A DNA stretch of 63,731 bases, counting the filler, from Malassezia furfur (Eukaryota): NCBI GenBank assembly GCA_052055015.1. It is 4 parts of 4 records of this genome, joined end to end, with 100 filler letters (N's around TTAATTAATTAA, not from the genome) between each part and the next. Parts side by side here need not be neighbours in the genome. Positions count along the whole stretch, not along the records: positions 31,983 to 47,861 come from JBQJIT010000259.1; 3 more parts are not named here. One strand, given 5' to 3'. Numbering within the stretch: position 1 is the first letter of the stretch; every line of letters starts with the position of its first letter. This document shows positions 1 through 63,731 of the stretch, in pieces. The notes under the pieces are model-generated. The model was not told the origin of the DNA, ran no database searches, and saw only the letters and a list, made by a program, of their open reading frames with translations. The position numbers and the translations under genes are program-made.

Positions 1-1
1 A

Positions 2-115
2 GCACCGCGCGGCGGCGGCTTTGGCGGTCGTGGCGGTGGCTTTGGTGGCCGCGGCGGCGGCGGCGGCGGCGGATTCCGCGGCGGCCGCGGTGGATTCCGT
101 GGTGGCCGGCAATAA
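2..115 (+). CDS. GAR1: C-terminal RGG/GAR tail (5'-truncated by window), probably H/ACA snoRNP protein Gar1
   Basis: Frame 2 reads APRGGGFGGRGGGFGGRGGGGGGGFRGGRGGFRGGRQ* (TAA 113-115); C-terminal RGGF repeats are typical of Gar1, though other RGG proteins are possible. Confidence 0.55.
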   Translation, partial: APRGGGFGGRGGGFGGRGGGGGGGFRGGRGGFRGGRQ

Positions 116-584
116 AGCAGAGCAGCGGTTTTTTCGGTCATCGGCGATCAAATCGCCACGTCGTGTACAATACCTGGATCGCGGATACCGTGATAGACTC
201 GAAAATGTTTGCTAGCATACGTGGGGAGACAAGACGTCCGTCAACGAGGCTCACCTACGAGGACGCCGGCGTCGGCGTCAGCCGCTTTGCGAGAGCTCTA
301 CGGAAATCGATGCGTGTGCAGCGCGGTGGCAGTCCTGCCGCCTGGCGATGGCGCATGTGCTCGCTCGAGCCCATAGCGCGAACGGTGCTGCCGTGCGGAC
401 GACGTGCACCGACGCACAGACGGCCCTCGGGTCGCCCACCAGCGCACGTGACGACCTACGAAGCCGTGCATTGCTACGCACACGGTCGCTGTGCACGGTC
501 GCGCGGCCCGCCAGCCAGCCGTGGTGAGCTTGGCATATGCACACTCCTGCGCCGGTGACGTTGAAGGAGGCCGCATTGCTGATG

Positions 585-943
585 CTTATCGCACGGACAA
601 GCGTATGCGGAGACCGTGGTCCTCCCGTACATCATGATTGGGCGCGTGCCCGCCTCGCGCCATGCCAAGCCAAGGTACCTGCCCCGCACCGTATCGCCCG
701 CGATGTCTTTTAGATGCCCGCGCACGCCCAGTCACACTCGCGCACCGGCTCCTCTTATCGCCTACGCACTGTACCTTCGAGTCGACATCTTATGTAATGC
801 ATCATAGCCGTCGAGATCGAGCCAATCGTGCGTTGCGTGTTGATGAACGCGAGTTTCTCGCTGCGCGCCGCCTGATAACCAGACGTCAGGCGGACGCGAT
901 TGCACAGGTCGCTTGAACAATCTGGGCAACGCGCAGTAGATAA
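585..943. promoter_or_regulatory. Cluster of four GATAA elements upstream of urea transporter (candidate AreA/Gln3-type nitrogen catabolite repression sites)
   Basis: CTTATC 585-590 and 754-759, TGATAA 873-878, AGATAA 938-943 in an otherwise GC-rich promoter. Confidence 0.5.
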
Positions 944-1010
944 CAAGGCACCCCCGAAGATGCGTCGGGGGTTGCGTCTTCCTTCTTCTCAGTGACCTCG
1001 TCTTCCAAGC

Positions 1011-3038
1011 ATGGCGGAATCTCCAGCGCAGGTGCTGGGCGTCGGCGTCGGATGGGCTGTCGTCGTCGGCCTTGGCTTCGCGTTTGCTGCCTTTATGATG
1101 GTGATTACCTACCTGCAGAACCGCTTTACGGACCACAGCACCAAGTCGCTCGAAGAGTTCAACAGCGCAAGTCGTTCGGTCAAGCCCGGCCTGATTGCCG
1201 CAGGCATTGTGTCCGCATGGACGTGGGCTGCGACGCTGCTGCAGAGCTCGGTGATGACCTACACGTACGGCGTTTCGGGCGCCTACTGGTATGCGGCCGG
1301 CGCCATGGTGCAGATCATGCTTTGTGCCATCATGGCGTGCAAGATCAAGACATGCGCTCCGTTCGTGTCCACCTTCCTGGAGGTGGTGCGCATTCGCTAC
1401 GGCAAAAAGGTACACTGTCTCTTTATCGCCTTTGCCCTCGTCACCAACCTGCTGGTCTCGTCACAACTCGTGTTGGGCGGCGCCGCGGTGGTCACTGAAC
1501 TCACTGGCCTCCATGTGCTGGCGGGCCTCTTTTTGATCCCGACAAGTGTCGCGGTGTACACGGTGACGGGAGGTCTGCGTGCGACCTTCATTGCCGACTA
1601 TTCGCACACCGTCGGCCTGTTTGTCGTGATCCTCTACTTCTTCTTCAACGTGTGGACAGGCAATGGCAAGATCGGCAGTCTCGAGCGCATGACCGAGCTG
1701 CTGACCAACGCCGTGGACCGCGGCCAAGGCGTGGACGGCAATGCCGGCGGCTCTTACCTCACGATGCGCTCCAAGGGCGGCCTCATCTTTGGTGTGATCA
1801 ACATCTGCGGCAACCTGGCCACCGTGTTCTGTGACCAGTCCTACCACCAGCGCTCCATTGCGTCGCTGCCCACCACCGCTGCACGCGGCTTCCTGCTGGG
1901 CGGCAGCGCGTGGTTCCCGATTCCCTTCTTGTTCGCGACGACCATGGGTCTGGCGGCGCGTGCACTGATTGGCGTCGACGCGAGCATGGCAAACCTCACG
2001 AGCGACCAGGTCACCGCAGGCCTCCCCGCGCCCTCGGTGGCTGTCGCGCTGTGCGGCAAGGGCGGTGCCGTGGCGGTGCTGATTCTGCTCTTCTTGGCCG
2101 TGACTTCGGCGACGTCGGCGCAGCAGATTGCCGTCTCCTCCGTGTTCACGTACGACATCTACAAGGTGTACCTGAAGCGCGACGCGGTCGGCAAGCACAT
2201 TCAACTCGTGTCGCATGGCGCGGTGTGTGTATGGGCGCTGATCATGGCCGTGTTTGGCCTGATTTGGCATTATGCGGGCATTTCGCTCGGCTGGCTATAC
2301 CTTATGATGGGCATCATCGTGTCCCCCGCCGTCTTCCCCATCTTTGGTACGCTCACGTGGAAGAAGACGAACCCGATGGGCTGCGTCGTGGGGATGATTA
2401 CCGGCCTGTGCCTCGGCATCCTCTCGTGGCTCGTCACGGCGTACGGCCTGTATAATGAGGTGACGGTCGCCACGACCAATGAGCAATATCCCACGCTGGC
2501 TGGCAATCTTGTCGCCATTTGCACCTCGACCATCATCACGGTCGTGTGGAGTCTGCTGCGCCCACAGAACTACACATTCGCCGAGACGCGCGCCTACAAT
2601 GCGCCCCCCGATGCACTGCTCGTCCCGGACCTGTCGCAGGAGGCGAAGGAGAAGCCGGTCGACGAAGAGGCCTCCTCCGACCTCGATACCATGGGCAAGG
2701 CGTACGTCGCTACCCCAACCTACTACCGCGACCCTGGCGAGGACAATATTGAGTACGTGCGCGCCGCGGGTCTGGACCCGGCTGAGGTGAATGCAACCGC
2801 GAAGCGCGTCATTGCCATCTCGGTCACAGCGTCACTCCTGCTCGTAATTGTTATTCCTGCCATTGCGACGTCGGCACGCATTTGGAAGCCAGCGGGCCTG
2901 GGTGCCTGGGTGTGGCTCGGCTTCCTGTGGCTGATTTGGAGCATTCTTGTGGTGGGTATCTTGCCGCTCTGGGAGGCACGCGCCGAGTTGGCCGTCGTGT
3001 TCAACGGCATGGTTCACTTCGGCAAGAAGGACGCGTGA
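1011..3038 (+). CDS. DUR3: Urea/polyamine active transporter (sodium:solute symporter family)
   Basis: 675 aa, many TM helices; motifs EEFNSASRSVKPGLIAAGIVSAWTWAATLLQSS, GGLRATFIADYSHT, GGSYLTMRS, ATVFCDQSYHQR characteristic of Dur3. Confidence 0.92.
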   Translation: MAESPAQVLGVGVGWAVVVGLGFAFAAFMMVITYLQNRFTDHSTKSLEEFNSASRSVKPGLIAAGIVSAWTWAATLLQSSVMTYTYGVSGAYWYAAGAMVQIMLCAIMACKIKTCAPFVSTFLEVVRIRYGKKVHCLFIAFALVTNLLVSSQLVLGGAAVVTELTGLHVLAGLFLIPTSVAVYTVTGGLRATFIADYSHTVGLFVVILYFFFNVWTGNGKIGSLERMTELLTNAVDRGQGVDGNAGGSYLTMRSKGGLIFGVINICGNLATVFCDQSYHQRSIASLPTTAARGFLLGGSAWFPIPFLFATTMGLAARALIGVDASMANLTSDQVTAGLPAPSVAVALCGKGGAVAVLILLFLAVTSATSAQQIAVSSVFTYDIYKVYLKRDAVGKHIQLVSHGAVCVWALIMAVFGLIWHYAGISLGWLYLMMGIIVSPAVFPIFGTLTWKKTNPMGCVVGMITGLCLGILSWLVTAYGLYNEVTVATTNEQYPTLAGNLVAICTSTIITVVWSLLRPQNYTFAETRAYNAPPDALLVPDLSQEAKEKPVDEEASSDLDTMGKAYVATPTYYRDPGEDNIEYVRAAGLDPAEVNATAKRVIAISVTASLLLVIVIPAIATSARIWKPAGLGAWVWLGFLWLIWSILVVGILPLWEARAELAVVFNGMVHFGKKDA

Positions 3039-3306
3039 TGTTCCCAGTTCTCTCTTTTTTCCCATTGTCTGTATTATAATCGTATTTTTTTTCTATAGGT
3101 ATCAAGTGAGCTCAAAGACCCGCGACTATCACTGCGTCCTGCTCGGACGACACAGGTTGGGGTAGGGCGACAGTCGCGCCCCCACGCGCGTTACGTGGAC
3201 CGTAAATGAATTCCGCGTAAGCGACCTGGGATGTAAATCAACCTACCACGTGCTACGCCGTTGGATCCGACCGGGGTAGGTCGACACAGCGCACGGGGAG
3301 AACGAC

Positions 3307-4228
3307 ATGACCTCGCTGTTCAGCTTTTCCGCACCAGTGGACATCGACGTGCGGCTAGAGGACGAGCATGATCGGAAACAGGTGGACGTAAAATTGGAAA
3401 ATCCTGCTAAAGAGACACTGCCTGTGTACTTTGATGGCGAGAGTGTTCAAGGCACCGTCGTGGTGCAGCCGCGTAATGCGAAGCGCCTGCAGCACGACGG
3501 GATCAAGATCGAGTTGATTGGGTGCATTGGTGCGTAGGCCTATCCTGACCACAGAGCTCTTCTTCGACCGTGGCAATCACTACGAGTTCCTCTCTCTGGT
3601 CCAAGAGCTGGCTGCGCCGGGTGAGATCCGCAACTCGGAGACGATCCCTTTTGAATTCAAAAATGTGGAAAAGATCCACGAAAGCTACAATGGCATCAAT
3701 GTCAAGCTGCGCTACTTCTTGCGTGTGACGATCGGTCGACGCATGTCCGATGTGGTCAAGGAGCGCGAGATTTGGGTCCACTCGTTCCGGCTCCCGCCCG
3801 ACTCGAACAACGCGATCAAGATGGAGGTGGGCATTGAGGATTGCCTGCATATCGAGTTCGAGTACAACAAGTCGAAATACCACCTGAAAGACGTGATTGT
3901 GGGCAAAATTTACTTCTTACTCGTACGTATCAAAATCAAGCACATGGAGCTGTCCGTCATCCGGAGGGAAACGACGGGAGCCGTTCCCAACCAATACAAC
4001 GAGTCCGAAACGATCACCAAGTTTGAGATCATGGACGGTGCGCCTGTGCGTGGCGAGACCATTCCGATTCGGCTGTTCCTGGGCGGATTCGATTTGACGC
4101 CGACGTTCCGCGACGTGAACAAAAAGTTCAGCACCCGCTACTACTTGAATCTGGTGCTGATCGACGAGGAGAACCGCCGCTACTTCAAGCAGCAAGAGAT
4201 CACCTTCTTCCGCATCCCCGAGAACTAG
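3307..4228 (+). CDS. VPS26: Retromer subunit Vps26 (intron 3530-3554, 25 nt)
   Basis: Splicing GTGCGT..CTGAC..CAG gives [45 protein letters not shown] and [19 protein letters not shown] are Vps26 signatures. Confidence 0.95.
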
Positions 4229-4268
4229 CGTTGTAGATACCGCCCGATCGTTGCCCGATCCCACCATC

Positions 4269-5096
4269 ATGCGTCTGCGTTGGGCCGCATGGGCCGCGTG
4301 CGGGGTGCTCGGTGTGTACGCCGAAGCGTGTGTGCTGCAGGTGCACAGGAAAGGCGCTGCACAAGCAAGCGTGGACGTCACGCCCCTGTTCCAGGACGGA
4401 CCGCTGACTGTCACGCACACGATCGACACACCGCCGAGCGTCACACACACCCAAATTCAGGTGGATCTGTGTGCGCCGCTGCCGCGCGACCCCAACACAG
4501 ACGCCAGCGACGCGTGCCCCGATGGCACAACTATCTGCAAGAAGGTGATCAACGAGAAACACGGCGACAAGCGGGTGACGCAAGTGGTTCCGGTCGCGAC
4601 GCGCGAAAAGGGTCTCTACGACATCCAGCGGGTGCACAACCGCAACCCGCATCGGTACTGGTTGTACTTTGTGGGCCCCAGCTATGCCGGTTCGAACCAG
4701 ACGGCAGTCATCCGTGTACTGTGCAGTCCTGAGCATACCAAGGCCGCGCTCGAGGTCGCCGAAATGCCGGATGACTCCGAGTTTCAATTGACGCTCAATC
4801 TGCGCGCGGCGGCCGTGTGTCGCGGGCGATACGGCCCCCCGTCGGCGACGCGCAGCTTCTTAACGAGCGTCAAACACGTCATCTCCTTCTTTTTCTGGGT
4901 CGGCGTTGCTGCGTTTGTGCTGTACTTGCTGGGCGGCATTTGGTCCAACTACACCTACTATGGTGCGCGTGGTTGGGACCTACTGCCCAACCGCGACTTT
5001 TGGCGCGAGACGCCGTACATGGTGCAGGACACGTTCCGGCATGTCATGCATGGGTCGAGCGCGCGTGAGACTCAGGGCGGTTATGACCCCCTCTAG
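4269..5096 (+). CDS. ATG27: Autophagy protein Atg27 / M6PR-like type I membrane protein
   Basis: Signal peptide MRLRWAAWAACGVLG, Cys-containing lumenal domain, one TM helix, GARGWDLLPNRDFW motif and C-terminal GGYDPL (YxxΦ) sorting motif. Confidence 0.8.
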   Translation: MRLRWAAWAACGVLGVYAEACVLQVHRKGAAQASVDVTPLFQDGPLTVTHTIDTPPSVTHTQIQVDLCAPLPRDPNTDASDACPDGTTICKKVINEKHGDKRVTQVVPVATREKGLYDIQRVHNRNPHRYWLYFVGPSYAGSNQTAVIRVLCSPEHTKAALEVAEMPDDSEFQLTLNLRAAAVCRGRYGPPSATRSFLTSVKHVISFFFWVGVAAFVLYLLGGIWSNYTYYGARGWDLLPNRDFWRETPYMVQDTFRHVMHGSSARETQGGYDPL

Positions 5097-7785
5097 GGCA
5101 TCTCGCCGAGCGCCTGCAGGAAGCGGCGTACGACCGACTGTCCGCGACTCAGGTTCACGAGACGGATGCGCTCGTTGGGCAGGTGGGCATGGTCGGAGGC
5201 CTGGCCCATGGGGAGGTGCACGGCCTGGGCGCCCAGTTCCTTTTCGAGTATGGCGATTCCTGGAATGGATCCGCCTTCGCGGATGTCGATGGGCTTTTCG
5301 CCCCACTCGGCCTCGACGGCGTCCGCGAGTGCGTCCCAATAGGGCAGCCCCACAGAGCGCTGCCACCAGTCGGCGCGGTGCACGACGTGCATTTCGATGT
5401 GGTTGGTAGATTGCAGTGCGGCAAAGTTGCGCTCGATCTCGGCGCGCAGCAGCGCTTCAATGCCTGCGAGGTTCTGGTCGGGCACGATTCGGATGCTCAG
5501 CGACGCCTCGACCGAGTTGGGGATCACGGTTGAGTGCCCCGGTCCGCTGGTCGACACGCGGTGCACGGTGAACGAGGGCCGGCGCCAGAGCGCCACGAGG
5601 CTCTCGGCCGTGGACGACGCGCCGAGGGCCTCGTGCACAATGCTTTCGTAGTACGCGCGCTCTTCTTGGCTGACGGGGCGCACCTCGTCGTAGAAGCCGG
5701 GCAGCGTCACGCGGCCGGCGGGATCCGTGAGCGTGGAAAGCAGCTTGATCATCTGGCGTCAGTGGCACCACCTACATCCATCATCGGCTCGCGGTCTGCG
5801 CCGCCGTCGACACCCGAGTGCCGGTCGGCATGGCGGCCCGAGATGCGCACCGTCGCCTGGATCACGCCACGTAGGCCGACGGTCAGGCATGGGCGCTGCT
5901 CGCCAAGCCAGTACGAGTTGCACACGAGGATCGTGTCCTAACGTTAGCTTCTGACACATACAATGGGGCCAATCAGGTGCTTGTAGACACGCAGGCAGCT
6001 CTCAAAGCCTTTGGAGCCGGTCTCTTGCTCGCCTTCGACGAGCATCACCACATCCACATCGAGTCGCTTCGAGTGCAGCAAGTCGCTGGCCGCACAGGCC
6101 ACCGCGAGCACGGGGCCCTTGTTGTCGCTTACGCCGCGCCCGTAGAGATAGCCGTTGCGCCCCGTCAGCGTCCACGGATGGCTTTCCCAGTCGCCGCTCG
6201 CAGGGATGCAGTCGTAGTGTCCGTAAAACAGGCACCGTCGCCGCGCCGGACGCGTCGCGCGGAACGTCGCCAGCACCATGGGATTGGCGCGCGCGCCGCC
6301 CGATACGAGCTGCACGTCGCTTGCGCCGAGCTCCATGAGCGTCGTCTTGAGAAAGTGCGCCGCCTGCCGAGAATCCTCCATGCTTTCTTCGTCCGTCAGT
6401 GCCGTGGGGCCTTGCGAAACACTCTTGTAGCGGACAAAGCGCGCAAGACGCTGTAGCAGCGTGGGCTGCTGCACGGGTGCCTGCGGCGTCGTGGGGGCCG
6501 ATACAGGCGGCGTAAAGGGCCACAGGCGCACACTGGCATCGGACGAGCCGGTGATGAGCTCGGCATCGTTTGCGAGCCACGCATACTGCTCCTCGCACCG
6601 TCGGCGCCCCTGGAACACGGCACAGGTCTGCACGATGTCGTCGTGCGCGAGCCAGCGCGCCGTGCACCGGAAGTAGCCGTCCCAACGGCACACGTGGCCG
6701 TCGGCGCTCCCGGAGAAAAACATGCGCTCCGCACTGGGCTCCACGAGCTGGAGGCACAGCACGTCGTCTGTGTGGCCCCGCAACGTGCGAATCAGCGTGC
6801 GGCTCTCAATGTCCCAGACGTCGATCGCGCCCCCCTGCTTGCCGACCAGCAGCGTATTCTCCCATGCCGCAAGCGACAGGATCGCATCTCCCGAGGGGGA
6901 AGGCAGCTGGAGTGTGTACTGCAGCTCGATCCCATCGGCACACAGCGACCACAGCCGGATGGTCTCGTCGCCCGCTCCACTGGCGAGCAGGGGTCCGTCG
7001 TGGTTCGTGACCACGGCGAGGCTGTACACGTAGCCAAAATGCGCAGACGGAATTGCACACGCCTTGCTGACGGCCAGTACCGACATTTGTTTGGGCGCAT
7101 GGACCGCCGGCGCGTCGTCCACCAGCTCGACCTGGCTCGTCGCCGAGTCTATTCGGTGCACAGCGGTGCGTCGGATAAGCTGCTCCGCGGTGCGGACCGC
7201 CAGCGGCAGTGCATCGGACGAGCCCTCCATCGCGCGCGACATGGAGTCGAAAAACTTGTGCGGGCGCGAATTGGGCACGTTGTGTAGCGGCTCTTGGAGC
7301 TTCTCGGGCGTAATGGAGATCCATTGAATCGAGGTATCTTGGCATCCCAGAAAGAGTGTTTGCACGGACGAGCACCAGGCCATCGCCAAGATGTCTCCGG
7401 TGTTGTCCGAAGCGGGGTAGATGAGCGCAATCGGGCGCAGATGGCGAACGTCCCATAGGCGGACAGTGCTGTCGGACGACGCACTAAACAGCCATCCCTC
7501 GTTCTCTGCAAACGCCAGTGCGAGCACACTGCGTGTGTGTCCCACGAGCTGGGCAAACGGCTGCTGCGTGACCAGATTCCACACGAAAATCGTGCCGGAT
7601 TGTGTCCCGGCAAACAGGAGGCCGCGCTCCTGGTCGACAGCGACGGCCAGCACCGAGGTATCATTGAACGTAACCGCGTGCGAAGGCTGCGACGTTTTCT
7701 CTGTAAAGAACGAAAAGTCCACTTCGGTCGTCTCGGGCGTAGGTCCACGCACCGGGTCCAACTGCGTCGCCGCGCCCCCCACCAT
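5093..7785 (-). CDS. DUG2: WD40 + M20 peptidase-domain protein of glutathione degradation (introns 5938-5961, 5753-5775)
   Basis: N-terminal WD40 repeats, then LFYGHYD, YLYGRGVSDNKGP, EGEQETGS; splicing restores GPI/DTILVCNSYWLG and HSGVDGGADREPMMD/MIKLL; ends REGGSIPG..AHLPNERI. Confidence 0.88.
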
Positions 7786-7899
7786 CCTGGTGCGCACGAA
7801 GCGTCGAAGACCGAGGCTGGATGTGGAGAAATTGGACACAATTGGCCTGCATACCTTTTTTCCCTCGCCGCGTGGGCACCTACCCACGTTTCCAGTCCG

Positions 7900-9246
7900 A
7901 TGCCGCCGCGAAAGGCGCCCGACGCCGGCGGACTCACGCCGTTGGAAAAACGTGCGCATGCTGCCGCTCTCGCTGCGCCTGAGCATACGCTCACCGGCGA
8001 AGACCTGGCGCTGCGACTAAGTGACGTGCCGATTGAAGAGCAACTGCTGGCCATCAACGGCCTGCTCAAAAAGAGCCTGTTCAATGCGCAAAAAGGACCG
8101 AATGGCATCCAGTATGTCGCGGTGTCCAAGGACGAAGCGAGCTTGTACGTTGCGTACCCATGCTGACCCAGGCTCGGGACGATGGATGCCAATGAGCTCA
8201 TCATCTACAACCACATCAAAGATGCCAAGAACGAAGGTACGTTGCGCAACTGACCCGCAGGCATCTGGACCAAAATGATCAAGGCGCGCACCAACTTGCA
8301 CCAGACCATCATGAACCGCTGCTTAAAGCTGCTGGAGCAGAAGCAGCTGGTCAAGGCCGTCAAGTCGGTCAAGTTTCCGACGCGCAAAATCTACATGTTG
8401 TACGATCTCACGCCCTCGATCGAGCTGTCCGGCGGGCCCTGGTACACAGACAATGAGCTGGACACAGGGTTCATCCACGAACTGTCTATGGCTTGCTTGC
8501 GTTTCATCCAGTCGAAATCGTGGCCAAAGGACGGGCGTTCCTCGGCTCTATACCCCTCTTCTCACACGGCGGAGCTACCAACGGCCTCGAGCGTGCACCG
8601 GTACTTGAAAGCGGCCAAGCTTACCGACACCGAACTGGAGCCGGAGCACGTCGTGGCGCTTCTCGACCTGCTCATCTACGACAACGAAATCGAGAAGATT
8701 CCTGTGTTGCCCGCGCAGACGGCGCGGCGCGGCAGTCAGGGAGCCGAGCGCCGGGATGCTGCGTCCGATTCAGAGGACTCGGATGCGTCGGTGGTGCACA
8801 GCAGTGCGCAACGGGGAAGCAGCAGGCACCGCAAGCACTTGCGCCGCGGCCGCCACGACAGCCGCTCACCCGACGACAGCGACGACAGTGCGAGCCACTC
8901 GGACTCATCGGCTGCACAAGAAGATACCAGGCGGCGCAAGCGTCAGAAACGCAAGGAACAGGCAATGGAGATCTCGAGTGACGACGAGAGCGCCGAAGAG
9001 CTGACGGCCAATTTGACGCATGTGCCGTACGTGTACCGCGCTATCAAGCGGATGTTGCCTCCGCATGGCGGTCATACGTCGAGCTACGTGCCTCTCACAT
9101 CAAACTGGCTACAAACCCCTGAAACGGTCGATCAATTCGGCGAGATGGCCGACAGTGCGGAGCTCTTTTTCCAAACCAACGCCGAGGCAAGCGAGCAGCT
9201 GCCTCCCGAAGATGGCGGCGTCGTCGTCAATGGAGAAGAGGCATAA
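7900..9246 (+). CDS. RPC34: RNA polymerase III subunit C34/RPC6 (introns 8145-8171, 8237-8260)
   Basis: Spliced reading NE/GIWTKMIKARTNLHQT...KAVKSVKFPTRKIYMLYDLTPSIELSGGPWYTDNELDTGFI. Confidence 0.9.
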
Positions 9247-9376
9247 TCGCTCTAGAAGAATCCGACATAGCGTTGCTCTTTTTCAATTGTATACCAAAAC
9301 GATTTCGGAAGGCACACTTGCAGAGGGTTAGGAGAAGCAAAAATGTGGAGGTACCTGAAGCGCGGCGCAAAAAGTG

Positions 9377-9481
9377 TGACAAGAGTGGGATTCGAACCCA
9401 CGCCCGAAGACAACGGAAGCTAGAAGCTCTTATATTAAGGAAACCTTAACGTTGCGCCTTAGACCACTCGGCCATCTTGCC
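9377..9481 (-). tRNA. tRNA-Leu(AAG) with ~27-nt intron (9417-9443)
   Basis: Minus strand GGCAAGA acceptor / TCTTGTC-A, D-arm TGGCCGAGTGGTCTAAGGC, anticodon stem CAACG/CGTTG with TT-AAG-G, T-arm GTGGG-TTCGAAT-CCCAC, downstream T-run Pol III terminator. Confidence 0.9.
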
Positions 9482-9532
9482 TTAAGACTGCTTTCCAGAG
9501 AAGCTATTGAGTACATAAGCGTGGACGATCCG

Positions 9533-12164
9533 TTAGGCGTCCCCCGAGTTTTTGCGCGAGCCGCTTTCGAGCGTGCGCATTTTCTTCTGGGCGTCCTTGA
9601 CAAACGTCCAGCGGGGCGAGATGTCCTTGCCATTGTCGTCGAGCGCCGCCCACCGGAACTTCTTTTGGAGGGTCATCGGGAAGAACTGGCCGATGTTCAT
9701 GACGTGCAAGTGCAGCTCCATCTTCTCGCTCGTGGCAGTCTGTGCTGCCTGTTCCTCCTTGGTTTCCGTCTTGACCTTGGTTTTCTTTTGCGGGGCTTCT
9801 TTCCGCAGGCGGTCGTCCCACTTTTTGAGCCAAGCGACGGTGATGCGAGGGTCGATGTAATTGATCTTGGACGTTCCCAGTGAGACGTCACTCGTGTTGT
9901 TCTTGTTGAGCATCTCCGCCTCTTGCTTCTTGATCGCCTCGTACTTGCTCAGAATGCGCCGTGCGGTGGACGGCACGTTGCAAGTGGCCGACTCGCTCTT
10001 GTTCGCCTTGCGCTCGCGCTCGAGGAGCTTGAGCTGCTCGTCGAGGTTCTTCAACTCGGCGTCGAGCTGCTCGCGTGTGGCGATCTTGACGGGCTTGGCA
10101 TCGGTGTCCTCGTCCTTGGCTTGGTTGTTCTTGCGCAGCTCTTCCTGGTACTTGCGCTCAGACTCTTGCCGCTCAAATGCCGTGACCATCCGTGCCTTTT
10201 TGTCGGCGATAAACTGTTCCTCGTGCTCTTGGATGCGCGCTTTGTCCAAGTCGGGCTCCTCGAGGATCAGGTTCCACTTTTTCGCAAAGTCGTAGTCCTT
10301 GGGCAGGTACTCCTTCTTGAGGTCCGCGGCCTTGTAGTGCGTGAGCAGCTTTTGACGCTCCTTGAAGATTTGGTAGCGCAGCGCAAAGATCTTGTCTTTG
10401 GAGCGGTCGAGCGCCTTGCTGAGCAGCACATGGTTCACCGTCTTTTGGTGGTTGCACAGGATGGCCACCTGCCGGTTCGCCTCATTGTACGCGATGCGCA
10501 GGTTGGCCGGCGTAATCTCACGCTCCTGTGGCGTGGGCCGCGCGTTGAGCCACTGCTCAGTCTGGTCCAAGAGGCCCTGGAAGGTAGCCGAGGCGTTGTA
10601 GGTACGGAACACTTTGGCGCTCAGCCCCTTCATGTACTTGCCCAGGAACTGGTTGACGGCGTCCGGCGAGAGCGGCGTCATTTTGCTGCTCTTCGCCTTG
10701 GGCGCTGCAAAAATGGGGTCTTCGGGGCCCTTGCGGACGTACTCGCCGTTCACCTTTGTGCCATCCGTCTTGAGGAACATGGTCATGTTCTTGAACACAT
10801 CCTTGTTGCCGATCGTTAACGTCTCCTCGAACTTCATCGAGTCTTTCCCGAGGAAGGACAGCTTGATCTGGTTCGGCATGATGAGCGTCGCATGGCCACA
10901 TCGCAGGGAACACACGCCGTACGTCTCTGCCTCGTCCTCGCCCTTTTCGTTGCCGGCACGCAGCGAGAAGTTGTCGATGAGCCAAACGATGGTGGCGACC
11001 ATGCGATCCAAGCGGTTCTTAGACGTGAGGTTCTTAAGCACGTCCGCCCGCACACGCTTCACACATTCGTCCAAGCGCCGCGCTTTTTCGAACTTTTCGC
11101 GATCCGACTCCGTCTTGAAGTTGCTCGAGGCGTCCAAGAAGACGTACTTGAAGCCACCGTTGATGTTCTCGCGCCACAACGCGAGCCACGTCACGTCCTT
11201 CTTCTCCACGACCTCGCCCCATTTGTGGCCGGCCGGCGGCGCAGGCGCAGGGTGGTCCGCGCTGTGGTTGATGGTGATCTGCTCAGGCATGATGCGTGCC
11301 TTGACGCGGCCCGCCTTGGGGTGTGCGCCGCGGCCCAAGAACAGGCCGGGTGGCTCGACGGTGACGTTGCCTGCCTTTTGCTCGATGCCGTCAACGATAC
11401 ACGTCTTGTACTCGTTCTCCACGGCCTTGCGCGCCGCAGTTTCCGCCTTGCGCGCGGAAGGTGCCATGCTTTTTTTGCGCTCGGCCTCGGCGTCCTTGAG
11501 CGACTTCCAGTAGTTGTACATGTCGCGGAAGTCGAGCTTGTCAAACTTTTTAATTTTGGTGCCATCGCGCTGCGGTCAGTGCACGGCGACGTACTGGAGG
11601 GAATTTTTTGAGACTCGCACAAAAGTCCTCAAAAAAGTTCTTGTTGAAGATGGGGTTCTGCGCGTGCTGCGTTTCGAGCTTCACCGCGTAAAACATCGCG
11701 ACCTCCTCCGACTCGGGCGGCAGGCTCACCGGGCGCCCATCGTACTTGAGCTTCACATCATCGGGCAGTGGCTTGTATGGCTCGGGGAACCGCGGGCCCT
11801 TGTGGATCAGCGTCGTCCACCGCTGCTCGCCGCCGCCCTCAATGTCCGACTTCGACTGGCTCTGACGTCCGGGGCGCTTGCGCTTCGGCCCGTCATCGTC
11901 ATCGTCCTCCCCGTCATCATCCTCGTCATCGTCATCCTCGTCATCGCTCTCCTCCTTCACGCCGTTCTGCAGCGGTGTGTCGGAGTCGTTGCCGTTCTGC
12001 TGCGATGCCATCGGCACGTCCGAATCCGAGTCGGAGTCGGTTTCTTCCTTCTTTACCTGCACGCGGAGCGGTACCTCGTCATCCGAGGACTCTTCTTTGT
12101 ACACAACCGTGCGCGCTCTCTTCGTGGGTCAGCGCGCGCCACCTACCTTGGCCGGGCCCGGCAT
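9533..12164 (-). CDS. TOP1: DNA topoisomerase I (type IB) (introns 12120-12146, 11570-11594)
   Basis: WTTLIHKGPRFPEPY, VEPPGLFLGRGAHPKAG, LRAGNEK, FLGKDS, AKVFRTYNAS, AILCNHQK, catalytic GTSKINYIDPR. Confidence 0.97.
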
Positions 12165-12366
12165 GCTGGCTGCCCTCTCAACCGTGCACGTCGGTCGCGT
12201 GGGAGCGTGGTGCGTCACGTGACACATCGCTCGGGCGTCGCACCGCTCTTTCCTTAGTGCAACGCGGTCGACGAGCAGTCCTCTTGCCCACGTCCCTTTG
12301 CCTCTGAATTGTTGTCTCTCCCCTTACTCGTGTGTATGCGCATTGTGTTGACCGCAGTCCACCAAG

Positions 12367-12552
12367 ATGCCGGAACTCTACCGTGACCCCTGGGCGAAGC
12401 GCGAGGCATGGCGCAAGCACCCCTTGTTCTCGACTCGCTTTTACATGTGCAACATGTTCCCTGGCCTGGGCCTCGGTACCTCTGCATTCGTGCTCTACCT
12501 CATCTACGACAAGTTCCGGGGCGACCAGCAGAAGAAGGCGGCGCACCACTAA
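12367..12552 (+). CDS. NADH:ubiquinone oxidoreductase B12 subunit (NDUFB3/NB2M); candidate 24-nt 5'-UTR intron 12334-12357
   Basis: YRDPWAKREAWRKHPLFS...MFPGLGLG + one TM helix, typical of the B12 family. Confidence 0.85.
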   Translation: MPELYRDPWAKREAWRKHPLFSTRFYMCNMFPGLGLGTSAFVLYLIYDKFRGDQQKKAAHH

Positions 12553-12911
12553 GCAGCGGCTGAGTCGACACGATCTGCACCCAGAGACCCGCATGAGGGA
12601 CCTTTTCCCGAGCTGCTGTAGGATATAGGACACTCGCCGTCCCTTGTAGTATGCCGCGCGACACCTTGTCGGGCCGTGGCGCCGTCACCGAGGGGCTGGC
12701 TTGGCGCGCGCGCGGCCCTCGCCAGAGGGGCACATGTGCAATTTTTCGCGTAACCAATCTGGCCCCGACTTCCTGGACATCAACGACTCGCGCCCCTCAT
12801 TTTTGTCAGAGCCGGCGTGACGGCGCATGCGTGGCAGGAGGCGTGCAAACATTGTCTATTGCTGAGCATTTTTCTGTGACGGAGTACATCCTGGAGAACA
12901 CGTAGCTCGCC

Positions 12912-14584
12912 ATGCACGTCGACCATGCAGGGCCGCCGCCGCCCGATGACACGGGGTCGATGCAGGCCAACACCCACACATCCACACCGTCTCACATGCA
13001 AGACCCACCGCAGCCCAAGCAGGAGCGGGGCAGCACAGAGAAGCCTGGACCACGCCCTTCTCGCCGGAAAAAGGCGAGCCGTGCGTGTTATCATTGCCAA
13101 AAAGCCCACCTGACTTGCGACGATTGTACGTGGGCCTTTTCAAGCGCGACTAACCCCAGCCCGGCCATGCCAGCGCTGCATCCGCAAGGGCCTAGCCGAC
13201 CAGTGTGTTGATGGGTACCGGAAAAAAGCCAAATACCTTCTGGAAGAGGACGAAATCCGTGCGTGTGCATCGGCTCATGCAGCTCCCAAAATGCACCACT
13301 CTATGTCCTCCGACGCGTCGCATCCTACCGAGATGTTTGCGAGCAGTGTGCCGGAGACGATGCCGATGTCGAACCAGGCACCCGCCTTTGCACCACGTAC
13401 GTTGCCGCATCTGACCACAGCGTCTGCCCTGTTCAAGCCGACGAGCCAACTTGCCCGGATGGACGCCAAACCCGTCACGATGGACTCCGGCGCGGGCTCC
13501 GGGTTCGACCCTACGTGGCTTGAGTGCTCGATCTTGTCTTCGATGCTGCACGATGCCGACTCGGGGCTGGTCAACAGCGACTCCCCCGACGTACCAACGG
13601 CTCCCGCTATGGAGCTCATGGACAGTTATACCCATGTCAACAACGTTTTGCCCCACGACCTCCGAAACGATGACACCCTCGCACCCCACCTTTCCTGGAA
13701 CGCGCAGCACCCACCCATGCAGCCCATGCTCCAAAAGCCTGTCGCTTCCGAGTTTGGCGACATGCACGTGTACCCCGAGCAGGGCGTGGGCGAGTCCAGC
13801 CACGCCCCCCGTCTAATGGGCCCGACTGCAGGCTCGATGAGTGCGTCGCACACCGCGGATACGACTGCGTCATCGTCGCTGGACAAAGCCAACTTGCACA
13901 AGCGCCCTGACGAGTCAGCGAGTGCGGCAGAGCACGACAGCCACAACGACAACGCCTGGAAACAGCGTGTGGCCGATGTGTACCGTGGCGACACGAAGCC
14001 GTTTCGGTACACAGAGGGCTACCACATCCTGCTCAAGTACGTCACGCAAAAGTACGAAAAGAGCGACGTGCTGCGGATTGTGCGTGCACTCGCCATTTTC
14101 CGTCCGTCGCTGATTGCGCTCCAAATGGCGCTCAGCGAGGAGGACGAAAAATTTGTGGAACGCGCGTTCCAGCGCACCATGCTCGAGTTTGAGAAACTCA
14201 TCTCGTTCTCGGGCACGCCGACCGTCGTGTGGCGCCGGACGTGCGAGATTTGCGTGGTGGGCGCAGAGTTTTGTATGCTGACCCAATGGTCGAAGGAGGA
14301 CCTGTTGGGGAAGTACATGTATCAGTTTATGGACAAGGACTCGGTGCTGAACTACTGGTACGGGCGCACGTTATGACTGACCGCAGGGAGCAATTTGCCA
14401 GCCATGCGTTTGAGAACACGACGCCCTCTGTCATGACCACCTGCGTCCTGCTCAACCCCTCCGGGAAACGCATCCCCTGCACGTGGTGCTTCACGATCAA
14501 GCGCGACCCGTTCGATTTGCCCGCATACGTGGTTGGCAATGTACGTCACGCAAGCTCACGCAGTTCCTTCCCATCCTCTCTTAG
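12912..14584 (+). CDS. ERT1: Zn2Cys6 + PAS transcription activator of gluconeogenesis (Ert1/AcuK family); introns 13126-13159, 13259-13282 (optional), 14358-14386, 14541-14563
   Basis: RACYHCQKAHLTCDD/SRPCQRCIRKGLADQCVDGYRKKAKYL; C-terminal KPFRYTEGYH, FRPSLIAL, GTPTVVWRRT, CTWCFTIKRD..VVGN/FLPIL*. Confidence 0.88.
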
Positions 14585-14717
14585 ACACGTTGTACCATAG
14601 TTAATCGCTGCATACAGCCTAACACGCACAGTCGCAGGGGACCACTGCGACGCCGAATTTTTTATCAGATCAGCTCGTGCCCCAGGCACAAAGCGGGGTA
14701 TGGAGGCTGCACGCCAA

Positions 14718-15166
14718 TTACTTGGGTATTTCGTGCTCGGCTAGGAGCTAGGGGTGAGCGTGGCGCCGGGGTACGTACCATGTTGGGAATCCCGCTGCGA
14801 ATTGTGTACACGTGCCCGCAATTGGGGCACACCATTTCGCCCTCGGCGATATGCAGCTAGATGTGAGCGCGCCAAGCAACGTACCTCGAGCAGGATGTGG
14901 TGCAGTGCCTGGAGCAGCTCGTCGCTCGGTTCCTGTTGCGTGAAATCCGGCTCTTGCTCCGGGAGCGATGTCTGGCCCAGCTGGCGCGCGGCGCCGACCA
15001 GCGCCGGCCAGTGGAGTTTGGGCAGGAACCCCTTGAGGAAGGCGTCGTTGTAGTCGGCCTCAATCAGCTCCAGCTGAACATTGCGAAGCTGCAAGGGAAA
15101 GTTCTTGGACGAGTTTCCGCAGCCTTTGGCGTGGCACGCGAGCAAATTGTGCGTCAGCAAGCGCAT
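14718..15166 (-). CDS. TRM112: Methyltransferase activator Trm112 (introns 14857-14884, 14748-14778)
   Basis: MRLLTHNLLACH..., spliced end LHHILLE/LHIAEGEMVCPNCGHVYTIRSGIPNM/LLAEHEIPK*. Confidence 0.92.
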
Positions 15167-15409
15167 GGCCGACGCGTTGGGATGCTGCACGACGGCGTCG
15201 GCGAACAAGAAAATCTCGCCACGTGGTTTTTCGGCCGAATGCCCCGTGTGGACCCGAGCGCCCGGGCCATGCGGGGACGCGTAGGCCGTGTGGGGATGGC
15301 GAGTTAAATTGCTTGTTCCGAAATGCTCCGTATGATTACGTCAAATGACAAATTGAGTGGTGGGGAACAGATCGCGACCTGCAGCCGCGCGTCCTTTTGC
15401 TGCGGGTTA

Positions 15410-15505
15410 CCGGTAGACGCCGGTGCCTCCGGCGCATACGCCGTGGGGAAGCGTTGTCCTGTGCATTAAGGCGCAGGCGGATGGATATGGCCAACATTAT
15501 ATAAA
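15410..15505 (+). promoter_or_regulatory. PCK1 promoter: CCG-N7-CCG element (15410-15422) and TATA box (15498-15505)
   Basis: CCGgtagacgCCG (also reads CCG-N7-CCG on the minus strand); TATATAAA ~40 nt upstream of ATG. Confidence 0.45.
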
Positions 15506-15545
15506 TGCCGGGTTGTGGGGTGCCACACGATCTTCTCAGTACACC

Positions 15546-15894
15546 ATGACTTCCCCCGGCAACCACCACGACGAGCTCCCCAACCAGCAGGAGGCGAACC
15601 CGCTTCTGTCGCTGGACATTACCATGTTCTCCAAGGCCGGTTTCGACATGGACCGCATCCAGATTAAGCGCAACAGCGCCGTCTCGCAGCTCTACGAGGA
15701 GGCCATTGCGAAGGAGGGTGCGGTGATCTCCTCCAACGGTGCCCTGATCAACTTTTCGGGCAAGAAGACTGGCCGTTCGCCCAAGGACAAGCGCATCGTG
15801 TTTGAAGACACGTCCAAGGACGACATTTGGTGGGGTCCCGTGAACATCAAGCTCGACGAGCACACCTTCGAGATCAACCGTGAGCGTGCGATTG
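15546..15894 (+). CDS. PCK1: Phosphoenolpyruvate carboxykinase (ATP), 3'-truncated at contig end
   Basis: LYEEAIAKEGAVISSNGALINFSGKKTGRSPKDKRIV...IWWGPVN...FEINRERAI. Confidence 0.95.
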
Positions 15895-15994
15895 NNNNNN
15901 NNNNNNNNNNNNNNNNNNNNNNNNNNNNNNNNNNNNNNTTAATTAATTAANNNNNNNNNNNNNNNNNNNNNNNNNNNNNNNNNNNNNNNNNNNN
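15895..15994. other. Artificial contig linker
   Basis: N-run-TTAATTAATTAA-N-run (stops in all six frames). Confidence 0.97.
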
Positions 15995-17564
15995 CAGGTG
16001 CTTGTGAGCGACGTGAGCCGTACGTTCTTCCGCGAGCTGCAGACGCCCGCGCCGCGCCCGGCCCGCTGCTCTTCGCCGGCTCTACATGCAGCTCGAGCGG
16101 CGGCAGCACCGCATGCGACGCGGCCGGCTGCTGCACCTCGTCCAGGTTGACGGGGATGCCGAGCGAAATGAGGTGCCGACGCCGCGTCGCAGAGCGCGTC
16201 CAGTCCAGCGGCGTGCTGGCGATCGGCACGGGCGTCTGCAGCTCGCGGAAGAGCGCACGGCTCGCGTCGCTCGTCAGCACCTGCGCAAGCCCTTCGATCT
16301 CGCGCAACGGCTCGCGCGTCAGGTCAGACTCTGCCGAGGACGGCGCCGAGGCATCGACAAAGTCGGGCAGCAGCTCGGCGACCGTCGCACGGATCGCCTC
16401 GCGCGGCGCATGCACATCGACGCTCGGCTGCACAGCCGCTGCAGGCGGCAGCGACGTCGCGGACGCCGACGCCGACGCCGACGACGGCGCACTTATCCCG
16501 GGGGTGTCGGCCGCTGCGGCAAAGTCGTCGTCCTGCTCGGCAAAGTCGCCAAAGTCGTCAAAGTCGTCGTCGGCCGGCGGCGCTGCAGCGCCAGAAAGCT
16601 CGGCTGCCGGCGCCGCCGCAAGGGTGTCGTCCGCACCGACGGTGGTGTCCGCCGAGGGGTCGGTGGGGGCCTCGGTGGGAAAGGCACGCTCGGCGGGCAG
16701 GCTAGCTACCTCGGGCTCGGCAGGTTGGCTAGCAGGCTCAGGCTCGGCAGGGAGGCTAGCTACCTCGCGCTCGGCCAGTTGGCTAGCTTGCTCGGTTTCG
16801 GCGGGTTGACTAGCCTCTGCAGACTCGGCAGGGAGGCTAGCTTGCTCAGGCTCGGCGAGCATGCTAGCTTCTGCAGACTCGGCGGGGAGGGAAGCTACCT
16901 CTGCCTCAGCAGACTTGGCAGGCTCCGCAACCTCTGCCGGCTCCGTCCTTGAGACGGTCCGGGCACGCCCCGCAGCCTTGGTGGGCCGGGCAGGCGCGGT
17001 CGCTTCTGCAGGCTGGGCCGGCGCGGCACGTTCCGCAGGCTCGGCCAGTTCCGCAAGGTCCGCAGACTTCGCAGGCTCGATCGACTCCTCCCGTTCCACC
17101 GGCACGTCGGCCGGCTGGCCTTCCAAGGACACCGCCGAGAGCGGCATAGCAAGGTCGTCCGGTGCCTGTGTACCGCCCAGCGTACTCTCGCCCGCCAGGA
17201 CAGTATCTTCTTCTGGCCGTGCGGCCTCTTTTTCTGTGGGGCGCACCTCCACGAGCACTTTGCTCGGCGGTGTCGCGTCTGTAACAGCATCCAGGAGCGC
17301 CGGCTCCTCTTTTGGCGCCTCCGTCACGGTCTCATCGCCCGGAACCTCGGGCGCTGGCACCTCGGGCACGGGCGCCGCCGTCGTCGCGCCCTCTGCATCG
17401 TCCTGCACGGGCGTCTCCTGGGCCTCGATCACGTTCTCGCGACTCGCCCACCCATTGTCGGTATCAAAGTCTGCCCACCCATCTTCTGTCCCGCTATCGC
17501 GGATATCGTGGAACTCGTCGGGGTCGGCGTACGACGCCTCGTCCCCGCTGCCTACCTTGGGCAT
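15995..17564 (-). CDS. Acidic low-complexity protein with DFGDF motif and DUF5102/Laa2-like C-terminal domain (3'-truncated)
   Basis: DDDFDDFGDFAEQDDDF (adaptor gamma-ear-type motif) and WTRSATRRRHLISLGIPVNLDEV; start MPKVGSG chosen because upstream sequence overlaps the next gene. Confidence 0.6.
16686..16901 (-). repeat. Coding minisatellite, 8 x 27 bp (9-aa unit consensus E(V/Q)ASLPAE(S/P))
   Basis: EVASLPAES AEASMLAEP EQASLPAES AEASQPAET EQASQLAER EVASLPAEP EPASQPAEP EVASLPAER. Confidence 0.85.
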
Positions 17565-17748
17565 CACGACCGGTGAAGGAGGCGGTGGAGGTGGAGGCGT
17601 GGCAGGCACCCCACCCACCCTCCAGCGGCGCAAGGGCCGCCTCCAGGCCACCTCGCGTGCCGCTGCGCGCCGCCCCGTGCCGAGCCACAGCGGTGTGCCT
17701 ATGTAGCGCCCGCAGCCGAGCGACTGCGCAGCTCCGTTCCCCCATAGC

Positions 17749-18961
17749 CTATGTACGACCCACGCCGTGGGCGCGCGGCACCGGCAGCACCGGCCGCTCG
17801 TTGCGCTCCCAGAACTGCACGAGGGTGTGCGCCGTGTCGTGCGGCATGTCCTGCGTAAGTCGGGCAGACACGTACCTCGTGCACACAGTGCCCCGCCTCG
17901 CGCGCGATCGACAGCTGAAACTTGCCCTGCATCTGCCCGATCGTCAGCGGCTGGTCGAGGTGGTCGGTCTCGGCGAGGATCAGCAGCCGCGGCGCGCGCG
18001 TCGTCAGGAAACGCTCCGACAGCCCCGTAAACCACCCGCGCCAGAACGGCTCGGTAGACGCCAGATCCGTCACCCAGCGCCACGGCAGCGGCGCGTGGTG
18101 CGCGTCATGGTACAGCAGCGAGGGCACACTGCGCCGCGCACTCTCGAGGTTGCGCACCGCGCGCGTCTCTACATGCCACTGGATCGCCGCTTCCACACTG
18201 ACGAACCCCTCGGGGCGCCGCTGGATGATGTGCAGCATGTGCGGGAGCGACTGCAGCGACGTCCCTTCGACAATGTCCAGCATCGCCACGCCGCTCACGC
18301 GCGCCAGCGACTGCTCCTGCAGCGCATGCACCGCCGCAACGACCACGGCACCGCCCATCGAGTGGCCCACGAGCACGAGGCTCGGCCGCTTCGCTGGCTC
18401 GGGGAACAGCGTCGCGACGACGCCCAGCAGGTCGGTGGTCAGTGCGCCGAGCGAGACGTCGCGCGCCGCCTCGGTGGGGAAACGCGTGTGCCCGTGCGCA
18501 CGACAGTCGTACGCAAGGATGCCGAGCTCGCCGTGCGTCCGCCGCGTGATCTCCTTCGCCAGGAGCGCAAACGACAGCGCATCGGCCCCGGCGCCATGGT
18601 GGCACACCACCACCGTGCTCTTCGACAGGTCGCCACCGGCCCGTGCGGTGCCGGGCGGCGTAAAGTAGGTACGCACATGCGCGGGCGCCGCACTGCCCTC
18701 GAGCGGCAGCTCGACGTCCAGCGCGGTCGTGAAGCAGTCGTCCGACTCGAGCGGCGCAAACGCCGCCGGCGACCGCGCAGGAGGCACGCCGCCGTGCTCG
18801 ATCGCTGTGCGCGACACGTTCACACCGGGCAGGTCGCCGAGCGTGTCCTGCGCCTCGAGCTCCTCGTGCGGCGGCGCCGCGTCCGGCGCCAGACCCGCGC
18901 GCTTCTTCAGAGCGGCCACGCGCATCTTCAGAGCGGCCACGCGCAAATTCGCGTCGGCCAT
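17749..18961 (-). CDS. PPE1: Protein phosphatase 2A methylesterase PME-1 (intron 17851-17875)
   Basis: VVCHHGAG..ALSFA, LVGHSMGGAV, LDIVEGT, WFTGLS.RFL, LTIGQMQGKFQL, GHCVHE/DMPH..LVQFWERN. Confidence 0.9.
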
Positions 18962-19030
18962 CGCGTGGAGGGCAGCGCCGCCACCGCTCGGGCGGCACGG
19001 TTAAATAAATTGTCTCAAATTCTATCTACA

Positions 19031-19635
19031 TTACAAAAAGACGACGCCCGCGCCGAGCAGCGCAACAATGCACGAGCACAGCGCCGTGAGCCGCCCAGCG
19101 GGCACATGGTGCGCTACACCGCTCGTCCCCTCGGGCTCCGCCGGGTTCGCCGTGCCGGTCGCCGATCCCTGCTCGTTGAACTGGTGCACAGTGTTGCTCT
19201 TTTGCGCCGACGCAGTCACCGACGACAGGAAGCTCGAGCCAGCGCTCTCGTCCGATGCATACTTCGACGAGACGTACTGCGACAGCGACTGAACGCTCGC
19301 ACCGTAAGTCTGCAGCGTGCCAATGGCCTTGTTGTAGGTCTGGCTAGGGTTGAGTGCCTTGACCGTCACAGGCGCGCTGGTCGTCGCTGGGGGTCAGAAA
19401 AAACAGATACGTACGCAGCGGGGGCTCCGACGATGCACTCGTCATCGGCACACTCGAATAACCGTCGCTCGCCTGCGACGTGCCTTGCGCGACGTCGCTC
19501 GCGGCGCTCGACCAGCCCTGGGCCGCACTGCTCACCAGCGAGTTGATGTTGACTGCGTCAGTCTGGAAACGTACACTGAGCACAAACGGTCTGCACCAGC
19601 AGCACACACACCGCGATGTACGCAAACCACTTCAT
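19031..19635 (-). CDS. Small secreted Ser-rich, probably GPI-anchored cell-surface protein (introns 19553-19574, 19387-19414)
   Basis: Signal peptide MKWFAYIAVCVLLVQTVCAQ; spliced Ser/Ala-rich body; hydrophobic C-terminus LTALCSCIVALLGAGVVFL*. Confidence 0.7.
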
Positions 19636-19777
19636 GGACGCACCGAGGAAGGCGTCGGCTACGCCCTCGCCCGGAAACTGCCAGGGGTTCGACATATGCA
19701 TGATGAGGTAGGCGTGCATGTCCCTGTCGATGGGCCTATGAGAAAAGGGCAGGTGGCCCGTGCGCAGTCATCAGGCA

Positions 19778-20822
19778 CTAGTAGCCCTGCACGCGCTTGG
19801 GGCGGTACGGCTCCTCCAGGTAGGCAACCTCTTCGTCACTGAGCTGCGCCTTGAGCGCACCGACGGCCTCTTCAATGCGCTCCGGCTTGCTCAGGCCCAC
19901 AATCGGGTTCACACCTTTCTTCGAGACACACCACGCAATCGCCACCTGCGCCATCGGCACGCCTTTCTTCTTACTCAGCTCCTCGACGCGGTCCACAATT
20001 GCCTTGTCCACTTCCGTCTCATTAGAGCGGATCAAGTAGGCGAGCATCGCGTCATTTTGCTGCCGCTTCGACGAGCGGTCGTCCCACGGACGCGTCAGTA
20101 CACCGCGCGCGATCGGCGACCACGGCACAAAACCCACGCCCGTCGCCTGGCAGTACGGAATCATCTCGCGCTCTTCTTCGCGGTACAGCAGATTGTAGTA
20201 GTTCTGCATCGAGATAAATTTATGCCATCCGTGCTTCTCGGCAATGTACTGCAGCTGCTGGAACTCCCAGGCAGCCATGGAACTTGCGCCAATATACCGC
20301 ACCCATCCCTTTTCGACCACGTCGTTCAGTGCGCGCATAATCTCCTCCTTGGGCGTCTCGCGGTCAAGGCGGTGGATTTGCAGCACATCAATGTACGTGC
20401 CAAGGCGCCGGACACTCGCCTCGACAGCGTCGAGGATATGCTTGCGGGAAAGACCCACACGGTTCACCATTTCCCCGTCGTTGCTAGCCATGGCAGCAAT
20501 CATCGGATATGTGCCATCGTCCGTCACACCAAAGAAGCACTTGGACATGATTACGACCCGCTCGCGGGGAATGTTGTACTTCTGCAGCGCCTTGCCCACA
20601 ATCTCCTCGGACTTGCCCATACTGTAGACGTCGGCAGTGTCCCACGTATTGATGCCGGCGTCGTACGCACACTTGAGCAGGGGAAGCGACGCCTCTTCAT
20701 CCAGCACCCACGACTGCCATTCGGGGGTACCGTACGACATGCATCCCAGGATGATGCGCGAGACTTTCAGACCCGAATTGCCCAAGCTGTCTTAGTGCGG
20801 CGACCTACTTGACGTATTCCAT
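19778..20822 (-). CDS. Aldo-keto reductase, aryl-alcohol dehydrogenase/VrdA-like, copy 1 (intron 20787-20808)
   Basis: MEYVN/LGNSGLKVSRIILGCMSYG, WDTADVYSMG, YIDVLQIHR, RYIGASSM, SMQNYYNLLYREEEREM. Confidence 0.9.
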
Positions 20823-20875
20823 GGTAGTTGGAATTTAACTAACCGCCGGGGCCGGCACGGGCCCTCGACTCCACT

Positions 20876-21898
20876 TCAATAACCAATTACTTGTTTAGGC
20901 CGGTATGGCGCCTCGAGGTACGCCATCTCGTCGGGCGACAGCGTGAGCGACAACGCCGCGACGGCCTGGTCGATGCGGTCTTTTGTAGAGAGACCTAGTA
21001 GCGGCGCAATGCCGCCCTTGTGTAGCAGCCAGGCAATGGCGATCTGCGCCATACTCACCCCGCGGTGATGGGCCAGTTTCTCCACACGTTCCACAATCGC
21101 GCGATCGGCATCGCCCACCTGTGAGTGTACGATGTATTGTTGGAAAAGGTCTGAATGGACACGTTTAGTCGACTTGTCATTCCATGGCCGCGTCAGAACG
21201 CCAGCAGCGAGTGCAAACCACGGAATGACACCCACGCCCGTCGCCTGGCAGTACGGAATCATCTCGCGCTCTTCTTCGCGGTACAGCAGATTGTAGTAGT
21301 TCTGCATCGAGATAAATTTGTGCCACCCGTGCTTCTCGGCAATGTACTGCAGCTGCTGAAATTCCCATGTGGCCATGGAACTTGCGCCAATATACCGCAC
21401 CCAGCCCTTTTTTACCACATCGTTCAGGGCACGCATGATCTCTTCCTTGGGCGTCTCACGGTCCAAGCGGTGGATCTGAAGCACGTCAATATACGTGCCA
21501 AGGCGCTTGACGCTACCCTCAACCGCATCAAAAATGTGTTTGCGTGAGAGACCGACGCGGTTCACTAGCAGGCCCTCGTTCGTAAACATGTCCTGGATCA
21601 GGGGGTACGAGTCATCATGCGGTAGGCCGTAGTAACACTTGGTCATGATCACGACACGTTCGCGGGGTATGTTCAGCTGGCGGAGTGCCTTGCCGATGAT
21701 TTCTTCGGACTTGCCCATGCTGTAGGAATCCGCCGTGTCCCACGTGTTGATGCCACACTTGAACGCGTGGTCTAGCATCCCGATCGATGCATCTTCATCC
21801 AGGACCCAGTCGACCCATTTGGGCGTCCCATAAGACATGCATCCAAGAATGATCTTAGATACACGCAAGCCAGAGTCGCCTAGTGCAATATACTCCAT
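20876..21898 (-). CDS. Aldo-keto reductase, aryl-alcohol dehydrogenase/VrdA-like, copy 2 (intronless)
   Basis: MEYIALGDSGLRVSKIILGCMSYG..., same catalytic D/Y/K/H motifs as copy 1. Confidence 0.9.
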   Translation of the reverse strand: MEYIALGDSGLRVSKIILGCMSYGTPKWVDWVLDEDASIGMLDHAFKCGINTWDTADSYSMGKSEEIIGKALRQLNIPRERVVIMTKCYYGLPHDDSYPLIQDMFTNEGLLVNRVGLSRKHIFDAVEGSVKRLGTYIDVLQIHRLDRETPKEEIMRALNDVVKKGWVRYIGASSMATWEFQQLQYIAEKHGWHKFISMQNYYNLLYREEEREMIPYCQATGVGVIPWFALAAGVLTRPWNDKSTKRVHSDLFQQYIVHSQVGDADRAIVERVEKLAHHRGVSMAQIAIAWLLHKGGIAPLLGLSTKDRIDQAVAALSLTLSPDEMAYLEAPYRPKQVIGY

Positions 21899-22424
21899 GG
21901 TGGAGGGGTGCACAGACCAACACCTAGGCGCGCAGTGAGGCCGACACAGCGTCGTCCCCCGACACGGACTTCGCACACGCTCGAGCAAATGCGCTTCAAT
22001 GGGGTGGGTAGTGGCTACAGGAAGTCGAGGCTCGGCATTACTACAGCGTAGTGGCGCACGCATCCCACGGATGAGGCGCCATGGCGACGTCGACTGCAAC
22101 ACCCCCTTGGCCGACCTCGACCATGCACACCACATGACAGCTATCACGGCTTACCTACCCCGCACACCGCCCGTATCGATCCTTGTGGTTGCGTCATTTC
22201 CCTGGACACGCAGCGCTGCGGCTTGGTTCGAACCCTGCCCGCACAGCTGATGACCCCGCATGCATCAGGAAATCAACGAGCACGGACACTAGACCCGGGT
22301 GCACGGACGGTACATTGCTACTCGGACGAGCACGTCATCTAGCTTGCTGGACGATACGACCGCTCCACAAGTGGCGGTGAGCGCGTGCATTCCATGCACC
22401 GAAGCTGGCTATCCATGTGGAGGG

Positions 22425-22434
22425 ATTGTGCAAT
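22425..22434. promoter_or_regulatory. Candidate bZIP (Cys3/MetR-like) near-palindrome upstream of TauD-like gene
   Basis: ATTGTGCAAT; TATAAAA at 22613-22619. Confidence 0.3.
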
Positions 22435-22655
22435 TCGCGCAGCGCATCGGACACAAATGACGTGCTTGAAATATTCTCCGTGCGGAGAAAGGTCAGAACT
22501 TTGGGACGCTAGCGTGATTGCCAGGGCGAATTCACAATGAAGGAGCGACGTGCACACGCAAGCGCTGACATCCTGATAAGTCCCGTGGAAGCTCCTGGAT
22601 AGCAAGACATCTTATAAAAGTTGGCTGACCTCGTACTGGGCCTCCTCAGTTCATC

Positions 22656-23801
22656 ATGGCCCCCGCAGTCCAAATCGCACCCCGCGTTGACGAGACGACG
22701 GCTCCTACCAAGGACATCAAGAACGCCGTCAAGGATGCCAAGATCCCTCAGACGGAATCGTCCATTGCGCCGCGCGCTCCGCTGCAGGCGTCGGGCCTTC
22801 TCGACAGCCTGTACGAGTTCGACGAGCTGACGCCTGTCATGGGCCGCACCTACCCCACGCTGCAACTCCGCGACCTGGTCAACCACGAGAAGGCCGACGA
22901 GCTGATTCGTGACCTCGCCATCGTCATTTCGCGTCGTGGCGTCGTGTTCTTCAAGAACCAGGACCTGACCGCGGACGAGCAGAAGTTCCTCACGAACCGC
23001 CTCGGCCACCTCACGGGCAAGCCGGCGAGCTCGGGCCTGCACATCCACCCCGTGTTCAACGCCGAGCGCGGCGGCAGGGACCAGGTCGTGGACGAGAAGG
23101 GCACCGCCAACAAAGACAACGAAATCAGTGTCATCTCGAGCAACCTGCACCGCTCGCTCGAGGTTGCGCCCCGCTCGGGTGCCGACGAATGGCACAGCGA
23201 CATTGCGTTCGAGCCGGTGCCCGCGGACTACACGTCGCTCAAGGTGCACACGCTGCCCCACACCGGTGGTGACACCATGTGGGCAAGTGGATACGAGGTG
23301 TACGACCTGCTCTCGCCGCCGTTCCGCGAGCTCTTTGAGAAGCTCAACGGGTTCTACTTCCCGCCCGAGTTTGTCGAGTCGGCCGCGCGCTTTGGCTACG
23401 CCCTGCACCCGGGACCGCGCGGCGCGGCCGACAACGTCGGCACGCACCTCACCACCGAGCACCCCATCATCCGCACCAACCCCGTCACGGGCTGGAAGTC
23501 GGTGTATGGCATCGGTCACCACTTTAACCGCGTGGTCGGTGTGTCGCCGGACGAGAGCGACATGCTCAAGCGGTACATCCGCGACCTCGTAACGCAAAAC
23601 CACGCGACGCAGCTGCGCTACCGCTGGGGCAAGAACGACCTCGCGATCTGGGACAACCGCTCGACCTACCACGCAGCGACGCCGGATTACTTCGATCTCG
23701 GTCCGCGCTCAGGTGTGCGGGCTGTGTCGTGCGGCGAGCGCCCATACTTTGACCCGAACAGCCGTTCGCGTCGCGAAGAGCTGCAGGGAAAGCTCATTTG
23801 A
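22656..23801 (+). CDS. Fe(II)/2-oxoglutarate-dependent dioxygenase, TauD/Jlp1 (sulfonate/sulfate ester) family
   Basis: RGVVFFKNQDL, WHSDIAFE (HxD), GGDTMWASGY, HPIIRTNPVTGWK, AIWDNRSTYH. Confidence 0.9.
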   Translation: MAPAVQIAPRVDETTAPTKDIKNAVKDAKIPQTESSIAPRAPLQASGLLDSLYEFDELTPVMGRTYPTLQLRDLVNHEKADELIRDLAIVISRRGVVFFKNQDLTADEQKFLTNRLGHLTGKPASSGLHIHPVFNAERGGRDQVVDEKGTANKDNEISVISSNLHRSLEVAPRSGADEWHSDIAFEPVPADYTSLKVHTLPHTGGDTMWASGYEVYDLLSPPFRELFEKLNGFYFPPEFVESAARFGYALHPGPRGAADNVGTHLTTEHPIIRTNPVTGWKSVYGIGHHFNRVVGVSPDESDMLKRYIRDLVTQNHATQLRYRWGKNDLAIWDNRSTYHAATPDYFDLGPRSGVRAVSCGERPYFDPNSRSRREELQGKLI

Positions 23802-24357
23802 GAGCACACTCATAGCGACCTTTGTTCTTGTGGATACGATACGATACCTGATTTTTGAGATTACGTTTCCTACGTGGTGTGAGCATTTCGGTCTAAGTAA
23901 GGGCTCATCCGGACGAGCACCGCCAGAACGACCGTCTCGCATTCATGTTTTGGTGATACCAGCACCAGAAGGCTTCTTCCCAAGGGTTCATGACGGATCA
24001 ATTTCTCGGAAGATTGATCCAAGGCACCTCATTCGTGCAATCCCAAAGCCCGCTCACCGCGCTCCACTTACGCACTGCGCTAACCCCGCGCTTCCCCGCG
24101 TTTCCGTTATGTAATTTGCCTTCTATTTTAGCTCAACGGACGCATGAGGCGTGGATCTCACACTACTTTGCGAGGAAATACCTCAATGAACCGAAAGACA
24201 TGCGGCTTTGGACGGATTACGAGCGCAGTCAGACAAGCGAACCAAAGGGCGACTTGAGACACGAGCCCAAAATTTTTCCGTATCGTTTATAAAAGCTGGC
24301 CTTGATGCCAATGTCCGCGCCCCCCCTTCCTACTTCAACCTCCTCTACTTTGGGGTC

Positions 24358-25992
24358 ATGTCGACTGAAGTAAGGGAGAACACCGCTCCCCAGCCCGCCT
24401 AGGAGCACCACCATGGGATTCCATTTATGCATCACTCCAATGGGCAACCCCATGGGTACACTCATGAGCCCCACCATTTCCATATTGATCAAGAGCACAT
24501 ATTCCCTGAGCACGTCGGTCGTGAGGAGGTTGTAGATCAAGATCTTGAGGAGCCTAAAACCCTGGACAAAGAGGAAGAACATGACCCCTTCCTTGTGACC
24601 TTCACGGAAAACGACCCCGAAAACCCGCAGAATTTCTCGAAGGGAAAAAAATGGTTCATCACCTTCTTCACCGCCATTCTGTGTTTCTCCGTCGCTGTGG
24701 GATCCTCGATGCCTACAGGAGACCTCTTGGGAGCGGCGGAGTACCTGAATGTTGGAGAAGAGGCAATTAACATCAGTATCACTCTGTTTGTGGCAGGGTT
24801 TGGTTTCGGGCCCATGTTCTTGGCCCCTCTCAGTGAAATCTATGGACGCTGGCCCATCTATACGATTTCGGGATTCTTCTACTTTATTTTCACGCTTCCG
24901 TGCGCGCTTGCGAAGAACTTGGCAACGTTGCTGGCCGCAAGGATGATTGCTGGGCTTGCTGCCAGTGTGCCTATGACCAACGTCGGTGGAACCATCAGTG
25001 ACATTTGGGCTCCTGCCGAAAAAGGTATTCCCATGGCCATCTTTTCGTTGGTGCTGTTCATCGGACCTTCGATGGGCCCGTTGTTCGGTGGCGCAATTGC
25101 TTCCGGTACCAACGCTTACCACAGATGGAAATATATCTACTGGACGCTGTTTGCATTCACGGGAATTGTCTTTGCGGTCACCCTGTTTACGTCGGAGACC
25201 CTTGCTTCGGCGATCCTTCACAAGCGCGCCAAGAAGCTGCGCAAGGAAACCGGAAACAACGCATATCAAACGCATCACGAGCGCAATGCCAAGGATCTGA
25301 AGACGGTGCTTGTCGTCTCCTTGGTGCGGCCGTTCGAAATGCTTATTCGTGAGCCAGTCCTCATTGCCTTCTCCCTGTATCTCTGCCTTGTCTATGCGCT
25401 GCTCTATCTCATGTTCTTTGCCTACCCCATTGTCTTTGTTGAGGGTCATGGGTTCAACGCTCTCCAGACAGGCTTGTGCTTTATCTCAGTTGTCATTGGC
25501 ATGGTTATGGCCATGGCCTTCATTCTCTTTGTGAATGAACCCATGACGCAGCGCCGCATCAAGGCACGCGGGTACACGGTTCCGGAAGACCGTCTCCCGC
25601 TTATGTTCTACGGCTCTGTGATTTTGCCGATCGCGCTGTTCATTCTTGCATGGACGTCCATGCCGAGTGTGCACTGGTCGGGTCCTCTGGTTGCTGGTAT
25701 TCCCACGGGTGCCAGCTTTGTGATGATCTATATCTCGGCCAACTCCTACCTGGTCGACTGTTATCCGAAGGTGGCGGCGTCGGCGTTGGTGGCCAAGACT
25801 TTGCTTCGGTCCCTTTGTGGTGCGGCCGTGCCCCTCTTCGTGAACCAAATGTTCCACAAGATGCACAATCAGTGGGCATTTACCTTGATTGCCTTTGTTG
25901 CGGTGGGCATGGGGCCCATCCCCTTCTTCTATAAATTTGGTCCGAAGATGAGGGCGCAGTCGAAGTTCGCCACTGGCGACAACGAAGATTAG
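24358..25992 (+). CDS. MFS drug:H+ antiporter (DHA1 family) with His-rich N-terminus (intron 24370-24402)
   Basis: DPENPQNFS..KKW, GFGFGPMFLAPLSEIYGR, GGTISDIW, PEDRL, YLVDCY; MSTE/EHHHGIPFMHH joins in frame. Confidence 0.88.
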
Positions 25993-26349
25993 TTATATAA
26001 ATACTTGCTATCATCCTATCGAAGTTGAGACACTTAATCCACCTGGTTCTTTGACACCTGCTTCGGCTACATCGAGGCCCGCTGCCCTGGCTTGCTGGTT
26101 CCTCGCTTGGTCAGATCTGGGCGTGCATGACCCGATCATGTGCCCCGAGATGATTGGATCTGGGTTCGTTTGCAACAGCCCGGCTTATCCAGCAGAGCCA
26201 ATGGGGCCCAGGACGCAGAGTGGTCAATGCCCCAGGACACAATCATTTCCCGCAGCTTCATTTTGCTCAGGCCCGCTCGCCGCCGACATACGGGACCTGG
26301 CCCAGCTTTCGTCGTCTGACTGAATCCTGCTTACCCTCTGGCCTTCATC

Positions 26350-28062
26350 ATGTATCTCGGCAACTATCTCTTGCAGCGCCTTAAAGAGCTGGGCGTCGAC
26401 ACCATGTTTGGGTGCCCGGGCGACTTCAACTTTGGCCTGTGCGACCTGACGGACGATATGCCCGACATGGCCTGGGCAGGGAACACGAACGAGCTCAACG
26501 CCGCGTACGCCGCGGACGCCTACTCGCGTGTCCGCGGCTTCGGTGCTGTGCTCACCACCTATGGTGTCGGCGAGCTCTCCGCCATCAACGGTATCGCGGG
26601 AGCGTACGCCGAGCGCGTCCCTCTGCTCCATATTGCCGGTTTCCCGCCCCAGTGGGAGTTCGAGAAGCGCCTCCCTGTCCACCACTCGCTCGCCAACGGG
26701 AACTACATGGTCTACCGGGACGCGGCACGCAACTTTGCGTGCGTCGCCGAGTTCCTGGACGGCACGCCGGCGGACGCCGAGCGCATTGACCATGTCCTGC
26801 GCATGTCCGTTGCGACGCGCCTGCCGGGCTACCTCGCGATCCCTACGGACGTCACGTTCACCGAAATCCCCGAGGAACGTCTCAAGACGCCCCTGATCAC
26901 CCCGCCGGCGTACAGCGATGACCAGCGCCGCGCCGACGAAGCGCTGGCACAGCGCATCGTCGATGCGCTCAAGAAGGCCAAGTCGCCCGTGCTCGTGGTG
27001 GACGCTGGGATCCTTCAGCACCGCCACGTCGACGCCATGCGCAAGGTCCTTGACCAGTTCCGTATGAGGACCTTTACGACGCCGCTGGGCAAGGGCATCG
27101 TGAACGAATCCGAGCCGTACTTTGCCGGGACGTACATTGGCGGCCAGTCGGACGAGGCAGTCGCCCAGTGTGTGGACGGCGCAGACATCGTCCTCCGCGT
27201 CGGCTACTTCCCGACCGACAACAACACGGGTGCCTACTCGGCCAACTTCCCGGCGGACCGCCTGATTGAGCTCAACATCTACCAGGCGACGGTGCTCACC
27301 AACGCACCCGCGCCGGTGCACCGCATCGCCCACGTCCTCGAGGCGCTCGCGGCGTCCGACCTGCCGCCCCAAAACGCGCAGGTCAACCACCCGCCGTCCG
27401 CTCCGATGCCCACCGACGCCATTGCGCGGCAAACGTACCTCTGGGCGCGCTTCAGTGCGTTCCTCCAGCCGGGAGACGTCGTGCTCGCCGAGACGGGCAC
27501 GTCGGTGTACGCGCTGCCAAACCTGCACCTCCGCAAGGACTGCCAGGTGCTCGCGCAGCAGCTGTACGAGTCGATTGGCTGGTCGGTCGGCGCGACGGTC
27601 GGTGCGGCGCATTCGGTGCGCGATGCGTCGAACCGCCCGAGCGATAAGTCGGGCCGCGTCATCCTGTTTGTCGGCGACGGCTCGCTGCAGATGACCGTAC
27701 AGGACCTCTCGGCGCTGGTCCGCATGAAGGCGCGCAACGTCATCGTCTGTGTGCTCGACAACGACGGCTACGAAATCGAGCGCGTCCTCCACGGGCGCGA
27801 CCGCGACTACAACCACGTCGTGCACTGGGACTATGCACGGCTGATGGATGCCTTCGACCCCAAGGGCGAGCACAGCAAGTCGCTCAAGATCAACACCGAG
27901 AAGGAGCTCGACGCGGTGCTGAACGAGCTCAAGGACGACTTCCCTCTGCACGTTCTCAGCGTCTGCGTGGAAAAGTACGGCGTGCCGGAAATGCTCAAGG
28001 TGTCGGCCAAGGCGCTGCACGACCACAACGCCTATGGCTACGCGCCCGAGTACCGGGACTAG
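26350..28062 (+). CDS. ThDP-dependent 2-oxo-acid decarboxylase (pyruvate/indolepyruvate/phenylpyruvate decarboxylase family)
   Basis: FGCPGDFN, NELNAAYAADAY, GVGELSAINGIAGAYAE, VHHSL, GDGSLQMTVQDL...DNDGYEIER. Confidence 0.9.
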   Translation: MYLGNYLLQRLKELGVDTMFGCPGDFNFGLCDLTDDMPDMAWAGNTNELNAAYAADAYSRVRGFGAVLTTYGVGELSAINGIAGAYAERVPLLHIAGFPPQWEFEKRLPVHHSLANGNYMVYRDAARNFACVAEFLDGTPADAERIDHVLRMSVATRLPGYLAIPTDVTFTEIPEERLKTPLITPPAYSDDQRRADEALAQRIVDALKKAKSPVLVVDAGILQHRHVDAMRKVLDQFRMRTFTTPLGKGIVNESEPYFAGTYIGGQSDEAVAQCVDGADIVLRVGYFPTDNNTGAYSANFPADRLIELNIYQATVLTNAPAPVHRIAHVLEALAASDLPPQNAQVNHPPSAPMPTDAIARQTYLWARFSAFLQPGDVVLAETGTSVYALPNLHLRKDCQVLAQQLYESIGWSVGATVGAAHSVRDASNRPSDKSGRVILFVGDGSLQMTVQDLSALVRMKARNVIVCVLDNDGYEIERVLHGRDRDYNHVVHWDYARLMDAFDPKGEHSKSLKINTEKELDAVLNELKDDFPLHVLSVCVEKYGVPEMLKVSAKALHDHNAYGYAPEYRD

Positions 28063-28204
28063 GTCCGTGCGCCGACGCGGCGCTCCATCGCAAAATCACA
28101 CGTGGGCGGTGGACGTTTTGAACACGATCGAATATACGGTCGCCCATAGGTCTGTGCTGCGCGGTGGGACGGCCGTGCAGCACATACAAGATTATCTACA
28201 CGTT

Positions 28205-29809
28205 CTATGCATTGTTGTCGCTCTTGAGCGGCGCTTCCGACTCGGGCTCCTCGGACCCAACCTCTTGCTTCTGCCCCGCACGCTTGGACATCGCGCGCAG
28301 CTTCGGGCCATAGATGTAAAAGACCACCGTGATGGGGATCAGCGCGGCCGCTAGACCGCCGAGCAGGCTGCACCCACCCTGTAGCGTGAGCGTGTTAAAC
28401 ATCTGCCGCGAAAACAGGGGGAAGGCACCGCCCACCAGCGCACGGAACAGACCATTACTCGCATACGCCGACGCCAGGTACCGAGGGTACATCTCGCCAA
28501 TGTACGACAAGAACCCAAGGAACAGCAGGAAAATACTCCCTGCGAAAAAGCCAAATGCAATCATCGGCACAATCCAGTGCACACCCGAGAACGACGTCCA
28601 GCCAAACCAGAACATGGCAACAGGGAACATCAACCCGCCAACCATCGCAGGCTCCATACGGAACTCGGGCCTCCAATTGCCTTGCCGGAAGCGAGGCGCA
28701 ACCACCTTGTTATTGTACCAGCAGTAGAGTATGACGGTAATCACACAACCAATGTAGCCCGTAATGTAGGTGATACCGGTCAAGCCCAGCGAGAACCCGT
28801 GCCGCTCCATGAAAGCCGTGGGGAACGCCTCGAAGAAGGCGTACACAATCCCGTACGTGTACGCAAGGTACAGGTTTGTGCAAAACAGCACCGGCTCGGT
28901 AAAGGTCAGCTGGATGGGACGATAGAGCGTCTCAACGACCAGCTTCTGGACCGAAACTTGACGGTCTTGCAGCTCACCAGGCGAGCGGTATTTTTGGTTC
29001 CCAGTCCGGTCACGCAGCAGCGATGCACGCCGCGTCAAAATTGCCGCGCTACTGGTCTCGGGCAGCGAAAAGAACAGCGTAAGCCACACAATGCCGTTGA
29101 GACACAGCAGCGGCCAGAGCGACCACCGCCAGCCTTTGAACTCCACGGCAAAGCTGGAAATGACTGGGCCCATCGTAGGGCCACCGCACGCGCCAATGCC
29201 CCAGAACCCCAGGCCATTCATAAATCCGCCATTAATACGCCAAATGTCGCCGATCGTTGCACCACCGGTCGCCAGCACAGGACTTCCGACAAACCCAGAG
29301 ATGAAACGGAGTACAAGGTAGCCAGCGTAATTGTTCACCAGCGCATTCGGGATCTGCATGATGGTAAACAGGAGCAGGCCAATGATATAGGGACCATTCC
29401 GGCCCACCCACGAGATTTCTGTGATGGGCGCAAGAAACATGGGTCCAAAGCCGTAGGCCCACACAAACAACGACATGGCAAGCATGCCGACCGTAAGGGA
29501 AACATGGAAAGTGGCTGCAAGATAGGGGATGCTCGGCGCAACAATACTGCTCCCCATGTACACGGACATGGTCATAACAAACAGCAGGAAGGTCACAAAC
29601 ACCTTGTAATAGAAGGGCCAGTTTTACGGGTTCTCAGGGTCATCGGGGCCATACCAGTCCACAATAATCTCACCGGTCTCTTTGTGGATGTGAAAGTACT
29701 TGTCACGGTCCGGGTCATTATGGGCCGGCGAGCTCGATCGCCCTACTTTTCCTCGTGTTGCATAATAAAGCATATCTCCAAACGCCGTATTTTCATAAAA
29801 CGATGGCAT
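28205..29809 (-). pseudogene. MFS DHA1 multidrug transporter (Flr1/Caf5-like) interrupted by an in-frame TAA at 29624-29626
   Basis: Single frame MPSFYENTAFGDML...IVDWYGPDDPENP*NWPFYYKVFVTF...; rest of ORF intact with GFGPMFLAP, SPVLATGGATIGD, PEFRM. Confidence 0.75.
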
Positions 29810-31269
29810 CGAGCCTTGAGCGCGTGGATGCGAACAGGACAACAGGAAGGAACACGGTCCACTTTATACAAATGCGGCTTGGGCACACGCCCTTGGGACG
29901 ACAAAGCCTAGCCGATCCTTTCCGCGGAGTTACAGTTCCCTTCCTCGCGGTCCGCGCTCTATTTACAATAGGCTACGGCAAAACCTGGCCGTCAAATAAA
30001 TATGCCGCTTGCGAACGATGCAATACAGCTCAACGAGGTTTCTGAGTGGTCTGATATCTCTCTCACTTTCCATAATAGTTCGTCGTACGATTTTGACTTT
30101 AGGCATCGCGGCTATAGGCTCTATACCCTAAACTGGACGCTTACGAAATCCATCGATCTAAAAATAGAATCGTAGTCCAATCATGATTTGGGTAGGCCCG
30201 TCAAACCAAGGCACGAGTGATTTGACCCCGGGTTTGGCTCCGTTACCCTGCGCCTCAGTGCCTGCTCCTCGAAGAAGCCTACCTGCGTGGTTAGTCATCT
30301 AACAAAGGTATTTGTTTGTCCTGCCCAAATGTTGTGGTCTTGACTAGTTCCGTGAAGCTCCGCCGTGTCTCTTCTGAGACGAGCGACTGACTGCCTTCGG
30401 CACATGCTTATGCTAGAAGGTCACGCACGAGGAAGAATGTGAACATGATTGAGGGAGTTGCAGCTGAGCAAGAAAAATACGTTGAGTATACCTGACGACA
30501 ACAGATCTGGTTTGTAAGTCTAGCTAGTACCAACAACTATGTGTATTGTTTATTTCCCATGGTGCCATATTCCGTAAGAAAGATCAGCCTTGCATGCGGT
30601 TGCTCAGCCATATCGAGCAAAAAGCCGATGCCTAGCAGAGATGCTTGATTCGGCCGAGCCGGACTAGATGGTCAGTGCGCAGTACTCAAAATGGCTCCGA
30701 TAATGCGAAGTTTCGGAGAGGAACATGATTGCTCAGAGGAACAATCGTGATCGAAGGCTACACGGTAAAATCGAAAGACCTTCATTCAAATCGAATTGCT
30801 GCAGTCACATTGTTCAGTCGGCCTCTCACTGGGCAGGTATGGAAAGATATCGAAATCCATGCGCGTAGGAATAAGAGGAGATGCGGGCAACACTGGGTAC
30901 GTATGCCGTCTTCATATGAACATAGATAGTACACTGTGCACAAATCGTATCGATCATGCGCTTCATTGCTACTTCAATAACTGTCGTCTCAGCAAGTGTG
31001 TAAGATTTTGGAGGATTCTCCACATATGTGGATACCTTTAATTCTGCCCTTTTTCGACATATATGAAAGTGGAGGCTTCCTTGTACACCGGGCGATCTGG
31101 CTCGGTGCGCGAATTTCGCAGCTTGGCTTGCCCCTTGAATTTGGGACGAAATGCACTATTGGTTGTGGCGCGCGGTGGACCATCCACACAGACTTGTACA
31201 TAAGACGTGACGTTATTATCTAGTTTTCTATTCGTCGCCTGTGTTGCGAACCTGGCTGCGGACCACTCG

Positions 31270-31715
31270 GGCGGATTTGCGCTTGTACGGCTCATTAAGG
31301 TACTCAATTTTCTCCTCGAACAGCTTTACTTTGGTTGCCACGATGGCCCCGTCGATCCGCTCCGGGTTGCTCAGTCCGCGAATCAGTGGGACGCCTTTTT
31401 GACTCAGCTACCAAAGGATGGCAATCTGTGCTGTCGCCACCATCTTCTTCTTGGCCAGATTTTTGGCGCGAAGAACCATCTCGTGATCTGAATACGAAGA
31501 GTCGTCGTGCATAACCTCCATACTGTTGCCAATCTGAGTACGGTTTGAAGATTCATCGTTCCACATGTGCTGGCAGCCTCCTATGCATGCTCAAAGAGCG
31601 ACAGTGATTCTTCCACATTCATGAACCAAGACAGCCGCTAGTCTATGTCAAAGGCCATGGAGCCTATGGTGACTTTGGAGACCTTCTATCCCGGGCACAA
31701 TTTCATGTTTTATAG
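31270..31715 (-). pseudogene. Degraded third aldo-keto reductase copy with large internal deletion
   Basis: Minus strand reads G*KVSKVTIGSMAFD...SWFMNVEESLSLFEHA*EA (AKR N-terminus), then in another frame WNDESSNR...LAKKKMVATAQIAILW*LSQKGV.LIRGLSNPERIDGAI...EYLNEPYK (AKR C-terminus). Confidence 0.8.
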
Positions 31716-31827
31716 CTCCAGCTCAAGCAGTTGCTGCTGTGAGAAGTTGTGCGTTACCGATAATATGCATTGACTTTTGAGAGAATTATGATTCCGTTTT
31801 GAACCGCCACAAAATTGACCGAACCAC

Positions 31828-31882
31828 TTAGGATTAGGATTAGGATTAGGATTAGGATTAGGATTAGGATTAGGATTAGGAT
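31828..31882 (+). repeat. Telomeric repeat (TTAGGA)9 at contig end
   Basis: Perfect hexamer tandem, G-rich strand pointing to contig end, after an AT-richer gene-poor region. Confidence 0.92.
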
Positions 31883-31982
31883 NNNNNNNNNNNNNNNNNN
31901 NNNNNNNNNNNNNNNNNNNNNNNNNNTTAATTAATTAANNNNNNNNNNNNNNNNNNNNNNNNNNNNNNNNNNNNNNNNNNNN
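31883..31982. other. Artificial contig linker
   Basis: N-run-TTAATTAATTAA-N-run. Confidence 0.97.
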
Positions 31983-32495
31983 GGGGTTGCTAATGTTGCT
32001 TTCCCGCATTTTTTTCGCGTTTTCACACATACGTCCCGCGCAACGTAGCGTCCCACCCTACAAGTCGGGGCAAGGTGGGCTCCCTTGTGGTGTCCCAGTC
32101 ACGAAATACGGGCAGACGAACGCCTTGCACTCGCTGTTCCCGGATCCGAAGGGTAGCAGTGCCTTGGAACCACACGGGCACGGACAAAGGTGGCGAGAGA
32201 CAAACGCGGCCGGCCGCGTCCCCCCTGACAGGAGTTGTTGGGAAAAATGCAAATTATTTCGCGAATCGCTCACAGCCGCTTCTGGCAGGCTAGGGCCGCG
32301 CGCACGCACCACGCGCCATGGGTGCACCACATGCCCGCAGTACACATCGTACTCCTGCGCCAGCGCTACAGGAACCAGACCATTTAACGTCGAGTGCTAT
32401 GCCTGGTGCACGCGCGCCCGCACGCTGCTCTCCGCGGACAAAGAGCAGCGCGTTGTGGGTACGCCGTGTGGAGGCCTGGCCGTTGCTTGGCAACG

Positions 32496-32973
32496 ATGGC
32501 CGAGCCCCACCGCCACGTCGCTGCCGAGACGGACGCACATGCGGGGAACACGGCTCACCTGGACGCGCTCGAGGAATCTGTCAACAAGCGTATCGATGCT
32601 GATGTCAATGTCCTGATGGAAAACATGAAGGAAATCCTCAACCTCAGCCGCGTACGTCTCTCACACCCGGCCACTAACGCAGATTGGCGGGAAAGACCAC
32701 TACGACGTCAGCCGCGAAGCATTCCAGCTCGAAACGCGCGCAGACAGTATGATACGTGCGATCCAGTCGCTCTATCTGCTGTCCAACTCTCTCAAACTCT
32801 CGCTCCTCTTGTCCCAGTCGCAAATGTCCGACGCCCACAACAGTGAGGCGGAGCAGCTGATCCAGGAGGCCGAGGCGCACCAGCGCGAGTGTAGCCAGTT
32901 GCTTGCCGAGAACTGGCTTCCCGGCTCCTCGCTGCGCGAGAGTGCGCCCGGCCTCGGCCACGATACCCGCTAG
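32496..32973 (+). CDS. MED22: Mediator subunit Med22/Srb6 (intron 32652-32682)
   Basis: KRIDADVNVLMENMKEILNLSR/IGGKD...EAFQLETRADSMIRAIQSLYLLSNSLKLSLLLS matches the Med22 pattern. Confidence 0.7.
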
Positions 32974-33189
32974 CTCGCTCCGGACCGCTTGAGCCCATGG
33001 CTGCCCCCACGTAGTTCTGCTTGCTAGGTCGGCTAGGAACCATCACTGCGCGACAACTTGATGCCAATTGGTGAAAGCAAAAGAGAAACTTGTTTCTAAT
33101 ACAATGATAGAAAGATGCTATCTCATTATACAAAACATTGACGTGCTCCTTGGGTACGGAGCCACGTAGGGTATCGTAATATTGGAGAA

Positions 33190-34626
33190 TCAATTCTCGC
33201 GGAGGTGCCAGCCACTCATGTCGCCCGCACTCACGCGCCGGCGCTGCGCATTGGCCAGGCGCGCCTTGTTGCTGCGACCACCGCCTGGTGTACGCGAGGA
33301 GGGTGAACGCACAATTCCTTCGGTCGGCGTCTCCTCCGAGCCGTAGTCGTACGCGTCATCGAACCCATCTTCGCTCGCGCTGTACGCTGGGCCACGGCGT
33401 CCTCGCGATCCAAGCGACGCAGGGGTCGAAACACGACGAGCCTGCGACGCCATGGTCCCCCGCGGCAGGGGCGCCACCTCGGATTCGTTCAATGTGGAAC
33501 CGTCCGAGGTAATACTAGGCGGGGCCCATGACGGGGCACGTAGCATACCCGTACCACCCGCGCCCGCGGGAACAGGCGCCTCTGCGAGGCCAGCGCGGCG
33601 GCTGTTGACGCTGTGGCGCGAGTATGCACCACCATGGTAGTTTGAGTGGCTCGCAAACGTGTTCGAGTCCGACACAGAGGCAGTCGAGGACGGGTCGCTG
33701 TATTCGGGACCACGGCGACTGTGTGAGCCGGACGACGACCCATAGCGCGACGAATACTCCGAGTAGTCGTCGCGCTCAGAGCTGTTGAGCGAGCCGTTGA
33801 CAACCATACCGGGCTTAATGCCGGTACGTCCCGCGTCCTCGTCGTAATAGCGCTTCTCGTTGTAGTCCTCGTACATGTCGTCGTGGTTGTTGCCGAACAT
33901 GCGTACGCCGCCGACCTTTCCGCCACCCTTGGCACGGTACTTCATCGGGTCGTTGAATGACGAGAGCGCCGACGGTGTCTGATGCTGGTAGTTGTACGCA
34001 CGCTGGCCCCACTCCCAGAACACCTCATTAAGCGAGTCCTGGTCAATAAAGAGGAAGAGGTAGGTGGCAAAGAAGAGCTCAATTGCCATGAATCCAGCCT
34101 GGATACCAAACGTGGCATACGCCAGGGGCACCACCCAATTGATCAGGTCACACGCGTGTCCCCAGTCCGCGGGCTTCGGATAATGGTAGTAGCCATCAAA
34201 CAAGCAGTTTTCGCGACCGCGGAAGTCGGCTGCATACGCAAGTGCACCACTGATCCAGATGGAGCACATGGAAAACTGGAAGAGCAGCTCAGACTTCACG
34301 AAAAAGATCATGCCCAAGAACGAGCCACGGCGCACCATGTTGGTGGTCGGCAGGAAGATGTAATAGCCAAAGTAGATGATGCAGGTAAGGAATCCCATGA
34401 CAACCAAGAAAATCAAACTGCTCCAAGAGGGGAAGATAATTGGCTTGTGCGTCCGGAAGTAGTTCACCGCGAGAATGGCCATGATGGAAGTCGCCAATGC
34501 CATGAGGCAGACTAGCACTGTGAAGATGAAACGAATGGCCTGCAGCATCTTGGGGTTCGGTGCAGGCATACCCGAGTGCGGGTCTTGCGCTGGTGTCTCT
34601 AGCGCGTAGCGTTGAGGGAGCACCAT
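33190..34626 (-). CDS. Four-TM (MARVEL-like) membrane protein with long Ser/Gly/Arg-rich cytoplasmic tail
   Basis: Four hydrophobic helices in the first ~200 aa with a Cys-x-Cys loop before TM4; low-complexity C-terminus. Confidence 0.6.
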   Translation of the reverse strand: MVLPQRYALETPAQDPHSGMPAPNPKMLQAIRFIFTVLVCLMALATSIMAILAVNYFRTHKPIIFPSWSSLIFLVVMGFLTCIIYFGYYIFLPTTNMVRRGSFLGMIFFVKSELLFQFSMCSIWISGALAYAADFRGRENCLFDGYYHYPKPADWGHACDLINWVVPLAYATFGIQAGFMAIELFFATYLFLFIDQDSLNEVFWEWGQRAYNYQHQTPSALSSFNDPMKYRAKGGGKVGGVRMFGNNHDDMYEDYNEKRYYDEDAGRTGIKPGMVVNGSLNSSERDDYSEYSSRYGSSSGSHSRRGPEYSDPSSTASVSDSNTFASHSNYHGGAYSRHSVNSRRAGLAEAPVPAGAGGTGMLRAPSWAPPSITSDGSTLNESEVAPLPRGTMASQARRVSTPASLGSRGRRGPAYSASEDGFDDAYDYGSEETPTEGIVRSPSSRTPGGGRSNKARLANAQRRRVSAGDMSGWHLREN

Positions 34627-35062
34627 GTTGAAACGTATACGGTCGCAAGTTTTTGGATACGAAGAAGAAACGACGAAGTAGGATGAAGCGCGAGTGCACG
34701 CAGCCCGTTCCGCCACAAGGTGTGTGTCGCGACGATGCCACACGCCTTCTCAGAACCGTGAGGGGGTTAAAGACGTTCGTGAACCCGCGTCTCGGTCGCC
34801 TCGAAGCTAAGAAGTGCGTGGTACGCGTTGCAATTACCCCACGCACTTACGCCTGCGGTTTGCCAACAATTCGGTGGCCATTGTTTTTGTAGCGCCTCCA
34901 GTGCCCAATCAATTTCGCAGGCGCCAAGCAGCGCATTGCCTAGTCCGGTCATGTGCCCTGCCTGACAAAGCTGACCGAATTACCAGTCATCTGCAACGAA
35001 ATGTTGGGGTGTATCACGTGTATCGTCGCTAAGGAACGCCGTGTGGGGAATGTCTATGTGTA

Positions 35063-36652
35063 TCACACGCTCATGCGCATGTCAATTTTGCCGTGCGGCT
35101 CATAGCCAATGACCTCAAAGTCGTCCACGCGGAAATCGTCAATGTTGCTCACATCCCGTTTAATCTTAATTGTGGGGAAGGGTCGCGGCTCGCGCATCAG
35201 CTGCTGCTGCAACGGCTCAATATGGTTGAGGTATACGTGAGCGTCACCCATGGCCAGCGTGAATTCGGCCGCTTCGCATCCCGTCACATGTGCGATGAGG
35301 TGGGTGAGTAGCGCATAACTTGCAATGTTGAAGGGCACGCCCAACCCCAGATCGCACGAGCGCTGGTACATCTGGCATGAGAGCTGCGGCTTGCGTCCCA
35401 CCGCCGCCTCTTCAGGGTTCGGCAGGGTGACAAAGAATTGGCACAAGATATGACAGGGTGGCAATGCCATGAGCGGTAGGTCAGGCGGGTTCCATGCGGA
35501 GAGCACAATGCGGCGGTCAGTGGGGTTCGTCTTGATTTGATGAATGACCTGTGCCAGCTGGTCTACACCCTGCCCCGTATAGTCGGTGTCGGCGTCGACG
35601 TACTGGGCGCCAAAGTGCCGCCATTGGAAGCCGTACACCGGTCCCAAGTCGCCCGGACGACGGTGTCCGAGTCCGCGACTCGCGAGGAATTCGGCGGAGC
35701 CATTGCCATCCCAGATGTGCACGTTGCGCTCCGCCAGCCAGTTGGCATCCGTGTTGCCCGAAATAAACCAGAGAAGCTCTTCGAGTACGCCACGGAAGAA
35801 AACGCGTTTGGTGGTGAGCAGCGGCAGCGTGTGGTCGCGCAAGCTGAACTTGAGTACAGAGCGCGGCGCGAACAACGCGCGCGTCCCTGTGCCGGTGCGG
35901 TCTTGGCGGATATTGCCATTGCGGATGACATTCGCGACGAGGTTGAGGTATTGCATCTCCTCGTGGCCCGTGCTCGGCGTGTGTGGGTAGAGCTTGGGCG
36001 AGAACATGGCCTTGAGAACCGGTTCTTCGAGGGAGTGGTGCGCGTAATCCAGAATCGCGACACCAGTGGTATCCATGTCGAACAAGGCACCGGCCTGGAC
36101 GGGTTGGCGCAGGTAGCGTGCGATGAGCACACGGCTAAAGTGGCCGTGCGTCACAACTACCACGTTGTGGTTTTCTTCGTGGAATTTACGCACACGCGCC
36201 AGGACGCGGTCGGCGCGTGCACCGACTTGGTCGGGCAGCTCACCTGGCTGATTGGGATCAGTTTCGCTGTCGGGACAACCATCGCGGAACACGTCCCAGC
36301 CGGGGCGCGTCTTCTGAATGTCCTTCGTCTTGACACCTTCGTACGCGCCGTAGTCCCATTCGCGCAAGTCGTCATCTACCAACACGTCTGGAAGGTGCTT
36401 CTGTTTGCGCTCTTCTTCTGAGCCAAAGACGGCATTGGTAGTCTGCTCACAGCGCAGGCGCGGGCTGCGTACCAGGCGATGCATGGCGTCGAGATCGATC
36501 ACTGCCTCAGGACCGCGCCCGACGAGCTGTCTCCCGAATGCCTCGGCCTCCACGACACCTTCAGCAAGTAGTGGTATATCCGTGCGGCCCGTATGTTTCC
36601 CATTTTTAGACCATTCTGTAACGCCGTGCCGGACAAGAATCAGACGTGGCAT
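35063..36652 (-). CDS. CDC21: Bifunctional fusion: histidine phosphatase (Shb17-like) + thymidylate synthase
   Basis: N-half [43 protein letters not shown]-half [61 protein letters not shown]; one stop-free 529-aa ORF. Confidence 0.93.
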
Positions 36653-36826
36653 GCTTCGTGAAACCGTGGCGACGCGCGACGCGGGCGCGGCGGCGGGCCC
36701 CGTTGTCGGCCGAAATGGGCGGCCACGCGGCGAGGCTTCGTGAGTGTTTGTCTTAGGCGACGACGTCTTGTGCGCCTAGGTGCATTCCACTCGAACCGGC
36801 TTATCCTTGCCGTTTCTTGTGCCACC

Positions 36827-39800
36827 ATGGACTCACGTCCTCCTATGATGCGGGGGCCTTCGCCTCGCCCACCCGCGCAGGGTATGTTGTCCACCTCCGT
36901 CTCACCTCTAGGCGTTCGCCCCCCGGCTGTCCGTCCAAACGGCGTTCAAGGCGTGCGGCCACCGACGGCTGTGGGTGCACAGACAGTGCGTCCCACAGCC
37001 GGCGCTGCGCCAACTCCTGTGAACCCGCGCGTGGCGAACCCGAGCCGCAGCCCGATGCCGCAGGCGCGTTCGCCGCGCCCGCCCACGGCACCAATGCCTC
37101 CGCGCTCGCCTCGCCCACCTGCGGCGGGCGCCACCGGCACCAGCGCACCGTTGCCTCCTCGGTCGCCGCGTCCGCCCAGTGCGGGAACGCCGCTGCCGCC
37201 GCGCTCGCCGCGTCCCCCCGCGCGTTCGCCGGCACCCGGGAGCCGTCCTGGCGCAGCACAGACAGGTCTGGAGAGCGGGATGAACCGGATGGCGGTGGGT
37301 ACGCCTTCGGCGCCTGGCACGCCCTCGGCAACGCCCGTTCGCCCACCGATGGGTCCGGCGCGGTCGAAGCGCGCCGCCCGCGCGTACCATCAGGACGCTG
37401 CGCCGGCCTCATCTGGCTGGAACGATGTCACGGCGCGTCCGCCTCCGCCGCAGGCGGCGTGGCAACAGGACCCTGCAGTCGCGCGTGGTCCTGTGAACAC
37501 GGCGTATACGCCGACTGTCCCGACTGGAGGTCTTGATGCGGACAGTGCGCTCGATCAGATTCCCGGGCAGCGCAATTCCATTTCGCAGGCGCAGCTGATG
37601 GCTAACCGCGCTGCGCTCGCCGCGCAGAACGGTGGTGTGGTTCCACCAAATGCGCCACGTTTGCCAGGGATGCCGCCGAACGCGATGCCACAGGTCGCGG
37701 GCGCCGGTACCGCCATGGGCGGTGCGCCGGCGATGCCCACGGCGCAGAGTGCGCCCGTGTCCGGCATGGGCGCCCCCGGACAGGGCGCGCGGCCCAAGAT
37801 CGACCCTGACCAGATCCCCGCGCCTGTCGATGCACAGTACGCCGACCAGCAGTTCTTCAACCACGAATTCTTTGGCACGTGTAGCCGTGAGGGCCTGCCA
37901 TTGAGCACGACCAACTTTGCGGCGATCGACCAAGGGAACTGCTCGCCGAAGTTTATGCGGCTGACGACCTACTGTGTGCCGACCACCGACGAGGTCGCCG
38001 CGACGTCCAAGCTGCCGATCGCGCTCACGGTACAGCCGTTTGCGCAGCTACGGGCCGACGAGGCCCCCGTACCACTGGCGCAGCTGGGCGAGACCGGTCC
38101 ACCGCGGTGCAAGCGGTGCCGTGCGTACATTAACCCGTGGTGTCTGTTTGTCGAGGGCGGCATGAAGTGGATCTGCAGTCTGTGTGGGAACGCGACGGAC
38201 GTCGCGCAGGACTACTTCTGCAACCTGGACATCTCAGGGCGGCGTGTGGACCTAGAGATGCGCCCCGAGTTGACACACGGCTCGGTTGACTTCCCCGTGC
38301 CGACCGAGTACTGGGCGGTGCAGACGTCGCTCGACGTGTCGCACATGCTGCCGACGCCCGCAGGGGTGCTCGGTGCCAGCACGCTGCAGCTCACCACCCC
38401 GTCGCGTATGCAGGAGAGCGTCGAGCGCATGGCGGACAACCTTGCGAACGACACCGACGACCCTGCAACCAAGTCGGCGGCGCGTGCCGCCAAGGCCGCG
38501 GGCGAGGCGGCGCTCGGCACGCTGAACCTCGGCAAGGGTCAGACGACCGTCCGTGCGCCGCGTCCGCTGACGTATTTCTTCGTGATCGACGTGAGCTTCA
38601 GTGCAGTGCGCTGCGGCGCGCTGCAGGTGTGCTGCCAGGCGATCCGCGAGGCGCTGTATGGCCCGGCCGAGGGTGCGCCCACCGACGCAAGCCCCGGCTT
38701 TGGCTTGCCGCCCGGTAGCCGCGTGGGCTTTTTGACGTTCGACCAGGCGCTGCACTTTTACAGCTTGGATTCTGAGCTGGGCCAGGCGCAGATGATGGTC
38801 ATGGCGGACCTTGCGGACCCTTTTATCCCGATCTCGAGTGGTCTACTTGTCGACCCGTGGGCGTCGCGCTCGGTGATCGAGTCGTTGTTGCGTGACCTGC
38901 CGACCAACTTTGCCAACACTACCTCGTCCGAGGCGGCGCTCGGTGCCGCGCTGCGTGCCGCCGAGGCGACGCTCGCCGCCATCGGCGGACAGCTCAACCT
39001 GTTCTTGTCGACCATTCCGACGGTAGGCCCTGGCAAGCTCAAACACCGCGAAGACACCAAGCTGTACGGCACGGACAGCGAAAAGAACCTGTTCGGCGTG
39101 CAGGACGCCTTTTACCGGCAGCTGGGCGAGGAGTTTGCACTCGCCGGCGTTGGCGTCAACACTTTCTTCTTCCCCAGCCAGTACATTGACGTCGCGACGA
39201 TTGGGCACATGACTGCCGAGACCGGCGGAGAGGTGTTCTTCCACCCCCGCTTCGACCCGGTGCGCGACGGGGCGCGCGTCATTGCCGAGGTGCAGCGCAC
39301 CGTGCTGCGTGAGACGGCGTACAACGCTACGATGCGCATCCGCTGCTCCACAGGGCTCCGTATTGCGAAGCACTACGGCAACTTCCACCCCCACTCGCTC
39401 ACCGACCTTGAGCTCGGGACGTGGGACGCGGACAAGGCGCTCACCGCGCTTGTCAAACACGATGGCAAGCTGGACGAGTCGCAAGAGGCCTACTTCCAGT
39501 GCGCCGTCCTGTACACCACCGCCACGGGCGAGCGCCGCGTGCGTGTGCATACCATGGCCGTGCCGGTCACCTCGGCGCTCGGCAACGTGTTCCGGTACGC
39601 CGACATGGACAGCGCCATGGCATTCTATGCCAAGGAGGCCGTCACGTTGGCGCACACCAAGTCGCTCAAGGACGTGCGGAGCTACCTCACGTCCAAGTGT
39701 GTTGCCATCCTCACCGCGTACCGCCGCAACTGTGCGTCGTCGACGAGCGCGGGGCAGCTCATCCTCCCTGAGAGCTTCAAGCTGTTCCCGCTCTACGTCC

Positions 39801-40539
39801 TTGCGCTGATTAAGAACAAGGCCATCAAGGGTGGGAACGTGACGTCGGACGTACGTGTGTACTTCATCCGCCTTCTCCTCGGCTTGAGCGTCGGGTCGAC
39901 CATGGCGCTGCTGTATCCGCGCATGGTCGCGCTCCACCGCCTTGCGCCTACGGACGGCGAGCCGGTACTACCGCGTGAGGGCCTCTCTCCCGAGAAGCAG
40001 GCGGAGGAGGACGCGCTGCTGAAGATCACCGAGTGCCCACATCTGATGCGCCCGAGCTATGCGCGCATGGAGCCTCACGGTGCCTACCTCCTCGAGAATG
40101 GCGAGTGGTGCTTGCTCTGGCTCGGCGCCCAGGTCTCGCCGAAGCTGCTCGAGGACCTGTACGGCGTCGGCTCGCTCGACGAACTCGACCCGCGCATGAC
40201 CAGCTTGCCGAACCTGCCCACGAAACTGTCCAAGCAGGTACGCAGCATGATTGCAGGCTTTGCTGCACAGCGCTGCAAGCCGACGCTCCAAGTGATCATT
40301 GCGCGCCAAAACCGCGACGGGAGTACGTATGCCGCGCCCAAGACTGACCGCAGTGGAAGTGGAACTCGCCAACAACCTCGTCGAGGACCAGAACAACGAC
40401 GCAATGAGCTACGTCGACTACGTACGTATTTTGCTTGCTGACCCAGCTCTGCTATGTGCATCGCGTCATCTCGTCGGACCTGACCTCGGCCAAGTCCGAG
40501 GAAAGCGGCGGCTCGTCGCTCTGGAAGGGCTTTTCGTAG
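36827..40539 (+). CDS. COPII coat Sec24-family protein (Sec24C/Sfb3-like); introns 36882-36911 (in-frame), 40323-40353, 40422-40446
   Basis: Pro-rich N-terminus, DQGNCSPKFMR, zinc finger RCKRCRAYINP..WICSLC, trunk FVIDVS, QLILPESFKL, gelsolin-like end; spliced C-terminus LVED..SYVDY/LCYVHR. Confidence 0.92.
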
Positions 40540-40730
40540 CACCCGCAGTTCTCTGATGACTAAGCTCGCGTCGCGATGCGGGGTCCACCAATCAGCACCA
40601 AGCGCTATAGCTTCTTCGCACGCAGCGCGCCGGCTCCCCCTCCTTGACGCTCTACAGCGGCGCGGCATGACGCTCGCGCACTAGGTACGGCCCAGCAGAA
40701 CAGCGCATCGAAGCACCCACTCAAGTTATC

Positions 40731-41842
40731 ATGCCATCAGGAAATTCGGAGCATGCAGCTCCAGCAGAGTCGGGCAGCGCATTCCAGTGGTCTACATTTA
40801 TCGCGGGCGGCGCTGCCGGTGCCGCAAGCCGGACAGTCGTGAGTCCGCTCGAACGGTTGAAAAGTAGGTTGCCACGCTTACCCAGTTATCATGTACGTCT
40901 CCTGACTTATACAGGCAAGTCCAGCCGACGCCGGCCAAGGGCGAAAAGCATGCCTATTCGGGCGTCTGGAACGGCCTGAGCCGCATCTGGCGCGAAGAAG
41001 GCTTCCAGGGATTCATGCGGGGAAATGGGATCAATTGCCTGCGTATTGCGCCGTACAGTGCTGTGCAATTCACCACCTACGAAGCTGTAAAGGGGTGGCT
41101 CTCGCACCCGGTCGCGATCGAGACCATGCTTGGCGGTACGGAGCGAACCGAGCACACCGAGACCAAACACAAGGGGCTGGTGCAGCTCGTTGCGGGTGCC
41201 ACAGCAGGTATTGCCAGTGTTGTATCAACCTACCCGTTGGATCTTGTTCGCTCGCGTATCTCGATCGCGTCCGCGTCGCTATACCAAATTGAACACTCTG
41301 GCCGGCCACACGGGCCCCTCCATGTACCTGGCGTGGTGGAGATGACCGCCAAGGTGTACCGCGAAGAGGGTGGATTGCGTGGGCTGTACCGTGGATGTGT
41401 GCCGACCAGCATGGTGCGTATTGACTACTGCTCACCACAGGGCGTTGCCCCCTACGTCGCATTCAACTTTTACTTCTACGAGCATGCGCGGACCTTCTTT
41501 ACCGATGCCGACGGCACACCGCCCGGCGCCCTCATGAAGCTCGTGTGCGGCGCATGGGCGGGGGCAGTGAGCCAGACCCTTACATACCCACTGGATGTCA
41601 TCCGCCGTCGTATGCAGGTGGCAGGCATGACTAACTCCAATCTCGGCTATCAAGACAAAAGTAAGTCGCGCGTCACTCACGCAGGCGGCATTGATGCCAT
41701 CCGCAACATTGTGCGCCGGAGCGGAGTCAAGGGCCTCTACTACGGCCTGATTCCCAACCTGCTCAAAGTCGCACCCTCGATGGGTACTTCGTTCTTGACG
41801 TACGAAGTCGTGCGCGGCCTTCTTGTCCAATACGATCTCTAG
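40731..41842 (+). CDS. Mitochondrial carrier (CoA/adenine-nucleotide type, YPR011C/SLC25A42-like); introns 40864-40885, 40893-40914, 41414-41440, 41661-41684
   Basis: FIAGGAAGAASRTVVSPLERLK/IIM/QVQ, RGNGINCLRIAPYSAVQF, YPLDLVRSR, YPLDVIRRRMQ: three carrier repeats. Confidence 0.9.
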
Positions 41843-41975
41843 GATTCCACGGCATCTTTCCGTCCAGAGTGTCTTTTTTTTCGACTGTCTATCATCGTGC
41901 GAACTACTAATCATAGACGAAACAGTGGTGGTTTTACTACCAGGTCATTGCATAAAGAGGGCATCATGTCCATGT

Positions 41976-44681
41976 TCAGATGGGGCGAATGTTGCCGGCA
42001 TTCTGGTTGGACAGGTTCAGGTGTTGCTGCAAATTGGAGCGCACCGGCATCTCACGGGGACCCGTCAGGTGCGAGGTGTGCGATGCAGCCGACGACAGAG
42101 GCGCCGCAAAGGGTGTCGGACTCGCGGTGTTCATGCGCTGCTGGTCCTGTGCCGTGTTAGGGTACAGCACTGGGCCCGGTGGAGAGGCCAAGCCCGTCGA
42201 CGAAGTGTTTGGCGCCACCGACCACGCTTGGCTCCGCGGAAGTTCGTTTATCGGGATATTGTCCGAGTATTGCGGTTCCTGGGGCAGGACCTTCTGGCTG
42301 TTGCTCGTGGGCAGCGTCGCATACGAGCCCATTGCATGGTGCTGACCAAAGGTGTCGTTCGGGTCGTGGAACGACGCGTGCGAATCGTTGCCCTGCATCA
42401 TACCGATCCGCGACTCGTCCACCGTCTGGTCGGGGCGCAGGCTCTCGTTGGTCTGACTTGCCCAAGGCATCGCACCCAGCGCGCCCGACTGCGCTGTGCG
42501 CTGCGCGGGTGCTGCGTTGCGGTTGTTACCGAGTGCAGCGTACTTGCTGCTGCCACCGCCTGTGCGCCGACGGTTACGCAGGTACAAGAGCAAACCTGCC
42601 AATGCCAGGATCACACCGGCCACAATACCAATCACAATACCCGCAATCGCACCACCCGACAGCGAATTGTGATTGCCTGAGCTCGAGTTGCCCAACGAGG
42701 CTGCCGACTGGCTCACCTTTGCGTCAAATTTGGGGTTGTTGACGGGCTTGGGCAGCGGCGGCGGCGTGTCGCCCGACTTGATTGTGAACGGTACCAGACC
42801 CTTGTTTTCGCCACCGATCATCACCATCTTGCCCATGCTCGGCACACCGTTGACCGTCACAAAGAACAACGCGGGGCCAGGCACGAAGATGTTCTGGTTG
42901 GTGGGCATCGGGTTCACAATAAACGTCACATCGCCGCTGTCCTGCACTTCGTACGACAGGTCGAGCTGCAGCGAGCGCTGACCAAAGTTGACGGCGTGCG
43001 TTGAGAAACCGGGGCGAATGACAAACACCTGCGTCCGGTTTGCGAGCTGGTTTGCCTGCTTGCCCATGAAGCTCGCGGGGACCGTAACGTTGAAGGGGTC
43101 ACCACCGTACTTGATGTACTTCGGCACATTGTTCACCGGCGGGCGCGGCTCAAAGTAATACTTCGGGTACCATTGCTCGAGTTCGTACGTCGTGTTGAAG
43201 CCCTGGTACTTGGAGTTGAGGTTTTGCGGCACGGTCGCCACGTCGTTGTGGGGGTTGGAGCCTGCCACAAGCACCGAACCGTCGGGAATGAGAATCGCCG
43301 ACGAGTGGTACAGACGTGCAATAGTCGAGTTGCCGAAACCATCGTAGACCAAACGCTTGCCCTTCGGCTGGGTCGGGTCATACACCACAGGGCGATACGT
43401 GGGGTTCTGCGCAAAGCCCTCGAGATACACTTTGTTGCCGTTCGTGTCTTGCGCCTGATTCCAGGTGGTGTTACCGTAGCCAGCCGTGCCCTTTTCAGCA
43501 CCGTTCACAATCACCATGGTTCCATCCGGGAGCTGGATGAACTGGCCCATCGAGCGGCCTTCGGGGAGATCCTCCTCGTGCACATAGTTGACATTGTCGC
43601 CAGCGCTACCATCGCTCTTTTCCGGCGTGATCGAGTGGCACTCAGTGTTGGCCGTGTGGTGATACATGTTGATACCGGGCGCAGTGTAATTCCCCCATTT
43701 GTCGGCATCGACCGTCGAGCCACCACAGAAGAGGATCGTAGGGGTGTAGTTATTTGCGGGCGTCAACGGAAGCATGGCCGTCGCAGCCGAGGCAGGGTAT
43801 ACGCGAATAATTTCGCCCGGCATGTCCGGCAGGCCCTCTTCCTTGTTGTTGTACGGGTCCCAGAGGGTCGTACTGTAGTTGGCCTGCATGAAGATCTTGC
43901 CCGAGGGCATGAGGTAGGTGTGTGGGTACATGTTCAAACCACTGGTGTTGACCATGAAGTTCGATTTGGCCGGTTGTGGCTTGTTCGTCGGCGGCCAGAA
44001 CTCGTACGAAGGGTTGGCACCACCCTGCGTCCAGTCACCCTCGACGAAGTTGGTCGACATTGTCTCATAAGCGGGGTCGACGTTGGGGAAGTTGCGGTTG
44101 ATATAGCCACCACTCGTCGCACCGCCAATGATCACCACCGAGCCGTCCGCGAGGCCTTCAATACCCGGGTACCACCGCTCCGAGTCCATCTGGTTCGGGC
44201 TGTTGTACTGATCGATCCACTGCAGTTCGCCCGAGTTATCCGCTGGCTCCATAATACGAACCACACGGCGACCATCTTGGTCATGGTAAGGTGCATAAGG
44301 CCCCGTGTCACCACCCTGAGGGGTGGCACCACCGTACGAAACGGCCTTGTTACCACCGACAACAATATACGTGCCGTTACCAAGCGTCATACCGGCGGCA
44401 CAGAATGGGTTTGTGGCCGCATCCAAGCCCTTCATGCTGAAGTCGGTGAGGTTGACCAACGAAGACCACGTCGGCTTGCCAGTGTTGGTCAGTTTCTTAT
44501 TGCCCTCAACCTTATCGAGAATGAATGCGGTATTCTCGTCCGCAAGACCGAGCATCATAGCCGATGCCAGCGAGTCTTGCTGGACGATCTTGTAGGTCAG
44601 CGGTTTCCCATCTGTTTGCTGGCCGCTAGCACAGCCGCACAAGGCGAGTGAGAGCACCACTGCCGAATATAAACACTTCAT
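41976..44681 (-). CDS. Membrane-anchored copper radical oxidase (glyoxal oxidase, AA5_1; Glo1-like)
   Basis: Signal peptide MKCLYSAVVLSLALCGCASG; NPFCAAG (Cys), RWYP (Tyr), ARLYHSSA (Tyr-His), FSTHA (His); C-terminal TM helix GAIAGIVIGIVAGVILAL. Confidence 0.9.
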   Translation of the reverse strand: MKCLYSAVVLSLALCGCASGQQTDGKPLTYKIVQQDSLASAMMLGLADENTAFILDKVEGNKKLTNTGKPTWSSLVNLTDFSMKGLDAATNPFCAAGMTLGNGTYIVVGGNKAVSYGGATPQGGDTGPYAPYHDQDGRRVVRIMEPADNSGELQWIDQYNSPNQMDSERWYPGIEGLADGSVVIIGGATSGGYINRNFPNVDPAYETMSTNFVEGDWTQGGANPSYEFWPPTNKPQPAKSNFMVNTSGLNMYPHTYLMPSGKIFMQANYSTTLWDPYNNKEEGLPDMPGEIIRVYPASAATAMLPLTPANNYTPTILFCGGSTVDADKWGNYTAPGINMYHHTANTECHSITPEKSDGSAGDNVNYVHEEDLPEGRSMGQFIQLPDGTMVIVNGAEKGTAGYGNTTWNQAQDTNGNKVYLEGFAQNPTYRPVVYDPTQPKGKRLVYDGFGNSTIARLYHSSAILIPDGSVLVAGSNPHNDVATVPQNLNSKYQGFNTTYELEQWYPKYYFEPRPPVNNVPKYIKYGGDPFNVTVPASFMGKQANQLANRTQVFVIRPGFSTHAVNFGQRSLQLDLSYEVQDSGDVTFIVNPMPTNQNIFVPGPALFFVTVNGVPSMGKMVMIGGENKGLVPFTIKSGDTPPPLPKPVNNPKFDAKVSQSAASLGNSSSGNHNSLSGGAIAGIVIGIVAGVILALAGLLLYLRNRRRTGGGSSKYAALGNNRNAAPAQRTAQSGALGAMPWASQTNESLRPDQTVDESRIGMMQGNDSHASFHDPNDTFGQHHAMGSYATLPTSNSQKVLPQEPQYSDNIPINELPRSQAWSVAPNTSSTGLASPPGPVLYPNTAQDQQRMNTASPTPFAAPLSSAASHTSHLTGPREMPVRSNLQQHLNLSNQNAGNIRPI

Positions 44682-45503
44682 CGTAAAATGAACCATTTGT
44701 GGTAACCCTGAACGCACACCACGGATGTGTGTGTGCTGTGCAAAGTCAGGCGTCACACCGGGGTCGATAGAAAGGGAGAGGTACGGTGCGATACGCGCGT
44801 GATACACCGAGTCTTGTTCCAACTACCGACGTTTACAAGCTTTAAAAACGCGTGTGCAATTCCGACGACAACACGCCATCGCAGCGAATCAGGGACCAGT
44901 CCAGCACGTGCTAGAATCTGCCCCTAATTGTGGCACATACCTTTGCACGGCCAGGGCTAAGACCTGGGATTCCTTTGCGATATTATTCGATGTAGAAATT
45001 CCCGCAGACAACGCTACTCCCTCGCTGACCTAATGGACGGGCCATATTCGCGCCTTGAGACGCAAATCGACGCATATCGGCAACATCCACCTGCAAGGAG
45101 CACTGGTAGTACATGAACGCCCGAGCCACTGCAGCTCTCATCGCCCGATCTTGACCACGTGGTTCATTCCACGGGCCTGTGTGCGCCACGACCTTGACTA
45201 AAGCGGGGGAGGGCAGGCTTGTCGGCCGGCGTGATAGGCAGCGGGGACGCGTGCCATGTGGTCCCCGGGCAGGTGGGGCAAAGCTTGACCTTGACCTTGG
45301 CACCTAACTGATCGTTGTGGCTCCGCTTATTCCAAGCTTGTAGACAGGGTTGTGGCGCTAGTGTGACGACTTCTGGTTCGTTTCTGCTTTGTGTCTTGTG
45401 TTTGTGGTGTCGCCCTCTTCCCGCGCGCATCGATCGCCTTCAGTTTGGATTCGCTCCCCTACTCCAAAGAAACGTCTCTTAACGTTCCCATTCACGACCT
45501 AGC

Positions 45504-46118
45504 ATGGCTAAAGTTTACGTTGGAAACTTGAGCTGGAACACGACCGATGACGGTCTTGCACACGCGTTCAGCCCTTATGGTCAGCTCACGGACTACATCG
45601 TGATGAAGGACCGTGACACGGGTCGCTCGCGTGGTTTCGGCTTCGTTACGTTCATGACGCAGCAGGAAGCTGATGCTGCGATCGCTGCTCTGAACGAACA
45701 AGAGCTCGATGGCCGCCGCATTCGTGTCAACATGGCCAACTCCCGCCCTCCGATGGGCGGTATGAGCGGTGCCAACCTGGGCTACAGTGGCCTTACCGGT
45801 GGCTACGGTGCAGGTGCCTACGGTGCCGCGCAGGGTGGCTACGGCGCATTTGGTACGTATGATCTTGCACGGTGCACTAACACATCAGTTGGTGCGCAGC
45901 CGCCTAACTTTGGTTATGGCCAGCAGGCTGGCTATGCCGCCTACCAGCAGCAGCCTTACGGGGCACAGCCTGCTGGCTACCCCGCCCCACAGGCGGCGTA
46001 CCCTGCCCAGCAGGCAAACTATGCCGCGTACGGTCAGCAGCCTTATGGCGCACCTGCGCAAAACTACCCGCCACACCAGCCACCGCAAGGCGGCGCAGGC
46101 TATGGCCAAGGTTACTAA
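45504..46118 (+). CDS. Glycine-rich RNA-binding protein (single RRM + G/Y/Q-rich tail); in-frame intron 45853-45888
   Basis: RNP2 VYVGNL, RNP1 RGFGFVTF, prion-like QPYG tail. Confidence 0.9.
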   Translation: MAKVYVGNLSWNTTDDGLAHAFSPYGQLTDYIVMKDRDTGRSRGFGFVTFMTQQEADAAIAALNEQELDGRRIRVNMANSRPPMGGMSGANLGYSGLTGGYGAGAYGAAQGGYGAFGTYDLARCTNTSVGAQPPNFGYGQQAGYAAYQQQPYGAQPAGYPAPQAAYPAQQANYAAYGQQPYGAPAQNYPPHQPPQGGAGYGQGY

Positions 46119-46521
46119 TTGGCCATCTGTGCAATTATTGAGCGCGGGGTACTGACGTTCGCGGCTGCTGATATTACTGTAAAGTCCCCATCCTCTAGTT
46201 CTTCCAGCACGTTTCGTGTTGCAGACATTGCTCGTTAATTTGGCTGGAGTTGCGGATGATAAAGTCTGTTTCTTAGTACGCGTCGTCGAAGCCGTCGGGT
46301 CCCGCAAAATGATCTCTTATGCACCCTTCCGAAAATCACGATGCCATCGGGCCATTGTTTCGTTCGTCTATCTGTAAACTTTGCCCCTCTTATGCTCCAA
46401 TGCCATAGTGCGCCCAGAAACATAAGTTCTTTCCATTATATTCTGCTCTACAAGGTATTTATGCGTTTGCGCAGAGTCAACCTAGGGCAGGTAATTTTGG
46501 AGTAGTCTACAATTGGTTTCC

Positions 46522-47751
46522 TTAGATCACCGAGTAGACGCGAACGATATTGTCGCTGTAGCCAGCGAACAGAGTCTGGCCGTCCGCCGACCAGGCAAGC
46601 GACAGGCACTCGGGCTCCGTCGCGTTCTTGCCGAGGCCAGGGAACTCGGGCTTGAGCTCATCAACGATCGACTTGCTCTCCAGGTCAAAGATCTTGATGC
46701 ACGAGGCAGTGGCAGCGCACAGCCAGTAGCGGTTGGGCGAGAAGACAAGCGCGTTGACAACGTCGCCCGCCTCGAGCGAGTAGAGGTGCTTGCCATCCGA
46801 GAGCTCCCAGAGCATCGTGATACCGTCCTTGCCACCGGACGCGCAGAGCGAACCGTCGGGCGAGATGGTGACGGTGTTGATGTAGCCCTGGTGGCCGTAG
46901 TGGTTGGTCGTCAGCTTGCAGCGGCTGAGCTCCCAGACCTGAAGTGAGTTAGTACACACGTTCTCGAAAAGCAGCCACTGCGCTGCATTGTCCTTTCTCT
47001 GCTCTTCTCTGCGTGGAGATGGAGCGTGCTCAGTGATCTTGGTGGTTTACGTTCTTCTCATCGGACCGCATTCGCAAACACGGCTCTCCGTAGTAGCAAA
47101 TATAAACGTCGCTCTTCATGGCACATGCAGAGAGAGAGACGGTTGGAGCAAAGCAGCGCAGTTAGCCATACGTACCTTGACGAGCTTGTCCCAACCAGCC
47201 GAGACAATCACGGGGTTCGAGGGGTTCGGGCTGAAGCGCACGCAGCTCACCCACTCGGTGTGACCGTCCTCCGTAATGTTGAACTTGCAGTCACCCAGCG
47301 TGTTCCACAGCTTGATGGTCCGGTCGCGCGAACCCGAGACAATCTGGCGGTTGTCAGGGCTGAAGCTGACGCTCAGCACATCGCCGGTGTGGCCGACGAA
47401 GCGACGGGTGGTCTGGCCCGTGTTGAGGTCCCACAGGCGGAGCGACTTGTCCCACGAGGCCGACAGCGCGAACTGGCCGTCCGAGGAGATCACGACGTCC
47501 GACACGAAGTGGTTGTGGCCGTGCAGGATCTTCTTGGGGTAGCCGTAGTTCGTCTCGTCGCGAGAGAGCTGCCAAACGATGATGGTCTTGTCGCGCGAAG
47601 CGGTCAGCAGGAGGTCCGGGTTCTCCTGCGACGTAGCAATGGCAGTGACCCAACCCTTGTGGCCGGGCAGGCTTCCCTTGTAAGTGAGAGACTCAGACCT
47701 GAGCATAGGTTAGCACATGTCCCAGACAAGACGGAAAAAGTATACGCACAT
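46522..47751 (-). CDS. ASC1: RACK1/Asc1/Cpc2 ribosomal WD40 protein; introns 47699-47749 (splits AT|G) and 46939-47175
   Basis: [82 protein letters not shown]. Confidence 0.96.
47026..47124 (-). ncRNA. SNR24: Intronic box C/D snoRNA U24 (snR24)
   Basis: Minus strand: GTGC stem, box C variant ATGAAGA, guide ATATTTGCTACT, guide CACCAAGATC, box D CTGA, GCAC stem; U24 is the known passenger of the ASC1/RACK1 intron in yeasts. Confidence 0.88.
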
Positions 47752-47861
47752 GTCGTTAAATGTCAGAGGTTCCAAACAATAGAATTGGTGGTACAAGCAA
47801 TCGGTACTCCGTCGGAATTCGGCTCTTCCGACCCAACAGGTTGCAGCGCTAGGCCTTGGAA

Positions 47862-47961
47862 NNNNNNNNNNNNNNNNNNNNNNNNNNNNNNNNNNNNNNN
47901 NNNNNTTAATTAATTAANNNNNNNNNNNNNNNNNNNNNNNNNNNNNNNNNNNNNNNNNNNN
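47862..47961. other. Artificial contig linker
   Basis: N-run-TTAATTAATTAA-N-run. Confidence 0.97.
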
Positions 47962-48610
47962 GCAGCTCGCGCCGCCGGTCGGGGTCCATCGCGACCAGCT
48001 GCTCAAGCCGCGTCGGCGCGCCCGTATGCGCGCCGGCCTCAAGCGAGAGCGCCTCGAGGCGCCACGCGTCGGGCGGCGTATACACCACCACACACGTACG
48101 GCACACGGCGCTCACCGGCGCCGCGAGATGCACCCTGCGTCAGCACAACACGTACCATGCGAGTGTGGGGCCGGGGCGCATGTGCAAATCCACGTCGCGC
48201 GCGCGGCGTACGCGAGCGGGCGCCGCTGCGCAGGTGCCGACGCACCGCAGGCCCGGCAAGGCGCGCGTTGCGTCGCGGGGGCGTACGCCGGCGACCACGA
48301 CCACGACCTCGCCGGGGCCGCCGTCCATGCACCACCCATGCACCTCGGCGGACTCGGCGGGCACCAGCGTCGACGGCCAGTACACCTGCACGCACACGAC
48401 GCCGTCCGCGGCCGGCGAAGCGCACAGGCGCCGCGGGGGGGTCGGGCGCGGCGAAGCGCGGGCGGCCACCTCGGTCTCGGCGGCCGCGGCAAACTGCGTG
48501 TCCAGTGCGACGCGGCGCTCCGCGAGGTGCTGCGCGCCGACGTACACGGCGCCCGCGAGCGCCGCGGCCACCGCACACGCACCCCACGCACCCGCACGTT
48601 CTTCGTGCAT
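47962..48610 (-). CDS. 5' part of a gene truncated at contig start, possibly Gpi1/PIG-Q-like (intron 48135-48155, 21 nt)
   Basis: VQVYWPS...VHGW...VVVVVAGV resembles the Gpi1 N-terminus; intron GTACGT..CTGAC..CAG removes an in-frame stop. Confidence 0.4.
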
Positions 48611-48875
48611 GCGGTGGAGGTGCGTCCAAAAATGGCTCGATTGGAAAAAAATGGCCGCCGAGTGGACGAGAGGGAGCTACGATCGGACTGCCGACTTCGC
48701 CGCGGTCCAGATGCGACCGCAACACCACCGCGACGCACCACGCACACACGGGGCGGCCGCCTCGCCGCACACGGCCGCGCGCCGCGCCTCGCCGCACCCA
48801 AGGACGTAGCTCGATCCTACTACACAGCTACCTCGCACGCCGGGTGCGCGACGCTTATCGCCGGCGCGGCGGCGC

Positions 48876-49286
48876 CTACGCATCGCCCTTCGCACCGGCC
48901 TGGGCGTCGCCCTCCTCGGCCTCGGTATCAATCAGGCCGAGACGCGGGCCGGCAAGCCCGCCCTTCTTCGCGGCCTCGCGCGCCTTGCGCGACTCTTCGG
49001 CCTGGCGCTTGATCGCGTGCTCTTGGATGGTATGCGCACGCGCAAGCTGCGTCAGACACACACACGCACCTCCTTCGTATGGTGCAGACACTCAAGGTAG
49101 TCGTCCTTCTGCGGCATGCACTCGCCCGCCGACTCGGCGGTCACGTAGCATTTCCGGAAATCCTGCCAGAACGAGAAGCAGCGCGAGGGGCCTGCGTCAG
49201 CACACACGCCACGCACCTCCGTTGAATCCAAAACCAGACTGTCGCAAGTGTTAGCCTCTGTATGCGCGCGCGCGACGTACCGCCAT
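48876..49286 (-). CDS. NADH:ubiquinone oxidoreductase 15-kDa subunit (NDUFS5/NIPM); introns 49239-49280, 49192-49216, 49047-49069
   Basis: Spliced MA/SGFGFNG/GPSRCFSFWQDFRKCY...ECMPQKDDYLECLHHTKE/LAR: twin CX9C motif. Confidence 0.88.
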
Positions 49287-49515
49287 CGTACACCAATGCC
49301 GGTTGTCGGGAGAGGCGCGACGGCCGAAGAGTCACGTGATACGTAGGCGGCGGGGGGGGCGGCGGACGGCGGACGGCGGCGCACGCGGCAGGTATCGGTG
49401 GTGGGCTATGTCTACGAAGAAGAGCAAGATATAGACAGATAAAAAAAAAACAACACAAAAAACATCACAAAGGCGCATATAGGTCGTCATAGTGTACAAC
49501 GCCTCGAACACATCA

Positions 49516-50460
49516 TCAGAAAACGAGCGGCTGCCGCTTTTCCTCCCATCGCTTATCGTCTGGCGTCAGCGGCGCAACGTACAGTCACTCAAAAACGCGG
49601 TGGCCACCAAAATCACACGCTCAATCAGCGAGGGGGCGCGTGCGTCCGACGAGAGGCGCACGGGGTCCTTGTTCTCGAACTGCAGCTTGACGGGCGGGCC
49701 GGCGGGGTCGGCGCCGTCCTCACACGGCACCTGCACGACGGACGTGTCGTAGTCGCGGTCAAAGCACACCACGACCGGATGCAGCTTGCTCGTGGGGTCG
49801 CGCGCCCAGCGCTTCGAGAAGTTTTCGATCGAGCACACCGTCCGGCGCCGCGCGCCCGTCACGGTGAGCTTGCGCCACGGCCCCTCGGCGGTGGCGAACG
49901 GACGGAACTCGTTCGTGCGGCGGTACGCAGGCGTCCCGTCAAAGAGCAGGTATTTTTGGTGCTGCGAGGTGTGCAGCACAGTGCGGATGCCGCCGACGAT
50001 GCGCTGCGGCGGCGCCTCGCCGGGCTGCTCGCTGACAAAGATCTCCACGTCCTCGTACACGCGGCAGTTGCGGCGGCTGATGCGCAGCACCCGCTCGCCG
50101 TCGGGGCCGTACACGATCATCTGCAGCTTGGGCGGCTCGTTCCACTTGCGTTTGGTGCGCAGTGGATCGCACCGGATCTCACCGACCTGGACGCAGTCGG
50201 GTGTGTAGATCTTCACGACGGACTCGAGGATGCCGGCTCCGCTGCGGTGAGTGGCGTGCGACGTACAAGCGTGTGGCCTTCCGTGTCAGCAGCACGGCGG
50301 GGTGCAGGAACATGCGCTGCAGCACCGTTGTGACCTCGATGTTGACCACGTCGGCATACGGGGGCAGCTCGCTGCCGGGGGAGGCAGGGGGCGGTGGCTC
50401 GAGGTCCAGAAGCGCACAGTGCGCCGCGAAGGCCGCGTGCGGAGCGCCAAGCTCTGCCAT
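49516..50460 (-). CDS. Scramblase/Aim25-like array gene A (introns 50242-50266, 49560-49582)
   Basis: FLHPAVLLTRK, IYTPD.VQVGEI, GERVLRISR, IVGGI, FRPFATAE, SLIERVILVATAFLSD/Y. Confidence 0.7.
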
Positions 50461-50552
50461 CCTGATACGGTGGCGCAATCAGGGACGTGGGGCCCCCTGG
50501 GTTTAAGGCCCGCGCTGCCAAGGGGGTCCGTGCATACATTACATAATCTCTA

Positions 50553-51527
50553 TCATCGGCGGATGACCACGTCGGGGTCAAAGCCGGCCAAGACCGCGTG
50601 CAGCGCATGCGCGCCGGCGCGCCCGACGTGCGCAAGCGACAGGGCGTGCTTGGGCTCTGTGGGGCGCGTCTTAATCAGGCCGTCGTCTGGGTGAGTAGCG
50701 CGCAACGTACAGATTCCGAGACACGCCGTAATGACCAGAATCGCCCGCTCCGTCACCGACAGGGGCGTCGCGTTCTCGTCGAGCGGAATCGGGTGCTGGT
50801 TCTCGAGCTGGAGCTTCTCGCACCCGGGGTGCTTGGACTCGTCAAAGTACCGCGGCACAAGGAACCGCGACGTGTCGTGCTTATGGTCAAACGTCGCGAG
50901 CACCACGTCCGAGTCCGGGAACACCTTGTTCGTCCAGCTCCGCGTAAAGTTCTGCACCGAGCCCAGAATCACACTCCGGGGGTTGTACACGGGCAGCCGC
51001 GGCCACACGCCGTTCACCACGGCGAACGGCGTAAACTCCGACACCCGTGTCGCATGCGCGCCGTTGTATAGCGTATACTTCACGTGCTTGCCCGTGTCCG
51101 TCTCGCGCACCACCCCAAAGAAGCCCTGCAGCTTGTCCTCGGTGCAATAGCTGCTCGCATACAGGCGCGAGTCGTTGCGGCCCGCATGCGTCTCGCGGTC
51201 CAACGACAGCCGCGGCGTGCCGTGCCGGTCGTAGAGCGCCAGGCGCAGGTTCACCCGCTTCTCATCGGTGCACGCGGTCCACAGGCCGTCCAGCACAATG
51301 TCCGCCACCTTGGTGCCGTCCGTGGTGAGCAGGTGCATATTGATCTTGGCGACGCTCGGCGATCTGCGGTCAGCTCCCCAACGCCCCACGTACGCTGGCT
51401 CGGCACGCCAGGTGATCACCAGCGCCGGGTGCCCAAAAATGTCGTCCAACGACACACATTCACGCTGCTTGCCGGTATCCATGTACGGTGGCGGCGCCTC
51501 CTCGGACACAGAGCTCTGCGCGCTCAT
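50553..51527 (-). CDS. Scramblase/Aim25-like array gene B (in-frame introns 51364-51393, 50687-50710)
   Basis: IFGHPALVITWR, LLTTDGTKVADI, FTPFAVV, LSVTERAILVITACLG; closest to gene A. Confidence 0.7.
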   Translation of the reverse strand: MSAQSSVSEEAPPPYMDTGKQRECVSLDDIFGHPALVITWRAEPAYVGRWGADRRSPSVAKINMHLLTTDGTKVADIVLDGLWTACTDEKRVNLRLALYDRHGTPRLSLDRETHAGRNDSRLYASSYCTEDKLQGFFGVVRETDTGKHVKYTLYNGAHATRVSEFTPFAVVNGVWPRLPVYNPRSVILGSVQNFTRSWTNKVFPDSDVVLATFDHKHDTSRFLVPRYFDESKHPGCEKLQLENQHPIPLDENATPLSVTERAILVITACLGICTLRATHPDDGLIKTRPTEPKHALSLAHVGRAGAHALHAVLAGFDPDVVIRR

Positions 51528-51804
51528 CGCGGCTGCGTCTACACTCCTGCACGGGAAATTTTCTCTTCACGTGGTACGAAATGGTCAGGCGTGGGGTCGC
51601 ATCATGCTGCTCGCTTGTCGCCTATTCGCCCGCTGGTTGGTCACTGACGGAGAGATGCACCTCCTCATTAACTACAGCCAATCCGACACCCGCGCCCGAC
51701 GCACGCCGCGTGACCCGCAGCCGATACGACTAATTATTTACAAATTCCCTCCTCCACAATCGCCTGCGTCGTGCGTGCGTCATGCCATGCGTGCGCCTCG
51801 CACG

Positions 51805-52716
51805 CTACCAGCCCAGCAGGCCGGCGGTGAGGAACACGGCGCGGCTTTGGTCCATCTCGCTCGGCAGGCAAAGCAGCGTCGCGCGGTCCACTGGCGTCAG
51901 CGGCCCGAACTCACCTTCAATCAAAAACTGCGCAGCCAGCACGAACGCGCGCAGCTCCTCGCCGGCCGGCAGTGTACGCTGGACGGGCGTGCCGTGCACC
52001 TTGTCCGCCGGCACCCCGTGGAAGTCGAACGTGGCATCCTTGCGCGACTTGATCGGGAGCTGCAGTGCGCGCACCGTCGTCAGATCGGCATAGTACAGCA
52101 CATAGGGCGTCGGCGGCGACGACAGCTTGCGCTGCATCCATCTGTGTCAGCAATGCGTACGCACGAGTAGTACTTGTACATGTTTTCCGCACCGGCGATC
52201 ACCTCTCCCGCCGCATTCTTGAACACGTATTGGTCCTCGGACGAGCGCACTTCGGCAGACACAAACGGCTGCGACGCACAGCTCGGGCCGCCGCGGTCGT
52301 CGTACACCTCGTACAGCCGCCGGCCTTGCCCGAGCTGCATCGTGACGCGCGCAAGCACCTCGTCGGTGCCGGGTTTGCAGATACACGAGTCGCTGTGCCG
52401 CAAACCGCCGCTCCGCCGGATCTCGAGCAGCGGCTCATCGTTCGCGTCCACAAGCGTGTAGTCGAAACGGGTAAACTCCCCCGTCTGAGCATCTCGGACG
52501 ACCCCCTTCGCCGTGATGGCCCCGGCACGATGGCCTTGGGGCGTGGTGAGCACGTAGGGCATCTTGGTGCTGCGTCAGTCGTCTCGGCCCCACGTACCAT
52601 TCCCGCACATGCAGCCGCGTCACGAGTAGCACCTGCTCTTCGAGGAGCGTATCGGATTTAGGAAGCTCTTTCAGGTCCACGTCCACCAGAGTCTCAATGC
52701 TGCTAGTCTCGCTCAT
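51805..52716 (-). CDS. Scramblase/Aim25-like array gene C (introns 52570-52597, 52142-52164, 51891-51914)
   Basis: LLEEQVLLVTR, YVLTTPQGHRAGAI, LVDANDEPLLEIRR, QPFVSAEV, FKNAAGEVIA, LRAFVLAAQFLIE. Confidence 0.72.
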
Positions 52717-52862
52717 CGTAGGTACACGGAGAGTGTGGGGTACCGCCCTACTCGCTGCACGTGTGCCTGATTGCGCGGCACGGCTAGGGTCCGACACCGA
52801 GTATACGCACAGACCACCTTATTTGATAAAACCCCGCACGGCATGCCAAGACTCCCCTCGCC

Positions 52863-53798
52863 ATGATGCAAGCAGCACAGCAGGCGCCGCACGCAGCAGG
52901 CACCGGGGGGCCACGCGACGCATACGAGGCCTTTGTGCCGTACGCCCAGCTCGTCTTATCCGGAGTCCCCCAGGGCATGTAGGTGGCCAGCTCACACAGA
53001 ACCTCGTCCAAACTCGACGCGACGCTGCTCATCAGCACGCTGCAGGGCCAAAAAGTCGGCACGATAGGTAACGGCCGGAAGGCAGGGAGCAAGCGTCTGT
53101 TCAGGCAGCGCCCGTGGGAGTTTGATTTCCTGGACGCCCACGACGAGCCGCGCTTCCGTCTGCGCCGTCTGCCGGGCAGCAAAAAAACCACCGCCGAGGT
53201 GTACGAGCGCGGCGACGCACCGGGCGACGCCAACTGGCGCAAGATGGGGCAGATTGCGGTGGATGGGACGGATCCGTGGGATTTCGAGTACCGCGTCTCG
53301 TACACGCTCTTCGAAGTCGAAACGGACGGCCTCTGCCGCGAACCATTCGCTCGTACCGTCTCGCATCCTCTGACCGACCAGTTTTGCTTCCAGCACAACA
53401 ACCAGCTCGTGGCATCTCAGCAGGAAATCCCGCTGTAGTGCGTAGTTTTGCCGCTGACCACAGCGAAATGGGGTACGACGGCAAGGCCGTCAACTACCTA
53501 CTCTGGACCCAGGCACTGCCGCACCCCGGCCCCGTCGTGCTTCCTGTCGCGTATGACAAGGGCGTACCAAAGATGGACACCATCGTACTAGATCACGACA
53601 TCATTCCTTTTGTGGATCCCAATGCGCCCGGCGCAACGGCGCGGCAGCGGATCCTGTACTTGGCTACATCTTATCTGATATACTGTGCGTTCCTGCGCCG
53701 CTGACCCAGTCGACCAAGAGTGCGAAGAGCGCGTATCGCAGTACCGTGAGGGGCTTGGATTTGGGCCACTTAATTGTGTCGGCTATGCAGTGACGTAG
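52863..53798 (+). CDS. Scramblase/Aim25-like array gene D (introns 52979-52999, 53438-53463, 53685-53709)
   Basis: LISTLQGQKVGTIGNG, LFRQRPWEFDFLDAHDEPRFRLRR, MGQI, EPFART, TARQRILYLATSYLIY/FD. Confidence 0.72.
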
Positions 53799-54026
53799 GC
53801 GCGAGGATCTTATAAAAATTAGGCTCATTTAGCGAGTGCAATGGCTCGGCGGCGAGGTTTCTTGCCGGCGTGCGTATCTGCCCACTGCGGCATCTTTTGC
53901 AAACGCATGCTCCTGCTCAATTACTATGGTCCTTCCTACACCGGCACAGCGCAGTGCGCCATGTACGGTGGGCAAATACGCAAGCGCCTTCGCCTCTGCA
54001 GAAGTGCGTCGCTCATGCGTACGTGC

Positions 54027-54938
54027 CTACATCCCTGCGATCGCTGAGACCGCAAACACCGCACGGCCCTGGTCCATCTCGTTCGGCTGGCACAGCACAC
54101 CTTCGCGATCGACTCGCATAAGCCATCAAGACGTACCTTCGATCAGGAACTGCGCAATCAGCACAAATGCACGCTGCTCGTCGCCAGCTGGCAGCGTGTG
54201 CTGGACGGGCGTGCCATGCACCTTGCTCGCGCGCACCTCGTGGAAGTTGAGCGTGGTATCCTTGCGCGACTTGATTGGGAGCTGCAGCGCCGGCACCGCC
54301 GACGGATCGGCATAGTACAGCATGTATGGCTTTGGTAGCGACGACAGTTTGCGCTGCATCCACCTGGGTAAGCAGCACACGTACGTGTAGTATTGGTGCA
54401 TGTTTTCTGCGCCGGCAATCACCTCGCCCGCCGCATTCTTAAACACGTAGTGCTCCTCCGAGGAACGCACTTCGGCAGACGCAAACGGTTTCGACACTCC
54501 ACCCTGAGCGCCGCGGTTGTCGTAGACGTCGTACTGACGGCGGCCGCGCGTGAAATGCATCGTGATGCGCGCCAGCGGCTCACGGCTGCCAGGCGCACAG
54601 ATGCCTGTGTCGCTCTGGCGCAAATCGCCGGTTCGGTGCACCTCGAACAGTGGCTGATCGTTCGCGCCCAAGAGCGTGTAGTTGAAACCCGTGACGCGCT
54701 TTGTCTCTGGATCCTGCACAATCCCATTCGGGGAGATCATGCCGGCGCGATGGCCCTGCGGCGTGGTGAGCAGGTAGGGCAGCTTGGAGCTGCGTCAGGC
54801 TCGTGCGTACCTTCCCCGTAAACGCAGGCGCGTCACGAGCAAAACGGGCTCCTCGAGGAGCGTGCCCGATTTTGCTAGCTCTTTGAGGTCGACATCCACC
54901 AGGGTCGCAGCCGTCGCAATGCTGCTTGTGTCGCTCAT
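54027..54938 (-). CDS. Scramblase/Aim25-like array gene E (introns 54790-54810, 54364-54384, 54113-54136)
   Basis: Close paralog of C: LLEEPVLLVTR, YLLTTPQGHRAG, KPFASAEVRSS, QRAFVLIAQFLIE. Confidence 0.72.
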
Positions 54939-55417
54939 CGACGTAAGTTGATGTGGGGAGGGCCTTCTTAATTCTAGTCCGGTCCACGTGTGATTTAAGG
55001 TTGTCGGACGGAAGCTTGACACCTTGTGCGGCGCACAGACCATCTTGGCGATCCACCGTTCGCACCATGCAGACCGCGGAGAACTTGGGAAAGAGGCAAT
55101 CCAGCCTCACTCGGCATCGGCGTGGTAGATGCTAGTGTATAGTGCGTAATAGCCATGTTCTCATCGCGATCGCATCATGCTGTGTAGGCGAAATTTCCTC
55201 ACTGCGGTGGGATGATCAGGCTTGGCAAGGAAACCTGGCACGTTGCATGGCCTATTCGCCGGTTGTGACCTTCCAAACAGATGCATATTTTTGTTAATTA
55301 GCCACGACTAATCTTATAAAAGTACAAACGCAGTATGCAACAGCACACAAACACTACACACATTCCGATGTGCTGATCGCCCCGCGGAACTGCAACGCTC
55401 GGTGTGCGTGGGCTAAT

Positions 55418-56330
55418 TCAATTCAGCACCGGTATATACGTTACCCGATTTTGGAACACATTGGATGACACGCGCACAACAGCCTCGCGCTCAACTTGCA
55501 TAAGCTGCATAAACGTACTTTCGATCAGGAATTGCGCAATCAGCACAAACATGCGCCGGTCGTCGCCGGCCAGCAGCGGGTGTTGGATGGGCGTGGCGCG
55601 CACCTTGTCTCCGTGCACCTCGTGAAAAAGAACCGAGTCATTCTTGCGTGCCTTGATTGGGAGCTGTACTGCAGAGACCGTCGAGGGGTCCTCGAAATAC
55701 AGCAAAAGGGGCTTGGGCGGCGACGACAGTCGGTGTTGCATCCACCTGCGTGAGCGGCATCCACGTACGAATAGTACCTGCGCATGTTTCTGACTCCGAC
55801 CATCACTTCCTTCGCGGCGTTCTTATATTCGTATTTTTCCATAAACGCGCGCACCTCGGTAGAAGAAAACGGTTTGGGCACATCGCCCTGCGACTCGCGA
55901 TCGTCGTACACGTCGTATCGGTGCCAATTGTGCGCAAACTGCATCATGACGCGCGCAATCGGCACACTACTGCTCGGCGCACAGATGGTCGTCTTGCTTT
56001 GGCGCAAGTTACCGCACCGGTGCACGTTGAACAACGGCTGATCGTTTGCGTCCAGGACCGTGTAGTAAGAATGCGTGACGCGCGAAAGTTCTGGGTCCTG
56101 GACGATTCCGTTGGCGATGATCACGCCAGCGTAATGGCCTTGTGGGGTGGTGATCAGGCAGGGCAGTTCGAAACTGTGTCAATCGCATTCGGCCGTACGT
56201 ACCTTCCCCGCACGAAGAACCGCGTCAGGAGCAAAACAGGCTCTTCGAGGAGCGTGCCAGATTTTGTCAGCTCATGAAGATCCACATCCACCAGCGTTGT
56301 GGCCGTCGCGATGCTGCTGATCTCGCTCAT
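55418..56330 (-). CDS. Scramblase/Aim25-like array gene F (introns 56174-56202, 55746-55768, ~55495-55518)
   Basis: Close paralog of C/E: LLEEPVLLLTR, LITTPQGHYAG, VLDANDQPLFNVHR, RRMFVLIAQFLIE. Confidence 0.72.
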
Positions 56331-56480
56331 CGTCGTCACGCTGCTGTGGGGAAGGCAATTCTACTCTGCTCCGGACCACGTGTCGAATCCGCGCAGCTGG
56401 AATAAGCTCCGACGCGGTGTACGGTGCGCACAGACCACCTCAGCGATAAATAGCGCACCGCGCGCCAGGGGCCCCGCCCC

Positions 56481-57365
56481 ATGCCGTCTCGCACCGCTGA
56501 TACGAGCGATGCGTACGAGGCCATTGCGCCGCACGCACACCTAGTCCTCTGCCGGGTCCCCCAGGGCATGTACGTGGGCTGCTGACACAGCATCTCGTCC
56601 AAACTCGATGCGACACTTGTCATCCGCACGCTGCAAGGCGAGAAAGTCGGCGTGATTGGCAACGGGCACAAGGCGGGGAGCCTGCATTTGTTTAAGCAGC
56701 GCGCATGGGACTTTGACATTATGGACGCGCACGACGAGCCGCGCTTCCGTGTGCGCCGTCTGCCTGGCCAACTCGACACCACCGCCGAGGTCTACGAGCG
56801 CGGCGACGCAACGGACGATGCCAACTGGCGCAAGATGGGGCAGATTGCGATCAAAGAGACGTATGAAAAGAGTTTGCGGCACCTCGCGCACGCGCTCTAC
56901 GAGGTGCAGGAGAACGGTCTCTGCGATAAGTCGTTTGCGAGAGTCGGAAACCATCCGCGGCAGCGCGCGTTCCGCTACTGGCACAACAAGCAGGCCGTGG
57001 CGCATCTACAAGAGATCGTGCTGCCGTACGTAGACCGCGGCTGACCACAGCAATTTCGGGTACCAAAGCCAGGAGATCAACTACTTCCTGTGGATGCAGG
57101 CAGGGCCACATCCTGGGCCTCTTCCGCTCCCCGTCAAGTACCACCAGGGCGAGGCGGAGATGGATATCATCAACGTGCCCGACAAATTCATCCCCGAGTT
57201 GGATCCGAGTGTGCCCGGCGCCACGGCGCGGCAGCGCATCCTGTACCTGGCCTCGGCGTTTCTGATCTTCTGTGCGTGGCTGCTAGCCTGCTGACTCCAG
57301 TCGAGCAAGAGCGCGACGAGCGCCAGACCACGTACCGCGAGGGCACTGTGCGTCCCAACTACTGA
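56481..57365 (+). CDS. Scramblase/Aim25-like array gene G (introns 56570-56590, 57026-57050, 57272-57300)
   Basis: Close paralog of D: IRTLQGEKVGVIGNG, LFKQRAWDFDIMDAHDEPRFRVRR, TARQRILYLASAFLIF/FE. Confidence 0.72.
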
Positions 57366-57563
57366 GACGGTGGCCCCCAAATGCCCGCGTGGTGCTCTGC
57401 GTCTCCCTCCATAGGCCCACACGCGCGGGGCACGCGCCGGTGGCCGGCGTGGCCGCCTGGGGAAAGCCATTGGGCGCCGGACCTGCACGAACCTCCACCG
57501 GCGCCCCCCCGCAGATTTGGGCTGACCGAATGCATCTAATATCTTGGCTTGACGCCGACTCCC

Positions 57564-58524
57564 ATGTCCGATACGACTCCGGTCGAAAAGCGGTCCGACA
57601 CCGGGTCCGTGGTGTACTCCGAGGCGATCGGCGCCGACGACCCGCTGCTGCGGGAGTCGCATGTCGTCCTTACCGAAATCCCACAGGGCTTGTAGGTCTC
57701 TCCTCACTTACCCTAGCACCGCGACACTGCTCGATACCACGCTCCTCCTGAGCACCGTGCAGGGCGAAAAGCTCGGGTCCATCGGCAACGGGCGCAAGGC
57801 CGGTGCGTTCCACCTGTTCAAGCAACGCCCGCTCGAGTTTGATATTATGGACGCCCAAGGCCGCCCGCTCTTTCGGATCCGCCGTGTGCCCAACGAGCGG
57901 CACACCGACGCACTGGTGTACGAGCGGCGCAACGGACCCAACGGCGCCGCATGGCACCAGATCGGCCAGATCCTTGTCCGATCGCGCAGCCCCCGCGGCT
58001 TTGGCTACGAGGTGTCGTATACGCTGTACGAAATCCACGCCGACGGGCACTACTACGAGCCGTTTGCGACGATCGAGTCGAATCCCTTTACGCACAAGTT
58101 CCGGTTCCTGCAGGACGCCCGCGTCGTCGCGAATATGCAGCAGGTGGACTGGTCGTACGTGCGCATGGCTGACGACAGCGACCTTGGTCTCAAAAAATCC
58201 AAGCTGGCCAACTACCTGTTCTGGCTGCAGTCTGGCGCAGCGCCTGATACGGTGCAGCTCGCGACCAAGTGCAAGCAGGGACGCCCCGTTACGACGGCCG
58301 TGCAGCTGCCGCCGAACTGTATACCCAATGTCGATCCGTCGGCTCCGCACCCCTCGACGAACCAGCGCGTGCTCTATCTGGCCGCCGCCTACCTTGTTGT
58401 CTGTGCGTATCCCCCTCCCTCGATGGCTCACACAGACGACCAAAAACTCGACGAGCGGCTGTCGAACAACCAGTCGAGTGCGCTAATCGCCTCGAGCGGA
58501 TCGGTCGCCGTATCCACCCTGTAA
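57564..58524 (+). CDS. Scramblase/Aim25-like array gene H (introns 57692-57716, 58155-58178, 58403-58435)
   Basis: LSTVQGEKLGSIGNG, LFKQRPLEFDIMDAQGRPLFRIRR, IGQI, EPFATIESNPFT.KFRF, NQRVLYLAAAYLVV/YD. Confidence 0.75.
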
Positions 58525-58780
58525 TGTGCGCATCTATACACGCAGCTTTATGTATCTAGTCTATGCGAGGAAGCAGCTGACCGCGCACGCGGCGCTGCAC
58601 AGGCACCACACGCGCCGCGACGGTGCGCCGCGCCGTGCGGGCGCTCGCCAGTGCGCAGCACCGCGCGCGCACTTATCGTGCGCCGCTTGATAAGCGCCGC
58701 GTGTCGTGCACGTGCCATCGCTGAAACTATATCCCCACAGAATTCTCGCGCGCGGTGTGTCGTCTGACGTTGTGCCTTGA

Positions 58781-59713
58781 ATGCCGGGCACGATGCCTGC
58801 TGCGACGCGCCCTGCGGGCGCGTCTGCCGCCCCGCCGGACGTCTCTGAGGCGGCCAAGCGCATGCTGAGCGACACCGATTTGGTGTTGTCCGAGATTCCG
58901 CTCGATTTGTACGTCGCCATGCACTCACGCAGCCAAGCGTCGCAGCCCGTGCCATCGCTGCTGATCACCACGCTGCAGGGCGAGCGCCTCGGGACGATCG
59001 GGAACGGGCACAAGTCGTCGCAGTTCCAGCTGTTCAAGCAGCGTCCGTGGGAGTTTGACGTGCTGGACAGCGACGACCAGCCGCTCTTCCAGATCCGCCG
59101 GCTGTCCGCTGGGCGTTTCGCGAGCGCCGACGTGTACGAGCGCCGCAACAAGGAGTGGCACAAGATCGGCCGCATTGCCGTCGAGGGGCCCAATGCGCGG
59201 CGCGAGACCACCGACGCGACGTACGCGGTGCTCGAGAAGCGGGCCGACGGCCAGGCGGAGGTGCCGCTCGCAATCGCGCGGCGCGCACACAAGAACCGGT
59301 TCCTCTTCCACCAGAACGACATGGTGGTCGCCGGTGTGCAGGAGATCGACAAGGCGTACGTCGCACGCGCTGACCCAGCCGCTATGGCTTCCCGAACCAC
59401 ACGACCAACTACGTGGTGTCGCTGCAGAGCTCGGCGGCGCCCAAGTTTATCGAGGTGCCCGTCACCTACAAGGGAGGCCACGCGGTAACGAACTCGATCA
59501 CCTTCCCGTCAGAGCTTGCGCCGGTCGTCGACCGTGGTGCGCCAACCTCGAGCACGCGGCAGCGCCTGCTCATCCTCGCCGGCTCCTTCCTGATTTACTG
59601 TATGTGCCTTGGCTCACGCGCCAGTCGACTATTACGACGCCGACCGCCCCTCGAGTCCGCGCGTGCGCCGCGGGAGTATGGGCGAGCATTCCTCGATCCT
59701 CGTCTCGAATTAG
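58781..59713 (+). CDS. Scramblase/Aim25-like array gene I (introns 58909-58932, 59356-59378, 59600-59624)
   Basis: ITTLQGERLGTIGNG, LFKQRPWEFDVLDSDDQPLFQIRR, IGRI, TRQRLLILAGSFLIY/FDY. Confidence 0.72.
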
Positions 59714-60814
59714 TGACGGCGGCGTGCGCAGTGCCTGGCGCACGTGCCTACGAGACGAGGCACCACGTCGGGCCTGCCATGTACCTCCCTGCGGATGCTC
59801 CGATGCGCTGCGCGTCGGGCCCTTATTGTAATTCTTTTGATAAACGGCTCCTTCGAGTCGTGCACGTGCCACCACAGAAATGCCCAGCCTCGCATGGGAC
59901 GTCCGCGGCTTTCGTGCGTATTGCACGCGGTCGAGTGCGGCGGCTTCCGCTGTCTATGCCCTATGCCGTGCGCGTCAGCCTGGTGCGGACGCTGCGCGCG
60001 CCGGAGCGGTTGCGCATGCCTTGCACGAGGCCGACCTGATTCGTTCCTTCGTTCCTTCTCGGCTTGTACGCAGAGCCAGCTCGACACTGCGGGGTTATTG
60101 CCCCATGCTCCTTCTCACGTTGCTGCAGGCAAAAAAGAGGAGCGCGGTCAGAGATGATCATAGAATCCCCTAAAAGAAGCTGAGAAGCCGCTTGATGCGG
60201 CGTTGCATGCCCTGAACTCGTACGACCGCCGGGTGCTCCCGATTCGCCGCGTTCGGCTCTGCGCTAGACCGCTACCAAAATGTGCGAGCGGTCCGATGTA
60301 AATGGCACTGGCCGCGCATGCTCAAGGGCGGCGCATGCGCTTGTCGTCCTTGCGGCCCTCCGCCGCAGCTCTGCGGCCCGGTCTTTTGAGGAGGATGCGC
60401 CTCTACGTAGTGTCATTCCGAACCGCATTCCCGCGCACGTCGATCGAGGCCCGTGCGCTACGAGTTCAACAAGGCGGCGATACTCTCTCTCGGTCGTTCC
60501 CACTGAGCTCGCACGTCGGGGATCCTCGTGCGCCGCGGCTGCCCTGCATCGGTGCCTCGTTGGTGCACGCGCCGGCGAAGTATGCGGGTCCGGCGCGGCC
60601 ACGGGCGCGCGCGCGGCATGGGAGACGCGGCGCCGTACGATACGCGCACGCGCTGTGCCGGCGGAATTTTGCGCGGTGCTTGCGGAATTTTGCTCGCGCC
60701 GGGCGTGGGGGGAAAAAGGTAGAGCAACGCTATGGAGAGCACGTAGCGTCGCCGTACCGCGGTGGGTATCCTATCGACTGCAGCGCCGAGGCGATGGGAG
60801 GCGTGTGCGGCCGC

Positions 60815-61545
60815 CTAGGTATACGTGACGTCTGGGTGAGTGCGCATCCACGTACAGTCGAGCACGAACGCAAGGGCGAGGGTGACGATGCGCTGGTCCA
60901 TGCTTTCTTCGCCGCACTCGATCTTGAAGCGGTGGAAGTCGACGGAGCGGTTGGTCCTCATGCTGTATGAGTGGCGGCGAGGACGTACGCAAACGGCATG
61001 CTCTGGATCGACGCGAGCTTGTTCTTGTGGTCGTCGACGATGTGCAGATTCGTGCCGGCGGCCTTGACGGTGAGCCGCCCAAACGGCTCCGAGGCGCCGG
61101 TCGGCCCGGCACAGAACACGTTGTACTTGGAGCGGAAGGAGAACAGGTCGGCCTTGATCTCGCCGACCATGCGCACGGGCACGGCGCCGGTGCTGACGCC
61201 GTTCTTGGTGGAGCTGCCGTAGCCGAGGATGCGGACGAACCCCTGGCTGCCGCCGTGGCGCAGGTCGAACTTGGCGAGCGGCAGGCCGTCGGCGCTCAGC
61301 ACGTCTGCATACATGTGCGCGCGCCCGCGGTGCACAATGGTGCCGATGCGCCTGTCGTCCGGTGCGGTGATGGCATATTCGATGCCCTGCAGCTCCGACT
61401 GCCACAGCGACTGCTTAAAGTCGCGCGAGAGGAACACGGACGGCTGCCCCAGCACGGTGTACAGCGAGCGCTGTGTGTGTGGGTCGGTGCGCGGAAGCAG
61501 CGCGAGCGTCGCCTCGGACGCCAGCGAGCCGGCGTCGCTGCCCAT
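60815..61545 (-). CDS. Scramblase/Aim25/LOR-like array gene J, most divergent (introns 60963-60988, ~60832-60855)
   Basis: VLGQPSVFLSR, EYAITAPDDRRIGTI, VGEIKADLFSFRSKYNVF, EPFG, KLASI, SMDQRIVTLALAFVLD/Y. Confidence 0.68.
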
Positions 61546-61638
61546 CGTGGCCCGAGTGGAGGCGGCTAGCGGCGGCTGGCGGCGGCTGGCGGCGGCGGCG
61601 CAGGTGGAGGGGCAGGGGGGAAGGGGGTGTACGTACAG

Positions 61639-62670
61639 CTACTGGGTCTGCGAGGAGGCCAGGTCGCACTGGCGCCCCAGCTCCTGCACGTTCTGCAGTG
61701 CGGTCTGGAGCGTCGCGTACGACGGCGTATCGGGGCTGGTATTTTTGAGCAGGTCGCGCAGCAGGAGGCAGTAGCGCGGGATGCGCTGCGTCGGCATGAT
61801 CGCCACGTCCACCGGGCTCAGCTCCTTGGGCGGCTTGCGCTTGTCCGCGCGGCGGTCCGCCGCGACGTCCAGCGCGGCGTCCGGCAGCTCGGAGTCGTCG
61901 CGTGCGCCACTGCGCCGCGGCCCGGCGGGCGCGTCGGCACGCAGCGGGTCGAGCACCGGGACAAGCCCGAGGCGCCCCTTGGACTTGCTCTTGCTCGCCT
62001 CGGTGGCGCGCAGCGCACGCAGCGTCGCGCCCACGACGCCGCTCCACGCGACGTGCACCTCTTCGAGCTGGTCGCGGATCACAAGGAAGGCATGCGCCAC
62101 GCCGACGCTCGACGGGCTCTCTTCGATGCGGTACACGAGCGCGCGGCTGATCGAGATGAGCTGCGGGAGCATCTTGCGCAGCGTCAGGAGGTGCGGCGGC
62201 GGCGCATTGCTCGGCAGCCGCACGGACGCCGGCGCCGGCTGCTGCTGCTGCGACGGCATCAGCACGTTCGTCTGCATGCGCGTCGACGTGCTCGTCGTGC
62301 CCGCCCACTTGAGCACGACGATCAGCAGGCTCTCGAGGTGGCGCGCGTAGCTCCGCTCGGTCTGCACGAGCTCGCGGATGAGGAAGAGCGCCTTGACCTC
62401 CTTCTTCCAGTCGGCGTCGTTCGTGAACGGCTTGCCCGGCGCGTTGCCCGTCGCGTGCCCGATGCCGAGCTCGTTCGCGATGCTCTCGTCGATGCTCGCC
62501 TCGTCGTCGCTCGCGCCGTCGCTCGCGCCGTCCGCGGCCGCGTCGTCGTCCCCCTCCTCCTCCGCCGCGTCGTCTTCGCCGGCGTCGCGTACGTCGGCGT
62601 CTGCCGCGGCGTCGAGCGCCGCGCCGAGCCAGGCGAACTCGAGCTCGGTCGAGTACCCGTCGGTGACCAT
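61639..62670 (-). CDS. RhoGEF (Dbl-homology) domain protein; 5' end uncertain
   Basis: LFLIRELVQTERSYARHLESL and AIMPTQRIPRYCLLLRDLLKNT are DH-domain conserved regions; nearest in-frame ATG upstream of the domain is at 62670. Confidence 0.75.
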   Translation of the reverse strand: MVTDGYSTELEFAWLGAALDAAADADVRDAGEDDAAEEEGDDDAAADGASDGASDDEASIDESIANELGIGHATGNAPGKPFTNDADWKKEVKALFLIRELVQTERSYARHLESLLIVVLKWAGTTSTSTRMQTNVLMPSQQQQPAPASVRLPSNAPPPHLLTLRKMLPQLISISRALVYRIEESPSSVGVAHAFLVIRDQLEEVHVAWSGVVGATLRALRATEASKSKSKGRLGLVPVLDPLRADAPAGPRRSGARDDSELPDAALDVAADRRADKRKPPKELSPVDVAIMPTQRIPRYCLLLRDLLKNTSPDTPSYATLQTALQNVQELGRQCDLASSQTQ

Positions 62671-63373
62671 CCCTGTGGCGTACTCGACGTCGGTCGCGTA
62701 CAATGTGATGAGTGCGCCGTCGTCGATCGCGACGCCGAACGCGACGGCGTCGTCGAACGTGACGTATGCGGCGGCCAAGTCGACCGCGACGTGGAGCGGC
62801 GCCCTGCCGACGCTCATCAGCCTCATGTACCGCGGGAGCGACGAGGCCAAGGCGCACCTGCCGACGTTCTACTGGACGCTCGCGAACGCGTCGCTGGAGT
62901 CGTCGCAGCTCGACCTGATCTGCCAGACGCAGACGCACTTTTGTGCGACGGCCGGCTGCGAGGACGGCGACGACCACGTCGAGCACAACTTCTGCGACAC
63001 GAGCAAGGGCATGGCGACGATGTGCACGTGTGCCAAGAGCAAGTCGCGCCTGCCGCAGTACCAGTGGCCGGTGCAGTCGCAGGACTGCCTGCTCCGCCTG
63101 CAGGCGTGCCGCGACGCGTGCAACAACCAGAAGGAGACGCCGTTCGCGCAGCGGAACGTGTGCACGCAGGCGTGCGCCGACCAGATTGGGAGCAGCTGCG
63201 GCAAGACGGAGCAGTACGGCGCGAACTACGCCGTGTCGAAGCCCGGGCAGACGCCGTCGTACCTGATCGTCGACCAGTCGGACGCCCAGGGCGCCGGCGC
63301 ACGCACCGCCGCCAACCTCGCGCTCGTCAGCGCCGTGTCGCTCGCGGCGGCCGCGTGGCTCGTCCGCGCGTAG
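62462..63373 (+). CDS. Ser/Thr-rich, Cys-rich extracellular GPI-anchored-type protein; 5' end uncertain
   Basis: ICQTQTHFCATAGC...NFCDT..MCTCAK...DCLLRLQACRDAC...CTQACADQIGSSCG; N-glycosylation sequons; hydrophobic C-terminus LALVSAVSLAAAAWLVRA*. Confidence 0.7.
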   Translation: MPSSFAMLSSMLASSSLAPSLAPSAAASSSPSSSAASSSPASRTSASAAASSAAPSQANSSSVEYPSVTIPVAYSTSVAYNVMSAPSSIATPNATASSNVTYAAAKSTATWSGALPTLISLMYRGSDEAKAHLPTFYWTLANASLESSQLDLICQTQTHFCATAGCEDGDDHVEHNFCDTSKGMATMCTCAKSKSRLPQYQWPVQSQDCLLRLQACRDACNNQKETPFAQRNVCTQACADQIGSSCGKTEQYGANYAVSKPGQTPSYLIVDQSDAQGAGARTAANLALVSAVSLAAAAWLVRA

Positions 63374-63447
63374 GCCCTGCCGTGTACCATAGCCGTGTTT
63401 CGTTTAGTCAGCCAGCTCCTTCGCGCCCGAGCCCCCGCTTGCTCACC

Positions 63448-63731
63448 ATGCCCGACGGCGCGCCGCGCGGCGTGACCGAGGACGAGGCCGCGCTGTATGA
63501 CCGCCAGATCCGGCTGTGGGGCCTCGAGGCCCAGAACCGCATGCGCTCCGCGCACGTCGTCGTCCTCGGCCTCACGGGCGTCGCGACCGAGATCATCAAA
63601 AACGTCGTGCTCAGCGGCGTCGGGCGCCTGACCGTCGTCGACGACGCCGACGTGCGCGCCGACGACCTGAACGCGGGCTTCTTTTTCCGCGACTCGGACG
63701 TCGACGAGGGGGTTGAGCTGCTGGATGCGCT
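63448..63731 (+). CDS. AOS1: SUMO E1 activating enzyme small subunit (3'-truncated by window)
   Basis: VTEDEAALYDRQIRLWGLEAQNRMRSAHVVVLGLTGVATEIIKNVVLSGVGRLTVVD. Confidence 0.88.
   Translation, partial: MPDGAPRGVTEDEAALYDRQIRLWGLEAQNRMRSAHVVVLGLTGVATEIIKNVVLSGVGRLTVVDDADVRADDLNAGFFFRDSDVDEGVELLDA

Follow-up and report, generated by a model that had tools for sequence, protein, structure and literature searches.

The gene at positions 35063..36652 (minus strand) of the window encodes a histidine phosphatase of the Shb17 type fused to a ThyA-type thymidylate synthase (TS). By the window we mean the whole stretch of Malassezia furfur DNA that was analysed (63,731 nucleotides, filler included). 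The Shb17-TS fusion is a real, old, subphylum-level join of two known enzymes. Databases hold it as plain thymidylate synthase, and it appears to be unstudied. On balance, we favour a tethered two-enzyme protein, an SBP/FBP phosphatase plus TS, whose activities are coupled by co-expression and not by channelling.

One intron-free reading frame

The ORF runs from ATG to TGA over 1590 nt, without introns and with 0 internal stops. Its product has 529 amino acids (59.7 kDa), with the phosphatase at the N-terminus. It is 99.4% identical to M. furfur KAI3626137.1 and 97.5% identical to M. brasiliensis WFC93822.1. Pfam places His_Phos_1 (PF00300) at residues 4-207 (E 4.3e-40; 137.9 bits, cut-off 21.7) and Thymidylat_synt (PF00303) at residues 234-529 (E 1.4e-107). 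The initial annotation had described a single frame carrying both enzymes with their motifs intact. This holds: the 529-aa frame has no stop, both Pfam domains are present, and all five motifs lie in the translated ORF, namely RHG (8-10), SPRLR (63-67), LREWDYG (96-102), HGH (169-171) and PPCH (398-401).

The gene stands head to head with a divergent SEC24-like upstream neighbour (36827..40441, plus strand; Pfam Sec23/24 domains). Their start codons are 174 nt apart. The downstream neighbour (33190..34626, minus strand) encodes 478 amino acids; its N-terminal part is hydrophobic, and Pfam gave no match. Two Malassezia-type metagenome loci also carry an unbroken fusion ORF. The first (L001) has the same SEC24-like and downstream neighbours; the second (L002) has the same downstream neighbour, and its contig stops just upstream. 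At the DNA level, no stop or intron was found within the fusion ORF at these three loci (window, L001 and L002).

For comparison, we aligned 45 full-length fusions, picked from 158 proteins to cover the named species. Some are near-duplicates. The alignment omits P0016, P0105, P0135, P0313, P0315 and P0330, whose gene models seemed faulty. PF00300 and PF00303 are the sole Pfam matches in 45/45 of the aligned proteins.

A continuous ORF could still give mostly two products, through an internal start, splicing or cleavage, or could be a gene-model artefact. This strain does have two in-frame methionines near the junction, M216 and M233. Likewise, false joins are known at the same locus: the M. 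cuniculi model P0330 (959 aa) reads into the downstream gene. However, M216, the 'KAMF' methionine at which a separate TS might start, occurs in 16 of the 45 fusions and lies inside the last phosphatase strand of the model, a core strand. In 23 of the 45 there is no Met between H205 and R249. An internal TS start is thus not a conserved option, and by the alignment a separately started TS seems unlikely. The three loci without stop or intron, the same frame and junction in 19 genera, and a curated M. sympodialis model of 568 aa also oppose the idea. We give two products, or an artefact, hardly any credence.

The M. sympodialis proteome table lists MSYG_2776 ('CDC21') with 10 unique peptides and a coverage of 0.304577 (PMC6004016). 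This value equals 173/568, and the model is thus 568 aa, or fusion-sized; peptide positions are not in the table. The annotation of this species was curated manually with RNA-seq and peptides (PMC5389616).

Two irregular gene models deserve a remark. P0330 joins the TS gene to the counterpart of window 33190-34626, and the TS C-terminus is lost. This join is a singleton, differs from the fusion studied here and is probably a gene-model artefact, while it confirms the gene order. P0026, P0021 and P0135 (unnamed or M. caprae) have residues broken or lost directly after EWDYG, which suggests an intron at this place of the phosphatase domain in one Malassezia subclade.

The phosphatase domain

The N-terminal domain (residues 1-217; 36002..36652, minus strand) belongs to the Shb17/Gpm2 subfamily of PF00300. 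Against the PDB, phmmer matched it to 3f3k (yeast YKR043C/Shb17; E 2e-33) and 2a6p (Mtb Gpm2; E 3e-27), with the next family at E 1e-08. The domain model has a pLDDT of 97 and a pTM of 0.93. Used as a Foldseek query, it returned Shb17 or Gpm2 entries at all of ranks 1-6. VIA-align gave Z 28.6 with 2a6p (rmsd 1.4, 191 aligned) and Z 25.8 with 3lg2 (rmsd 1.8, 204 aligned); the next value was 23.7. The proposal of a Shb17-like N-domain is therefore supported, with yeast Shb17 and Mtb Gpm2 as its nearest solved relatives.

Each of the two relatives also differs from it. Yeast Shb17/YK23 (YKR043C; PDB 3f3k, 3lg2, 3ll4, 3oi7) is the best match both by PDB sequence and by Foldseek. However, it is standalone in yeast and about 32-38% identical, and the activity of the fused domain is a prediction. 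Mycobacterial Gpm2 (Rv3214, PDB 2a6p) is the top VIA-align match, but it is bacterial and standalone, whereas the window domain falls among fungal proteins in the tree. YK23/Shb17 has FBPase and SBPase activity, and Gpm2 is a metal-independent FBPase with broad phosphatase activity (PMC4535450). Another bacterial histidine phosphatase is described with both FBPase and SBPase activities (PMC11005471).

Ten residues are invariant in 45/45 fusions: R8, H9, T21, S63, R67, E98, Y101, H169, H171 and H205. They match yeast R12, H13, T25, S65, R69, E99, Y102, H176, H178 and H244 in turn. Among them are R8 and the catalytic H9 of the RHG motif (R8, H9, G10; 36623..36631, minus strand). The set expected of a branch-1 histidine phosphatase (RHG, second Arg, Glu donor, late His) is present as R8, H9, R67, E98 and H169 in 45/45. 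H20 is likewise invariant (45/45 fusions).

In yeast Shb17, we take H178, R181, H244 and Y24/T25 to be the second-phosphate and sugar-binding residues. The window protein has H171, R174, H205 and T21 in these places, with Y24 replaced by H20. A histidine is also found there in 32/33 standalone homologues. The yeast W131 is Phe in the window protein. The HGHxxR element (H169, H171, R174; 36131..36148, minus strand) corresponds to yeast H176, H178 and R181. Its arginine R174 is present in 40/45 fusions and kept in 33/33 standalone homologues. M. restricta, M. globosa and M. nana (P0077, P0011, P0380, P0134, P0009) have replaced it with N, S or I (window 36131-36133). As far as the residues tell, this loss suggests that the bisphosphatase activity of these species is changed or lowered.

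With the nearest NCBIfam acid-phosphatase model, the domain scores 131.7, below the cut-off of 226. A cofactor-dependent phosphoglycerate mutase (dPGM) was considered and rejected: TIGR01258 reaches 33.1 vs a cut-off of 81.7, and other dPGM models are lower against theirs. M. sympodialis has a separate GPM1-like protein.

Genomic context and substrate

We scanned the genes next to the phosphatase in bacteria. Of 107 adjacent ORFs, 95 were scanned, and these belong to 65 loci. The 12 that were set aside include every ORF of three loci that duplicate others. A pentose-phosphate-type gene adjoins the bacterial phosphatase in 13/65 loci and is absent in 52/65, a proportion that stands without a background rate for comparison. 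These 13 comprise phosphoketolase (5), 6-phosphogluconate dehydrogenase (3), G6PD (2), transaldolase (1), transketolase (1) and phosphoglucose isomerase (1). The phosphoketolase gene is directly upstream of the phosphatase in L047, L050, L058, L068 and L071 (5/65 bacterial loci).

Fusions to other enzymes were also considered. From the bacterial or unnamed multi-domain matches, 15 were hand-picked for sugar-related or other second domains, and most are singletons. In 12/15 of them the second domain is RpiB (4), RpiA (2), class I aldolase (2), phosphoglucomutase (2), G6PD (1) or phosphogluconolactonase (1). RpiB, RpiA or class I FBP aldolase shares one chain with the phosphatase in P0027, P0028, P0032, P0333, P0046, P0060, P0035 and P0052. 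An aldolase and a Shb17-type phosphatase would be consecutive steps of riboneogenesis.

The bacterial context favours sugar phosphates over nucleotides as the substrate. This bears on the reading in which the N-domain was repurposed as a nucleotide phosphatase, acting on dUMP, dTMP or FdUMP-like analogues and trimming or cleaning the pool by the TS site. The replacement of R174 in M. restricta, M. globosa and M. nana, and the long Malassezia branches, would fit such a change. However, H20, T21, S63, Y101, H171 and H205 are kept in 45/45 fusions and R174 in 40/45, as in the standalone homologues. The bacterial neighbours and bacterial fusions point to pentose and sugar phosphates, and a phosphatase that hydrolysed dUMP or dTMP next to TS would set up a futile cycle. 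We consider this reading very unlikely. Nucleotide sanitising, as originally suggested, is not supported: the sugar-bisphosphatase residues are kept, and the bacterial relatives adjoin pentose-phosphate genes.

M. sympodialis expresses a separate FBP1 (PMC6004016 supplement). A role as the sole gluconeogenic FBPase is therefore unlikely, and SBP would be a likelier physiological substrate than FBP.

The thymidylate synthase domain

The C-terminal domain (residues 232-529; 35066..35959, minus strand) aligns with PF00303 over positions 2-266 of 266 (359 bits) and scores 300.6 with TIGR03284 (cut-off 108.35). Its best fold match is the Cryptococcus TS 2aaz (rmsd 1.6). R249, R380, R381, C400, H401, R431, S432, D434, N442, H472 and Y474 are invariant in 45/45 fusions, among them Cys400 of PPCH (35453..35455, minus strand). 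The protein ends with V529, likewise in 45/45. We take the Cys of PCH to be catalytic, the four Arg to bind phosphate and the Asn to give dUMP specificity, with a free C-terminal residue. From its residues, the domain looks like an ordinary ThyA.

TS is an obligate dimer and needs a free C-terminus. The phosphatase comes first because TS has this requirement. DHFR-TS is the textbook TS fusion of eukaryotes; the TS of fungi is regarded as monofunctional. DHFR-TS of protists and plants resembles our fusion in having an N-terminal enzyme domain, a linker and a C-terminal ThyA with a free C-terminus, at a similar size. However, its N-domain is DHFR and not a histidine phosphatase, and the DHFR profile is absent in 45/45 fusions. 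The full-length superposition of the fusion on DHFR-TS gives an rmsd of 17-20. DHFR and TS share a folate intermediate, whereas Shb17 and TS share none.

Linker and domain arrangement

AlphaFold predicts the full-length monomer with a pLDDT of 89.6 and a pTM of 0.60, while each domain by itself is modelled with confidence. The last phosphatase strand ends at residue 217 and the first TS helix starts at 232. This leaves a linker of about 14 residues (218-231; 35960..36001, minus strand), with pLDDT <50 at residues 222-228; the ~10 aa first estimated came close. Over the 45 fusions the linker has 9-33 residues (median 23). Just before it, at M216-F217 (36002..36007, minus strand), the phenylalanine takes the place of an Asn: column 217 is F, L or V in 45/45 fusions vs N in 33/33 standalone homologues. 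The linker begins with a semi-conserved SxKxxP (S218 in 43/45, K220 in 32/45, P223 in 42/45). The conservation of F-S-x-K-x-x-P behind the phosphatase domain is a hint that this segment has some structural function and is not simply a passive linker.

This junction gives some ground for an integrated regulatory enzyme. In such an enzyme, the phosphatase would dock on the TS dimer in the manner of DHFR in the protist DHFR-TS; a sugar bisphosphate would modulate dTMP synthesis, and TS would sense carbon flux. The change from the standalone Asn and the SxKxxP that follows it are in its favour. The same is true of the retention of the fusion over three classes. A dimeric Shb17 together with the obligate TS dimer makes a closed four-domain assembly conceivable; Shb17 is listed as a dimer in PMC8151747. 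Conversely, the monomer pTM of 0.60 and the low pLDDT of the linker speak against docking. So does the linker itself, which varies in length and is little conserved beyond P223. A complex prediction of the phosphatase domain with the TS dimer, run without alignments, scored 0.01 and counts neither way for binding. Regulation of this kind seems to us unlikely. Equally doubtful is a second kind of bifunctional eukaryotic TS, with the Shb17 domain packed against the TS dimer through F-S-x-K-x-x-P and with dTMP synthesis tuned by SBP/FBP levels. If it were true, this packing would be an allosteric link from central carbon flux to DNA-precursor supply.

In the tethered two-enzyme protein that we favour, dTMP would be made by the C-domain, an ordinary ThyA in dimeric form. 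Each active site would act independently of the other, on a short, partly flexible tether. Their link would consist in common expression, stoichiometry and location, and the ribose-phosphate supply would rise with dTMP synthesis. A dispensable phosphatase would be retained through its attachment to the essential TS.

Sedoheptulose-7-P (S7P) is many enzymatic steps from dUMP. Since S7P lies several steps from any nucleotide, channelling between phosphatase and TS is implausible. The physical coupling proposed in the initial annotation, understood as channelling, is not supported: S7P is remote from dUMP, and the pTM of 0.60 means no confident domain arrangement.

A known chimera offers a comparison. 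According to PMC10051792, basidiomycetes have a spermidine synthase-saccharopine reductase chimera, whose enzymes belong to different pathways, are separate in ascomycetes, and have been read as co-expressed. Like Shb17-TS, it is a lineage-wide fungal two-enzyme fusion. It differs in its enzymes, in its wider range (basidiomycetes) and in that its fused transcript was cloned, whereas Shb17-TS is known from the ORF.

The join may also be a neutral accident. Adjacent genes would have fused in a compact ancestral genome; both activities would persist with an unselected link, and fission would need a new TS promoter and start. By the established pathways, the two reactions have no common substrate or product, and separate genes suffice in other fungi. 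SHB17 deletion alone is reported to cause no growth phenotype in either S. cerevisiae or K. lactis (PMC8151747, PMC11817168). A thyA gene adjoins the phosphatase in 0/78 non-Malassezia loci, which is also in line with an accident. However, the invariant phosphatase catalytic residues (45/45) indicate that the domain is under selection; they do not show this for the link. No split form was found among the named Ustilaginomycotina in the best 120 of 7650 matches. We see a neutral accident as a minor possibility.

Distribution and database status

With residues 1-230 of the fusion protein as the query and targets restricted to 290-926 aa, the search gave 64 matches, 16 with both domains. The same search with a Thecaphora fusion gave 38, of which 26 have both. 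Among 513 fetched proteins, 158 match both profiles, and all of these share 64.9% identity or more with one of the named fusions of Ustilaginomycotina. Both domains are present in 4 of the best 150 matches among 1.84 billion representatives.

Search matches and cluster members together give named fusions in 19 genera, alike in frame and junction. These are Malassezia, Thecaphora, Pseudozyma, Testicularia, Kalmanozyma, Sporisorium, Ustilago/Mycosarcoma, Moesziomyces, Melanopsichium, Violaceomyces, Exobasidium, Meira, Tilletia, Tilletiopsis, Tilletiaria, Parajaminaea, Jaminaea, Sympodiomycopsis and Pseudomicrostroma. We take them to belong to the Malasseziomycetes, Ustilaginomycetes and Exobasidiomycetes. 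Among the named records in the search matches, the fusion was not met in the remaining 2 of the 5 Ustilaginomycotina classes.

Outside the subphylum, the two enzymes are separate where they were seen. The Shb17-like homologues of the Agaricomycetes Tricholoma and Vararia are standalone (217 and 220 aa), as is the Cryptococcus TS (317 aa). No named Pucciniomycotina or Wallemia record is among the matches, and few outgroups stand behind the outer limit. Within the subphylum, the best 120 of 7650 matches of 122-389 aa contain no standalone phosphatase from a named Ustilaginomycotina. Likewise, the YKR043C label is absent from the 3,189 rows of the M. sympodialis proteome table (PMC6004016 supplement). 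The fusion had been suggested as a marker of Ustilaginomycotina. It does look like a subphylum character; on the other hand, this covers 3/5 classes by name, with few outgroups behind the limit.

Two entries, P0313 and P0353, are filed under Golovinomyces magnicellulatus (a mildew) and Adiantum nelumboides (a fern) and would place the fusion outside Ustilaginomycotina. They seem to be contaminants of those assemblies: the Golovinomyces record is 99.6% identical to Moesziomyces aphidis over 234 aa, and the Adiantum record is 88% identical to Meira.

The fusion proteins are present in NCBI and UniRef, nearly all as thymidylate synthase or hypothetical. The orthologues of Ustilago (Mycosarcoma) maydis (XP_011388701.1), M. 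globosa (MGL_2153), M. restricta (AYO41396.1) and M. furfur (WFD45892.1) have the same architecture and junction, with 56-95% identity to the fusion protein over the full length. They differ in nothing of substance, and their names ('thymidylate synthase') ignore the N-domain. One P. hubeiensis orthologue goes under 'phosphoglycerate mutase'. The cluster representatives of the orthologues have both Pfam domains in their precomputed annotation, and the aligned rows have them too. In the ESM atlas there are clusters with both Pfam families; the TS part matched generic TS clusters. In mainly open-access literature, we found no functional study or description of the fusion; an earlier survey of fungal gene fusions may list it.

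Ancestry and rates of evolution

We built a tree of the phosphatase domain with 68 rows (30 fused, 4 fungal standalone and 34 non-fungal); yeast Shb17 is not among them. The fused and fungal standalone rows group together against the 34 non-fungal rows with a support of 100/98. The N-domain is thus fungal in descent. Streptomyces and Rhizobium proteins top the 122-389 aa search, and a horizontal transfer from bacteria was considered; the tree rejects it.

In the free tree, the fused rows do not form one clade (0% of 200 bootstrap trees), and a long Malassezia branch lies outside. However, their monophyly, imposed as a constraint, is not rejected (AU p 0.158). The change from Asn to F/L/V at column 217, common to all fusions, is independent support for one origin. 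We infer a single fusion event in the ancestor of Ustilaginomycotina, which would have joined a fungal Shb17-type gene to the front of the TS gene.

Compared with L001 and L002, the N-domain is identical at about 0.64, 0.72 and 0.29-0.44 of codon positions 1, 2 and 3, which is a pattern of constraint. Its dN is about 0.42 vs 0.20 for TS (~2x). The dS values are largely saturated and undefined in 3/6 comparisons. The loss of R174 in 5/45 fusions and the faster evolution of the N-domain may mean that its function is drifting in Malassezia.

Implications and further observations

Shb17-TS instead appears to be carried by a whole subphylum, whose members include the model smut U. maydis and the most common skin fungus of humans. 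The fusion may serve as a rare genomic character of Ustilaginomycotina. It also matters for annotation: metabolic models would miss the SBPase of a gene known only as TS, and two activities would be lost when TS is knocked out or down in these fungi. It would, besides, allow a direct answer to the question whether riboneogenesis and DNA-precursor synthesis are coupled. Unless cross-talk is shown, the surprise is moderate, as both enzymes are known and public domain annotation already shows the architecture. The suggestion of a selective antifungal target is not supported. The TS active-site residues that were checked are canonical, and the shb17 deletions in two yeasts have no growth phenotype of their own.

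A few observations lie outside the fusion. We take yeast CDC8 thymidylate kinase to have about 216 aa. The CDC8-like thymidylate kinase of M. sympodialis, MSYG_2835, has a coverage of 52/531, which corresponds to a 531-aa model (PMC6004016 supplement). This kinase may be another fused enzyme of the dTTP pathway. In the window, positions 41976-44696 (minus strand) encode a 906-aa protein similar to glyoxal/galactose oxidase; its N-terminus is signal-like, and a hydrophobic segment lies in its C-terminal part. Finally, positions 30001-32000 have a GC content of 0.45 vs about 0.52-0.70 in the rest of the window.

Follow-up and report, generated by a model that had tools for sequence, protein, structure and literature searches.

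A compact array of ten intact genes, A to J, lies at positions 49516-61545 of the window, the whole 63,731-nt stretch of Malassezia furfur DNA that was analysed. The genes were recovered from stop-to-stop ORFs and a scan for short introns, and encode proteins of 226-306 aa once introns of 21-33 nt are spliced out, in agreement with the original prediction of ten such genes. They are arranged in mixed orientations, with intergenic gaps of 92-479 bp and a single gap of 1101 bp, as follows:

Gene A: 50460..49516, minus strand; 298 aa; introns 50242-50266 (25 nt, phase 2) and 49560-49582 (23 nt, phase 1); N-terminal LPPY motif
Gene B: 51527..50553, minus strand; 306 aa; introns 51364-51393 (30 nt, phase 2) and 50687-50710 (24 nt, phase 1); N-terminal PPPY motif
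Gene C: 52716..51805, minus strand; 278 aa; introns 52570-52597, 52142-52164 and 51891-51914 (28, 23 and 24 nt; phases 2, 2, 1)
Gene D: 52863..53798, plus strand; 287 aa; introns 52979-52999, 53438-53463 and 53685-53709 (21, 26 and 25 nt; phases 2, 2, 1)
Gene E: 54938..54027, minus strand; 281 aa (MSDTSS start); introns 54790-54810, 54364-54384 and 54113-54136 (21, 21 and 24 nt; phases 2, 2, 1)
Gene F: 56330..55418, minus strand; 278 aa; introns 56174-56202, 55746-55768 and 55495-55518 (29, 23 and 24 nt; phases 2, 2, 1)
Gene G: 56481..57365, plus strand; 269 aa; introns 56570-56590, 57026-57050 and 57272-57300 (21, 25 and 29 nt; phases 2, 2, 1)
Gene H: 57564..58524, plus strand; 292 aa; introns 57692-57716, 58155-58178 and 58403-58435 (25, 24 and 33 nt; phases 2, 2, 1)
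Gene I: 58781..59713, plus strand; 286 aa; introns 58909-58932, 59356-59378 and 59600-59624 (24, 23 and 25 nt; phases 2, 2, 1)
Gene J: 61545..60815, minus strand; 226 aa; introns 60963-60988 (26 nt, phase 2) and 60832-60855 (24 nt, phase 1)

Gene E has an alternative start at an ATG further upstream (55043), giving 316 aa, and the 3' end of its last intron is GAG. The GC3 of the chosen frames ranges from 0.71 to 0.92, and no ORF with GC3 > 0.75 was found in the 1.1-kb spacer between I and J. Searching the rest of the window with an HMM trained on the ten models (E<0.1) did not turn up an eleventh copy.

Public M. furfur assemblies already annotate the array as consecutive hypothetical proteins, and the genes themselves are therefore not new; what is new here is the recognition of the ten genes as a single family, and the placement of that family. 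The suggestion that the array is invisible to ORF calling is accordingly only half right, with the large exons being plain ORFs.

Introns and Gene Models

All 27 introns are canonical GT-AG introns, with GTACGT, GTGCGT, GTGAGT, GTAGGT or GTATGT donors and a branch site of the CTGAC, CTCAC, CTTAC or CTTAT type near the acceptor, and their phases follow the order 2,(2),1 across the array genes. In every gene, the last intron is in phase 1 and falls at one alignment column (303), directly 3' of the C-terminal helix, just as had been claimed from the sequence. A phase-2 intron precedes the first core strand in nine of the ten genes (column 67 or 71), being missing from J, and a mid-gene phase-2 intron is present in seven (C-I, columns 225-227). 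In J, a phase-2 intron falls at column 257, in an uncertain part of the alignment.

The junctions were compared with public gene models from near-identical M. furfur strains. Both junctions of J are matched by model P0062 (226 aa, 96% identical), and all three of G by P0068 and P0069 combined. Partial matches were found for H (introns 1 and 2, P0057), I (introns 1 and 3, P0006) and F (introns 1 and 3, P0007), with no support from public M. furfur gene models for intron 3 of H or the junctions of A-E.

Common Descent and Divergence

Genes A-J share common descent. The ordered motif series that had been proposed for them is visible in the alignments of the copies (LVLTR-like; TxQG..G.I; DA..PLF.I.R; Y.LY; PFA; QR..LA..FL), and comparison of profiles with hhalign aligned C-I with A/B at 93% probability (E 3e-7, 196 collinear columns) and, more weakly, with J at 71% (E 3.7e-5, 113 columns), with no significant match between J and A/B. 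The predicted division into four subfamilies (A/B, C/E/F, D/G/H/I and J) was recovered by BLAST and by the tree, in which the four clades are supported at 98/93, 100/100, 100/99 and 100/100. Identity is 31% within A/B, 50-67% within C/E/F (67% between C and E) and 33-59% within D/G/H/I (59% between D and G), and is weak between subfamilies.

The family had been described as rapidly diversifying, of which only the high divergence is shown. In all nine paralogue pairs tested, dN/dS is below 1 (0.29-0.78, highest at 0.59-0.78 for H/I, D/I and A/B), although these values are rough, given nearly saturated dS and an extreme GC3. Within D/G/H/I, mean pairwise identity is highest in the helix (0.62), followed by the strands (0.46) and loops (0.36). 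Gene J is the most conserved member, with orthologues 86-89% identical, and C/E/F group to the exclusion of their counterparts from other species (support 87/84), suggesting a recent lineage-specific duplication.

A search of 1.84 billion representatives with the C-I profile returned 20 proteins at E<=1e-3, three of which (P0018, P0023 and P0024) come from bacteria and are Ig-repeat or low-complexity proteins. The named relatives (14/14) are all Malassezia proteins, called hypothetical in public genome records; the M. brasiliensis orthologue of J is named 'Phospholipid scramblase' in UniRef.

Relationship to the Scramblase, LOR and Tubby Superfamily

No copy was matched by any Pfam model. In particular, none of those for Scramblase (PF03803), LOR (PF04525) or Tub (PF01167) matched 14 ORF pieces at E<=1, or four cores and four homologues, including full-length J orthologues, at E<=10. 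The kinship with these families that had been proposed therefore does not extend to membership by this curated test, but it does find support from more remote methods. The bridge is P0017, a protein from another Malassezia, which scores 80.4 bits against Pfam Scramblase (cut-off 25.4) and is a hit of the C-I profile (E 3.6e-9, positions 10-223); P0019 and P0021 reach 24.7 and 17.3 bits against the same model. With hhalign, P0017 was aligned to C-I at 98% (E 1.4e-13, 209 columns), to A/B at 83% (E 8.8e-6, 198 columns) and to J at 59% (E 9.5e-5, 126 columns), the last being a weak link. Through P0017, the array thus has profile-level homology across the whole domain to an undisputed Scramblase member, weakly so in the case of J. 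Exon 1 of J (score 0.90, rank 1) and the core of B (0.90, rank 4) were also placed near fungal LOR clusters by a language-model search, which we treat only as a lead.

No solved structure was found by sequence with the family profiles, and a Foldseek search of the PDB had no hit at E<=1e-3, with TULP1 coming up only at rank 21 (E 0.17, TM 0.25). The AlphaFold model of the core of H (57718-58401; pLDDT 79, pTM 0.79), on the other hand, is a strand-rich barrel of 13 strands with a C-terminal helix at residues 214-227, and only two of 48,161 chains matched it at Z>=8. These were At5g01750 (Z 10.7, rmsd 3.0, 133/162 target residues, model residues 5-228, 11% identity) and Tubby (1i7e_A; Z 8.9, rmsd 4.0, 144 residues aligned), so the scramblase/tubby fold expected from the sequence is present in the model of H. 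At5g01750 is the published structural template for scramblases, its C-terminal helix being buried inside a barrel of 12 strands (PMC2639001). The helix-filled barrel (Bateman 2008), the At5g01750 fold and the Tubby fold were each recognised for H only, because the model of A (pLDDT 43) was unusable.

We therefore consider it probable (roughly 0.75) that the array comprises ten intact paralogues of a very divergent, Malassezia-restricted branch of the scramblase (PF03803)/LOR/Tubby beta-barrel superfamily.

Possible Functions of the Array

Based on the models, each protein possesses a variable N-terminal tail of ~30-65 residues, a barrel of ~12-13 strands, a hydrophobic C-terminal helix that is conserved, and a short variable tail encoded 3' of the shared phase-1 intron. 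As anticipated, no signal peptide was seen in any of the ten proteins, and nor was a membrane-spanning segment, with no 19-residue hydropathy window reaching 1.6. The further idea of a lipid-acquisition or host-interaction system is not supported: the central helix fills the barrel in this fold (PMC2639001, Bateman 2008), which argues against a lipid-carrying cavity, and the conserved C-terminal helix of the array proteins would likewise be buried within the barrel. The proteins may instead be soluble and cytosolic and, like PLSCR and Tubby proteins, use the loops and the surface of the barrel to dock on membranes or on partner proteins, a reading we offer tentatively and at somewhat less than even odds. 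Their role could then be to help organise or sense the lipids of membranes, with no lipid being carried in a cavity, and duplication in the M. furfur lineage may have spread the copies over different surface specificities.

It seems unlikely that the family was driven by conflict, diversifying for defence against intracellular parasites (e.g., dsRNA mycoviruses) or for host contact. The strong divergence of the tandem copies (31-67% identity within subfamilies), the uneven pace of change between one pair of M. furfur lineages (H 74% identical, J 89%) and the apparent recent duplication of C/E/F are consistent with such a history, as is the analogy to PLSCR1, which interferon induces in animals, and to LURP1/LOR in plant defence. 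An antiviral role has been reported for PLSCR1 (PMC10371867), a requirement for LOR genes in plant defence has been reported as well (PMC8624885), and a mycovirus is described from Malassezia (PMC7468201). The analogy, however, is taken from other kingdoms, dN/dS does not exceed 1 in any of the nine paralogue pairs, and neither a signal peptide nor any other signal for secretion is seen in the proteins. It is just as doubtful that the array serves in intracellular conflict, its barrels having diversified through tandem duplication to recognise or block different intruders (e.g., dsRNA mycoviruses or host factors) at membranes; if true, antiviral PLSCR1 and the plant LURP1/LOR defence proteins would have a counterpart in fungi.

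We regard it as improbable that the proteins are regulators held at the membrane and then released to the nucleus for DNA binding and transcription control, a mode of action put forward for PLSCR1 and Tubby. Members of the superfamily have been suggested to be transcription factors tethered at membranes, but they are described as carrying 100-250 disordered residues (PMC2639001) where the N-terminal tails here have 30-65. The basic residue of the 'F.I.R' strand-turn motif is retained in most copies in the alignments, yet the Cys-rich anchor motif is absent, and the pI ranges from 5.5 to 9.1, with four of the ten proteins below 7. It is very improbable that most copies are redundant and drifting to pseudogenes, with one or two (e.g., J) functional, since the higher dN/dS values (H/I, D/I and A/B) and the very high divergence between subfamilies are outweighed by ten intact reading frames, 27 canonical introns, the high in-frame GC3, the retention of F, G, H, I and J orthologues in other M. 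furfur assemblies, and better conservation of the core helix and strands than of the loops.

Comparison With Known Systems

As a probable divergent branch of the superfamily, the array resembles the scramblase family (PF03803; human PLSCR1-5, yeast Aim25/Slm35) in sequence, its proteins being collinear with the Pfam-positive P0017 over the whole domain. The same elements appear in the same order: a segment of the 'LVLTR' type at the N-terminus, then strand hairpins in which a basic residue is conserved, and last a hydrophobic helix. As in scramblases, this C-terminal helix ends in an FL(I/V)(D/E/Y)-type motif. In contrast to the family, every array copy falls below the Pfam threshold, the N-terminal tail is short and the branch is seen only in Malassezia. 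The N-terminal tails of A and B contain PPxY-type motifs, which are also present in PLSCR1. PLSCR1 additionally has a Ca-binding EF-hand-like motif (D273-D284) before its C-terminal helix, and a Cys-rich palmitoylation motif for membrane anchoring that is absent from the array proteins, none of which has a CC motif, with I lacking Cys altogether. C, E and F do have one or two single Cys after an 'RR/HR' turn, which we take to be the place corresponding to the palmitoylation motif.

In structure, the best match of the H model is LOR/DUF567 (PF04525; At5g01750, PDB 1zxu/2q4m), although the bridging homologue P0017 matches Scramblase rather than LOR and the array itself has no PF04525 match. The second-best match, the Tubby C-terminal domain (PF01167; PDB 1i7e), has the same barrel-around-helix fold, but shares no sequence match with the array and has longer inter-strand insertions (PMC2639001).

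The ten tandem copies contrast with the single copy in S. cerevisiae, where Slm35/Aim25 is named as the sole such protein (PMC5270667), in agreement with the low copy number originally stated for fungi. Aim25 of the basidiomycete yeast Cryptococcus gattii (CNBG_3981) is likewise a scramblase-family protein, reported as one named gene; its deletion is described as leaving membranes disorganised and extracellular vesicles altered (PMC6429041), effects that offer a testable class of phenotype for the M. furfur array.

Organisation of the array and gene models

The window carries ten intact genes, A to J, which encode small barrel proteins and represent a tandem expansion in Malassezia furfur. The array and its surroundings comprise:

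49516–61545, both strands: the ten paralogous genes A (−), B (−), C (−), D (+), E (−), F (−), G (+), H (+), I (+) and J (−)
59714–60814: spacer of 1.1 kb separating I from J, which converge on it; no other gap in the array is long
49052–49405, − strand: small ORF beside the 3′ end of A
61639–62868, − strand: RhoGEF (DH) gene adjoining J, its ORF running on to about 63403
15895–15994, 31883–31982 and 47862–47961: pairs of 44-base N-runs at the filler joins, ~16 kb apart, the last pair lying 1.5 kb upstream of the array

The array region has a GC content of 0.57–0.68 and contains many stop-to-stop ORFs. The sequence was scanned for short introns of GT-AG type that carry fungal donor and branch-site signals, inspection added three sites that the scan had missed, and the outcome was ten complete models of 226–306 aa with 27 introns of 21–33 nt. 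All 27 introns are GT-AG and 25 have a pyrimidine-AG acceptor, the exceptions being the last introns of E (ending GAG) and F (ending AAG). Intron phases follow the order 2,(2),1: the first intron (phase 2) lies before the first core strand in nine of the ten genes, J being without it, a phase-2 mid-gene intron is common to C–I, and the last intron (phase 1) falls in the same alignment column in all ten genes, immediately past the C-terminal helix. In-frame GC3 of the chosen models is 0.71–0.92, and intergenic gaps measure 92–479 bp, with a single gap of 1101 bp. Scanning the window with an HMM made from these models detected no eleventh copy. The models, their introns, the GC3 contrast and the HMM scan therefore show that the original prediction of a ten-gene array with short introns was correct in nearly every detail.

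The spacer between I and J was considered as an eleventh or decayed copy, but is not counted as one because it has no family match in the HMM scan and no ORF or frame with GC3 >0.75. On the far side of J, the RhoGEF gene matches the end of the Pfam model PF00621 (E 5e-18), and could anchor the synteny of the array in other Malassezia genomes. The small ORF beside A has paired Cys motifs (CFSFW...C and C...C) and by eye resembles the small mitochondrial proteins of CHCH type, with no Pfam match at E ≤ 0.01.

The array genes are already publicly annotated in M. furfur, as hypothetical proteins. Public gene models match F, G, H, I and J at 88–97% identity, with locus tags that run consecutively from CBS14141_004370 to _004374, and matching tags are found in two further assemblies (CBS9595_002900 and _002902; GLX27_004238 and _004241). 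Compared with M. furfur CBS9595, the window is 74% identical at H and 89% at J. For J, the public model (226 aa) has exactly both predicted junctions, those of G are covered by two public models jointly (P0068/P0069), and there is agreement at introns 1 and 2 of H and introns 1 and 3 of both I and F. Where public models differ, the present ones follow the paralogue alignment; intron 3 of H and all junctions of A–E are drawn only from splice signals and from conservation among the paralogues. The public models for F (P0007), G (P0068/P0069), H (P0043/P0057) and I (P0006) are inconsistent with one another and with paralogue conservation: some H models retain in-frame introns, one G model runs on through its final intron to a stop, and the F and I models excise a longer piece (26 and 19 residues, respectively).

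A single family with four branches

Identity within branches is 31% for A/B, 50–67% for C/E/F and 33–59% for D/G/H/I, and BLAST matches between branches are weak, with E-values that are relative to a ten-sequence database. Profile comparison joined C–I to A/B (93% probability, E 3e-7, 196 collinear columns) and to J (71%, E 3.7e-5, 113 columns), while that of J with A/B was not significant. In a maximum-likelihood tree that combined the ten models with eleven Malassezia homologues, the four branches reappeared (support 98/93, 100/100, 100/99 and 100/100), and C, E and F came together (87/84), separate from their relatives in other species. Since profile comparison, tree and shared intron positions coincide, common descent of A–J is the only reasonable reading of the sequences, with J as the least securely attached member.

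Relationship to the scramblase/LOR/Tubby superfamily

The kinship with scramblase and tubby proteins that had been proposed for the array holds at the level of profiles and fold, but not of direct Pfam matches. Pfam Scramblase, LOR and Tub matched none of 14 ORF pieces at E ≤ 1; at E ≤ 10 they matched no core region (four scanned) and no homologue (four scanned, among them full-length orthologues of J). When 1.84 billion representative proteins were searched with the C–I profile (built from genes C to I), 20 matches were obtained at E ≤ 1e-3, three of which are bacterial Ig-repeat or low-complexity proteins; all matches that carry a name are hypothetical proteins of Malassezia (M. furfur, M. 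obtusa, M. psittaci, M. vespertilionis and Malassezia sp. CBS 17886). One of these, P0017 (MSPP1_002145, 304 aa), matches nearly full length (E 3.6e-9) and is itself a clear member of Pfam Scramblase, with a score of 80.4 bits (cut-off 25.4) and model positions 13–216 of 221 covered; two other matches score 24.7 and 17.3 bits. Alignment to P0017 with hhalign was strongest for C–I (98%, E 1.4e-13, 209 columns), followed by A/B (83%, E 8.8e-6, 198 columns) and J (59%, E 9.5e-5, 126 columns).

The M. brasiliensis orthologue of J carries the UniRef name 'Phospholipid scramblase'. In a language-model search, J and B have fungal clusters of LOR / Tubby-like type as neighbours (score 0.90), which serve as leads only. 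Searches of PDB sequences with two family profiles (A1 and A4) yielded nothing beyond an AIM2 match ascribed to chance (E 1.1). A word-based homologue search returned two matches for H, three for J and, for P0017, no sequence other than itself, and metagenome scans with the homologues P0021 and P0004 found no relative.

The core of H, folded from a 14-row alignment, gave a model with pLDDT 79 and pTM 0.79, in which 13 strands are joined by a C-terminal helix (residues 214–227). A further helix at residues 145–152 was discarded as an artefact, because the query reads through an in-frame 24-nt intron. Foldseek found no match to this model in the PDB at E ≤ 1e-3. With an exhaustive structural aligner, just two of 48,161 chains reached Z ≥ 8: At5g01750, a LOR-family structure (Z 10.7, rmsd 3.0, 133 residues aligned, model residues 5–228), and the C-terminal domain of Tubby (Z 8.9, rmsd 4.0, 144 aligned), the remaining rows lying in the common-background range at Z 7.7 or lower. 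Published work uses At5g01750 as the template for scramblases, its 12 strands forming a barrel in which the C-terminal helix is buried (PMC2639001). Sequence and structure therefore independently indicate the same superfamily, and membership of the family in it is given a probability of roughly 85%. The model of A, built from a two-row alignment, is poor (pLDDT 43), so that the fold of A/B and J is judged from the profiles and is probably the same.

Protein properties and possible function

Hydropathy over 19-residue windows peaks at 1.56 across A–J, none reaching 1.6, and the proteins have neither an N-terminal hydrophobic stretch nor a CC motif; inspection of the acidic N-termini by eye showed no evident mitochondrial presequence. 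The pI values of the ten proteins span 5.5–9.1. The N-terminal tails of the A/B branch alone contain LPPY (A, residues 32–35) and PPPY (B, residues 12–15), which may be binding sites for WW domains of the Rsp5-type ligase. Within D/G/H/I, mean pairwise identity is higher in the C-terminal helix (0.62) than in strands (0.46) and loops (0.36), a pattern that fits a buried helix with variable surfaces.

The products would be soluble and cytosolic, and the exterior of the barrel may act on membrane surfaces or partner proteins, as has been proposed for PLSCR and Tubby (PMC2639001); such a membrane-surface mechanism is put forward tentatively. A lipid-transfer protein of the cavity type was rejected as the leading idea: the helix occupies the barrel in this fold (PMC2639001), which speaks against that reading and makes a lipid-carrying cavity unlikely. 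The nearest fungal evidence on function is indirect, and comes from Aim25/Slm35, which PMC5270667 describes as the sole such protein in S. cerevisiae, mitochondrial and stress-related, and from Cryptococcus gattii, in which, according to PMC6429041, Aim25 deletion leads to disorganised membranes and altered vesicles.

Pairwise dN/dS for nine paralogue pairs is 0.29–0.78, values that are rough because dS is 0.7–1.2 and GC3 extreme, and points to constraint that is looser than usual. Among rival readings, a family driven by conflict is considered improbable, regulators released from membranes somewhat more so, and duplicates in the course of decay least probable.

Distribution and significance

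As far as databases show, the family is confined to Malassezia. Contigs of 60,163 bp carry cluster members of three different relatives, the H-like P0012, the C-like P0013 and the scramblase-like P0019, a hint that the family may be clustered in another Malassezia species too. An equally large array already annotated across related fungi had been named as grounds for refuting the original proposal; the public annotation within M. furfur goes part of the way towards this, and among the matches obtained no array of that size was seen in other fungi. Neither family nor array is described in the literature searched on Malassezia, scramblase, tubby, LURP-one/PF04525 in fungi, gene families and M. 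furfur tandem clusters. The main texts of two papers on Malassezia genomics (PMC4634964 and PMC13448219) contain neither 'scramblase' nor 'tubby', and the S3 Table of the former, listing Malassezia-specific clusters, could include array genes. Comparative studies based on Pfam, or on clustering at E ≤ 1e-5, would split or overlook the family, because no Pfam model picks up its copies, which are listed as hypothetical proteins.

Malassezia species depend on host lipids and dominate the skin mycobiome. How proteins of the scramblase/LOR/Tubby superfamily work is still a matter of dispute, and ten natural variants that look soluble, all within a single genetically tractable yeast, would be useful for studying this question. 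The family is a highly divergent variant of this known superfamily with an unusual tandem expansion, and since membrane-associated proteins with a single copy in baker's yeast have here expanded ten-fold, it is a concrete candidate for lineage-specific membrane biology.
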